Made by a program: the position numbers and the translations under genes. A stretch of DNA of 62,769 bases, filler included, from Porpidia crustulata (lineage: Eukaryota): assembly GCA_964255105.1 (NCBI GenBank). It is 12 parts of 12 records of this genome, joined end to end, with 100 filler letters (N's around TTAATTAATTAA, not from the genome) between each part and the next. Parts side by side here need not be neighbours in the genome. Positions count along the whole stretch, not along the records: positions 42,021 to 47,139 come from CAXUWE010001902.1; 11 more parts are not named here. The stretch is one strand, 5' to 3'. Numbering within the stretch: position 1 is the first letter of the stretch; each line of letters begins with the position of its first letter. This document shows positions 1 to 62,769 of this stretch, piece after piece. Below the pieces are notes generated by a model. It saw nothing but the letters and a program-made list of their open reading frames with translations. It had not been told where the DNA came from and searched no databases.

Positions 1-559
1 GACTTGACAAAGATGCGCTGCCTATGCAGGCGCATCACCCTTGTGCTGTGAAATCCTGGTGAGACCAGGACTCCAGCCGGCGAGCTACATGCACGTCAGT
101 GCCATGGAGGTATTCGATCAAGGGATTACGAACAGACGGTACTGCACGCTATCACAACGGCAAGCTGCAGTACTAGGCGCTCTCACTGGCAACTTCTTCA
201 AGGCATTGACGGCGAGTTGCGCGGCAATTCTAGAGGACACCTCACATGAAAATGTATACATTTAAATGATAATAAATCTAAGCTAAATGATATGTAGAGA
301 AAATGATATGCAGAGAAAAGAGAGTGAGAAAGCGGGCGAAATCTCATATAAACTCACAGAGCAGCGCCAGCATCTGGACAGGCAGGAGCAAGTCACGATC
401 GTTGGATATGAACAAGCTATAGAATAGAAAGGGTGAGAGCATTCAAGAGATGATACCCGGTAAAGACATCTCAACTCACATTTTTGTAGTTCTTGCCCTA
501 CGCAGAGCTGTAGGATTCTCAACATGCTTTCTGGGCAATTGAGCCTTCCAATTCAGTAG

Positions 560-1841
560 CTAAGTAAAGAAGAAAGCATTGCCTTCTGCATCCTGCCTCT
601 TGCCTTTTGAATAGTCCTTTGCAGGGTCAAACTCTTCCCAAACGCTGGCTGGGAAAATATGCTTATTTCGCTCATACCACCGTCTATCTACGACCTTCGT
701 GAAATGTGGGTCGTCGTCTATCCCCTCAAGGTGCGAGTCAGGGTTTTTGATGTTGCCCCGTTTCGTAGGCAAGGTGAGGGGATCTGACCCCGGCGATGGT
801 GAACGAGAGCTGGATGGGGACTTTGATGCAGGCAGGACAGTAGAAGAATAGGAGAACAAAGGAGTGCTGCTAGGGCCAAGAGTCTTATTGACAATGAAAT
901 AGTAAATTTCGTAGTGCTGCAGGTGCAATGTTTAGCTTCCTCTATAATTTCACCACTACTGTGAATACTAACATGTGGAATTATGACTTCGCCTCTCACG
1001 AGCATGAGATCATCAACACCGACCCGCGCCCACTCACGTCGGCTACTAGCTTTCTCGCCGCCGCCAACACCAAGTTCCGCGCCCACTTTCCGACTTCGGT
1101 CCAGTAGTACCCAGACGAAGTCGCCTTTCTTGACTTTACAAATCCCACCAGGAATATTAGTGCCGTCGTAGAATACAAAAGGAATGATGACCTCTGTTGC
1201 TTTGACAGCTTCCTGCATCTCTAGAAACTCTTTTCGAAGTTGTTCGCGCGTCGAGGCTTCGCGGAGAAGGGCAGACTTGGTCATCGCCTTCGGAGTAACG
1301 CTAACTTGATTGTTAGGCCCGAGACGTTTCTTCTCGATGCCATCATTAGGGCGTGGTGGCGCTGGTGAAGCTACCCTTGACGACTGCCGTTCTGAAGTGT
1401 CTGACTTTGGGCTCTCGGCCCTCGAGGCTATTGTAGACGGTGCATCTTCGTCATCTATGCCGAACGACAATTTACCCTTCGCTGCTAGCTTTCGCTTCTT
1501 CTTCGATGGCTTTCCGGGTGTCGAAACACTGTGCTTTGACAATTAGCTCCATGCATGTGCATCTGTTTTCGTACCTTGCAACCAACTTACCCGTCATTTG
1601 GAGTACCACCGCGCGACGTTGAACCGGATGTGAACCGACCAAAGTTAGTTGCTTCGCGCTCCTTCTGCTCCAGTGCCTCTGCCCGCCGTTTGCGAAAATC
1701 TGATAGGTGGACTAGACCAACAGTCTGGGATTTCAGGAGATCCTCGGCGGTTGAGGCAGAGGTGAAGCGGGAATTGTTAGCCGCTGAATTGGGACTTGAA
1801 ACCCGTGAAGGAGGGTTGGTGGAAGGATTCGAGGAAGCCAT
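560..1841 (-). CDS. XAP5: XAP5/FAM50-family nuclear protein (3 exons)
   Basis: Spliced ORFs 1587-1841, 718-1542 and 560-928 carry the family motifs [52 protein letters not shown] and [26 protein letters not shown]. Confidence 0.9.
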
Positions 1842-2232
1842 TGAGGGAGATGTGTAAGACTAATAAAACAGAAAATCACGAGACTGATACTTCTTGGAGG
1901 TTAGGTCCTATAGGTCACTGCCGCTCTAAATGGAGACTAGGCTAGTATCGGAGATAATCTGTAACGCCGACAACCTCAACCCATCACTTTTCCTTAATAA
2001 CCGATGTTCATTATGGATTGTATGGGGTTAAGTATATTGAACAGAAATCAGGAGTCTGAATACACAACAAACAGCAATCTAACTCTATGGATTCAAATCT
2101 AAGTCTAAGGGGAAATCTGAAAGAGAAAAGGAAGCGCTTCCTCCCCGGCATCTCCAAAGTTGAAATGTCTTCAATGTTAAGCATCTTCGATTAGCCTCAA
2201 CGTCCATTATCGTCTCGATCCCCCATTACAAC

Positions 2233-3239
2233 TCAATTACGTCCAATCCCATACTTGCGGTATGGAAAGCCCTCTAGACTTGTCAATAATTCTGCCCAAC
2301 CATCATCTAATTTTCCCGGCTTTCCTTTGACTCTCCCTTCCGCTCCAGACTCTACCAGGGCATCCCTTACCTCGGGATCCTTTTGAGCTCCCGTAAGCCC
2401 TGCCAATACCTCTCTCTCCTTTCCTTTGTACTCCTTTAGTAGTTCCGGATGTGGGCACCATATGACGCGCATGCCCGCCCTTCGCCCTGCCTCAACGCCC
2501 GGCACGGAATCTTCAAATACTAGACACTCCTCAGGCGTGATTTCCTTCTCCTGACCCTTGGCACGGATTCCAGCGTTGATGATATCCAACGCTAACAGGT
2601 AGATGTCTGGGGCAGGCTTCCCTTTTCCCGGAGGGATGCGCGGATCGTCACCGAGGACACGGCGGCATAAGGGGAAGAAAGAGAAGATGGAGGAGAGGTG
2701 GGAGCTCTTGAGCTTGAAATTGGCGGCATGCGAGGAGGTAGCAAGAGCAAGGTGGACACCTCTATCTGTGAGCGTCGAGAGAAGCGTAGGGACACCGGGG
2801 AGGGGTTGTGCAGAGGGGAAGTGCGAGCGCTGCAGAGCAGATTGCTTGGTCATGAACTCTGATCGTGTGATTGGGAGCTGCGCCCACGCATGAAAGATTT
2901 CACCAGCCTGATCCGAATATGAGCATGTGAGGCAGGTGTAAGATGCGCAAAATGTGAAATTTCATTAAACCTACTTCAGGACCAGGACGTCCTTGTAGCT
3001 GGGCTTTGATTTTCCACGGCAAGGACGGCTTGCCACACTCATGAAGAATCACGTTATTACACTTTGTGTAGATGTCCTCTGAATCGATGAGTAGACCATC
3101 CATATCGAAAAGGCAGGCGCGAATATTAGTGAAGCTGTTCGATGTCAGTGGGTTCTATCTTGATTGAGAAACATTGCTACCAAGGACATAGCATAAATAC
3201 ACATGAAGGACAATCGTACTCTTTCTTTGGTTTCGACAT
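2233..3239 (-). CDS. HAD-superfamily hydrolase (GS1/HDHD1 pseudouridine-5'-phosphatase-like), spliced
   Basis: HAD motif I ACLFDMDGLLIDSED, motif II ALATSS, GKPAPDIYL and ECLVFEDSVPGVEAGRRAGM. The ATG at 3239 is inferred from a short first exon. Confidence 0.85.
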
Positions 3240-4492
3240 GATATATTAGTGTCAGATTTGCCCTGCTAGATCGCCCTGTAAGTCTTTCCAATGCCCGGTG
3301 TATTAGGGTTTAAGGTCAACTTGTGTTGAGCCTTCTCAAACCTCGAACTATAGAACCCCAACGTGGATGGTAGCAATTGACCATCCTGTGGTTGATATAT
3401 GTGTCAGAATTAGCTGCGGGCACCATAGCATAAGTGTGTGTGAATTTTTTGGTTCGTACGACCAAGCCCATTACCTTGTTAGTTGTTGATGCGCTCTCGC
3501 GCTTCATTTTTTTCGGGCGGCTATCGCGTGTTCACATGCTTTTTCACGTGCTAAGATGGCAATTTTGATTGAAAATGAGCAAAATGAGCGCCGCTTTATC
3601 TGCTTTCTATTAGCACTGGATGTTGATCAAAGCCCGTCATTAGTAGCAGAAAACGTTGTTCTTGCCCACGAAGATGCCTGCATTCTTCGGACAACGTACT
3701 GTATAGCCTTGAATACTGAGTATACTTACTCTGAGGTACTATTCCAAGCTTTACTATGTACTCCATGTACATACATACATGTGAGAACCGATCGAGCAAA
3801 TCTCGAGTTCGGGAGTAGAACATTCGAGTTTACTGTCAGTGATAGCAGAACTACAAGACGTGTAAATGTGAAAATATCCAACAGATATTACAAGTGATCG
3901 CAAACTGTGTGAGACGTCGAAATACCTAACCAGATCCGGAAATTAATCCATCACGGCCAAACAAAACAGCAAGCCTGAACACCTTCCTTCGATCATGCTC
4001 CTCTGCAACATGGATTTTTGTCCTCGCGATGTGGATGCCCACATATTGTTCACCTAGATCTAGCTGCTCAGACGATGTGATAGTGTGCGATTCGCCTATT
4101 TCTTCCATTCTCTGTAAATCAAACAGCCATTCAGAAGAGGTGTAGATGCGCTGAGGCGGAGGCATATGTGAATTGATAGAAAGGGGTCAAGACGCGTAGA
4201 GCAGTTCGGGGGCTAGATAAAGCAGCAGGCCGCGGCAGAGCCCTTAAATGGACAAGTTACGGATACTTGCAGATTGCAGGACAAAAGGTACATGATACAT
4301 GATACACAGGTACATACATACATCATACCTGCAATATTCAGCTGTACATCTAACAAGGATACACCGGCAATCAATCCCTAACTCAGTACCGACATTAAGC
4401 ACATCCACCTGGACATCCACCTGCACCTTCTGTCTCCCCTTGTTAGACTTGCCAACTAGGTCAAAGCACCCTCTAAGTACCTCCCATCCTCC

Positions 4493-5166
4493 ATGGCGCC
4501 GGAAAATTCGCCCCGCCAACCAGTCAAATCCTCGGACCCAGACGATAACGGTATCATGCCCCCAGATCCACCACGTTTCGCGCCGGAAGAAGAGGCAGTG
4601 AGCTCAAGCCGCCTGCGCAAGTGCCAGTCCTCATGCATCCCTGACACCTTGAACAGGCCCTGCTTGACGAGTCGAATGCGCAAAAGGCCTCCGCCAACCG
4701 GTTCTTCGGCTCCTCTCAGTTCTCGGAAGCGATCGGGGAGTACGATAAGGCGCTCGCGTCGTGTCCGAACTATCTCGAATACGAGGTGGCCGTGCTGAAG
4801 AGCAATATTGCGGCATGTCACTTGAAGCTGGAGGACTGGAAAGCGGCCGTGGAGACGGCTACGGCTGCGCTCCATGCATTGCAGCGACTTGATGGGTTGA
4901 AAAACGTGGAAAAGGGGGAGAAAGACGAGGATGAGGGCGATGTGGTGGAGATTGAGGGGGACGATCAAGATGCCGAACAGGAGCTCGCAAAGCTCCAACT
5001 CAGCGATCAGCGAAAAGCAGACATCCAGCGAATCCGCGCCAAAGCCCTGATGCGGCGCGCAAAAGCCCGCAGCGAACAAGGCGGATGGAATAACCTCCAA
5101 GGTGCCGAAGACGGTGCGGAACTTCCCCCCCTCCAATACCAATCCAGCACCATACTAACCCCAACA
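4493..5166 (+). CDS. Tetratricopeptide-repeat protein (TTC1-like), 3' end lost at contig end
   Basis: PPRFAPEEE, then an intron, ANRFFGSSQFSEAIGEYDKALASCPNYLEYEVAVLKSNIAACHLKLEDWK and IRAKALMRRAKA..GGWNNLQGAED. Confidence 0.75.
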
Positions 5167-5266
5167 NNNNNNNNNNNNNNNNNNNNNNNNNNNNNNNNNN
5201 NNNNNNNNNNTTAATTAATTAANNNNNNNNNNNNNNNNNNNNNNNNNNNNNNNNNNNNNNNNNNNN
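5167..5266. other. Artificial contig linker N44-TTAATTAATTAA-N44. Identical linkers lie at 10431-10530, 15694-15793, 20948-21047, 26201-26300, 31449-31548, 36693-36792, 41921-42020, 47140-47239, 52354-52453 and 57566-57665.
   Basis: Exactly 100 nt each, with stops in all six frames. The flanking contigs decrease monotonically in length. Confidence 0.98.
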
Positions 5267-6477
5267 CTCGGAGAGATTGGGTGGACATGGCGTTTGGGGG
5301 AGGGTGGCGGTGGCGTTGGGATGGGCGGACGGGGGTGCGGCGAGGGGTGTGAAGGTGTGGGCGAAGAAGACAAGGAGAGGTAGTGGTGAGGACGGGCGCA
5401 TTGTGATGTAGGTAAGACTTGTGGGACTGGAAAGCCTTGTTCAGAAATTAAATGGTGTATCTCAATGTGTTTGGACGATGAGTCATCGAACAACGACGAC
5501 TTTTGGAGGCATTAGGGTTTGCTAGCTTTTGTAGTGAAGTCCATCGGGTAGGTCTCTGAAAGCGACCACCATAATTGTGTCGTTTCACCGGCTTCCCAAC
5601 TTGGCGATTCGCGATAGCCGACAACAAAATCCGTTGTGTCACCACAACCTCTCTTGACAGTACGTGCGGCAACTTGTAAACAAAAATCGATATTTCGAGA
5701 CGATTCTAAGAATAAGTTGGTATGAAGTGTTCAAGGGGTCTGCTGCCCAACGGGCCATTCTGAACATTAATTGCTGATAACCATTTCAGAAACCTCGATA
5801 GATAGACTCGCTATTGGCTGGATGGGACACAGACATGTCTAGAGAACAGTCTTGACGCTACGGAATGGCTCCTGGTTCCTAGTACGAGACGGCAAAGGAG
5901 GTGGAGAACGCAGATCCTCGTCCTCGTAGTCCGAACTTGACAAAGCTGCCGCAAGTTTCGTAGGATATATTCCTACGGCTTTTCTGATCGACTGGACATC
6001 CATCTTTGTGTTTGAGACCAAACGTGGTGGTCTTGAGGACTAGCGAGTCTTTTTCATTTAAGTGGTTCCTTCTGTGTCCATGTGACTATTTCTTGGCCCT
6101 CGCCACTACAACTGTAGTAGTACAACCTAGTTAGAGGCTTCTGCGTAATTTAGACAAACTCCTTTCGAACCCTTCGATGTACTGGCTTAGATATCGTCTG
6201 TTGAATGTCCATACCCAGGAAAGTCAGTAGAACATCCAAGATTTTTACCGATCAGGGCAGACTCTCGCGCCGGTGGCACAGGATGGAAGAACTGTAAACG
6301 TGAAAAACCCGGGTATTAATCCTGGTTCTATTGAGTCCGAGTCCTGTCCCTTCTAGCCAGAATTTGTTGGATCCATTTACAACCGGTCAATGCCAGTCGT
6401 CAGAGAAGCACGGTGATGAACAGTTGAACAAGCACCTTATTCCAGTTTCTTCGTCTTAGCCTCGAATTCCGAGACAT

Positions 6478-8867
6478 TTATTTACCTTCGGGTGCTTCAA
6501 ATTCTACCAGAGCAGTGCCAGCCTTGCACAAATCCTGCGACTCCATTAGCATAGGTATTGGTTGTGGTCAAGCAAACTTACGCCTTGTTGGTGTACAACC
6601 CTAGAGACAATCCCATTTTGTGGACTACGTATCACCGTCTCCATTTTCATGCTTTCAATTACAACTAATGGCTGATCTTTCTTCACGCCGTCACCTTCCG
6701 TAACATGAACCTTGAGAATTTTGCAAGGCATAGGAGCCAGCACACTATTTGTTATGTCCTTGATCCCAAGTGCTTTGTCGTACCACTTAGGCGTGACATA
6801 TCGTAGGCGAAATTGCTGACCTTGCTGGAAAAGAGTAAGGTTACCTCCATCATTGATGATCCGTGTTTGTAGTCTCTTTTCGGGAAAATACGATGTGACG
6901 CTAGAATTGGAGCTATCCCATTGACTAGCGACCGCGTGATAGGTAGTTGCATCTACCTTGACGTCGAAAAGGCCGTTGCTCAAGGGCTTCAATTCTACCA
7001 CGGTCTCCGGATTATCGATCTTACCGTCCACCCTGTGAGGAGTAAAGTGAAATAGCCGCTTTTGGAAATTAGACATGAAGCCGGATTGAACGAGCAAGAA
7101 ATTCGAGTTCTCTTTGCGCAAATCGGCCGCCTCGGGGAGATATGTACCCAAGGCAGCTTGTACAAAAAGTTCTGGAGCTATGGTGACTTGTCTGAACAGA
7201 TCTTTTTGCCACCTAGAGATGAATCCTGTCTCTACGTCGCCAGCAATGAACGCCGGAATCTCGCATACCCTCTTCAAGAACTCTATATTAGTAATTGGGC
7301 CAGCAATTTCATATCCGGCTAATGCGGCACGAAGCTTCTGTATAGCAATTGTGCGAGTAGCACCACTGACAATCAATTTAGCTATCATCGGGTCGTAGTG
7401 CGAAGACACTTCATCTCCTGCAATAAATCCTGCGTCAATTCGAACAGTATCGGTGATCACTGGCGTTTTCAGGTGGATCAGCCGTCCAGAATCAGGTATA
7501 AAATCCCTGTTTTCGTATCAGTCTTATCAACACAAATGTATCGTTTGGAAACAGACATTTCTGGATTTTCAGCATATATCCTTACTTCAATGGCAGATCC
7601 TCGTTCTGCAATTCTCGATTCGATTTCAGCTTGCGTGAGAGGGAGCTTGCCTCCTTCAGCGACAATGATTTGCCAGCGGACAAGGTCCTCTCCAGTGACC
7701 ATCTCTGTGACAGGATGTTCAACTTGCAACCTCGTGTTCATTTCCATGAAGAAGAACTGGCCAGTTTCATTGTCGAAAATAAATTCGACGGTACCAGCCC
7801 CTTCATAATTGACCGCCAAAGCTGCAGCGCGCGCCTTCTCCCACAGATCCTGACGGACTGTTTCATCCAGATGTGGTGCAGGCGATTCTTCTAAGATCTT
7901 CTGATGCCGCCTCTGAATACTACAGTCACGTTCCCCTAGAGCTACGCAGTTACCGTGCTTGTCCGCGAATATTTGCACTTCGATGTGACGTGGTTTGGTA
8001 ATGTACTTTTCGACCAACATAACATCATCTCCAAACGAGTTTTGTGCTTCTGACTTTGCTGAGTTCAATTGATCCTCAAATTCTTTTTCCGCCATAACAA
8101 TACGCATTCCCTTACCACCGCCACCTTTAACAGCTTTGAGGAGTACTGGAAAGCCAATTTTGGAGGCTTCTGACTTGAGGAACCCTACACCTTGATTGCT
8201 ACCATGGTAGCCTGGTATGCAGGGCACACCCGCTTCTGTCATGATAATCTTTGAGCGGCTGTATAACACATCAATTATACTATCAACTTTCCATAAACAA
8301 TACATACCTCTTATTACCCATGGCTTCGATCGCCTGCCATGGCGGACCAATGAAGACAAGGCCTGCATCTGTACATTTCCGCGCAAAGGCAGAATTCTCA
8401 CTCAACTTCTTCATTATCAGTGAAATTATTCGTAAACAGAAGCTCTGAAAAACCTACGAAACCATAGCCTGGGTGTATCCCAGCACAGCCATGCAGTCTA
8501 GCAGCTTCAATAATCTTGTCTCCGTTCAAATAAGCTGAAGGGTCTCCCAGATTGATAGCGAAAGGCGAGCTCAGCGCGTGCTGGGATTGAGCATCCGGAT
8601 CGGTGTAGATAGTTGTGGTCCTAATTCCTAATTGAGACGCGGTTTTACCCACTCGCCTATAGAAAGAGATCAATACAGAATTTAGACCAAGATTCAACGG
8701 CTAACCCACAATGCAATTTCACTACGATTGGCTATCAGTATAGATGTTAGAGGTTTGTCAGACAATACTGGTGTCACGGTAGATAGATATCTTCTGACCA
8801 GGCTAGTGGTATGATGTGGTGAGACGCGGACAAGGCCAGAACGACCTAAGATAGGACTCAGGTACAT
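6478..8867 (-). CDS. mccA: 3-methylcrotonyl-CoA carboxylase, biotin-containing alpha subunit
   Basis: Mitochondrial-type leader, [62 protein letters not shown] and the biotinyl motif ESMKME. The last exon is [18 protein letters not shown]. It lies next to ivdA. Confidence 0.92.
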
Positions 8868-9308
8868 GATGCTCTTCGATCAGTAAGATTGATGGCAGAG
8901 AGACTCCATGACCGGAAGAATAGAATGCCGGCGCATGTATCTACCCACTGAGCAAATGATTTATACAGACGGAGTGGGTTGCAATTGTTTAGGAGTGTCG
9001 AGGCCGCTGCTAGCCGAGACGTGCGGAGGTCTTAGACGCAAGGTACTTTCCATTCCCTTATCTGAAATTCGACATATTTATTTGAAATCTTGGTGCTTTA
9101 CGTTGAAATAAGGGACTTATAATCGCGCGTGGTAATTACGTTCATTCTCCCAATACCTTAGCCCTCGCTCTAGCGACAGGCTTCACTCTCAACATACACC
9201 ATGTTATCAAAGAGCATATGCACGGCAGACCATAGAGTCATTGCTCAGACATTTCTGATTGTACGGAAGCAGCAGGCAATTGAGCCAACTTCCTGAAAGC
9301 GTTGCTCA

Positions 9309-9946
9309 ATGTCCGATGAGGAGGAATACTGTGGTGACGACAATTATATCTATACGGACGGTAGTTCATACGACGAAGCAACGAACGAGCGCCAACATGG
9401 CTAGTCTCGCTGTAATCCCCTCGTCTGGTAATCTGCTGGACGACCTAGCCGAGCATACTATGCGATCGCCCGTCTTCCAAGAGAGTGGTCTTGGAATCCT
9501 ACTGCTGAGATATAGAGTAACCGGGAGTACTATTCTGATGATTATGTGACCAGGGATGGCCATAAGAGAGCAGGAAAATCGACGACGCTGGAATTCGGGC
9601 TGCTTGACAAGATGAGATCGGAAATGGTTTGTGGTAGAAACGACGGAAGGTACAATCGACTCATGAGATACTATAATTGGCCCTTGAAGACTAGCTGTAT
9701 ACCACAGCTCCAACCGTGAAGCAAGTGCAATCCGATGTCCCGAAGGACAGTCTGTGGAAGCGGAAGGCCGAGGAGCTATGAGATGATGATGCTGCTACGC
9801 CAGCCAAGCTGAAAGCGACGGAAATGGTGGATGTAGGCGATAAAGCGAAACAGAGTATGGCCACGGGGTGCGGTGTGACGGGGGGGGAGGAAGAAGAGAT
9901 GGCGTTGCTTTGGATTGCTTCGAAGTTGTTACCGTTCAATACCTAA
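9309..9946 (+). pseudogene. Probable degenerate relic of an acidic hypothetical fungal protein gene
   Basis: Protein-like segments MSDEEEYCGDDNYIY..YDEA, DDLAEHTMRSPVF and EYYSDDY are not in one continuous frame, have no intact splice sites, and there is an in-frame TGA at 9779 within KRKAEEL*DDDAA. Confidence 0.45.
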
Positions 9947-10018
9947 GTACCTCATAACCCTTTCGAACATTATGACCATCATCCAACCATATTAGCTCCA
10001 CTTTGCGCCTACATGCCA

Positions 10019-10430
10019 TCACCTCCCCGCCCACTCTCGGTTGAAGCACCTTCCAATCACCATCCTCCTCACCTCGCTCGTCCCCGCCCCAATCTCATAC
10101 AGCTTCGCGTCCCTGACCAACCTCCCCGCCGGCACCTCGCTCATGTATCCCATCCCACCCATCAGCTGCACAGCGTCGAGCGCGCACTCGGTCGCGCGCT
10201 CCGCCGCGTATAGGATTGCGCCGGCGCAGTCCTTGGTGTCGACATGGTGGGGCGGCGTGTCGAGCAGGTGGGCGGTGCGCAGGGTGTAGGCGCGTGAGGC
10301 GGAGAACTTGGTGTGCATGTCCGCGAGCTTGGCTTGGACGAGTTGGTTGTGGGCGATTGGGGTGGAGAATTGCTGGCGGGTGTGGGTGTAAGGGAGGACG
10401 AGGGAGAGGGCGGCGGACATGATTCTGTGG
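10019..10430 (-). CDS. ivdA: Isovaleryl-CoA dehydrogenase, C-terminal part (5' end lost at contig end)
   Basis: QLVQAKLADM, DCAGAILYAAERATECALDAVQLMGGMGY and RDAKLYEIGAGTSEVRRMVIGR are typical of IVD. Adjacent to mccA. Confidence 0.9.
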
Positions 10431-10902
10431 NNNNNNNNNNNNNNNNNNNNNNNNNNNNNNNNNNNNNNNNNNNNTTAATTAATTAANNNNNNNNNNNNNN
10501 NNNNNNNNNNNNNNNNNNNNNNNNNNNNNNGAGGAAGTGGGCTTGAAACCTCCCTTGAGTTTCTTTTTTTGGGTTGGGGGGGGGATAGAATCCGCGTAGG
10601 ATCAATAATGAAGGCCACCAGGGCCGATAAGGAATGGTTGTTGTAAGGAGTGTCATGGGTTTCTTGAAAGTGATATAGTTGAACACCAATCGTGGTCACG
10701 ACTTGAATGCTTGTGAGACAACGGAATTTGATTGCTAACAAACCATGTGCTGGTCAAGAACGCCGATGCAGTTACTCGATCGCTCGCTTGTACGCAGACA
10801 TGAACATGAAATGCAAAATCGCTAAGAAGCAATCGCTAAAAATGCTTGAGAGTTGTGAACACGACTGATCGATGCCGGGGCCTTTTGGGTTCGTGGAGGT
10901 CA

Positions 10903-13864
10903 TCACACGTTACCTACCATCTAAAGTCAGCGCTCATGCCATCTCTACACATTGAAGAGAAATGGGATTGACAAAGAACATACCAATAACGACCATAAAC
11001 CTCAACCTCCCATCCTTCTTCCCCCCGACATCTTCATACCCCAATAACCCGTCGTCCAGAATCATCGTGCTGCTCTTCCACCCCCAGCTCTGACTGAAGT
11101 TGAAATGATCCGGCGCGCTCTCGTAGAGACTGAGCATTCTGCCGCCCTTGGATGGTGAATAAATCTTAAAGTAGGTTTTAATGGTTGGACGACCGTCGAC
11201 ATAAGGCGGTAAGGCGGGGACCTTGTACTTTCCAACTTTGTCGAGAGGATCGTCGTTGTCGTCGTCGGAGAGGAGCGATGTCGCGGCCTTGTAGGCGCGA
11301 TCAGGGATGTTGGCAAGGGTGAGGGTACCGGGAGATTGCGAGGACTTGGTGATGCCGTCGCCACGGAGGAGATTACTCAACGCCGTTGCTCGGGAAGGTT
11401 CACCAGGATTGACGCTGCCCGGAACAAGCGTGGCGTCTGGATCGCCACTGGAATTGCTCGTATCGTCTGGATCTGCTAGAGGTTCTACAAGCGTCTGTCG
11501 ACGACTTTGCCGATTTTGGCGCATAAGCATCTCAACCTGGCCGATACGTTCGTCCACTGAGCCGTGACGAAGCTCCTCGTGACCTTCTTTCTCCTTGGCG
11601 CGGTGAAGGTACACCCCTAGTTGGGTGTTCTTAGTCGTTTCAACTTTTTGAATGTAGACATTCCAAAGGCTACCGGCATACCAAACCGTTCTGGAGTAGA
11701 CGCGCTTTTTCTCCTTGAGGTTTCTTGGATCGGGGAACTCCGCTGCGAAGCGGAATGGGGGGTAATGCGTGTAGTGGATTGGAGGGACGGGTTCCGACTG
11801 ATGTGAGCGACCAGGAGTTTGTGGTCTTTCGTTCATAGAAGCTGTAAAGTCTGAAGCCCATTGTACATCTTGAGGGTCGATGGTACCAGAAAATTGTGAG
11901 AAGTGCCGCGTGACATGAGGACGGGAAGTAGCGGCGACAATGGATTCTGGATTTCCGCCGGATACAGACGTATGATCAACATGAGGGATCCAGAATTTCC
12001 GGGGCTTGCCATTGCCGTCCCAACTACCAGACTCCATTTCATCCTCTTCATCTTCATGCTGGACAGACTCAATCTGTTTACCCTTGCTACGCGCCTCGCC
12101 ACTGCTATTTGAACTTTTGATGAGAGTGACGTTGTCAGGGGCCGCTTGCTCGAGAGATTCTTCAGACCTGTAAGCTAGGCCAAGCTCCATGTCCAGCTCC
12201 TTTGCATTGACAATCCTCTGGCGTAATTCCATGGACATCCATAAAGCGTTAGAGATTACCTTCTCAGGCATGACCGGCAATCCAAGCACATCACGTCGCT
12301 CTCGGATATCCTGGAGCTGCTCAAAGCTCAAGTGGACATAATGGATACCTTCATCAAGAAGCACGAGCAAAGCCGCAATGTCAGGTGAGGTATATACCGC
12401 AAGCCAGGAATCGTAAGCATCTGGCATGTTACGACCAGGGACAGCTGAAGTATTCCGATAGACTGTATCAAAGCGTATGGCGGAGAAATTGATGCTGTCG
12501 GGTGGCGGACGTGTAAATTTGCCGTTCACGCCTAAAAGGCCAGCTTCGATTGCCCGTGCTTTCAACTTGCGATCTAAAATCCTTCTTGCCAGCACCCATC
12601 GTTCCCATTCTCCGGGTACAAAGAAGCCATCACCACCAATGATCTCTCGTGCAATCTCCCCAGATATCCCGTCCCAATATTTAACCGGCATCTGCCAGCC
12701 TTCACGGCAGAGCATCGCTTTTGCGGACTCCAAGATTCGATCCCCAGGCTTGCCGTAGTAGCTGTTTGTGACCAGTCGTATCAGAGATGCAAGCCTCTCG
12801 GGAGACATCTGGCGTAGAATCGCATTGACACTAGAGTCGATCAGGTCAGCCATCTCGAGCCAACATCCTGTAGCGAATAGCCCTATAGCTTCTCCATCTT
12901 CTTCCACAGCAACACTGCAGCCATATAGCCTCTTCAAGGCCAATTCAAAAGCTGCTTGTGTGATGTTGGAATCGACGTCATCTGGATGGAGGTTGATCTC
13001 GTTGGACGAACTTTCGAACCATGGCTCCGACAAAGCTGATGAAAAGAACGGAGAACGGTCGAGTAGAAGTCGGTGCAGGGCATATTTCGTCCCAAATGCG
13101 TAGATCGTGATATCTGAATGTTTCCCATTAAGCAAGCCGCGGTTGTACAGGTGGCTTGGCAGTGGTGCAGTCTCCGACAGCACTGCCCGGGTGTACCCCG
13201 CTCCACTAGGTGTACGAAAGTACGATGCCTGCCGCGACAAGGTCGGAGACGGAAGCCCTGGTGTAGCGAAAAGTCGTGTTAAGGCGATTGGGGTACCTGC
13301 ACCTGCCCTATCAATGGATCTCATTGATTCTACCGTGCTTGTCGGGTCGTCGACGTCTTTTTCGACTCTTGTTGGTCTTGATTTCCGAGAAGAGGAGGAA
13401 ATGTCACTGGCATAATGTACAGATCTTCTGTTGGTACTGGTAGACGGGATAGTAAGAGTGGAGAGTGGACGTCCTGAAGGCCCAGGCGGAGTGCTCATTG
13501 ACGCTTGTGCCGTATTGACAGACAATGAAGATGTTGGTGGTCCTGAGGAAAAGATTGAGCGGTTTGGAGTAGTGAACTGTGAATGCTGTTGCGAATTATG
13601 GTTTGACGACGCTGAATGAACCTCAGGTGCTGATACAGCGTGGCCACGAGGCGTCGGACGTGAAGAGAGTACAGAACCCAGGCTTGAAGATTCTGCCTGC
13701 GATGATGGATTCAGTCTGGGAGAGGTTGATGCAGGGAACGTCCATAATGGTAGTTGTTGATGCGGGAATTGGGAGGATTGCGTTGGCATGTTCAACCCAG
13801 CAAGGAGGTTGTGTATTGCATGTGACGATTTGTCGGGCTCATCTGACTCTTCTTGGGAACCCAT
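10903..13864 (-). CDS. BTB/POZ-domain protein (germ cell-less-like, fungal type)
   Basis: HLYNRGLLNGKHSDITIYAFGTKYALHRLLLDRSPFF (BTB), plus C-terminal YPPFRFAAEF..WYAGSLWNVYIQK and FNFSQSWGWKSS. A terminal intron precedes GNV*. Confidence 0.85.
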
Positions 13865-14471
13865 TCTGATAAGTCCTTGCGTCGAACGGTAATATAACTT
13901 GAAGATCTTGATGCTCAAGCAGCCTGTTCGACCATCACCTCAAGACTGAGATGATGCTGTTGTTGCACAAGAAGGCATATGAACGGTTTGAAGGGAAAGC
14001 TGCACAGTGACGTTGGGGAAGCGTCTGCCCCGCGAATCCGCGACAGTCATCTTTCCAGGGACAAGCTGCTTGCCTGAAGAGTACTAGCACGACTTGATCC
14101 TCAATGACATACGGGAGCGAGTATCTCTCTCTGTGTATTGGATTGACATGATTAGTGACCATCATATTACAGAGAATTCTCCAGGCTCCGGATAGCGGCA
14201 TTAATCAGAGTAAGATATCAATTCGACATTGACGAACATGTCCTCCTTCTCCCTTCCGATCGAATCACTCTAATTTCCAATTTTCTTCGAATATTTCCCT
14301 CAAATCATTGCCGAAACACGTCATCCTTCGGCTTCGGCAGCATGAGGGGCAAAGGAGTAGAGTTTACAATCACAGATATCTGAGCAATTTTCTTCGTTGT
14401 AAAACCAATGCAGATGCGTTGAGATTAGGTCATACTTTTGGAAAATTTCTAATTGGAAAATCTGTATATAA

Positions 14472-15693
<1,222 letters not shown>

Positions 15694-15798
15694 NNNNNNN
15701 NNNNNNNNNNNNNNNNNNNNNNNNNNNNNNNNNNNNNTTAATTAATTAANNNNNNNNNNNNNNNNNNNNNNNNNNNNNNNNNNNNNNNNNNNNCCACC

Positions 15799-15846
15799 TT
15801 GATCCGGTGGGCTGCTGGGGATGTTGGGGAAGGTCTGATCGTAACA
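15799..15846 (-). mobile_element. LTR-retrotransposon terminus (copy 1)
   Basis: 48 bp identical to 26301-26348. The reverse complement begins TGTTACGATCAG, a typical fungal LTR start. It sits at a contig edge. Confidence 0.65.
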
Positions 15847-16162
15847 TCATTCTTTCGTAAGTCGACTTTTATTTCTTTTCTGCGTGTTGGGTCTAGATAA
15901 AGAACAGTTTTCAGAGTCTTAATGCTCGAGCTTGTTGTGTACAGGCCTGCGGTCTCTATCCTCATGGCTTCTCAATTCCCCAGCAGCCTCAAGCGTGGTA
16001 AAGAAACAAACATATCGGAAGCCTGTCTTCCAGCACAAGAGATATTCTTTGTTCATTAGGATTAAGCAATTAACCACCAAAGAGGTGGAGACTGTGAATA
16101 CAAATGTCTTAAAAGACAGACATAGTTATTTGACAGCGTCCCTCTCCTATCAAGACTCCCTG

Positions 16163-18409
16163 CTATACAAGTACCAAAGTTTCCCACGCAAAGTCAGCGT
16201 TGTCCTCCACTGCCCGTTCTACCTTGTCCATCATCCCATGCAAGTATGCCTCACCAACAAGTTCAAACTCCAAGCCAATATGGCCCTCCCTTTGTGGCAG
16301 TGGCCGCAATACAAATGGAACCCTAGCGGCCTGCAAGCAGCATATTCGATCCCTTACCTGCGCTGAGCGCGGTGCCAAACCAATGAAGCCTCGTTTGGTG
16401 TAGTAGAGACGGCGGCCCTGAGTTTGGAGGCTTTGTATATACCGATAAGGATCGTGTTCAGCAGAGTTTAGCGAGGTGGTGTTAGTATGTGCTTCTGCTG
16501 TGTGTCCGTCGTGTGGGGCAAAATTCTGCTGGGCGATCATAGTGAGACGTGTAACAATGTCGGAAACCAACGGAATTGGAATCTTGTCAGCACTGGCGGA
16601 AGAATCTAGGGTAGAGACTTCTGCTAGTGATTCCAGAAGACGGCTGTGCTCTGTAAGGAAGCTGTCGATCGTCGGCAGAACAACAGTGCCTAGTTGCCGC
16701 GATCCTTCTGGCAACGCATCTAGGGGCTGGTTTTTGATGCGCCAAATAATTTGACAGAGCTTTTCCAGAATGAAGGACCGAAACGGTAGAGCCATGTCTG
16801 CATCTGCGACTCTTCCTGATTGTCCTGAGAGTCTGGCATGGCTGGAGAGGTCCTTATTTGTAATGAGTGTCCGCCAAAGCGCCTCTATCCTGTGTTCGCC
16901 GTTGAAATACTGATGGGGCATGGTAAAAGCAAATTCCAGCAAGCTCTGTAAACTGTAGCTTTGGTTTGAGAGTGCATCTGTAATTGCAACTGAGTCGATA
17001 GCCTCAATCTCATCGATAATGGCTCCGAGGGCAGATAGCTTATTGCCTGAGACTGAGCGCGTTAGAAGAAGAGATGCAGCAGTCGGACCCTCGAAATCTT
17101 CGAGGGTCAGCCTCTGACCTATAAGCTCATGAATTTCTGGCGTCGCGCTGAGATCGGGAACCCACGAAGGAAGCTCTTTCAACCGTCGCTCGCTTCTATC
17201 TTCAACTAGGGATAAAATGGTCATCTGTGGGACTCGACTCAAGACCCAGCACGCGAATTTAAGATATAGCTTCTTTGTGGTCATGTTGTCTTCATAGCTG
17301 ACCGAGAAGTCATCAGCCCTACATCTCGACGGAATAAGGCGATTGATGGCGCCGACGACTGCGTATACTTTGTCTCTTAGGTCTGTAGTCTGGCGATACC
17401 TCATTATAGAGACAAATGAAAGCAAATATTGTGATCGAATCGTACTTGCATTCAGAATGCTTGGGGTCGGAGAAGTCGTGGGTAGAGAATCCCAGAGGGA
17501 TTGCGTGCGCTTCAAAGTGTCCCGAACGATCGATTGATCTCTCAGAGTGGCAGGTTTGTGCTTGACATCTGGATCAAGATCAAAGACATTTCTTAATATC
17601 TGAAGTGTTCGTAACGATGTGTACGGAGTGGAGTACCCCTCCTTCGCTGAAACCATGACAGAAGGATGGCTGCAGAGATCATAGATTGCAAGGTCATCCA
17701 CGTCCTGTCTTTCAATAAAATTTTTGCCATATAGGTAGCGAAGATTGGTTGCAAGTAGTGCTTCTTGGAACGTCCAGGCACGCCCAAACCAGCTTCGTCT
17801 TCGAAAGGGACTATAGGCCTCTAGTATTTTGGGGTCTGCTAGAATGCCCAACTGTAACATTCTGTCCAGACTTAAGCTTCTCATGGCCGATGTGTCTTTT
17901 GACCTGTCTCCCAAGTGCGCCCGTAGTGCTGGCATGAACTCGTTGTGGAGGCGTAGAGCACCGCTGTCTGCCGCTGACTCTGGGCCAAGCCAGACGATTA
18001 CTTCATCAGCACCAGCATATATGTCTCCCATGAGCATGACTTGAGAACTACGCTCGACAGTGTTGTTCTGATCAATACAAATGGCATCGATCCAGAAAGG
18101 ACCCTTCAGACCCTGGGAAGTAAGCGAGGATAACGCTCTTGCTAGATTTTCTCGAATAGGAAATTGAGTGTTCTCAAGAGTTATGAATAGATCCTCAGTT
18201 GGAGCATTCGTATTTCTAGGACTGTCAGGTGCGCTAGGCGCAAAAGGATCCTCCCAGGTATATGAGAGCGCAGTGAATGGTGGTGCCTCCTGTAGAAGAT
18301 ACGTTCGCAGGGAGCAGACGAAATGAGGCGTCGAATTTGAGATAGTCAGGAGACGAATCGAGCGTTCTTCCAGCAATCGACTTGCCCTATACACTGCGCG
18401 AGTAGACAT
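16163..18409 (-). CDS. Heterokaryon-incompatibility (HET-domain, HET-6-like) protein, single exon
   Basis: FTALSYTWED, FWIDAICIDQ..ERSSQVMLMGDIYAGADEVIVWLG, WFGRAWTFQE, TDLRDKVYA, LPSWVPD and C-terminal RGFIGLAP..VPFVLR..LVGEAYLHGMM. Confidence 0.92.
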   Translation of the reverse strand: MSTRAVYRASRLLEERSIRLLTISNSTPHFVCSLRTYLLQEAPPFTALSYTWEDPFAPSAPDSPRNTNAPTEDLFITLENTQFPIRENLARALSSLTSQGLKGPFWIDAICIDQNNTVERSSQVMLMGDIYAGADEVIVWLGPESAADSGALRLHNEFMPALRAHLGDRSKDTSAMRSLSLDRMLQLGILADPKILEAYSPFRRRSWFGRAWTFQEALLATNLRYLYGKNFIERQDVDDLAIYDLCSHPSVMVSAKEGYSTPYTSLRTLQILRNVFDLDPDVKHKPATLRDQSIVRDTLKRTQSLWDSLPTTSPTPSILNASTIRSQYLLSFVSIMRYRQTTDLRDKVYAVVGAINRLIPSRCRADDFSVSYEDNMTTKKLYLKFACWVLSRVPQMTILSLVEDRSERRLKELPSWVPDLSATPEIHELIGQRLTLEDFEGPTAASLLLTRSVSGNKLSALGAIIDEIEAIDSVAITDALSNQSYSLQSLLEFAFTMPHQYFNGEHRIEALWRTLITNKDLSSHARLSGQSGRVADADMALPFRSFILEKLCQIIWRIKNQPLDALPEGSRQLGTVVLPTIDSFLTEHSRLLESLAEVSTLDSSASADKIPIPLVSDIVTRLTMIAQQNFAPHDGHTAEAHTNTTSLNSAEHDPYRYIQSLQTQGRRLYYTKRGFIGLAPRSAQVRDRICCLQAARVPFVLRPLPQREGHIGLEFELVGEAYLHGMMDKVERAVEDNADFAWETLVLV

Positions 18410-19269
18410 GTCACCGAGTATTAGGGTCAATTCTGGCAGATATCAAATTCAACATCATAGTACAGAAGCAAGCCATGGAACGATATATGAAATAGAAAAG
18501 ATACCAAAATTGGAGAGCGTAAGAATCGAGATACTACCGTGGCTAATGCCCGGCTTCTTTAAACGTCAGATCTGTTAGCTATCTCCTCCGCTGCTGCAAT
18601 GCTGCTTTTTTGCTAAGACCGGGTACGCTAACCGCTTTTGCAACTATATATGCAGTGACTTTGTTGCTGCAGCGGGAGAAATATGTCTACGAAGAGTGCA
18701 ACTCTTGCCAGCAACGAACTGTTCTGCATAGAGGCACTTCGCATGATATGCAGGCGTGGCAGGCCCACAACGTCTGATTGGGTCGTTTTTGAGCTTGACT
18801 TACCCGGGCCACCACTCTGATCTTCACCCGGTCGGCCTCTTGCTAGGGGAGAGACTCCCAGCGCAGTCAAGGTCTGGAAATGCGTACAGCCTCACGGCCA
18901 GTAAGTAGAAGGAATGTGAAGTAGGCATTAGTAAACTGTTATTTACTTGGAAACTTAGACCACGTAGCCGCGTTACTACCAAAATGTCGCGATTATAAGA
19001 CGCGCTTAATAGAGTAGGTCCATGTCAGCCTTATCCGAGCTACGAATCTCAACAGTACAGTCAGGCAGGCACACAGGTTAGCAGGCTATTTTAGAATTAT
19101 CTTACTTCTTCTAAGATCAAGCCTGGGCAAATGAGTCTAAAATCATCTAGTGTTGAGATGAGCCACTCCGTAATGTCATTATAATTCTCAGAGCTGGCCA
19201 ATTTGATCCGGGGGCGAGTCCCAGCTTCTTGGTGCTTGTTAGGTTCCGAACTGGCCATTCATAGATACG

Positions 19270-20947
19270 ATGCGTATCGCCATTGAAGGCTGTGTATGCC
19301 CCAACTTCGCCTGGCCCGAGGTACTAAGGCTGACAAGATCCCTCAGGGCCATGGTACATTGCACGCAATATATGCGTCGATCAAGAAATCATGTGAGATC
19401 AACCGTTGGCCCGGCATTGATCTTTTGATCATCGGCGGTGATTTCCAGGTATTAGGGCCTGTTGATACTGAACTACATTAATTTATTGACAAGTTTAGGC
19501 AGTTCGTAACTCTTATGACCTGAATTGCATGTCTGTTCCTATTAAATATCGTGAAATTGGCGATTTCCACGAATACTATAGCGGCAGGCGGACAGCTCCC
19601 TATCTGACAGTGTTTGTCGGTGGAAACCATGAAGCGAGTAACCATCTATTTGAGCTTTACTACGGTGGATGGGTGGCTCCCAACATCTATTACATGGGTG
19701 CTGCGAATGTTGTTAGGTTTGGTCCGCTTCGGATCGCAGGTTTCTCAGGCATCTGGAAAGGCTACAATTATAACAAGCCCCACCATGAACGTCTTCCTTA
19801 CAACCAAGATGATGTCAAGAGCATCTACCATGTAAGAGAATTAGACGTGAGAAAACTATTGCAAATCCGGACTCAAGTGGATATAGGCATCAGTCACGAC
19901 TGGCCTCGGGGTGTCGAGTGGATGGGGAATTTCCAGGCCCTGTTCCGCCAGAAAGACCTTTTTGAGGCTGATGCTCGGGCCGGGAGGTTAGGGAGCTCTG
20001 CAGCGAGATACGTGATGGAGCGACTCCGACCATTGCATTGGTTTTCGGCTCACCTCCACTGCAAGTTCGCTGCTGTCGTAAATCATGACGGTAGGGATTC
20101 TTCGGACCAACCCACTGAGTCTGCAGTCAATGCTATAGGGACTATGAACCAAGTGGTTATAAAAAATACAGATGAGATTGATATAAATGTTGATGACGAT
20201 ACGACATCCCAGCAACAGCCACCAGAAACCACAGCTTTACCGAAGAACGACGACGAAATCGATCTCGATATAGAGGACGACGATTCAATGCAAAACCCTA
20301 AGGTTCTCGAGCCTGAAAAATCCCAGCAATCAGGTGTTCAAGAGATCTCTCACGACATCCGCTCCCTACTCCCTGCTTCCTTCTCCCGGCCTCTACCGAA
20401 CCCAAGACTTCCTCCTGGTCCCTGGACCCCTCTCATAACCAACAAAGTGACCCACTTCCTAGCTCTCGATAAATGCCTCCCCAACCGCAAATTCCTCCAA
20501 ATCCTCGATATCAATCCCCTCTCGCCCTCCCCTGATCCCGAAACCCCATATCATATGGCTTATGACAAAGAATGGCTTGCCATCACTCGTGTCTTCGCGT
20601 CTGATCTCGCGCTTGGAGGCTTACCTTCCGAACCCGTCCCACCGAACAAAGGCGAGGCCTATTATCGGCCCTTAATCGAAGCCGAGGAGCAATGGGTAGA
20701 AGAGAATCTCGTGGCGAAGGACAGGATGAGGGTTCCCGAGAACTTTGAACTCACGGCACCGGCGTATGAGGAGGGTGTAAACCCAGGAAGGGAGATGCCG
20801 AGGGAGTACAACAATCCTCAAATTGAGGCATTCTGTGAGATGTTGGGGATTGCAAATTCTTTCGCGATGACAGAATCAGAGAGGAAGGAACGGGTCAGGC
20901 AAGGGCCCAGGGCAGAAGAACCGAGGATGGGAGGTAGAGGGAGAGGT
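19270..20947 (+). CDS. DBR1: Lariat debranching enzyme, 3' end at contig end
   Basis: MRIAIEGC/GHG, IIGGDFQ, GGNHEAS, SHDWP, WFSAHLH, FLALDKCLP..FLQ and YDKEWLAI. Confidence 0.93.
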
Positions 20948-21047
20948 NNNNNNNNNNNNNNNNNNNNNNNNNNNNNNNNNNNNNNNNNNNNTTAATTAAT
21001 TAANNNNNNNNNNNNNNNNNNNNNNNNNNNNNNNNNNNNNNNNNNNN

Positions 21048-21505
21048 TCCTTCTCCCCACCCTCCTAGCCATCTTAATCGCCCGCTACACGCCTCTAACC
21101 CCGCAACACCTCACCCTCCTCCACTGCTTCTCCCTCCTCCTCCTAGGCATGTTCCTCGCCACCCTCGCCACTCTCAACTTCTCCCTCGCCTTCTTCATCG
21201 GCCTGCTCTCCGCGCCCTTGTCCTTCCTAGCGCAGTCATCATCAACTCCAGCATCCGACCCGAAACCCCCTTCGCGCTGCAGTATCGCGGTCAACTTAGC
21301 TTGGAGCGCGTCGCTGCAACTTCTGAGCCCGCCCATGGTGGTGCTGGCGGCGTGCAGGGTGTGGGGTGTGGATGTAGGGCAGATACTGGCGGAGGCGGCG
21401 TTTGGGTGGTGGGTCAGCGGGCTGTGGTCGCAGGTGGTGGTTTGGTGCGTTTGGTGGCCGGCGTGGTTGGTCGGGAATGTGGTTGTCAGTCCGTTTCTGT
21501 TGTAG
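21048..21505 (+). CDS. GAA1: GPI transamidase component Gaa1, C-terminal fragment
   Basis: FSLLLLGMFLATLATLNFSLAFFIGLL and AAFGWWVSGLWSQVVVWCVWWPAW match the Gaa1 C-terminal transmembrane region. Confidence 0.8.
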
Positions 21506-21743
21506 ATTACGTGGGATTATAAATAAGGCAGTGGGCAGTATTGGGGCTAGTGAATATTCTCCTACGGTTTCGTTTCGCGGTACTTTAGAATTTTTGTGGG
21601 ACAGCTGTGAAGCTTATCAATGTCAACAGGGTTGTTCGTTTCTTGCAACCCACGGACTACAGATCAGCAGCTACTGCTTTATAAATGTCTAATCTACGCT
21701 TTCATACAACTCAAAATATCTCCATAACCGCACAACCCTACCC

Positions 21744-22954
21744 TCACGCCGCCCAAACATCCTTGCCCACCCCCTCGATCCAGTTCCCCAGCTGATTAAC
21801 GCTACTGTCCCAATCCTTCAACCGCACCCTCATGTTATCAATCTGCTTCATATCCAGCACCTTGGGCTGTACCCAATTGATGCGCGCAATCTCGGCCACC
21901 TGGTCGATGCTCCCCTTGAGCAGACCCAGGCTCAGCGCCTTCATGATCAGGATCTCAATCTCCTGCGGGCGCACGTTGGTCTCGCGGCTGATGGTGGCGA
22001 ACGACATGGCGCGGTCGTGGGGCGGGCGGCGGAAGACGGCCTCGGTGAGGGCGGCGAGGGAGATTTTCTGGTAGAGGAAGGTCTTGTGCTGGTCGAGGAG
22101 CGGGGATTTGGCGAGGTTGGCCTCGAGGACGGCGCGGGCGCGGCCCCGGGGTGGGGGGGGTGGTGGCGGGGGGTGACGGCTACGAGGAGGTCGCGGAGCC
22201 AGGCGTGCGGGGTGGGCTGGAGGGAGGAGAGGATGGGGTGCAGGAGGAGCTCGCCGAAGTTGTAGATGGTGTCGGAGATGAGGGCGGCGACGCTGAGGTC
22301 ATAGGCGCGGGACTGGGCGTCGGCTTGGGTGAGGGAGGCCAGGTCGATGCAGGCGAGGTAGAGGAGGGCGTTCTTGTAGTAGGCGCCGAAGTCGAGCGTG
22401 GCTTGGTAGTAGGCGGCGTTGATGCGGTAGAAGGTGGCGTGGACTTCGGTTTCGACGCTGTCGAAGGTGTCGAGGATTGTTTCGGCGGTGTCGAGGTCTT
22501 TGCGCGCGCCGGAGGGGTCTGAAAGACGGAGTTTGACGTCGGCGGCGGCGACGAGGGCATAGACGTAGGCATCTTGTGACGAGGGTTTACTGACCTTTTT
22601 CGTCAGGTCTGTAAGGAAGGCGAGGCGTTCATGGTCGTCTGGGGAAGGTTAGTGAGATCTTTGATTATGGGATTCGAGTTCAGTACCTGAGCATTGGGTG
22701 GCCGCTTGTAAGCCCAACGAGACGAACTTGAGCTGGTTGATTTTCTCGGCAAAGCTTAGGATGAATCTTCTGAACAATGGTAGTCTCTGGGAGGCGCTGG
22801 CTGGGGTGTTGAAGTATTCGATAAGAACGTCCGTAAGCTGATGCCATAATTTGCGTTCCCAGTAATCTTCTACATTGAGGAAGCTTGCTTGTAACTCTTC
22901 TGGTGCTTCTTCGCGTTGTTCTGACAAGAAGTCTTGGATTACTTCCGGATCCAT
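21744..22954 (-). CDS. RPN9: 26S proteasome regulatory subunit Rpn9 (PCI domain)
   Basis: WERKLWHQLT, FAEKINQLK, YKNALLYLAC, IYNFGELLLHPIL and LIMKALSLGLLKGSIDQV..WVQPKVLD. One intron at about 22640-22687. Confidence 0.93.
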
Positions 22955-23177
22955 ATTCTGTATCTTTAATGATTCTATGCCTAGAGAGTATTAGATCACG
23001 CGTGAGTCAGGTGCAGGATGGATGATCGAGGTTTGGGGAGATTTCTGAACAGCTTGTAAAGCTCTTGCGGCAACGTTTGGCATCGGCCAATGGCAACTTC
23101 CGACGCTTGTGCGGCAGGCCCCCCGTGCCCCCCCAACACTGCAACATCGTCAGACCTTGTGAGTCCAGCGCGCAGTC

Positions 23178-24385
23178 ATGGAAAGGTGCTGGGTTACTCC
23201 GGTCTCGAAAGGTTTGCGCGCCCTCAATGGATCACAAAGGACATGCAATGCCACCTTGGTCTGCCGAAGAGGACTACAGGATGTATCGATCACCCGAACC
23301 GGAAAGCCCATCATTCGAGTTCAAGGTGGTCGGTCATCGCTTGGAGGGCATACAGCGACTGTATTTGGGGCTACTGGCTTCCTAGGCCGCTATATTGTTC
23401 AACGACTGGCCCAGCGAGGATGTACTGTGGTCATCCCCTTTCGCGAGGACCTGGCCAAGCGACATCTCAAGGTCACAGGCGATTTGGGAAGAATTATTTT
23501 CATGGAGTTTGATCTACGGAACACCCCGTCTCTTGAAGAGAGTGTTCGACATTCTGACGTGGTATACAATCTCATTGGACGAGATTATCCTACAAAGAAT
23601 TTTGACCTCGAAGATGTTCATGTGGAGGGAACTGAGCGCATTGCTGAAGCTGTGGCCAAATATGACGTTGATCGCTTCATCCAAATTTCTTCTTACAATG
23701 CCGACAAAAATTCTACATCAGAGTTCTTCCGAACAAAGGCCAGGGGCGAAGAAGTTGCAAGGAGTATCTTCCCCGAAACAACAATTGTCCGGCCTGCTCC
23801 TCTCTTCGGGTTTGAAGATCGCCTTCTACACAAACTCGCAGGAGTAACGAATCTATTGACCGCAAATCACATGCAAGAACGATTCTGGCCTGTTCATGTC
23901 AGGCATTGTAACCCCTCATCTAGAATAGTAGTTACTAACGGCCCCTTCAGGCTATCGATGTCGGCAAAGCTCTATACCAAATGGTTGAAGACGACTCAAC
24001 CGCCTCTGAAACATACGAACTCTACGGCCCCACGAACTACTCCCTGGCAGAGATCGCTGCGCTCGTGGACAAAGAAATCATCAAACATCGCCGCCACATC
24101 AATCTTCCTAAGCGCCTACTGAAGCCAATGGCAGAACTATACAACAAGCTGATCTGGTGGTCAACGACCTCGGCAGATACTGTTGAGAGGGAATACATTG
24201 ATCAAAAAATTGACCCGAAAGCCAAGACGTTCAAAGATCTGGGCATCGAGCCTGGAGAGTTGGCGAATTTCACGTTCCACTACTTACAAGGATATCGGAG
24301 CTCGGGTTTCTATGACTTACCGCCTGCGACGGAGAGGGAGAAGAGAGAGGAGAAGAAGTATCTGCATGTTCTTGACGATCAGTAA
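23178..24385 (+). CDS. NDUFA9: NADH:ubiquinone oxidoreductase 39/40-kDa subunit (complex I, NDUFA9/nuo-40)
   Basis: GGRSSLGGHTATVFGATGFLGRY, HLKVTGDLG and SDVVYNLIGRDYPTKNF. One intron at about 23898-23950. Confidence 0.93.
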
Positions 24386-26300
24386 CCTGGAAGTTGGGCT
24401 GGAGTCTAATAATTCTTTTGTCTTGTCACTGGGTAGAGGAGCACATATTGTACATAGGCTCTGCAAAAAACAATGTCGAAATCTGATCGATTTTCCGATA
24501 CTCTTTCTCTCCGCGGACGTCAAGTAGCACTTTTTTGTTCCTACTCAAGCTTTCTTCTGAGAATGCTGATAGTTTGAATTAGTACACAGTGAGTTCCCTG
24601 ATTCGTTCTTCAGCAATGTTCCATCGTCAATATAGGCATATTGCCAAGGCGTCTTTTCTTTCCCATTTTCTTCGGCTCTCTTTACCTTGTGGCTTACATC
24701 AAGTGTGTTGGGTCCTCTCTCCAGTTCATTTTTCTTTTCATGATCTGCCTGATGTCGCAAAGTTGAAAAGACGTCATTTATATATCACTCAATTGGATTG
24801 TAGCGAGTTACTATAACAAGTCAGAAGACAAACGTTTCTTTCAGTCTCCGATCTTTCACTCAGTCTCTCGGCTTTTTTAGTCCTGCCGCCCTCTCTTCTC
24901 TCATATTATCTCATCGTCTCCCTTGGCTTCTTCTCTTGACCCCCTTTTAATTTCCAACTCGACGTATCATCTATGGACTCTTCGCAAGCAACCACGGAAG
25001 CTAGAATCTTCGTTAGTGGCGTCTCGGTGTCTATTGGTGGCCACATAATCGGTGCCACGATTAATAAATATTTCAAGACCAAATCGCTTCTCTTCTTCTG
25101 AACAAGGACCCAGCTCGGATTATACTGGACACTTGAGAGCTTGCATCGGCAGATCACAGCAGTACGGGCAAGCTAATCATTTAAAGACATGGGAGAAGGT
25201 AAAGGGGGCCATTACACCCGCGCATCCGGTGATGGAATGCTCAATGATAATTTCATCGGGTTTGGTAACACTTCCCTAATAATACTGCGACATTGATGAT
25301 GTCAATGAAATCACCAATATAGACATGGCCGTTATCGACCGCAACGCGGTTGCCTTCGTCATCGGCGCTGGCTGTACAGCGTTCCTCTAGCTATGTTGTC
25401 GCCATGTACCATCTACGGTGTAGATATGGGCCCGATCAAGAAAATATAGAATTCAAATTCCATACCTAACACAACCTATATTAAAGTGCACCAGGGCATT
25501 CACCGTCGACAAAGGTGAAAATATCTAGGACAGTAAGTTCTTGCGCACAGCTCAGAGATTTGCTTCTTTGTTCGATTTGACAGTTCATTAATCTACTTGT
25601 TTACACCAAGCAATCAGACGTGCATGTTCATGACCTCGTTCTTGCGTACCTTCTCCTAACCGCCGAAGCCGCCAACCCTCCGTGCCTTCCTAGTGGTACC
25701 GCGATACAGCATCCACACGAACGCCACTTCACGGTAGCGGCCTCAAACACCTGGGCTTCCAATCACAGCTGCGAGCCCTTGCACTCAGCGTCATCCGATG
25801 CACGTAGATCGATCAGCTGAGCCCCAAGAAAACTGCGGAATCGCATCATAGGGTACAATTTTGCGGGGCGGGAATTATAGAAGTAGTGCAAACCCGCCGA
25901 TAATTTTGGATAGGAGCAGTAGGGATGAGAAATGATGGGAGTGTAAGGGCATTGGCGGAACTTGAGATTATGGAGATGGGGAAAAAGAGACTGGTTTTGA
26001 TATTCGTAGTATACGCAGGGAACGAGTGTGATAGAGCATTCGAATCTGGGCACGATTTTTCTCATAAGAAACTGTTCATGTCTAAATTGTAGGACAAATG
26101 TCGGCTACTCGTTTTCACCTCTCAACGGGTCAGCAGGCATACACTGTATCCGGGCGAAATGTTGTTAGTACATGGCGTTTAGCCATACCATATTAGTTAT
26201 NNNNNNNNNNNNNNNNNNNNNNNNNNNNNNNNNNNNNNNNNNNNTTAATTAATTAANNNNNNNNNNNNNNNNNNNNNNNNNNNNNNNNNNNNNNNNNNNN

Positions 26301-26348
26301 TTGATCCGGTGGGCTGCTGGGGATGTTGGGGAAGGTCTGATCGTAACA
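26301..26348 (-). mobile_element. LTR-retrotransposon terminus (copy 2)
   Basis: 48 bp identical to 15799-15846, at the contig start, followed by an AT-rich tract. Confidence 0.65.
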
Positions 26349-26852
26349 ATAATAATATATAAAATTATTTTTATTGATTATTTAATTGTAATAATAAATT
26401 CTGCGCTTAAACGTGTCGTTCGTACGCTGCGTAATTAATTAAAATTAATTTAAAGAAGTTTAAAAAAGAACGTTAATTCGAAAAAGTTTAACGAATCGAT
26501 TAATTCGAAGAAGCTTAGTCGAATTTAACATTGTCTGAGAACTGAGGCAAAATAATCAATCAATAAGATCTAGCCCACTCACCTGCTCTCAACAACAGTC
26601 AACAACAGCCAAACAATAGTCAACTTGTTTACAAGTCCATCACTGACGTCGTTCGTTACCTGCCCTGTCAAACCGTCTGACAGCCCAGCCCTTCGTTTCC
26701 GACCTATCCATCTACTTTTCTCTACCCTATCTTCTCTCTCTCTCCCACCTTGCCTCCAACCTCTTCTCCCCTCTTTATCGCATTCTTGTAGACCAACAGC
26801 TGGCGTCGATTAAGTTCCAGCGCTGTTAGTATGCAACTGCCCGCTTAATTCA

Positions 26853-29800
26853 ATGCGAACAAAGTCTTCGGGCTCCGCCGCAGAGGACAATGTTACTGGC
26901 GATGCAGTTGCAACCGAGTCCCCTTCAGAATCCAATGGCATCAGGAGAAGCTTTACTTCTGCTAAATACGACGTAATCAGGCACTCAGATACTCTGGACA
27001 GAAGGAAAGTTGAGAAATCATACGCATCGGCGCAAATGCCCCCAGACGGCTGGAAACCTTCTACCGGCACGCATGGGTCCCCCAAGAAGCAAACGCCCTT
27101 GACCCCCGAACAAAATGTGACCAGAATGGCAGATCTCCGAGGACGGCGCTCTTGGGTACGGAGTCCTTGGTCAAGCTCTCCACTGACGCTGTGCGCAACT
27201 GCGCTGGCGGTTGTCCTGCTTCTCTCCATTGTCCATTCCTTCGCTACATTACAGCTCGACTCCAAGGGCTGTGACATGTACTACACACGGTCTATCTTCT
27301 TCAAGTTTGCGGACTTCGACACTGAACACACGCGTTTTGCGAGTAAATACTCACTACACTTATACCGAGAGGGAGGCTTCGATGAAGATGCAAAGGCAAG
27401 AGTCTTCCTAAGCGGTACTATCGCTATTGACTGACGACGAACAGGTCAAGGGTGTTCCCGTACTCTTCATACCTGGCAACGCTGGCAGCTACAAGCAAGC
27501 AAGATCCCTTGCCTCTGAGTCTGCGCAGTATTTCTACAACAGCATTCAGCATGACTCCGCGGCTTTGAAAGATGGAGCGGCCAGCGTAGATTTCTTTTCT
27601 GTTGACTTCAACGAGGATTTCACCGCCTTGCACGGACAGACTTTGCTAGACCAGGCCGAGTACTTGAACGATGCCGTGGCCTATATCCTCTCTCTGTACC
27701 ATGACCCTCGACGCTCCCAACGCGATCCCGACTTACCGGATCCCAGTTCGGTCATCTTAGTCGGTCATTCCATGGGTGGGATTGCTGCCCGAACGATGCT
27801 TACGATGTCAAATTACCAATCAAACTCAGTTAACACAATTATCACAATATCTGCCCCACATGCTCGGCCGCCGGTTTCGGTCGATGCGGATATTGTTCAT
27901 ACGTACAATCAGATTAATGCCTACTGGAGACAAGCCTATTCGCAGAAATGGGCGAACGATAATCCTTTGTGGCATGTCACACTTATTTCTATTGCTGGTG
28001 GAAGCTTGGATACCATAGTGCCTTCGGATTACTCGAGCCTTTCATCGCTTGTCCCGAGCACACATGGATTCACAGTCTTTACTTCGTCCATACCAAGTAT
28101 GTGGACAGGCGCGGATCACATTCAGACGACCTGGTGTGTGCAGCTGGTGAGGCCTATCATTAGGTCCCTACTCGAGGCGATTGATGTCCACCGTCCGGGA
28201 CAGACAAAACCGAGGGCTGAACGTATGCGCATCTTCAAGAAATGGTATCTGACTGGACTTGAAGATAATGCAGAGAAATCCCTAACGTTGGAAGATCCCA
28301 CGATCTTGCTGACGTTAGAAGATAATTCGAATTCCATCATCTCGAAGGGTGAGAGGCTTGTTCTCAAAGAGTTTGGTCGAGCGGGGAAGCCAAAAGCATA
28401 CCTTGTGCCCATCCCAGTACAGGAGATGTCCGGTTCGAAAAGATTTAGTCTTTTGACAAATCTTCCGGTTGATGATCGTGCGAGTAGTGGCCATCTCGAG
28501 GTTTTGTTCTGCAGCGTCTTTCCTTTACAGGCTGGTCAAGCGGCAACACTCTTCTCTATGAATATGGACCTCTCTGATGGGACTTCGGGCTCAACCCGCC
28601 TAGCATGCAAGAATGCAGCTCCTGATACCATAAAATTGCCAGCCTCGACACGCTTATCGAAACACGCCTACGATCGAAATGCTCCTTTCTCCTATTTCCA
28701 GTACCACTTGGAGGATCTCGTAGAACACCAATTCGTCGCCGTGGTAGACAAAGCAACAGACTTAAGCCCTGGTTGGGTCATCGCCGAATTCACTGACAGC
28801 ATTGATACAGTCATCCGCGCCAACGTTGGCCTGCCACAGTTGCTGTCCCGAGGAATGCAGGTTAAGTTACCAGCTAGGAGGGCAATGATGACAGAGATCG
28901 AAATTCCCGCGTACCATTCAAGCCTACTTGCCTTTCACTTGACACTGGGTAGGCAAGCCTGCGGTGATGATGCAGAGCTATTCACTCCTCTTCTGCGCCA
29001 GTACCTTTCTGAACCTTACGAATCAAGATACTTTGTCAATCTCAAAAAGGCCAATATCAGCTTACACGGCATTGCTCCTTTCATGCCGCCACCTCTGCGA
29101 GATCAAAGTGCCCGGAACAATGGGGTTACCCTACAATTTTGGTCTGATCCAACATGTGACTCATCCATAGACGTTTCACTGAAAGTAGATGTTGCCGGAA
29201 GCATGGGTAAATTAGTGATGCGATACAGGATGGTCTTTGCCGCTTTTCCGCTGCTCGTTATAGCCCTCGGGCTTCGTAAACAATTTCAGGTCTACGACAG
29301 GACCGGTAAGATGAGATGCGAAGCCTGTACAGTCTAAATCAACGCTGATGTTTTATAGGGATCTTCATCAGCTTTGCAGAATCTATGGATCTATGTCTTA
29401 GATCGTCTTTACCGATTCTTCTCTTGGCCCTGTCTTTTCTCGCAATGTCTTTGGCAATTTCAAGCTCCACGCCTTCCAGGTCCTCCTCGCCTGGTTTCTT
29501 CGGTTGGAATCGAAATTCCACGAAGTCTGCGATTGATTATACCAAGAACGATCTCTTACTTGGCTCCCAAGACCCGATATTCTGGTTCCTCGTGCCGCTA
29601 GTGGGCTTGATCAGTGCGGGTCTTTGTGTACTCATCAATTGGGTCGCGCTCGGAGTTACCTCTCTGCTCTACATACCCTACAGCTTCCTGACAGCAAGAC
29701 CTGCATGGGCAAGGGCTGATGATGAAAGAAAAACCACCGTACCGGCTTTTGCCGCTAGTTCACCAAAAAGACGTTTTGCCACCACCCTGATATTACTCTC

Positions 29801-30489
29801 CCTCGTATCAACAGTCGTTCCTTATCAGTTTGCCTATCTTGTGGCCTGTATAGTACAATTGGCAACCTGCACGCGGGCGCTGAGGTTAGCCAGAGAGACT
29901 GTAGGTACACTATCTCCAGTAACCGACGACGATTCATGTGCTAATTCCCGCAGCGATCGGGAGCTAACTATAACTTTTACAACTACGCTCACTCCATCAT
30001 GATCCTAATGCTTTGGGTCCTACCCATTAATATACCTGTCCTGCTGGTGTGGGTACATAATCTCGCGGTGCATTGGCTTACCCCCTTTTCATCACATCAT
30101 AATGTCTTGTCGATAATGCCGTTTTTGATGCTAGTCGAAACCTTGACTTGTGGGAAGATGGTGCCAAGGCTGACTTCAAAGTAAGTCTTCCCTAGTTCTC
30201 CCACAGATGTCAAGGGGCAGCATAACTCTTGTCCGCCCCGTGAATTATGCATTTCTAATACCTTGCTGTGAACAGCTTCCGCTACATAACGAATATCCTC
30301 TTCTTCCTTCTTGCCGTCTGTGCTGCTGTCTACGGCGTCACCTATGCCTACCTGCTCCATCAACTTGTCAACTTCGTCTTCACTTGGCTCGTTGCTATTC
30401 ACTTTTCCGGCAGTAGTTTTTCCCTCTCGGGTCTCAGTCAGATCCTTGAAGACGATGAAAGCGAGGGCGATGTTAAGAAACGACCATAA
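26853..30489 (+). CDS. BST1: GPI inositol-deacylase Bst1/PGAP1
   Basis: N-terminal TM helix, GVPVLFIPGNAGSYKQ, LHGQTLLDQAEY, lipase motif VGHSMGG and a multi-TM C-terminus (WVHNLAVHWLTPFSSHHN). Confidence 0.93.
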
Positions 30490-31548
30490 CTGAATCCTGT
30501 TCGCCTAATGAAGCCAACCTGGCAACATCCCTCTCCGGCCTGCATTCGGTCTCGTGGCTAGCTGGAGCTAGACGGCAAATCATTAGATGAAACCATTTTC
30601 GTGTTCTCAGTGTGCTTCGGGCGATTGGTTTTCTAGCCGTGCGTGTGAGTCCTAATGTATATAGATCATAGGGCAGGATTAATGTCAGGGAATGTGTGTA
30701 CATAGATTAGAGGCGTTTCTGTGCCCTGAGGGGAGTTTTGTAGATGACGGGGGCTGAAGAGGTAATTATAATGACTCGGTACAAGGGAGGGTGTGTAGAT
30801 GCCTTGTTACTATAAACGTGGCCGTAATTCTCTTGTGGGTATGTGTCGTGCCAGTGATTTTCCACAACTTGGGCAAACTTATCCTTGTAACCAATGTAGA
30901 TAGATGAACATTTCAAGTAACCCTATCATGGAAAAAAGGATTCGGCATCCGAGCAAATCCCTCCCCCTTCCATCCTGCCATCCCTTATCTAACATCCAGA
31001 TATCCGCCCCCGCCTGTCCTTCCCGATTGACGCGGAGCGCAGAGGGGAAAAATGCATCAAAAATCGAATCAACCTAGCCCCGCCGCGGCGGTTCCGTGTC
31101 CGTGTCCGGACCGTCTAAGCCTAAGCGCCTGCAATGCAGCTGTGTGGGTTCCGTTGGAAGTAGATAAAGGAAAAGTTGTTGTGGTGATCAAGGTGATGCG
31201 GTGGAGAGGACGGGGGGATGAAGCATGCCGATAAGTCGTCGCCTGGAGATCACGGAAACTAGGGAAATATTGCAAGTACGTCCGTGCAGCCACGGATCTT
31301 TTGACCGGTGGACCTCTGTTGGAGAGAGCCATGGGGCTGCTTCGCTTGACGCACGTCCCATAGCGCCGCCAACATTATCGCTCGCATGTTGGATCTCAGC
31401 CTCGGTCACTCCCACTCCCAAAACGGTTTCTTACCCATCCACTGAACCNNNNNNNNNNNNNNNNNNNNNNNNNNNNNNNNNNNNNNNNNNNNTTAATTAA
31501 TTAANNNNNNNNNNNNNNNNNNNNNNNNNNNNNNNNNNNNNNNNNNNN

Positions 31549-33157
31549 CGATCATCCTCCGTGCCTCCGCTTTTCATAATCTCCGCCTTTTCCCTCTCCT
31601 TGGCATCGCGCTCGTGTTTGGCTTTCTGGAATTCCTCAAAGGGATCGACGTAGATGACAACGTCCTTGATCAGCACGTCTTCCAGGGGTCTCTTGTCGGC
31701 GTCGCTGACGTCTACGTTTTCGATCCGGCCGAGGGTTTCCAGGCCGCCGACCACGCGGCCGAAGATGGTGTGTTTGCGGTCGAGGTGTTTTGCGGGGCGG
31801 AAGAGGATGAAGAACTGGCTGCCATTGGTGTTTTTACCCTTGTTCGCCATGCTGAGCACGCCCCTTGCGTCGTGGCTTAGTGGTCCATCGAATTCATCCT
31901 GGAAATTTTTACCCCATACGCTGGCGCCGCCTCGTCCGGTGCCGGTTGGGTCACCGCCTTGCACCATGAAATTCCGGATGACGCGGTGGAACGCCACGTC
32001 TTTGTAATACCCCTTTTGAGCCAGCTTTACAAAATTCCATACCGCTCGAGGGGCAAATTCGGGAAGCAGTTCGAGGTTAAGATCCCCGAACGAGGTGTGT
32101 AAGCGCGCGTAGCCGGAGGTCTTCACACGGCGCGGTTTAAGCATGTATTCTTCGTCTGAAAGTAAGGCGCGGTCGGCGGAGGTATGTGGAGTGAGGCCTG
32201 TGGAGGTAAATGATGCGGCGGCTTTGCCAGTGGTATGTTGAGCGGCGTTGTAGGGGATTGTGGAGGGATTGGAGGTTTGAGTTGTGGTTTTGCTGGTCGC
32301 TGATGAATTATTTGAGAGAGGTTTTATGGGTAAAGGAGTAATGTTTTGAGGTAGGTATTTGCCGGCCCGTCGCTCTGGATCTACTGGAGGTGATTCTTTG
32401 CTGGTGAGGACTGCCGCGGCATTTCCAAGAGCTTTCTTGTTCAGATTACGACTCGGATCATCTCTTTCTCTTTGCTGCTCTTCGGTCAACGTGCTGATAC
32501 CGTCTTGGAAATATTTGAACGAGCTCAAATTTCTAGCCTCGACATTCTGCGGATCTTGTAAAGTGATGATGTCCTTCCTACTAAAATCTTCATCGCTGAC
32601 AAGATCTCTCCACATCTTGGCCTTGATATTGAGCCTTTCGACTGTGTCATATGCAAAGACATTGCCAGAGGCCTTTAGCGCAACGATATGAGTATTGTCT
32701 GTAAATACTTTGAAAGTCACCGGGTCCACCATTTCTTCTTCTTCATTCTTGTGAAACTTAAGCTTGATAAGCTCGTCGGATTTCAAGGGCTTCCCCGTAA
32801 CGGGATTGGTGCCGTGTTTCTTCAACCATGGGAGAATGTTGGTAATGTCGAATATTGTTCCGTCCACGGTGCATACAGGATGGGAGAATGGTTGCAGAGA
32901 TATGGCGCAGAAATTGTATGGTAGACGTTTGAAGGAGCCATCGGCCTTGGCTGACTTTGTGCCAGAGCCAGCACTGGCGGAGTACGCATCTTCAGAGGCC
33001 CACTCGCTGTGGGTGATCTAGTATGCGGTGTAAGTGATGGGAAAGTGCCTGGATGGGCAGAATTACTTACGTATAGTTTGTCGGTGCCTATCGAAGCAGT
33101 CAGTACAGAACTTGACTGTGATATAATGGACTATTGAATATCCTCACCTTTTCCCAT
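31549..33157 (-). CDS. PPIL2: U-box/cyclophilin peptidyl-prolyl isomerase PPIL2 (Cyp60-like), 3' truncated
   Basis: Micro-exons give MGKGTDKLYITHSEW, followed by FKRLPYNFCAISLQP and the cyclophilin motifs FHRVIRNFMVQGGDPTGTGRGG, LSMANKGKNTNGSQFF and HLDRKHTIFG. Confidence 0.92.
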
Positions 33158-33635
33158 GGTGTGGATGCAGTAGAATTTCTACCACACTGAAACTGTGATG
33201 TTGATGGATTACTCAGCGCCGATTTGGCAGCGCCGCCAATCACGTTACTCAATCTTCATGCCCCTGATCGAACAAAATCCTGAATCAAACATTGATGAAG
33301 ACTTTAACCATAAACTGGCCTTTTTATTACATAGATTCAAATATGACTTCGCAAAGTCCAAGTCTATCTAATAACCTAGCCGTCCGCGCAAGATCTCTGC
33401 CTCCAAAACGCTAGGATGAACCAACGATTTCGCATCTTTTCATTCCAAATCCATCCCCTAATGGCCTTTTGAGAAGTGTTAATATTTCTGCAAATCCGCG
33501 ACTTCTAAAAAAATGTTTCCGCACCCACGCTATGCTAAGCGCAGCAAACTTCTCCTCGAGATGCCCCCCCAAAACCCCAACAGAAGCAGTCGAAAAAGGA
33601 TGTGAGCACGTGAACAGTTATTTGACTTATTCAAT

Positions 33636-35300
33636 TCATAACACGCCCCCAGGTAGCTGCAAACTACTTCCCCCAGCTCTTCCACTACCAACAACGGGCA
33701 TTTCGAACCCTCCGCTTGTTGGCCCCGAGTGTCCCTCCATCGGCGCCGCGTGTCTTCTTAGCATAAACATTGGCTTCTTCCCTTCCCTGTCCAATTGCTT
33801 GAATAAAATCAATGGTTTCTCTTCCAAACCCAAACACCGTTCCTGATCACCGTAAACTATATACAGCGCATATTGCCGCCAATCTGCGTTAATGTTGTAC
33901 TTTTTCAAAGCAGCTGGAAGGACTTTGTGACAAGGGTCCTCCATACTGACGCGAAACGACTTGAATATCTCGACAGAGGGGGTTTCGCGATCACGACTAC
34001 TGCCACCAGAGCTGGGTGGCTCATCTTGTGGGTCGTTTCGAAGTCCCCGTGTGCTGCGGGAGGAGGAGCCAGGGGTAGGGGTTGGATTGCTTCGATCAGG
34101 GTTGTTCGGAGGAAAAGTCGTATATTGCGCTTGTTGTAAGTCATCGGGGTGTGGATTATACCTGCCGGTAAGAGGGGTTTGGCCTTCGCGGAAGGCACGC
34201 GAATGGAGGGTCGGTTGGTTGGCGTAGGTATTTGGAGACGTAGGGGATGGGATATTGGCTTGATTTGGAGACGTTGCTGGCTGCGACCCGCCAGTCACGG
34301 ACGCGGTAAGATGCGATTGAGCCGCCATGGCTGCTGCTGAGGGGTCGAGGTTGGAATTATCGTTGATCATCTTTCCTTCTGGTATGGACTGGGGGATGTG
34401 GGTTGGTGAATTGTTTTTTGGCGTGGAGCCAAGGAATAATCGCTTTGTGGAGAATTTGCGTGATAGACTGCTCCCACTCTTTTCCGATGGTGGTTGTGAT
34501 AGGGTATCTTCGTAATTAGTGAGGTCTGGGCTCGCACTAGGGGGGTGAAAGGGAAGTGGTTGTGATCGATCTTTGACCATTCGGAAGATTGGTAAAAGCT
34601 CGTCCCGTAGCTTGCGGTTATCTTCAACCAGTCTTCGTAGTTCGTTTTCCATATGTATTAAACGCTCATCCCTTAATCTCATGGACTGTATGACTCGTGA
34701 TATATCATCTTGAGTGGCTGTTTGCTCACTTGCACTGGCCTCAGCCGCTAGATCAATTTAGCGTTACAAGATCCGTATAGATGGGCGCGATATCCTACTG
34801 ACATGGAGGTATATAATGGTCCGGGTCAAAGGGTATCTCCTGCTTGATCTTGACGTCGTAAACACCCTTTAGGATAGTGAGCCGATGTCCCATGCTAATA
34901 ATTGCCATTTCTTTTAGATCTTCGTGTTTCAGTGCAATCAAAGCTTCTCCAATAATCTCGTTTTCTAGCGAGAACCAAAAAGTCAGCTACTACTCGAGTG
35001 TGACTTACAAGGCTCTGGTGTTGACTTACCCAGGAATTGATCACAGTATTGCGGTAGCCCCAAGCTTGCAACATAGTCGGCGCATTGTCCACTAGTCCAC
35101 TGTATTATCGAGTTACCGGGCGAAAGTTTATCAGTATCAGATCGTCCGAAGGTCGGGGTGGGTTCTGTAGAAGGAGGGTCGGAGTCTGTGGGTGAAGTAT
35201 CGTCGTCGGTAGGAAGGATGGGCGAGGTCATTTCGGTTCGTTCGTACTCATCGTCGGCATCGGAATCAGCATGATATGCTGTTGGAAATGCCATCCTCAT
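33636..35300 (-). CDS. STE50: MAPKKK-cascade adaptor Ste50 (SAM + RA domains)
   Basis: SAM domain (WTSGQCADYVASLGL..IIGEALIAL..MGHRLTILK) and RA domain (FKSFRVSMEDPCHKVLPAALKKYNI..KPMFMLR). Confidence 0.9.
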
Positions 35301-36424
35301 CAATTCTTAGATCATGGCAGACCCAACTATGGGTTCTAGGAAATTGTCCCTTGTATTGAGGCACTGCAGAAGCCTCAAGAACCAGCTATGGCGACGGAAC
35401 GGCGTGGTAATACCCGTAGATAGTAGGTGTAGATGTATCAGAGACGTGATCCTCGCGGCTGGTCGTGTGACTCGAGGAAACGCTTGGTAAAGTGAACGGT
35501 TGATCCGGTTGCGGTAGGCGGATAGCAACAGCAAGGAGCGCGGGGCGGATAGAATGGCGAGGACGAGGTATCTTCAGGTCTGGTCTGGTTCAAGAAGCGT
35601 CTTTGATACAGCCACAGCAGGAACAGCTATGTAGTAAGGCTTGCTATACAGTAAAGCTTACGAATGTACCATAATCTATATCAGATCGTGAAGCTCGTAG
35701 TAGTAACGGAAGTGGTGAGGGTCCTCGAGCCATGCAAAGAGGCTAGCGCAAAGCGGGCCGCGCAGGCTCCCACCACTTTCCAGAGACGAACAAGACATCA
35801 ACAATACCTACATAGTAATATACCTGCCAGCCTGCCAACCACGCCAACCTATTTCGAGCATCTTAATTTAATTATGAGGATAAAGAGTGGAATAGACCAT
35901 CTAGCCGCATGGTCCAAAATCCTGGAAAGTGACTGCGCTTGATTAGAGTGCCAGCTCTCACCAGAGTAAGGTATTTATCCAAATGGCCATATCGCCATGT
36001 GGTGGCCTTTGCGTCCCTAGAGCTATTTTACTGTCTGACAGCGCTCCAGCTCACAATGGAGCTTCGAATCGTCATGGCCGCGAGGTAGGAGGTACTTGGA
36101 CATGACGTAGAAGATATATGTCCAGACTTGCCTTCCTCTTGCAAGATCGATCTTACCATTGACAAGGAAGAGATGGTACGAGGAAGCTTCATCCTGGCAG
36201 GATGGTGCCTTCCCAAAGACCGCTGTTGGTAGTCTTCTATTAGCCGCTCTCAAATCTTATGAATTTTCCTTCTTACTTCCAAGCTTTTCAGGATCAACAT
36301 TCGTTAGCAAGCAAAAGTCTTTTCTGCTTACTGTCAATCAATATCTTACCGTAAATTTGATTATTCGCTCGACAGAAAGTCTCTACATTCATTCTGCCTA
36401 ATTATATTCCATCCATCCTCAAAG

Positions 36425-36692
36425 ATGAGGTTTGGTCTCAATTTCCTTGCTTTCACAGGGCTTGCTCTGGCGGCACCTACGCCTCAACTTGTGAATCTCG
36501 AAGCTATTGATGCTTTACCTTCACCGGTTCAAGTAATAGCACCCCTCGACAAAATCCGAGATGATCCTATCATACCCAGCCCAACTAATCCCCTTTTTAC
36601 CCTTTTTATTACGCCTCCCCCCGCTCCAACCCCACAAATATTATTTACAACACGACCAAAGCAAAGAGCCAAAATCGTACAAATAGATGGTT
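36425..36692 (+). CDS. Putative secreted protein, N-terminal fragment
   Basis: Signal peptide MRFGLNFLAFTGLALA followed by APTPQ and a Pro-rich region. The ORF runs into the contig end. Confidence 0.55.
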
Positions 36693-38236
36693 NNNNNNNN
36701 NNNNNNNNNNNNNNNNNNNNNNNNNNNNNNNNNNNNTTAATTAATTAANNNNNNNNNNNNNNNNNNNNNNNNNNNNNNNNNNNNNNNNNNNNTTGAATTG
36801 GGCTCGGGATGACAAAGTAATGCAGGGAAGGCAAATTGCAGTGCGCAGTGGTTATAGCCCTAGCGCTAAGCCCCTAATGGCTAGCTGTAGAGCTGGGGTG
36901 TATATGTAAGAAATTTGGGGTGTATATCTGGAAAGATGGGGTGTACGAATAATGGGATCCTTTTTGAAAAGCACTGGTTTTGGTGTAAAAGCGGGATAGC
37001 CGAAGACTTTTGCCCACTAGCTGTAGTACCTGGCCCCCCAGGCTCGACGGGTGTAGCTTCAACGTACCACATCGCGGACGAATTTCAATAAAGAAGCCAA
37101 AAACGATTGATAAAGCCAACCAAACGATTCTAGCCATGACCGCCGAAGAAAAGCAAACCTGCCGCCTATTGAATGCTGGGCTGCGAGGAGCAAGCTTTCC
37201 TCAAATTTCAAAATTCTCAATCAGAGGTACAAAATAAAACTTAAGTATTAGGAAATGTGAGATCAATTCCTAAATTGAAAAGATGATCAGAGAGAAAGAA
37301 GAATTAATGCTGCTTAAAATTCATGTTGCCAGAACGTGCTAAAGAAGGAACTCTTCAAGTGTACTTTGAACAGCATTAGCATTTACTAGAAGGACGTAAT
37401 CTTGAGTCATTGAAAAGAAACATAACTACATCAAGTCAGACACTCAAAACTAGACGTTCTGTAGTAAAGAGCTTTAGTCGGAGACTCGGCCGAAACATTT
37501 TTGTCTTGTCCCCAGAAAGGATTTCCTTGAGATTTCTGCACGACGCTTGCAACAAAAGAACCAGATCCAATAAACTGACAGAGGAGTAAATTGGCTTGTA
37601 GGCCAAGGAAAGGTAACAAGGAAGATTTCCTTAGACGGAATGTAAGGAATTTTCCCACCACAGCTGTAAGCCTTAATGTTTGAGGTGTTGGAACTCAATG
37701 GATATAGTGGATTAGCAAAGCGACAGGTGCGGTCGCATTCTCCTTCAACACGTATTTCAAGTCTCACTTCTGGCTGATGGATGTCTATTCAATCGCAAGG
37801 TATTTTCGCACGTGAACGCTAAGGCAGCCCTTGTTATGGGAGCAGGATCGAGCCCAAGACCTACGCCAGCTTGATTTACTCCATAGACCAAAGTAAATGT
37901 ATTTCTGAGTACATTAGATGGTAGTTAAAACACTCAATATTATCCTGGCACTCCTGGTCATCACTCAAGAGAAGGATAGCGGCTAGCCATAAGCAGGCAC
38001 GCGCGAGTCTCAGAAGAGCTTAGCTTACGGCGCTAAATCTAACCCCGGCAGATGTTCTCGAAGGACTTTAGCTTAAGTTCTTCAAGGTAGGGCTGAACAG
38101 ACATTTTAGGCTGACTTACCAACTTTTCGCTGACGTACATTCGAAGAAGTGGCATTCAGTTCCGTGACCTCAAGTGCTTTGATTTGATGTTAAGGGCTCG
38201 CTATTTCAATTTTCTTTTACCTCTATGATTGTAGAT

Positions 38237-38243
38237 TGACTCA
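38237..38243 (+). promoter_or_regulatory. Cross-pathway control element TGACTCA (Gcn4/CpcA/CPC-1 site)
   Basis: Perfect TGACTCA about 46 nt upstream of the Trp synthase ATG. A second copy (TGAGTCA) lies at 37403-37409. Confidence 0.5.
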
Positions 38244-38288
38244 ATACTTAAGCCTTTACCCCACGTGTGTTTGCAGATTAACCTGAAA

Positions 38289-40706
38289 ATGGAAAATATC
38301 AAGAAGAGCTTTACTAGATGTGCGGCCGAAAAGCGGCCAGCACTGGTGACTTATGTCACGGCAGGCTTTCCCACCCAGGAGGCCACTGTCGATATCCTGT
38401 TGGGCTTGCAACGCGGCCATGCTGATGTGATTGAGCTCGGAATCCCTTACTCAGACCCAATTGCAGATGGGGAAACCATTACCAAAGCGAGCATGACAGC
38501 TCTGTCCAATGGCGTGACTATAGAATCCACGCTTCAGACCGTCAAGGATGCTCGCAGTCAAGGCTTACAGATTCCTGTGCTTTTCATGGGATACTATAAT
38601 CCAATGTTAAGCTATGGGGAGCAACGACTCCTCAACGATGCCAAAAAAGCTGGCGTGGACGGCTTCATTATTGTCGATCTGCCCCCGGAAGAAGCTGTTA
38701 GGCTGCGCGATTACTGTACTAAAGCTGGGTGCGTAGATGTCCTCTCATCGAGTATCGCTCTAATTTGTTAGGTTATCTTATATTCCTTTGATTTCCCCCG
38801 CTACCTCGGAATCCCGTATGAAGCTGCTTTGCAAGATAGCAGATTCATTCATCTACGTCGTGTCGCGGATGTCAGTGACGGGCGATACTACGGGGACGCT
38901 GAACGCTGATTTACCGAACCTCTTGGAACGCGTCCATACGTACTCAGGTGGGATACCTGCCGCTGTTGGATTTGGCGTTCAGTCTCGCGAGCACTACCTC
39001 AGCATTGCAAGTATAGCAGAAGGAGTCGTGATTGGAAGTCAGATTATTCGGGAGCTCTCGCAAGCAGTGCCGGGTAAAGAAGGGCTGGCGGTTGAAAAAT
39101 ATTGTCGAAAAATCACTGGTCACGACGATAGCAGCAATAACCTTACACACGAGGTTGGTATCGTTGAAACTCTAGCTGAAGCCAGAGAGCCTAATGGGTC
39201 TCTTGCACAAGCCGACAAGGTCATTACCGCTGCAGAAACCAACGGACACACAAACGACTTAGTTGACCAGCTCGAGGCGCTTAACACTGACTCCACGAAT
39301 TCTCTCCCCATGCGGTTCGGCGAGTATGGAGGCCAATACGTTCCGGAGGCTTTGGTTGATTGCCTGGCCGAGCTGGACAGAGGTTTTCAATCGGCGGTGA
39401 ATGATCTCAAGTTCTGGGAAGAGTTCAGATCCTACTACCCATACATGGGCCGGCCATCATCACTCCAGTTCGCCAATCGTCTGACAGAGCATGTCGGTGC
39501 TGGGAACATCTATCTAAAGCGAGAGGATCTTCTACATACGGGATCACATAAGATCAATAATGCTATTGGTCAGATCTTGCTTGCCAGACGACTCGGCAAG
39601 ACCGAGATAATTGCAGAGACCGGCGCCGGCCAAGTGAGTTTTACCGAAATGAGCACAAAGTGAAGACTAATGAGCGTTGCTAGCACGGCGTCGCCACAGC
39701 CACTGTATGTGCTAAATTTGGCATGAAATGTACTATTTACATGGGTAAGTTCGGTCCCATATCCCTCCTCCTCCTCCTCCTCCTCCTTATCTTTGTCCTT
39801 CTCTCTCTCTCTCTCCCCCCCTCTCGCTCACATGCCCTTGACTGACCTTCCTAGGCGCCGAGGATGTAAGAAGACAGTCTCTCAACGTCTTTCGAATGAA
39901 ACTTCTTGGTGCAAAGGTCGTGGCTGTCGATGCTGGATCACGAACCTTAAGAGATGCCGTTAATGAGTGCCTACGAAACTGGGTTAAGACACTCTCCACT
40001 ACGCATTACATTATTGGGTATGTACCATTCTTATAGTAATTGCACGCTGACCATGTGCAGGTCAGCGATTGGACCGCATCCGTTTCCTACGATTGTCCGA
40101 ACATTTCAAAGCGTCATCGGCCAGGAGACGAGAGCGCAGATGCTGGAGCTGCGCGGTAAGCTACCCCACACAGTAGTAGCATGCGTAGGTGGAGGTAGTA
40201 ATGCCTCTGGAATGTTCGCTCCCTTCATCAAGGACTCAGCGGTCAAGCTTCTAGGCGTTGAGGCTGGTGGCGATGGTCTCAAATCGATGAGGCATGCGGC
40301 CGCGCTTAGCGGTGGTACGAAAGGAGTTCTTCACGGCGTTAAGACCTACATATTACAAGATCAGTATGGCCAGATTAGTGATACCCACTCTATCTCAGCT
40401 GGACTAGACTATCCCGGCGTTGGACCCGAGCTGGCTTCTTGGAAAGATTCCAACCGGGTGAGCTATATCACTGCCACGGATGCTGAGGCGCTCAAAGGTT
40501 TTAAAATGCTGAGTGAGCTTGAGGGGGTGATTCCGGCTCTGGAGACATCTCACGCTGTCTGGGGTGCGATGGAGCTTGCAAAGACGATATCCAAAGACGA
40601 AGATATTGTGATTTGCTTGAGCGGGCGCGGAGATAAGGATGTCCAAACTGTGGCGGACGAGCTACCAAAGTTTGGTCCACAGATTGGATGGGACTTGCGA
40701 TTCTAG
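38289..40706 (+). CDS. TRP5: Tryptophan synthase (fused alpha-beta, fungal type)
   Basis: Alpha domain: [29 protein letters not shown]. Beta domain: [54 protein letters not shown]. Confidence 0.95.
39764..39824 (+). repeat. (CCT)n and (CT)n microsatellites in a Trp synthase intron
   Basis: Pyrimidine-rich simple repeats visible directly in the intron at about 39746-39854. Confidence 0.8.
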
Positions 40707-41870
40707 ACTCTACCGGTGCACAGTATATAGGATTGAATGGAAGCCCTTCCGTGGACCAAGACCAGAGTTTTACTTCTTCCAGTGCCAGTAAGTTGAGTCA
40801 TTCGCGAGCTGTTGTGGTACAGCCAACCCTAAAAGAAAGCCGAAGCCCAACGGAGACGAGATCAAAGAGATCAACTCACTCTTTCCCAAGCCATTGATGC
40901 ACCATTGGGGTTCACTCGATGCACAGGTTGGTTTGGCCATCTTCGATTCGCCTCCTCGCCTCCTCGCCTCCCAACCCGTTTCTATCAATCTACCGTACTT
41001 AGCGCGGGGAACCTCAACCCCCAGACAGAACCTTGTTCGCTCGCCCTGTCAAGGTTCCTCTTCATCAGTTCGACTCCACCACAATCAAAATCCCGCCATG
41101 CCATCGGAGTCTTCACGTATCATTCGGCGTCGTCCCATGTTCTTTCTGGTTGTGCTCTTATCTCTTTGTCTCCCTCCCAACTACGATACCAGTAGAACTG
41201 CGGCATCAGCAACAACTACGTCCACTGGTACGCGAGTACTGACAGCTGCAATGGCGACCCCACCGGCGGCACCGGGGATTTCCATTCAGGCGTGCGAATG
41301 GCCGTAGGAAGTTTCGGGGAGGAGACTAGAAGGATGTTGAAAAGAGGACAAGAGACAGCCTCCTTTAATGACAAACTTTCCAGAATGTCATATGACGCAA
41401 ATCTCTTCATCTTGACTATTCGATCAGAGAGCTTCCCGACCAGAACAAGTGCTCTCCCAAATGATTCCTGAATCCAAATCCGGAGTCTTCATCCCGAGTC
41501 ATTGACTTAAATGAGATAGTGATATAATCTTATTAACATCGAGAAATACTCTTAAAAAAAAAATCAAACAGTTTATAGCGTATACAAGAATTGTGCTAGA
41601 GGGGTCGCTTCCATTTGCGGCCTGGCCCAAGCACACGGGTATTACCCAGTTCTGCACACTCAGATTGCTCCATGCTTCTTGCTCTTGCTCGGCCAACATC
41701 ATCATCTTGAACCCCTTCAAAAATATTTTGAGGGCATTTTAGCAAATATTGTAGGTGTCGAACAAATGAAACATCGGGCCGAGAGGCGGGGGGCTTAAAG
41801 CGGGCCGCCACACTACCGAACCGGACCATACTAGGCTGACACGCTGACTAACCTCCTTTGGGGTCAGGTA

Positions 41871-41920
41871 ACGTAGTCTACCCTCAAACGAGACACACCC
41901 TCAAACGAGACACACCCTCA
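41871..41920 (+). mobile_element. Terminal inverted repeat of a Fot1/Pogo-type (Tc1-mariner) DNA transposon
   Basis: TA (41869-41870), then ACGTAGTCT, then tandem 17-bp direct repeats ACCCTCAAACGAGACAC (two complete, one partial). The contig breaks here. Confidence 0.65.
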
Positions 41921-42213
41921 NNNNNNNNNNNNNNNNNNNNNNNNNNNNNNNNNNNNNNNNNNNNTTAATTAATTAANNNNNNNNNNNNNNNNNNNNNNNN
42001 NNNNNNNNNNNNNNNNNNNNCCCTTTTCCCCTTGCCCCAACCCCCTCATACTTCCCAATATCGTCTCCGGGAAAAGACAAAAACGGCGACACCCCACAAC
42101 ATGCCACGAAAAAGCGCCGACGGAGCCATGGTCGTTCGGTCGACTGCACATGGGCACGGTCAGAGGACGCGGATGATGTGAAGCTGGTGGGGGAAAGCTT
42201 ACGGATCAGGGTT

Positions 42214-42647
42214 CTAGGTCGTGGGTTCAACGACGACGGGATGACCGCCGACTATATTGCGTTTCTCTGCAGGCTCAATAATGACGGGATGGCCGCCGAC
42301 GATGTTGCGCTTTTCAGTGGTGTCGACTACGNNNNNNNNNNGGTATTTTGGTGGTGTTCAGCTGTGCTGTTTTTGAGGTTTTGGTTGTTGTCTACGTGGA
42401 CGGGTTTACCGCCGACTATTTTGCGTTTCTCTGCAGGCTCAACGACGACAGGATGACCGCCGACAATATTGCGCTTTTCCGTGGTATCGACCACGACAGG
42501 ATGACCACCAACGATGTTGCGCTTCTCCGAGGTGTCGACCACGACGGGGTGACCGCCGACGATGTTTCTTTCCTCCACAGGTAAGGCTATCGCAAAACTG
42601 CCACCCGCAACGAGCGACACGGCTGCTAGGATTTGTGTGAGCTTCAT
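42214..42647 (-). CDS. Secreted Kex2-processed repeat protein (KEP), a candidate RiPP precursor
   Basis: Signal peptide MKLTQILAAVSLVAGGSFAIA, then LPVEER and 16-aa units NIVGGHPVVVDTSEKR, NIVGGHPVVVDTTEKR, NIVGGHPVVVEPAEKR. After the 10-N gap the repeat resumes as VVDTTEKR NIVGGHPVIIEPAEKR NIVGGHPVVVEPTT*, with TAG at 42214-42216. Confidence 0.88.
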
Positions 42648-43059
42648 GGCGGTAGTATGAGCCGAACGCGGTGGTCTTTAGGTGGCTATTGATGTTGGTG
42701 GGATGAATGAGATGGTCTGGAGGTGGAGTCACTGCAGCGTGCTATATCGCTTTTCTATTTAACTTATATGGGTGATAATTGCGTGACCATTTTCAAACGC
42801 ATTCCGGAAGCCGTCCTCCATGGTTCGGTGCGAAAAGCGTGGTCCAGAGGTAATCCGCTCTTCCTTGAAGCACCAATCTGAACAAGATGCTGTGCGCATT
42901 CGGTATTGCGATTAAATTTTGCACGAAGTTCGGTATCATACTCCTTGCCGAGATTGGTAGCTCTCACTTTTTCCTGTTGAACGGAAACTACGGGTCCGTC
43001 AATGACTTCGCTCGTAAAACCGTACAACGTCCTGGAACGAAATTTTCGTCACGCCACAG

Positions 43060-43083
43060 ACTTCCGGTGACAACTTCCGGTGA
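43060..43083. promoter_or_regulatory. Direct repeat ACTTCCGGTGA x2 (13-nt period), candidate Zn2Cys6 binding site
   Basis: Exact copies at 43060-43070 and 43073-43083, in the divergent promoter between the KEP gene and the TF gene. Confidence 0.45.
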
Positions 43084-44139
43084 AATCCGATCCCATCTTG
43101 TAGCCGACTTCTTTCTCATATTGTCTCATGGTGCGATGCGAGCGATGTAAGCCTGATTGGGCATTTACCAATGTCATCTGGACCGTAAAATTGATATTGT
43201 AAGACAAGACCCCAACTTATTCCCTAAGAATTGTCCTGAGCCGTTTGCGCATGGTAGCCTCACGTGGCATTTCTAGGCTTAACCTTGAAAAGGAGCGAAA
43301 AAACCGCACGGTAGGCGAGCCCTTGCTAGGATCTGCAGTCTTATTTTCGAAGTCTAACCTCCACAAAAACGATAGGACTGCTTATACGATAGGCTTCTTG
43401 ATAATTTGGTATCTCGAGACAAGCCATACAGGATCACTCTGATTCGTATATGCTGTCAACATTGTTGTAGCGTCGGATTTTCAACGTATCTGAGCCCTTT
43501 GCGCCGACGGCAGTCATTCGAGAAAGTGAACCAAATCAACTGTTCCAGAGGTGAACTTGAGCTGAACTATGTCAGCCTCTGTTGCCCGCAAGAGATCTTG
43601 CTAACGTCAGCTGTACCATGGTATAGTCAAAGCCTTTCAGGCTGCATGCATCAATAGCATTAGCGTTGGAGGTCGTATATCATGTCATCAATGTGTATTT
43701 CGATGTAACGCGGGCAGGTAGTACTCGGTTATAAGTTGCAAGGCTTACTTGATACCTGCATACACATAGGCGATGGTGTCTAGTTAAGCTTCGTACAAGC
43801 TTTCGGAATTGAAGCCTCTATACCGGGAGAGGAAAGGCGTCCGATTACTGTCTTGGCGGCCGACTGCGTGCATGATAGGGTGATAGGCAATAAGTAGATG
43901 AAGGTGATGGTAGAGTCCAATCCCTGTGATGGCGGTGAAGAGTTGACGATTCCTCACCTTTTGATGATAACGAGAAATGTCTGCAGATCCCTTTCTGCAC
44001 AGCTAGACTCATCTATTTATTTTTTGGCTTTTCTTTGTTCTTGTCGAGTCATGGCAAGATTATTCGGTCAAGTACTACTTATACATCTTTTAAGGGCTGA
44101 CGGGAAGGGTAGCCTCAGCACTTGGCGCGTTGCTTGCTA

Positions 44140-46761
44140 ATGGAGAACAAGATTGTGAGGCGCAGAGGTGCTTGTAACCAGTGTAAAATACGGAAGATCC
44201 GTTGTGAGTATATCAATGTTCGTAATTCGGATCCTTTGAACTGACCTGTTTTTAGGTGATGGTCAACAACCAAGCTGCTCTCGATGTCAAGTAAGGCACT
44301 ACGCAAGCCTCAAGTTCATGTCACTCATTGCTTTGGTGTAGAAACAAAAAGTTTGCTGCTTCTACCAAAAGCCACGGAGGCCGGCTCAAACCCTCAAAAC
44401 ACGTGCGTACCTCTTCTTGCGAAACAGAGATCCTGATTTAATTTCTCTCTGAAACTATGTAGCGTACTCTTCCCCTATTGTTCAAGAAGATGCCGTCCAA
44501 TCCGAGAGCTCCACGGTAGACACTTTCTTCCCTAGTTATGATTTTGCAGACTTGCATGACCTGGAATCTTTGCTCGGTCCTGTCCCAGATATTGAGGAGG
44601 TTAGACTCGACATTGGGATTGTCCAAGATTTTGATATATCCGATGGCGTGGAGTCCCAAATCAGTGAGCCTGAAGGAATACAATTCTTCGATGAGCATAT
44701 ACAAAAAAGCTCCGCCGTTCTCAGCGGGAAAAAAAAGCACAACTCGGTGCAAACTTTGTTCCAAACGGCCAGTAATTCTGGACTGAAAGTTGAGGCAAGC
44801 TCTGTCATGGGAGAAAAGATGCGTGTCATTACATCAAGCACCGCCTCCGGACTCTGTAAAATGCACCGATACTTACCTATCAACTAGAATGTGCACTATT
44901 CTGGTGAGGACCTTACTGGCTGCTATGAGCGACAGCAAGTTTCTCTCTAATCGATGATAGGGGACTCGTCAATATTTGCGAGCATCCTCTATTCTAGCTT
45001 ACAGGATTTAGACGATAATCTACGGCACAAGTCGATAAAGGCTCTTATGGAAAATGTGGCGGCCAGATCGTTCGAGATATCTATTACACTCAACGACATA
45101 GATGAAGAAATCCTCTGTAGACCAGTACATGACCCTATTTACCAGCCGCTCATTGTCCACCAGTATGTTGATGGTAAGATATAGTTTCGATCTTGATATT
45201 TTTGATTTGATATCGCTGATGTGGTTCGTACCCTAGCCTATTTCCAAGAGTATCAAAGGTGTGTGTGCGCTGGACAGTCCTTCGGAAGAGCGAAATATGC
45301 TAACGTCTTTAGTCGATTCCCTTATATATCCAAACTTGATTTTCGTTCTTATCTCGATCCTTTTCTGGCCAAATCCATACAGAGCAACAGTCCCACTATT
45401 CCGCTAGTCAACGCGATTCTGGCAATTGGGTGCCGTTTAGTAAAGAAATGTGATGGACTATTTCCTGATCAAATCGAGTCCGAATCCCGTGGCTATCTTC
45501 TCGCAGCTATGATGTCTCGTGGAAGCTTGATGGGAGGCCGTGCAACTATTTTAAATATTCAGGTACACTTTGGACCATCTACTGTGATATTGGGGAGTAC
45601 TGACCGCTATTCTCAAGGGACTACTGGCAATGGTATTACCTATGTTGACCCATTAGTGAAAACCATCGAACTAAATCGGGAACTAGACGATTTCTATCCA
45701 AGATCCACAAAGCTCAGCAATCGCCTTATCATTTGTATCTATGGCAGCACAATATGCATTAGACCTCAGGTTAAACCGCCTGAACGGCATGCGATCGCAA
45801 GCGAAAAGCGCGCAGGAACAGAACCTTCTGCAGAAGATATTCTGGGTGATATACTCTATCGAGAAGCCCTTGGCCATGAGACTTGGCCGCTCATCGGTGA
45901 AGCATGGCCTTGTGATTCCTCAGGACAGAACAAAAGCTAACATTATAAAGTCCATCAACGACAACTTCATCGACTTATCTCCTTGCAGCCTAGATCAAAA
46001 GTGTGGTGGCGGATCAGGCCAAGTAGACGGCCTCCTTAGTTCCTGTGAATTTGCGAAGTTGTGTTCCATTATGGAGTGTAGGCGGGTGAGCTGCAACCAA
46101 GATGAGCCTCGCGAGACCTTTGAATATTTGGATCAGACCCTGGAAGACTGGAAGCATTCATTTCCACCAAGGCCAACAACTTCGCATTCCGACCGCGCCC
46201 TGACTAATTGGTCCAATTTCGGGTCGTCTGTCAGAAATCAGTTGGAGCTTAGCCTACGATATCACGAACTACGATTCACCATCTACCAGAAGTAAATCCC
46301 ATCCCGTTCCCCACCATGAATATTTCCCATTAATCGAAAATGCAGAGGAACTCCATGCATTCAGTCCGCCCGAGAAGTTCTCGCACTAGCCCATCGCTTC
46401 GAACTCGATGACTGCTACTCGAATTGGTTCGTTCCACTCCCGTCTCCCTCCTTCCCCCCGTCATTCTTCACACCGCAATACGATCTCCCAACAACAGCTA
46501 ATCCAATCCCCCTCCTTCGTACCAACCAGATCCGTCGTGCAAGTCCCCGTCATGGCCTGCTGCACCCTGCTGCTCGACGTCTTCAGCCACGCCCGCTCTG
46601 ACGGCTTCCGCGGCCACATGGCCTTCCTCGGCATGGCCGGCGGCTGGTTCGGTCGGCTCGCGGCGTCGGCGTCCCCGCATGACTTTGCGTTCCGGGAGCT
46701 CATGGACCTGATAGCGCTTGCGCAGCAGTTCTGCGTTTCTTTGGATGAGTATCAGGCGTGA
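44140..46761 (+). CDS. Zn(II)2Cys6 transcription factor with fungal-specific TF (middle homology) domain, multi-exon
   Basis: Spliced N-terminus MENKIVRRRGACNQCKIRKIRCDGQQPSCSRCQKQKVCCFY (CX2CX6CX6CX2CX6C). Later segments LVNAILAIGC, AAQYALDLRLN, IFWVIYSIEK..RLGRSS and LEDWKHSFP. Confidence 0.85.
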
Positions 46762-47627
46762 CCATCGGCGTAGCTGTTCTCAGGGGTGTTTGGAGGAGAT
46801 CTACCGTTGACGCGGCCGGGATCACTGGTGCGTACATGTTCGTGACATTCTGGATTCCTGTTCTGGTAGGAAATGATTTGAGGAGGGACATTGGCCTCGT
46901 ACATAGTGGCGCTCGGCGGTGAAATAAATCGGGATTGCCGAAGTCTGCAACATCTATCGACGGAGTCTTATCTTCACTCATAGAAGCATGATTTATACAT
47001 ACAGGGAACATCAAACATCACAGACGCCAATAAGGCTGGCGAAAGCGTAATATTAAGTAAGCCAGCCAATCCTCCTAGAAGATCCAAACCACCGCATAAA
47101 CCCTCCAAACTTCCCCCTCACCATTTCCCCCTCAATCCCNNNNNNNNNNNNNNNNNNNNNNNNNNNNNNNNNNNNNNNNNNNNTTAATTAATTAANNNNN
47201 NNNNNNNNNNNNNNNNNNNNNNNNNNNNNNNNNNNNNNNTGGTTGGGTTTGCGACGGGCGGGGCTGATATCGAGGGTGTAGGAGTGAGCAGATGAATCAA
47301 GGGAGGGGTAATAAATAGCGGGTGACTTCGGTGAAAATGGGTTTGGAAGTCGTGCATAGAGGCTTGGTTGTCGAGGGCTTCAGATGGGAGGTTCAAGGCT
47401 TGGAGCAGCTGGTTTGAAGACGAGTGATCTCTATTCAGCATAGCTGTCACTCATGCTTCGTATTAAATGTACAATGTGGCCATCGCTTAAGGCCTTCCGA
47501 AATCGTCTTTTCCCACTCAAAACTCCGTGCGAATCCCAACGCCCTGCCATTATCGGCTTTACAGATGGTTTACATAAACACCCATCCACGGCCGTATCAT
47601 ATCACCAGATTTCGTACAATGCAAGTT

Positions 47628-49977
47628 CTATCTCCGTCCCATGTAGGATCGATAAAAGCCGTCAGCAGCATCATTGATCGGCCCATTGAATCCATTTGAC
47701 GCTCCCATCGTCTGTCCAGCTCTCTGTGCAGCAGCCACCTTTAATTGCAAAGCTGCGGCACCTTGATCGATCTGCTGTAGTTGGGTGAGATGGCTGTTGA
47801 GCACCCGAACAACTTGTGAAAGCTGGTTGGTTTATGATTAGCAAATGTGATAGACGGCCTTGTCGAATTGAGAGGTTTACTGGGTCATCAGCCTTGCTGT
47901 TTTTGTTCAGGGTGGACGAAGCATCATTGATTTCCTCAATCATGCTTCCTAGGTCCTTGCCCATATCATCCAATCTATCAGCTAGCCTCTCGGCAAGATT
48001 ATATCTTCATTTTGCAATTAGTGACAATCAGTTGGAGCTTGGCTGATTTGCTTACGTTTCTTCCCTCTCGTGATCCGGTCCCTGAAGGATCTCTCCCCGA
48101 CCAGCTTGTTCCGGAGCTAGTCTATCTAATTCTTGCTCGTAATACCCAAGCCAGGTCTCAATCTCAGATTGGTCGTTCTCTACTGCGGTCAGTTGTCTCT
48201 CTACTTCCGTTGTCGCACGTTCAGCTTCTAAGGTGCTACCATAAAGCTTCTGTATCTTCTCGCTATTCTCTACGAGCGTACGGTCCCAAGCAGCAACACG
48301 TTCTGCCTGCTTCTGGAACTCTTTTTGATACTTTGATAGATCCGAAGCCCATCTTGTGATAATTTCGTCCATAGACTTATTCTTTAACCGTGACTGAGCA
48401 GTAGGAGGTGGTCCGCTAGTCGAGGCACCAAGGTTCGCATTGGATGTTACTTTATCTGTCGAGGTACTAGCTGCAGGAGTTTGTGTTATAGGTTGAGAAG
48501 CACCAGTAGGAGCTGATGGCTTGCCGAGATCGCCGAACAAACTTAGCGATGGTGCAGGTGCTGAAATCGAAGGTGCAGATGTGCCAGTATTTGGGCCAAT
48601 CGTAGCTGGTGTCTTGTCTTTCTCGTTACCAAGGCCCGAGAAGAGCCCGCTGGTAAATGTGCTTGTTGAAGGTGCTGCAGAAGCAGTGGCAGAGGGCCCA
48701 GATGACGCCGTTTGACCGAATAAGCTTGAATTTGGTGGGGCTGTCGTAGGTGTCGCAGCTGCATTTCCCCCGCCAGGCTGTGACCCGGGCAAGGGGAAAC
48801 TGAACGGAGGGTTCGTCTTGGCACTCGCTGAGGCTAAAGAAGGTATAGCCCCCGAGGATTGATCACTCGATGGAGGGAACAGACTGGGTTTTGCTGCATC
48901 TCCTTGAGCATTATCATTACTACCTGCTTGGGGGTTGTTTTGATTTCCAGGCATACTGCCTCCGGCCTGAGGAGCCTTCTGATTTCCAAATAGGTTTGAG
49001 GCGTTGTTGCTCTGAGAAGCTCCAAAAAGACCTCCTGCGGGCTGTACACTCGTATTCGTTGGATTCAAAGCCGCTGGCTTGTTCGCGCCAAATAGATTGC
49101 TCGTCGATTGTGTACTCGAAGTGACCGCATTCGAATCTGGCGGCTTGCTCAACCCAAATGAGCCACTTGGGGGTTGTGCACTCGAAGTCATCGCGGTTGG
49201 TTCTTGAGACTTGCTCACTCCGAAATGACCGCCTGATGTTTGGGGAAAGCCGCCGAAAGAGCTGCCTAATGCTGCTGCTCCACTAGATTTCTGTGCTGTA
49301 GCACCTAAATTTCCGAAGCCACTCGAGTTCGTAGCATTTCCAGGTTGCGGGTTATTCAGTTTAAAGATTGATCCAGTGCTGGGCCCCGCCCCAGCGTTAC
49401 TCGGTGGTGGGGGTCCTGCTGGGGTAGTCGAACCAAACGAAAACCCTGTACTCGACTTGCTTGCCGGTGTCGCGTTCACTTGTCCAGACGGCGCACTAGA
49501 GCCTGCGTTGCCAAACAAAGCTCCAATTCCAGTACTGGCTGCGGCGCCGAAAAGACCCGTACCCTGACTACCACCCGAGCTCTCTGTAGGTTTGTTCGGT
49601 GTCGAGAAGCCTGCGAATCCTGAAGACGAGCCTGTATTCGGAACATTACCGGTCAACCCGGGGCCAAAGCTAAACACACTGAGAACCGACTTACCGCCTG
49701 CACCGAATATTTTACTACCACCACTAGCTTGTTGACCTACTCCGAATTGCGCAGAATTGTCGGGATTTGCGCCAAATAATGAGTTTGTGGGAGCCGCAGC
49801 GGTGTTACTTCCAAAAAGATTTAAAGTCGAGGTCGATGAAGGGTTGCCACTTGAGCCGAATGAAATTCCTGGTTTGGAATTGGTCGAGGAGGGCTGGCTA
49901 AATAGATTGCTGGATCCTCCACTGGTAGCTGCTGTGTTGAAGGAAAATGTAGGGACTGATTTCGGAGGGTCCGACAT
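47628..49977 (-). CDS. NSP1: FG-repeat nucleoporin Nsp1/Nup62
   Basis: FG/FSFG-rich N-terminus and a C-terminal coiled coil LKNKSMDEIITRWASDL..WDRTLVENSEKI..LSQVVRVLNSHLTQLQ. Confidence 0.92.
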
Positions 49978-50247
49978 GGTGATATGAAGCAAGGGATGGC
50001 CGTCTCTGCGCTGCAGCCCACCGTTAGTCGCTGGCCCTCTTAAGCTTGCTGTTTACTTACAGATATGCAATGTTTGCGTGTCAATTCCTGAGTGACGGGT
50101 TTGGTACCTCCGGTAATTTCGGAGAGACGCGATTGAAGCGAACAAGCGCGAAGCTGCTAGCGTGAATTGCTTAGATATGACACAACGTTTGATGTAAATC
50201 CACAACTTCTTCGGCGTTCTGTCATAAGAGATAGGATCATTGCAGAA

Positions 50248-52277
50248 ATGGCTGATATACCAAGTCTGGCTAAAAGCCCGACACTTCAGCCACCTCGAAA
50301 GAGTGTCGAGCTCGAGGACCCGGGTGCACACGAGCTAGGTGGGTTTTGACAAAGTGTACGGACCTATCTTTGAGATCTTGTACTGAATCTATGCAAGGAT
50401 CAGACAATGAAGAAGACGTCTTTGCGGATGCCCAGGAAGGGCAGAAAACTTCATCCGATGCGGGTACGGCTCCACAGTCTCCTATACCAATTACCAGAGT
50501 CGAAAAGGTCAATCAAGTTGCAATTGCACATGATTAGGGAGATATGCTGATCTGGGTTCAAGGTTGACAATAAGGACAGCTACGGGGATATCCCTGGAAC
50601 AGAAGCATATGACATGCGTGCTCAAGATGCTATCCCAGACGAGCTCGAGGTAATACCAGAGACTGCGGCACACAGGCCTAGCATGAGCAACCAAGATTCA
50701 GCAACCGGCTCGATAGGAATAACAATACCCAAGACTGTGGTCGAAACAGTAGACCCAATAAACTCAGGCCACGGGAACTTTTGGGGACAAGCAGCACACT
50801 CTACTCATAGAGCAGATGCAGTCCCTAACGTAGTCATGCAAGCTCCTAACAGTACACAAAACTCTTCACATCCATCAGCTACGAGCAGCGTCTTGAAGGA
50901 GCCACCCGTGCCGAAGACTGTGGTGACGAAAGTGGATGGAAAACCCAGTCATGGTGAGGTACCAGGCACGGAGGCTCATGAGATACGGAAAGCAGACGCG
51001 GAGCCTGACGCAATCGAGAAAAAAGGCGATGTGTCTGGTAAGTCTATTTCTTCGCCAGCTACTGTCTAGCGAACGATTGACCGAATCAGGTTTAACGACA
51101 TCTTCTTTGAGTAGATCCACAATTCCCACCCCAAAACGCAGAAAGCAGTCACTAGGGGGCTCTCCAATTGCCGCAGACGGGGGATTCGGGCCAATGGATT
51201 ACGAGGAGTCTCCTGAATCTAGCGGGGACACATCTGGTGACATAGATCCCGCTAATATGGAGGGAGAGGTAAATGAGGAGGATGTGGAGGAAGCAGAGGA
51301 AGGTTTCGGTGACGACTTTGACGACTTTGAAGCTGGAGCTGAGGGCGATGATTTTGGCGAATTTGATGAGGGTTTTCGAGAGTCCGGGGAGCCCCAGCGG
51401 GAAACAGCAAAGCATGTTGAACCAGATCCCCCGTCACCATCTCCTTTTGTAAGTAGATTCATAATTAAAAATCCAAGTCATCAATCGCCATTTACGTCTT
51501 CCATCGCCGATGAAGTCATGGAATATGCTAATTAAAACCCTCTGAACCCGACAGCCACTTCTCGACTTCGCCTCACTAGACTCTCTAGATTCCCTCGTTA
51601 ACGCGATATCCCCTCAGCTCAACGCCATCTTTCCCTCCACCACTAAAGACCTTCCACCTCCACCCGAGATTCCCCCATCGTCCGCGAACCCTATCTTCCT
51701 GACTCCCCGCTCTACATCCCTCTACACCCAGCTCTCAGCTCCCCCAACTCTACAGCCACCAAACTGGCTCCGCTCCCGCATCCGCCGCCTCTTCCTCGTC
51801 TCCCTCGGCGTCCCCGTCGATCTCGATGAAATCTTACCGGCCAGCAAGCAAAAGAAGCTCGTCCTCCCCAGCACCACCGGCGGCAGGCTTCGAGGCGACT
51901 CGCCCCGCTCCTCCACCCTCGACAGACTAAAACAGAACCCCAATGCCTCCCGCACCTCGCTCGACGCCCCGGGAAGCCGCACCGCTTCCCCCTCGACCTC
52001 GTCGAAAAAGCGCCGCACCCAGCGATCGCCCGCCCCGCCTCCCAACCTCTCGCTCTCGGAAACGCGAAATCTATGCTCGACGACGGAGGCGGCGCTTAAC
52101 GGCATGGATGACGAGGAGCTCCGAGCGCATGTGCAGAGGCTGGAGGAGGTCACGCACAGAGCGAGCGAGGTGCTCGAGTATTGGCTGAGGAGGAAGGATG
52201 AGGGGATGAGGGAGAAGGAGGCGTTTGAGGGCGTGATTGAGAATTTGGTGCGGCATGCTCGGAGGATTAGGAAATGA
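50248..52277 (+). CDS. DUF5102 / Laa2 (YBL010C)-like AP-1 accessory protein, multi-exon
   Basis: Acidic FGDDFDDFE/DDFGEFDE motifs and C-terminal LYTQLSAPPTLQPPNWLRSRIRRLFLVSLGVPVDLDEILPASKQKKLVL..EKEAFEGVIENLVRHARRIRK*. Confidence 0.75.
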
Positions 52278-52868
52278 GCGGGGTTGGGATGGAGAGGGTT
52301 TTGTTGGTTTGAGAGGGATCGAGCGTGTTCGCATGAAGATATCGTATGCCTGCNNNNNNNNNNNNNNNNNNNNNNNNNNNNNNNNNNNNNNNNNNNNTTA
52401 ATTAATTAANNNNNNNNNNNNNNNNNNNNNNNNNNNNNNNNNNNNNNNNNNNNATGCTTTGTTCTTCATGGTTGTTAAGGCGACGGCGTTAATAGCGTTC
52501 TCCGAAGTCAGTCAACCACATCTCTTGTGCTATTTAACAGTTGGACCGAGTTATTGTAATATTACTCCTTTTTCATATCAAATCGACTGAATTATGTTGA
52601 AAGATTTTCTCTTACGATTAGTCGAGGGTCTGTTGGTTCTTGATATAACCGAAGCTCAATCGCGTTGAAATAATTTTACAATAACGGTTTTGTAAAATTT
52701 GCTGACGGCGGAAAGATTGTAGTAATACTGACGGTCCCTAAATTGAATGCGCAATTTGCAATGGTAAATATGTGGTTTCGTCGAGTCTCTGATTCCAATC
52801 TCTATTCATCAGTGGCGATGATCATAAAGCATCATCGGCTTAAGAAAGCTGATGGTCTGGCCCTGATT

Positions 52869-55223
52869 TCACACGCATCGCTCGGCCCAACTTTCGATCA
52901 TACCTTCCATGGTGGCATCATACTCCTTGAGGGCAACAGTTCCATCCTCTCTCAAGAAGGTATTGGCTTGTACTAGAATTTGCCTTGGCCTCTTGTTTGC
53001 GATGACGATCTTCCGCCATTCAATGAAAATACCATCCACTTTCGTCAGTTCTTCGAAATATTCTCGGCACGCTACAATATCAGCAGTGCAGCGATAAATG
53101 TGCAAATATAAGAGGAGCTTGCCGATCGCAGGCTTCCCATGACTTTGGATTTTCGAACGATCAATATGCACAATGAGGTTGTTTGTAGAGGCGTCATGAG
53201 TGACTGTCAGAAAGGAATCACCAGCATCGAGCAAGACTCGCAACATTGCAAAATGGCCTCTTAAATGCGCTTGACCCCACTTCTGATCGTCTTCGATGTA
53301 GTTTTCCAATGCGTGTAGGCCAGCTGTGCCTACCTCCAGGTAGACAGCCCATGTGATGTCTGTTCCAATCATTATGCTCTCGTTGAAGCCAAACAGCTTT
53401 AGAAGCTCCTCGTCGTCCATGAGATACGCACCTACACACTCGGCACGGCACTCATCTAGACTAGTGGCTAGGTCCCCAAAAACACCAGTCCAGCTTTCTC
53501 CAGGCTTGTACCAGGTTGTTATTGGCTTTCCAGTGAGAGGGCTGGTCGGCGGGTTTGCTATGTCAAAGTTATAAGAGTTTGTCCCATACTGTGTCAGGAG
53601 TTTGGAAGTGCCATGGCTAAGGAGTTCGTGGAGTACCACCCATATATAGAAGGCATCGTATTCGGCAATAAGATAAGCTGATACTTGAGCAGGATCAATA
53701 AAGGCAGGGTCTTGACAATCTACCCTATACTCTGCTGCGATTTGATTTGATATCATGACATTCTTGAAGCCTACGTCTTGTCGAATATCATTGTAATTCG
53801 GCAAATTNNNNNNNNNNNNNNNNNNNNNNNNNNNNNNNNNNNNNNNNNNNNNNNNNNNNNNNNNNNNNNNNNNNNNNNNNNNNNNNNNNNNNNNNNNNNN
53901 NNNNNNNTCATGACATTCTTGAAGCCTACGTCTTGTCGAATATCATTGTAATTCGGCAAATTAATGCCTGGAAAGATGATGCTGGAGCAGTAAGCGAGGG
54001 TTTGAAGGCTAGTGAAATCTGGAGGTTCAAAAAGTTGCTTCTCAAACAGCCCTTTACCATTATTTTCGGTTGTGTTTTCTGCCCATGGAAGCTGGCGAAT
54101 ATATTTTGCGGATGATTCAACTATCTTAGTCAAAACTTTTGTCTCCTCAGCGTCCACGATGGCCACCAAGCCCTCGAACTCCGCCCTGGTCCCGTAGGGG
54201 TCTCGATACGGCTCAACAAATCCAAACGCATTTTCCACAGCGGGGCGAATGTCCTTGACCCACAATTGCTGCGATTCTCTGTAGGCTTCAAGGTCCCCAG
54301 TTTGAAAGCTTTCAATGTACTTTGAAATAATATTCTTCTGCACAAGAGTTGCTGCATATGGAATGGCTTGCTCCAAGCATGCACTAACTTGCTTGAGCTG
54401 TTCTGAATGATCTCCTCGTACAATTTGAATAACCAATGATGATTCGGGAGAGACAATCTGACGAGGGGCCTTACTATCATCTTGGTCCACAGAAGCCTGG
54501 AGGACATTATATTTCACGCTCCCATTGTCGATAACTTTTGAAATGCAAGTGTTCTCAGGAAAGAGTAGTTCCTTTTCTGAGTCTTCGAGACTGAATCAAT
54601 TTCTCCGCGAGTCATGTGTGCAGCCCCAGGGTAGTACATGCTTTGAGCCACATCGCTAGGGAAACCTAAACTGCTTGGGTGTCGTTCAAATATTAATTGC
54701 GAAATAGTGTCGTAAAGCTGGGCGGTTTGTGTAGATACTTTTGAAAGACGTTTGAGATCCTCTTTAGAGAGACATGGAATAAGTTTTTGATCTCCTCGCC
54801 CCTGGAACCAGTCAATGGGTCATCGTACCCAGCAAATCTCGTAACCCACATAGTAGTTTCCAATGTTTCCAAGGAAAGTGGCCGAGTAGTCCATGAATTC
54901 TGTGACGCTTATCGGAGAAACGGCAGTCCTAGAAGCTAAACCAACCCAATCTCCTTCACAGGCTTCATATATTGCGAGTATGAAGTCAAATATTGGCGTG
55001 GACTCATTAGAGACTTGACGCAAAATCACTCGTGCCCCATGCCAGGCAGCTCTAATTGAGACTTCAGCCGGTACGAGCTCCTTGAGCCTGATTTGTACGC
55101 ATACCTAGCCATATGATGAGCATAAAGCTTCTGTGAAGCATCCAATGACTCGAAGGCATGCTTGACAGACATCTGTCCGACAGTTGGATGCCTTGGCGCC
55201 AGAATTGGGTCGTCAGAAAACAT
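52869..55223 (-). pseudogene. DPP3: Dipeptidyl peptidase III (peptidase M49) gene with an apparent frameshift and altered motifs
   Basis: KLYAHHMARAAW, GFVEPYRDPYG.RAEFEG, GINLPNYNDIRQ..GFKNV, HELLSH and DECRAE. A 1-nt deletion lies near 54578. The family call is strong, but pseudogene versus sequencing error is unresolved. Confidence 0.7.
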
Positions 55224-55546
55224 CTTCGTTTTAAGAGGCGTAAGTAGGATTATACAATCTTGAAAATGCAATATCCAAATAATTGACTTATTTAAAACCC
55301 GCGAGGACGATCCAAAACTACAGCTTAAATGCTTTGCTACAGTTTCACCTCCAAGTTGTCATACCCTCATTTGCGAGGTCGTAATGCTACGTACAGTATC
55401 GCACTAGCGTATCAGCTATCTAGTATCGATGGATACGAGTAGGGTAATCGATAACGGTAGGTAATCTAATAAAAAGTGACACTCTGACACACAAGAATAT
55501 CCAGCACCATTATTCTAATCTATTACTCCATCTTCGCGGACCAGAA

Positions 55547-56845
55547 ATGGAGCAGGATGAAGTCTCCACTAGCGATGATGGCCTAGAAACCCAATCGATA
55601 CTCCTCGCGTCTTCTCAGCACGACCTTGCACTCCTCCGTACGCTTCTCCGTAAAGGCTCCGCCAATGTTCAGGACCTGGAAACTGGTTTCACTCCCCTTC
55701 ATGCTACAATCGCTGCTTGCGAATCCTCCTCCTCTTCTTACTTGAACGGAATTCAAACAAACGGTGCCAGCGTGAACGGGCATAGCAAAAACGGTCAGGA
55801 GGATGAGATAGGAGATGCCAATGATGCAGACGTAGAGGCAGCCGCCAAGACCATGAGACTTTTACTGCAAAATGGAGCCATCTGGAATGATTTAGATATG
55901 AAAGATGAAACACCGGGATGCATGGCTAACAGGCTGGGCCTCAAGCCACTTTATGAAATAATGGTGGATGCGGGAGTGCGGGCGGAAATGTTACTCAATC
56001 GACTTGATGAGTATGAGCAATTAAGGAACAGAGATGATGACAAAGACGCTGATGAAGACGAGGGTGATGTGGCGGGGTCAGAAGAACTTGCTAGAGACGA
56101 TAGAGGACCGACATCTGAAGCGCTCGAATTCGATCCAGCAAACGAAATTCAACCCAACGCCCCTTCCAATTCTTCCACCACCGAAACCACAAATCCAGAC
56201 TATATTCTCTCCTCCCTTACCTTCCAACCAACCCGCATCCTCGATTCCGCCCACAATGGCGTGATGATGTCCTGGGAAACGCCAATCATGGACCGCACCG
56301 CCGCCCTGCTCTGCCCCCACCCCGGCCTTCGCATTCTCAACATCGGCCACGGCATGGGCATCATCGACACCTTCTTCCAATCCAAGAACCCCTCAACGCA
56401 CCACATCATCGAAGCGCACCCTTCCGTCCTCGAGCACATGAAAGCATCCGGCTGGCACGAAAGACCAAACGTCGTCGTCCACGCAGGGACATGGCAATCC
56501 GTAATTCCCCAAATCATAGAGCAAGGACTCCTCTTCGACGCCATCTACTTCGACACCTTCGCCGAAGACTACAAAGCGCTGCGGGATTTCTTCAGCGACT
56601 CGCTGATCGGTATCCTCGACGACGGCGGCAAATGGGGGTTCTTCAACGGGTTGGGTGCCGATAGGCAGGTATGTTACGACGTATACTGCAAGCTGGTGGA
56701 GATGGACATGTTCGAGGCGGGGTTCGATACGACGTGGGAGACGTTGAAGGTGGGGAAGATGGAGGATGGGGAGTGGGAGGGTGTGAAGAGGAGGTATTGG
56801 GCGCTAGAAGAGTATAAGCTGCCTGTTTGCGAGTACGTGACGTGA
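55547..56845 (+). CDS. RMT2: Protein arginine N-methyltransferase 2 (ankyrin + type IV PRMT), single exon
   Basis: TGFTPLHA, LLQNGAIWN, GVRAEMLL, NGVMMSWE, ILNIGHGMGIID, FDAIYFDTFAEDY and FFNGLGADRQVCYDVY. Confidence 0.93.
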   Translation: MEQDEVSTSDDGLETQSILLASSQHDLALLRTLLRKGSANVQDLETGFTPLHATIAACESSSSSYLNGIQTNGASVNGHSKNGQEDEIGDANDADVEAAAKTMRLLLQNGAIWNDLDMKDETPGCMANRLGLKPLYEIMVDAGVRAEMLLNRLDEYEQLRNRDDDKDADEDEGDVAGSEELARDDRGPTSEALEFDPANEIQPNAPSNSSTTETTNPDYILSSLTFQPTRILDSAHNGVMMSWETPIMDRTAALLCPHPGLRILNIGHGMGIIDTFFQSKNPSTHHIIEAHPSVLEHMKASGWHERPNVVVHAGTWQSVIPQIIEQGLLFDAIYFDTFAEDYKALRDFFSDSLIGILDDGGKWGFFNGLGADRQVCYDVYCKLVEMDMFEAGFDTTWETLKVGKMEDGEWEGVKRRYWALEEYKLPVCEYVT

Positions 56846-59800
56846 GAGGGCTGGGCGATAGGATTACTATGATCGCTGCGCTAGCTCCTACAGAATCGAT
56901 GAACGGGAAATCCGGGATTTCCAGGCCTTGTCCACGAATACGCCTGACGGTACGCCTTGGCTGGGACTTCTCGAGGGATGACTAGTTCGAGCTCGGTGCA
57001 TAACGAGCAGCGTCAACGATAAGCCTGGTGGTCTTTGCAACAATGCTTCCTCCCCGCCAAACAACCCTCGATCTCCAACTGCCACAGAGGACTAATCGAA
57101 GACGTGAGCCGCGAAAAGCAACCGCTCTTGTTGACCTAAACCGACTTCGAAGATTTAATCAACCCTCCAAGCTTCGACGGGATCCACCTACTCCGAGCAT
57201 CACGCTCGCCGCGAGAAAACGGACTGGAGCAGATTGAGGGAAAAGTTACTCATCTTATGCTTCCCTGCTCCAGAAGGAACAGGAACTGATCTCACAATTC
57301 GGAAGATTAATACATACCTATCAATCATATCTCAGAGCCAGAGCGATCTTTAATAGCCCGAAATTCCGTACAGATATACCTAGCTAGACTAGATGATACA
57401 TGATACCAGATTTGCGAAAGACGCGATGATAGACGTGCGTAGATTGATGAATTGATGAAGTGTTAAAGGAAAAGGGGAAAAAACAAACAAAAAAAACCCG
57501 ACGGGAGAAGAACAGAAATAGAGACACAACCAAATACCCAACTCACACATCCCACCATCCCACCANNNNNNNNNNNNNNNNNNNNNNNNNNNNNNNNNNN
57601 NNNNNNNNNTTAATTAATTAANNNNNNNNNNNNNNNNNNNNNNNNNNNNNNNNNNNNNNNNNNNNGGAATGTATTCTATTGAGGACGTTTGGGGGTGGAG
57701 GGAAATAATCACTTCGTTTCTATTGCAAAAGTTTCTGGTGCCATTGAATGATGATGTTTTGATACTCGAGTTGCACGGTTTGTGTATTTGGTTATCGGTG
57801 GGAAGGATATATCGCGGAGGGAATGAAAGTGGTTGCAACCTTTGAGATACTGGATAGATATATTCCCTCTACTTCTACAACTGTTAGTCTGTTCTCGTCG
57901 AGTGGTGTTTGCTCCGTGTTCGGCATCGTCGCGACGCGAGTTTCTTGGACACTGGGGAGGGAATGAACGTCGAATCCTACCGCGGGAATGGAATAAAGCG
58001 GTCGTTCGTCTCAGACTTGTGGAGTTGATCGCGAAAGAAATACTATCTCGAGAAATGTTTATGAGCATCATGGCTACTGCCCTCCGGCTCGAAAATAATG
58101 AAAAGCGCACTGGTAGGGAAACGGGACGGATATCCAAAGTCCTCAAGTGAGTAAAGGTAAAGGATTGAGGCTCTATGCTATCTTCAGGGGAAGCTTTGGA
58201 TTTCTCGGAACCGTCTCAAAAGTATTGAATAGCTTGAAGCAGGCCTTCGAGCGTGTATCAGCCCAAGTTCGCACGATTCAGTGTTGTTCCTTTAATCGAA
58301 CAACTTCCTTTTCGATTCGCAAGATAGCCATGGAATAAACAGAGTCCTGAAGTTGGAAGACGCAAGGATCCCTGAATTGTATCACGCGGACTTAATCATC
58401 TATTTTATTGCGGATGCCTTCCAGTTTACACAAATGTCTTTTTCATGGATTCAAGACACCACGGGATACCATACTTAGTTATTTCGACAATTGGAAGGAT
58501 CAGAACTATGTGGGGAGAAGAGCAGCCTGGTACCAACGACTACCGAATTGAGATCCACGTAGGAATATCCTAGCAGTGGAATTGGAATGGACTTGACGAG
58601 ATTTAGACAGCATAGATTAGGCACTTGTCAATCCAGCCTCATTAAAGCGAATCCTTCGCAGCCTTGTTCCATTTCTGTCCACTTAAGTCCCTGAATACCG
58701 GGATGTAATATGTTGCCAGGCAGCCGGGCGTCCCTCACAAGGCGAACCGCTATCTCCGCCTTGTGTTCAGCATTGAAGGCTTTCATTGCTCGATTCAAGC
58801 GTCTGACAATCGAGCGGCTGAAGGTAGTTTCGAGCACTTCACAAGGCAAAACCAGGCGCTTATTGCTGCAGGGCTTGATTGACACCCCTAACTTTCAAGG
58901 GAGTTGAGCCGCGACTTGGCGCCGTTGAGAGCCTGATGGACTCGTTCCCAGACATGAGAAGGAGCCAGGGCGCAGAGGTCAGCCTGAGTCAGGTGGATAA
59001 TCCTCAGAAATGGAGAGCAAGGTTTTATATTTTTGAAACTCCGATGAAGGGTTTATGGGCATCGTGTCCCTGTCAGCAAAGTGCGGAACGGAAGCAGGAG
59101 TGATCCTCCTTGTGATTGGCGAATGTCCTTATTGGCACCGTGGAACTGCAGGATTCGGGCGTATCGGAACGAGTGAAGGTGCATCCGCCGATGGTCGGAG
59201 GTGACAAACCAAAGATTTCGCGCGATATTCCATCTCCATTTTGGCAGTGAAATCCAGAGAACATGATGGCTATTTAAGCTCTCTGACTGGTTACTCTAGA
59301 GTCGAGACTCGAGCGATCGTTGTGATAGCATTGTTATTTTGATCGAACGGGTTTGCTATGAGGCTGGGACTTAATCACCCACCTACTATGCTACCCTCAA
59401 TCCATCGCCTGCTTGTGATGAAGCCACAGCGCATAAAGCACGAAAATAACGAGGGATTGCTGTGTCGCTTTTGAGCCGTGAGGATGCGTTGAAATCTGTC
59501 AGATGATGTGATGATCTCCGACACGTGTAACTTGTTGGAGTCGCTGGCCCGTAGATCAGAAACATACCCAATCAATGCTTTCCACCATCGTCTCTATCTT
59601 CTCTGACTTTTGAGTGGCAACTCCAGTGCGACAACGACAAAGACTTTCTACCGTTCTACGCCTCGTGGTGTTCTGATGTTCTAGAGTTACCAGTAGAGCA
59701 ATTTATTCGGACATTATTCAGTCCACAGCGTACCTAGCAGTAGCAACTGACAATTACTCTTCGCCATATCCGGCCTCTCTTGCCTTGATGTCACAAGCCG

Positions 59801-60417
59801 GGCGGCGGGCAACTCGCTCGTTGGCTCGCCCCGGCATTAGCTTTGGAAGCTTAGAAGGCCTTGGCAGCTTTTTCAGTTAGTGCGCCTGTGGGATGATGGC
59901 TGGGGGAGGGTGGAAGTCGGGCGCTGTATGGCTAGATCGCGAGACTGTCATTCGGTCAGCATGAAAATCATGGAAGTCTGCGGCAACCAGTGTTTATAAT
60001 TAAGATAACACGTCCAATCATGAGCCTCTTCAGCTTAGTGAGACCGGCCACCAGGATGAAAAGGCGTTGGTGTGTGGATTATGGACGTGTGTGCTGTCTA
60101 ATCGCTGTGTCGGTCTAAATGCCCCTCAAAGGTCGAACAAAGCAAATATCATCGACGTCTTCGCTCTTCGGACATATAGCACTCCTCATCGGCGGATACC
60201 GCAATTTCTTCAAATGTGCTGCACTATGGGTTCCGTTTAATTCTATTTGGTCCGGACGAGCCATTTATGATCAGATCTACGACTCTTATTTGTACTACCG
60301 CTGTCCTTGCAGATTTCGTGTTCCTGATCCTTACTCTATGCTCTCTCACCGCTCAATAGCCCTCGCTGAGTCGTTGGAACCATCAAAGATAACCTAAGCT
60401 AGACATCACTTGCAGTG

Positions 60418-61802
60418 ATGCCATCAAGAGTATCTCAGCAATGGGATACACGCAGCGAGAATAGTTCAAATTCGGGTTACAGCGATGCCTCTGACCACTC
60501 ACGCCACTCCCACAGCACTGCAGCAACCGCGTATAGCAGAAGGCCTTCCGTCCACCAGGATCAACACGAGGACTTATCTCTTGCGGGGAAGAGATGGGAA
60601 GACACCTCGTTCAATAACTATGTCGACCCTCGCTCATCAGAATGCACATATGCTTCTACGGTTCCGTCAATAACGGATTTCGATGACGAGGTACCTCCAT
60701 TTGATCTTCCCGAACATGAATATGAGCATAGCGGTACAGCCATTCCCTCTACGCCCGAAGATTTCTCGGAGTATTTCCCCTCAACTCGAAGGTTATACAT
60801 AAGACATGATGATTCTACGTTGGATGGCAACATGAACCTGCGAGTGGATACGGAAATTCCGGCATCGGAAGGAAGAAAATTAGATCTTACTCTTTTTCAT
60901 CTTCGTATGCATGATTTGAAGAACAGGGAGTTCTCTCTTCGTCGCTACTGCCGAGATTCCGGCCGTGAAGTCTGCCACTCAAGTCGAAAATATACCAAGC
61001 CTGCCACCGAACGTAGACCTCTTTTACAACGATCGTTGAGTAATGCGTTGTCGAGCATTCGACCCAAAACTTCAGATGCCAGCACGTCGCTTACTCCTGG
61101 TCTCAAAAGACACGACTCAGGTTACGAGTCTATGTCGGACGACGAGGGTTCAGAATCGGCAGTGAGATCGATTAAAAATCGAAGTAGTATACCATTACCG
61201 ACCAACACCACGCAATTAGAGTTCTCGAATTATGCTCATATAGACGTTAAGCGCCGTGGGACAAAGTCGTCGAAACGGTACGAGTTTGAATACTGGGGGA
61301 AGACCTATACCTGGAAACGATTGTCAAGACGGGACGGCAATTCCAGGGAAATCTCGTACCATCTAATGACCTTTGAGACAAAGCATGCGGTTGCGCATAT
61401 TGTCCCAACTGTCTTGACGCCAACAGAAAATCAGATGGAGGATGCCAAGGGTGGCTGGGTGCGTCCTTGCTTATTGTGGATAGACGATGAAAATATTAGT
61501 CACCTCAACGATCTTGCCGAGTAAGTACCTTTGAAAGACCGAATTTGACCATTCCGACTAACCAATTCAGCGTTATTGTAGCAACGGGTTTAATTACCCT
61601 GGTGGATGATTCTATCAAAAGCCGATGGCATCAAAAGCATCATGTCCACATTACACTTCCTGCACTTGTCAAGTCACCGCTTGGAATGAAAAACCTGGAT
61701 TACGTTGGTCCTAAGCGTCTTATCGACGAGGTCTTTCATCGCCGGGGTAAAACAGCTACCCAGCATCCACAGCAGTCACGACAGATAACAACAGAGGGTT
61801 GA
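60418..61802 (+). CDS. Conserved fungal hypothetical protein (2 exons)
   Basis: A 368-aa exon (RRLYIRHDDSTLDGNMNLRVDT, LFHLRMHDLKNREFSLRRYCRDSGREVCHS), a GT-AG intron at about 61521-61570, and a final exon VIVATGLITLVDDSIK. Confidence 0.75.
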
Positions 61803-62769
61803 AGACCGCGACGATCCTCTCGGGTCCGCGAAACTCTCGAATCATTTAGCCCGTATTGTAATTCTATGTTTTCCTTAGCTTTTGATCATTTAGCAGGCAT
61901 TTATGTATGTACGAGATGTATGAAATACCACAGCGGCATTTGTCACCGCATTTGCCCACGCAAGCGACGGGGAACGAAGGGTTCTTGCATATCTGAACGT
62001 CTCATCTTTGGCGCTCTTGGGTGCCTGCAGACGATCTCCAATTGAAAATATGGCTCGGGACGGATCAAGGCGAAGAGTCCCATGACCTGTCCGCAACCGC
62101 AAGTTGTCGATTTCGGTTGCGACTGCACGGTGCATGTACGTATTCAGCTAGGGTTCAACGACTCAAGCCCAGTGTCTTGGGAATAGTTTAACATGCTTTC
62201 GTGATATCATTGCAACCCAACGGAGCCTGAAGAAACGGAGTGGTGGAGCGGACGAAACCCGACAGTCAGGTAAAGTGTTGAGTCTGACCACTCACGCGCA
62301 TAAGCTCCGTCGTTTCGTAAGCCTCGAGCATATCAAATGGCACTAGAAAGTAGCAACAAAGATTTGTTCTGCATGTCGGCCTTGCCAAATCCACTTCTTT
62401 CCCCATCACCTACCGCACAATTTCCTCTCCAGTCAATCTTCATCTTGTATTGCGCAGCTTCTTAGGCCATAGAACATCGCCGGCCAACTGGCGTGATCTC
62501 CTCGAAACGTTGGCCCTTTCAATCCTCATCGAACAGCTAGGCAACGAGCAAGGTACCGGGATCTTGTGGATCCAGCGCACATCAGTGACCCCATCCCCCC
62601 CTTTTTCGTTCCTTCCAGATTGGACAACATCGTGACTCCGTTTGCAAAACGAACCGAGCCTTACAAACGAAATTCTGCAGAGGCCAGTTTTTTTAGCTCC
62701 TCGCTTTCCTCCGCAAATCAGCCTCTATCGTGCACAATCTCGATCGGGCAATCCTCTATCGAACACCAC

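What the first reader, a model, noticed from the sequence alone, without database searches (positions are those of the whole stretch)
42214..42647. Candidate new fungal RiPP/KEP precursor: tandem NIVGGHPVVV(D/E)xxE peptides released at KR sites
Seen in sequence: a signal peptide followed by at least six 48-nt repeat units separated by EKR, continuing past the internal gap to a stop. The ORF track misses this C-terminal part. The copies differ mostly at synonymous positions while the NIVGGHPV core is kept, which suggests selection on the peptide. Established knowledge: signal peptide plus KR-delimited repeats is the architecture of Kex2-processed repeat proteins, including dikaritin precursors (ustiloxin UstA, phomopsin, asperipin) and alpha-factor-type pheromones. 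Inference: Kex2/Kex1 processing would give about 14-mer peptides (NIVGGHPVVVDTSE, ..DTTE, ..EPAE, ..PVIIEPAE). The cores lack the Tyr/aromatic residue that known dikaritins cross-link, and lack the Trp/Cys of ascomycete alpha-pheromones. I do not recognise this core, so it may be an undescribed peptide class.
Basis: partly seen in the sequence, partly recalled or inferred. Interest (0 to 1): 0.85.

Follow-up and report, generated by a model that had tools for sequence, protein, structure and literature searches.

The report
Secreted fungal multi-copy peptide precursor
This is a real small fungal gene for a secreted protein made of repeated copies of one short peptide separated by protease cutting sites, a common kind of fungal peptide precursor whose particular peptide is undescribed and of unknown function.

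Summary
On the minus strand, 42647 to 42214, a signal-peptide-like N-terminus is followed by 48-nt units that encode NIVGGHPV(V/I)(V/I)+acidic tail+KR. I count five intact cores, one degenerate unit and one partial unit, broken by a 10-N scaffold gap. Among the intact cores, synonymous differences far exceed non-synonymous ones (pS 0.585 vs pN 0.041).

Three public hypothetical proteins (66-82 aa) share the same leader and R|NIVGGxPxVV repeats, so this is a small conserved family. It has no Pfam family and no PDB relative, and I found no mention of the core in print.

It meets the published sequence criteria for a Kex2-processed repeat protein (KEP). That class holds thousands of members and hundreds of types, so a new core is ordinary.

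The only other gene on the 5.1-kb contig is a divergent Zn2Cys6 transcription factor. No DUF3328 or other tailoring gene is visible, and the core has no aromatic residue. Only 192 bp lie beyond the stop codon, so a cluster cannot be excluded.

The gap could not be closed, and no RNA data were available. Cleavage, secretion and function are all inferred.

Verdict: new member of a known kind, of modest interest.

The parts
42585..42647 (-). Start codon (42647-42645) and signal-peptide-like leader MKLTQILAAVSLVAGGSFAIA. The likely signal-peptidase site follows A-I-A (residue 21).
   Evidence: hydropathy, AxA motif. The leader is conserved in P0003 and P0006. AlphaFold models a helix at residues 3-14. 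The cleavage site is inferred; no predictor was run.
42567..42584 (-). Short pro-piece LPVEER, ending in the first Arg|Asn junction. This junction is non-dibasic and has Val at P4.
42519..42566 (-). Unit U1: NIVGGHPVVVDTSE + KR
42471..42518 (-). Unit U2: NIVGGHPVVVDTTE + KR
42423..42470 (-). Unit U3: NIVGGHPVVVEPAE + KR
42342..42422 (-). Degenerate unit U4 (KIVGGKPVHVDNNQNL) followed by a non-repeat tail (KNSTAEHHQNT) that runs into the gap. Its status is unresolved: diverged unit, spacer or assembly-end artefact.
   Evidence: No listed Logan contig piece covers it, which proves nothing either way.
42332..42341 (.). Scaffold gap of 10 N of unknown true length. Unit number and reading-frame continuity across it are unknown.
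   Evidence: Not bridged by the one public contig that holds the locus.
42307..42330 (-). Partial unit U5: ..VVDTTE + KR
42259..42306 (-). Unit U6: NIVGGHPVIIEPAE + KR
42214..42258 (-). Terminal unit U7, NIVGGHPVVVEPTT, with stop codon TAG at 42216-42214. Relatives end the same way, with a core, 2-4 residues and a stop.
42763..42768 (-). TATAAG, a TATA-box-like element about 120 nt upstream of the ATG
   Evidence: Sequence read. Its function is inferred.
44140..46761 (+). Divergently oriented neighbour, a Zn2Cys6 plus Fungal_trans transcription factor. Its ATG lies 1493 nt from the precursor's ATG, and two short introns interrupt the zinc-cluster region. It may or may not regulate the precursor.
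   Evidence: Pfam Fungal_trans, 25.4 bits against a cut-off of 23. The spliced Zn2Cys6 motif was read by eye. The gene model is mine and approximate.

Best explanation
A real gene of a filamentous fungus encodes a secreted Kex2-processed repeat protein (KEP).

Proposed mechanism:
1. The leader takes the protein into the ER and is removed after Ala21.
2. In the late Golgi, a kexin (Kex2/KexB-type subtilase) cuts after the Arg at every ...E-K-R|N junction. It probably also cuts at the first V-E-E-R|N junction.
3. A Kex1-type carboxypeptidase trims the C-terminal Lys-Arg.
4. Five or more copies of acidic linear 14-mers are secreted. They have the form NIVGGHPV(V/I)(V/I)(D/E)xxE, and the C-terminal one is NIVGGHPVVVEPTT.

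The conserved N-terminal decapeptide NIVGGxPxVV is the functional part, and the acidic tail with the basic pair is spacer. Positions 6 and 8 are uniform within a protein but differ between relatives (H/V here, S/K and S/R elsewhere). This suggests a species-specific extracellular signal or interaction peptide made in multiple copies per transcript.

Shown: the gene, its repeats, purifying selection on the core, conservation in relatives, the Arg at every junction, and the absence of a predicted fold.
Inferred: secretion, cleavage, trimming, linearity and function.
For: - Open frame with ATG, an in-frame upstream stop and TAG.
- GC by codon position is 0.66/0.36/0.59 before the gap and 0.68/0.39/0.61 after it. 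The order (first high, second low) is the same as in 8 of the 10 Pfam-supported ORFs of the window; 48052-50052 and 45687-46292 do not follow it.
- Core pS 0.585 against pN 0.041 over the 10 unit pairs.
- The exhaustive HMMER search gave 13 hits at E up to 0.001. I fetched 7 of them. P0003 (82 aa, E 4.3e-10, 61% identity) and P0006 (66 aa, E 9.3e-06, 62% identity) have the same leader and repeats.
- The profile search added P0014.
- Junctions across the four proteins have P1 = Arg in 14 of 14 and P2 = Lys/Arg in 9 of 14 (5 of 6 in the window protein). Of the 5 non-dibasic junctions, 4 have an aliphatic P4. This fits the reported Kex2 preference for P1 Arg, P2 Lys/Arg and aliphatic or basic P4 (passages of PMC6258133 and PMC3777899).
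- Leader features.
- No hydrophobic segment after the leader: the best 19-aa window scores 0.54.
- AlphaFold gives mean pLDDT 41.9, pTM 0.16 and no structure beyond the leader helix (only 4 sequences in the alignment).
- The protein meets the KEP criteria of PMC7329392 (Methods) and PMC6339444 (passages).
- KEP-derived linear peptides have been detected by mass spectrometry in other fungi (abstract of PMC9769878).
Against: - There is no direct evidence of transcription, secretion or cleavage.
- Continuity across the 10-N gap is unproven.
- Unit U4 is degenerate, lacks a KR and is followed by non-repeat sequence. The locus could therefore be two tandem genes or be partly misassembled.
- In relatives the junctions are often not dibasic (E-R, A-R, N-R; 5 of 14). 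One of these, P-V-N-R, has neither a basic P2 nor an aliphatic P4. A protease other than Kex2, or incomplete processing, is therefore possible.
- No dedicated signal-peptide predictor was run.
- Whether this genome encodes Kex2 could not be checked, because no genome is held.
- The taxonomic origin of the three relatives is unknown.
Confidence: 0.62

Rival explanations
1. RiPP precursor, dikaritin-like or a new class. The same precursor is cut by kexin, but the cores are then cyclised or otherwise modified by tailoring enzymes encoded beyond the end of the contig. The adjacent Zn2Cys6 factor would be the cluster regulator.
For: The precursor has the KEP architecture used by ustiloxin-type RiPPs. 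According to the abstract of PMC7329392, 22% of KEP genes have a DUF3328 gene nearby, at an average distance of 3.09 genes. That is further than this contig reaches: about one gene on the 5' side and 192 bp on the 3' side. A divergent Zn2Cys6/Fungal_trans regulator lies 1.5 kb away. This arrangement is usual for fungal biosynthetic clusters (recalled), but such regulators are very numerous.
Against: None of the 54 contig ORFs of at least 45 aa matched DUF3328, tyrosinase, methyltransferase, peptidase or transporter families at E up to 1. The single HxxHC motif on the contig (44317-44331) is one of 3 in the whole window and lies in a 48-aa ORF without a DUF3328 match. The visible protein contains no Tyr, Trp or Cys, and its only Phe is in the leader. 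The cross-links of ustiloxin, phomopsin and asperipin use Tyr (recalled).
Confidence: 0.12
2. Secreted repeat protein that is not cut into peptides. It could act as a disordered, acidic extracellular or wall-associated protein. Alternatively it could be cut into peptides that act collectively at the hyphal surface, as the Ustilago Rep1 repellents do, rather than as signals.
For: Cleavage is not shown. Several family junctions are not dibasic (5 of 14). The cores are rich in beta-branched residues (26 Val and 10 Ile among the 140 visible residues), which would favour self-association (inference).
Against: Arg is invariant at all 14 junctions, while the residues around it vary. The unit is short and strictly periodic, with an acidic spacer. 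There is no Cys, no Ser/Thr-rich region and no C-terminal hydrophobic anchor signal. No fold is predicted.
Confidence: 0.12
3. Two tandem paralogous genes rather than one. Gene A would carry the leader, U1-U3 and a decayed terminal unit U4. Gene B would have its 5' end hidden in the gap and would carry U5-U7. This concerns gene structure only and is compatible with any of the functional readings.
For: The relatives carry only 2-3 units. The units show block similarity. The U3 and U6 tails are identical in 18 of 18 bases, and U5p is closest to U2 (21 of 24). The U7 core is closest to U3 (28 of 30), and the U4 core is closest to U7 (24 of 30). U4 is followed by non-repeat sequence.
Against: No stop codon is seen after U4 before the gap. 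No second leader or promoter is visible. I recall that assemblers write 10 N for short unresolved gaps, which would leave little room for a second 5' end (recalled, not tested).
Confidence: 0.15
4. Not a gene: a non-coding minisatellite or an assembly artefact.
For: The assembly is fragmented, with contigs of about 5 kb and word depth 11 in the one public run that holds the locus. A gap lies inside the array.
Against: The excess of synonymous over non-synonymous differences, the conserved leader and core in three independent public proteins, the coding-like GC pattern by codon position, and an identical independent contig covering 42428-42900.
Confidence: 0.03

Closest known systems
Kex2-processed repeat proteins (KEPs) as defined by Le Marquer et al. 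2019 (PMC6339444) and Umemura 2020 (PMC7329392)
   Same: Signal peptide, tandem short units separated by KR sites, no transmembrane segment and a small size. Like most KEPs, it has a lineage-restricted core and no known function.
   Different: This core (NIVGGxPxVV) was not found in any text I could search. In the family as a whole, the junction is an invariant Arg whose P2 residue is not always basic.
Yeast alpha-factor precursor (MFalpha1) and ascomycete alpha-type pheromone precursors
   Same: A secreted multi-copy precursor processed by Kex2 and Kex1 into identical linear peptides of about 13 residues. Copies are kept identical by selection.
   Different: There is no X-Ala/X-Pro Ste13 signature after the KR site, because the core starts with Asn-Ile. 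The Trp/Cys/Gly-Gln-Pro features of known alpha pheromones are absent (recalled; the PCW motif is mentioned in a passage of PMC6339444). The spacer is C-terminal and acidic rather than N-terminal.
Ustiloxin precursor UstA and other dikaritin precursors (phomopsin, asperipin-2a; epichloecyclin GigA)
   Same: KEP-type precursor with many KR-delimited short cores, and a Zn2Cys6 regulator nearby.
   Different: No DUF3328/UstYa gene is visible on the contig. The core has no Tyr or other aromatic residue. The conserved core is longer (10 residues) than the 4-6-residue dikaritin cores (recalled).
Ustilago maydis Rep1 repellent precursor
   Same: A secreted repeat protein cut at KR sites into many peptides.
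   Different: Rep1 peptides are much longer, about 35-53 aa, and act at the hyphal surface (recalled). There is no sequence similarity.

Membership tests
KEP (Kex2-processed repeat protein) | N-terminal signal peptide (SignalP-positive in both published screens) | tested here: met
   Tested by manual criteria only. There is a Lys at position 2. The best 19-aa hydropathy window, starting at residue 6, scores 2.15. A-I-A lies at positions -3 to -1 before Leu22. The leader is conserved in P0003 and P0006. SignalP was not available.
KEP (Kex2-processed repeat protein) | At least 3 tandem repeats of at least 8 aa, each no longer than 100 aa, lying between KR/KK/RK/RR sites (PMC7329392 Methods); or at least four fragments after in-silico cutting at KR/RR (PMC6339444) | tested here: met
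   U2, U3 and U6 each lie between two KR sites. Cutting at KR gives at least 6 fragments. Counting U6 assumes that both sides of the gap belong to one gene. Before the gap alone there are 3 KR sites and 4 fragments.
KEP (Kex2-processed repeat protein) | No transmembrane segment after the signal peptide (PMC6339444 pipeline) | tested here: met
   The best 19-residue Kyte-Doolittle window after residue 22 scores 0.42 before the gap and 0.54 after it. TMHMM was not run.
KEP (Kex2-processed repeat protein) | Actual cleavage by a kexin and release of the peptides | not testable with these tools
   This needs peptidomics or a kex2 mutant. Presence of Kex2 in this genome could not be checked, because no genome is held.
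Dikaritin / ustiloxin-type fungal RiPP | DUF3328 (UstYa) oxidase gene near the precursor gene | tested here: inconclusive
   None was found among the 54 ORFs of at least 45 aa of the contig (42022-47139) at Pfam E up to 1. The contig shows about 4.5 kb on one side and 192 bp on the other, and the published mean distance is 3.09 genes.
Dikaritin / ustiloxin-type fungal RiPP | Aromatic residue (Tyr) in the core that forms the ether cross-link | tested here: not met
   The visible protein has no Tyr, Trp or Cys, and its single Phe lies in the leader. That Tyr is required is recalled for ustiloxin, phomopsin and asperipin and was not read here.
Ascomycete alpha-type sex pheromone precursor | Ste13 dipeptide signature (X-Ala or X-Pro) after the Kex2 site, and a conserved pheromone core | tested here: not met
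   In the window protein, 5 of 6 cores begin with Asn-Ile directly after the Arg, and the degenerate U4 begins with Lys-Ile. The Ste13 signature is described in passages of PMC6339444. The core features were compared from memory only.

The most novel reading that the evidence does not exclude
The NIVGGxPxVV proteins may be a lineage-restricted family of species-specific secreted fungal signalling peptides. The core is held identical within each protein by selection while positions 6 and 8 switch between species (H/V, S/K, S/R). The peptides would be released at invariant Arg|Asn junctions that are often not dibasic, and so partly by a specificity other than the textbook Kex2 pair. Alternatively, the same precursor may feed a RiPP pathway without an aromatic cross-link, whose tailoring genes lie just beyond this 5-kb contig and are controlled by the adjacent Zn2Cys6 factor.
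Probability: 0.15. Interest if true: 0.55.

Novelty: new member of a known kind. Interest (0 to 1): 0.27.

Why it matters
KEP-derived peptides are a large and almost unexplored pool of fungal secreted peptides. Only a few have a known role, such as mating pheromones and the ustiloxin-type toxins, and knock-outs of several in Coprinopsis gave no phenotype (abstract of PMC9769878).

This locus adds one more small conserved family, with a clear selection signature on a 10-residue core and exact predicted masses, so it can be tested directly by peptidomics. It does not open a new question by itself. It would gain interest only if the peptides proved to be modified or to have a receptor or a target.

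The finding also shows that this window is a chain of unrelated 5-kb contigs, so arguments from gene neighbourhood cannot reach beyond 42022-47139.

Tried and rejected
- **Gap closure and expression.** One public run (X1, no kind or library on record) holds the locus. Its single contig piece covers 42428-42900 with no differences and stops inside the array, so the gap was not bridged. Two runs from the same study held nothing. No RNA holder was listed.
- **Own genome.** Not held.
- **First word-indexed protein search.** 1528 candidates, none at E up to 0.01. The exhaustive search later found relatives within the same length range, so that blank was a sensitivity failure.
- **'Longer' profile search.** One hit, P0016 (587 aa), an unrelated Gly/Ser/Asn-rich repeat protein that happens to contain NIVGG.
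- **P0015.** 109 aa, E 1.2e-3, doubtful.
- **P0004.** 346 aa with DISGGSGSMSVERIEKR repeats, E 7.7e-8. This is another KR-delimited repeat protein. Its similarity rests on I-x-G-G and EKR, so I left the relationship open.
- **Hits not fetched.** P0005 and P0008-P0012 (747-1906 aa, 26-36% identity) were not fetched.
- **Metagenome scan.** 35 pattern matches, of which 1 passed tblastn (L001). That match lies antisense to a 1037-aa ORF that looks like a bacterial RND-type transporter (my reading, no family search), so it is spurious.
- **Prokaryote genome scan.** 12 pattern matches, none confirmed.
- **ESM Atlas.** Closed for these sequences.
- **Published KEP catalogues.** No 'NIVGG', 'IVGGHP' or 'IVGGSP' in the held supplements. 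This is uninformative. Umemura's Table S2 lists accessions only, and Le Marquer's Table S2 is held only as 1644 characters of PDF text. Membership in those catalogues stays unchecked.
- **Other RiPP papers.** The supplements of the lichen and Trichoderma RiPP papers contain no 'IVGG'.
- **Intron reading of the U4 tail.** No GTRNGY-type donor lies between 42430 and 42300. The one join that keeps the frame needs a poor GTAAAC donor (by eye). Rejected as unsupported.
- **Bacterial promoter/terminator scan.** Irrelevant for a fungus.
- **Earlier findings of this scan.** Nothing for this genome or sequence. The word search returned only analogous repeat precursors from other organisms.

Full report
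**What the window is.** The 62,769-base window is not one stretch of genome. It contains 22 runs of 44 N arranged as 11 N44-TTAATTAATTAA-N44 linkers, plus one 10-N run and one 100-N run. It is therefore a chain of 12 unrelated contigs of about 5.1 kb each. The finding lies at the left end of the contig spanning 42022-47139. Only 192 bp of real sequence lie beyond the gene's stop codon. Pfam matches on the other contigs (HET, DBR1, PGAP1, Nsp1_C, peptidase M49 and others) and Fungal_trans on this contig show a filamentous fungus, probably Pezizomycotina. No whole genome is held for it.

**Checking the observation.** The coordinates fit a minus-strand coding region exactly. The ATG lies at 42647 with an in-frame stop just upstream. 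The leader is MKLTQILAAVSLVAGGSFAIA, followed by LPVEER and then 48-nt units.

The units are as follows:
- U1-U3 (42566-42423) are intact: NIVGGHPVVV followed by DTSEKR, DTTEKR or EPAEKR.
- U4 (42422-42375) is degenerate, KIVGGKPVHVDNNQNL. It runs on into non-repeat sequence up to a 10-N scaffold gap (42341-42332).
- Beyond the gap, in a different frame if the 10 N are taken literally, come a partial unit (..VVDTTEKR), U6 (NIVGGHPVIIEPAEKR) and U7 (NIVGGHPVVVEPTT), with TAG at 42216-42214.

Tandem Repeats Finder scores the part before the gap at 190, with period 48 and 3.3 copies. The motif occurs nowhere else in the window.

Over the 10 pairs of the five intact units, the first ten codons have pS 0.585 against pN 0.041, and the six tail codons have pS 0.667 against pN 0.250. 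GC content by codon position looks coding. A TATAAG lies about 120 nt upstream of the ATG.

I therefore call the observation confirmed, with three corrections:
- The units are five intact cores, one degenerate unit and one partial unit, rather than 'six'.
- The first junction is EER, not KR.
- Continuity across the gap is an assumption.

**Relatives.** The first word-indexed search found nothing. An exhaustive HMMER pass over 1.84 billion representatives gave 13 hits at E up to 0.001. I fetched seven of them. Two are clear relatives. P0003 (82 aa) has the form leader-...SAR-(NIVGGSPKVVDTDTKKR)x2-NIVGGSPKVVVDES. P0006 (66 aa) has the form leader-...VKR-NIVGGSPRVVEER-NIVGGSPRVVVEER-NIVGGSPRVVES. 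They are 61% and 56% identical to the window protein in the alignment.

A profile search added the partial P0014 (NIIGGSSKVVEEERR / NIVGGSSKAVEEP). The other hits are unrelated long repeat proteins. P0004 is another KR-delimited repeat protein whose kinship I leave open. A 'longer' profile search, a metagenome DNA scan (its single hit is antisense to a bacterial transporter-like ORF) and a prokaryote genome scan added nothing. The family is therefore small. Each of the three is listed as a cluster of one member sequence; P0006 and P0014 are named only 'hypothetical protein' and P0003 carries no name.

**What is conserved.** Across the four proteins, the invariant elements are the leader pattern, an Arg immediately before every core (14 of 14 junctions), and N-I-(V/I)-G-G-x-x-x-(V/A)-V. 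Positions 6 and 8 are uniform within a protein but differ between proteins: H and V here, S and K or S and R in the relatives. The tail is short, acidic and variable.

P2 is Lys or Arg in 9 of 14 junctions (5 of 6 in the window protein). Of the five non-dibasic junctions (VEER, ISAR, VEER, VEER, PVNR), four have an aliphatic P4. Passages in PMC3777899 and PMC6258133 state that Kex2 demands Arg at P1, prefers Lys or Arg at P2, accepts aliphatic or basic P4, and shows a strong secondary preference for L-x-x-R. Most junctions therefore remain plausible kexin sites, though some would be poor ones.

**Mechanism proposed.** The leader is removed after A-I-A. A kexin then cuts after each junction Arg, and a Kex1-type carboxypeptidase trims the Lys-Arg. 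The products are secreted linear acidic 14-mers whose masses are given. No X-Ala or X-Pro dipeptide follows the cut, so no Ste13 trimming is expected (signature described in PMC6339444).

Several observations argue against a folded or anchored structural protein. AlphaFold, on a shallow 4-sequence alignment, gives pLDDT 41.9 with only the leader helix. No PDB sequence relative exists. There is no later hydrophobic segment, and the protein has no Cys. All processing steps remain inferred. No RNA run was listed, and the single public contig that holds the locus stops at 42428, inside the array.

**RiPP or not.** The only other recognisable gene on the contig is a divergently oriented transcription factor. 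Its Zn2Cys6 cluster is split by two short introns (GTGAGT...CTGAC...TAG and GTAAGG...TAG), and a Fungal_trans domain follows. Its ATG at 44140 lies 1493 nt from the precursor's ATG.

None of the 54 ORFs of at least 45 aa on the contig matched DUF3328, tyrosinase, methyltransferase, peptidase or transporter families at E up to 1. One HxxHC motif at 44317 is at chance level, being one of 3 in the window. The visible protein has no Tyr, Trp or Cys. According to the abstract of PMC7329392, 22% of KEP genes have a DUF3328 gene nearby, at a mean distance of 3.09 genes. That is further than this contig reaches, so the test is one-sided. I put a RiPP reading at about 0.12.

**The unresolved middle.** U4 and its tail are unique in the window, contain no consensus splice donor and are not covered by the listed public contig. 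Unit similarities come in blocks. The U3 and U6 tails share 18 of 18 bases, U5p is nearest to U2, the U7 core is nearest to U3 (28 of 30), and the U4 core is nearest to U7. This pattern is compatible with an internal block duplication or with two tandem genes. Only sequencing across the gap can tell.

**Comparison with the known, and novelty.** The protein meets the sequence criteria of both published KEP screens (Methods of PMC7329392; pipeline passages of PMC6339444). It does not fit alpha-pheromone precursors or dikaritin precursors on the features I could test.

I found no description of the core:
- There is no Pfam family. The only match was DUF3945 at 17.3 bits, below its 21.9 cut-off.
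- 0 papers contain 'NIVGGHP'.
- 28 papers contain 'NIVGG', and the 20 listed are unrelated.

I could not check the two KEP catalogues at sequence level. One table lists accessions only, and the other is held as 1644 characters of PDF text.

KEPs number 7878 in 1345 strains, falling into 838 types and 2560 singletons (abstract), so an undescribed core is the norm. My verdict is that this is a new member of a known kind. It is real, it is well supported as a peptide precursor, and it is of modest interest.

Noticed in passing
window 5167-5266, 10431-10530, and so on (11 linkers); 42332-42341; 53808-53907: The window is a chain of 12 contigs of about 5.1 kb, joined by N44-TTAATTAATTAA-N44 linkers. 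Gene-neighbourhood arguments are valid only within each contig. A 100-N gap interrupts a peptidase M49 gene (52869-54595, minus strand).
   Followed up: yes
window 44140-46761 (+): A Zn2Cys6 plus Fungal_trans transcription factor. Its zinc-cluster coding region is split by two short introns. After splicing by eye it reads as a canonical C-x2-C-x6-C-x6-C-x2-C-x5/6-C motif.
   Followed up: partly
window 42402-42566 and 42238-42306 (-), the repeat cores: The core contains I-V-G-G directly after a basic cleavage site. This resembles the mature N-terminus of chymotrypsin-fold serine proteases (R|IVGG; recalled). It also contains G-G-H, which would form a copper/nickel-binding amino-terminal motif if three residues were trimmed (recalled). 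The extra Asn before IVGG, and the Ser that replaces His in all three relatives, make both resemblances probably coincidental.
   Followed up: no
L001 5001-5054: The antisense strand of a bacterial transporter-like gene (1037-aa ORF) in a metagenome contig happens to read KRNIVGGHPVHVEF. This chance match passed the tblastn filter, which is a caution for motif-based locus scans.
   Followed up: yes
window 16163-18442 (-): A 759-aa ORF with a HET (heterokaryon incompatibility) domain. It supports a filamentous ascomycete origin.
   Followed up: no
P0004 (346 aa): A predicted protein with an internal signal-peptide-like segment followed by about nine DISGGSGSMSVERIEKR units. It is another KR-delimited 17-residue repeat precursor, possibly distantly related to this family (I-x-G-G...EKR). 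Its annotated N-terminus looks over-extended.
   Followed up: no
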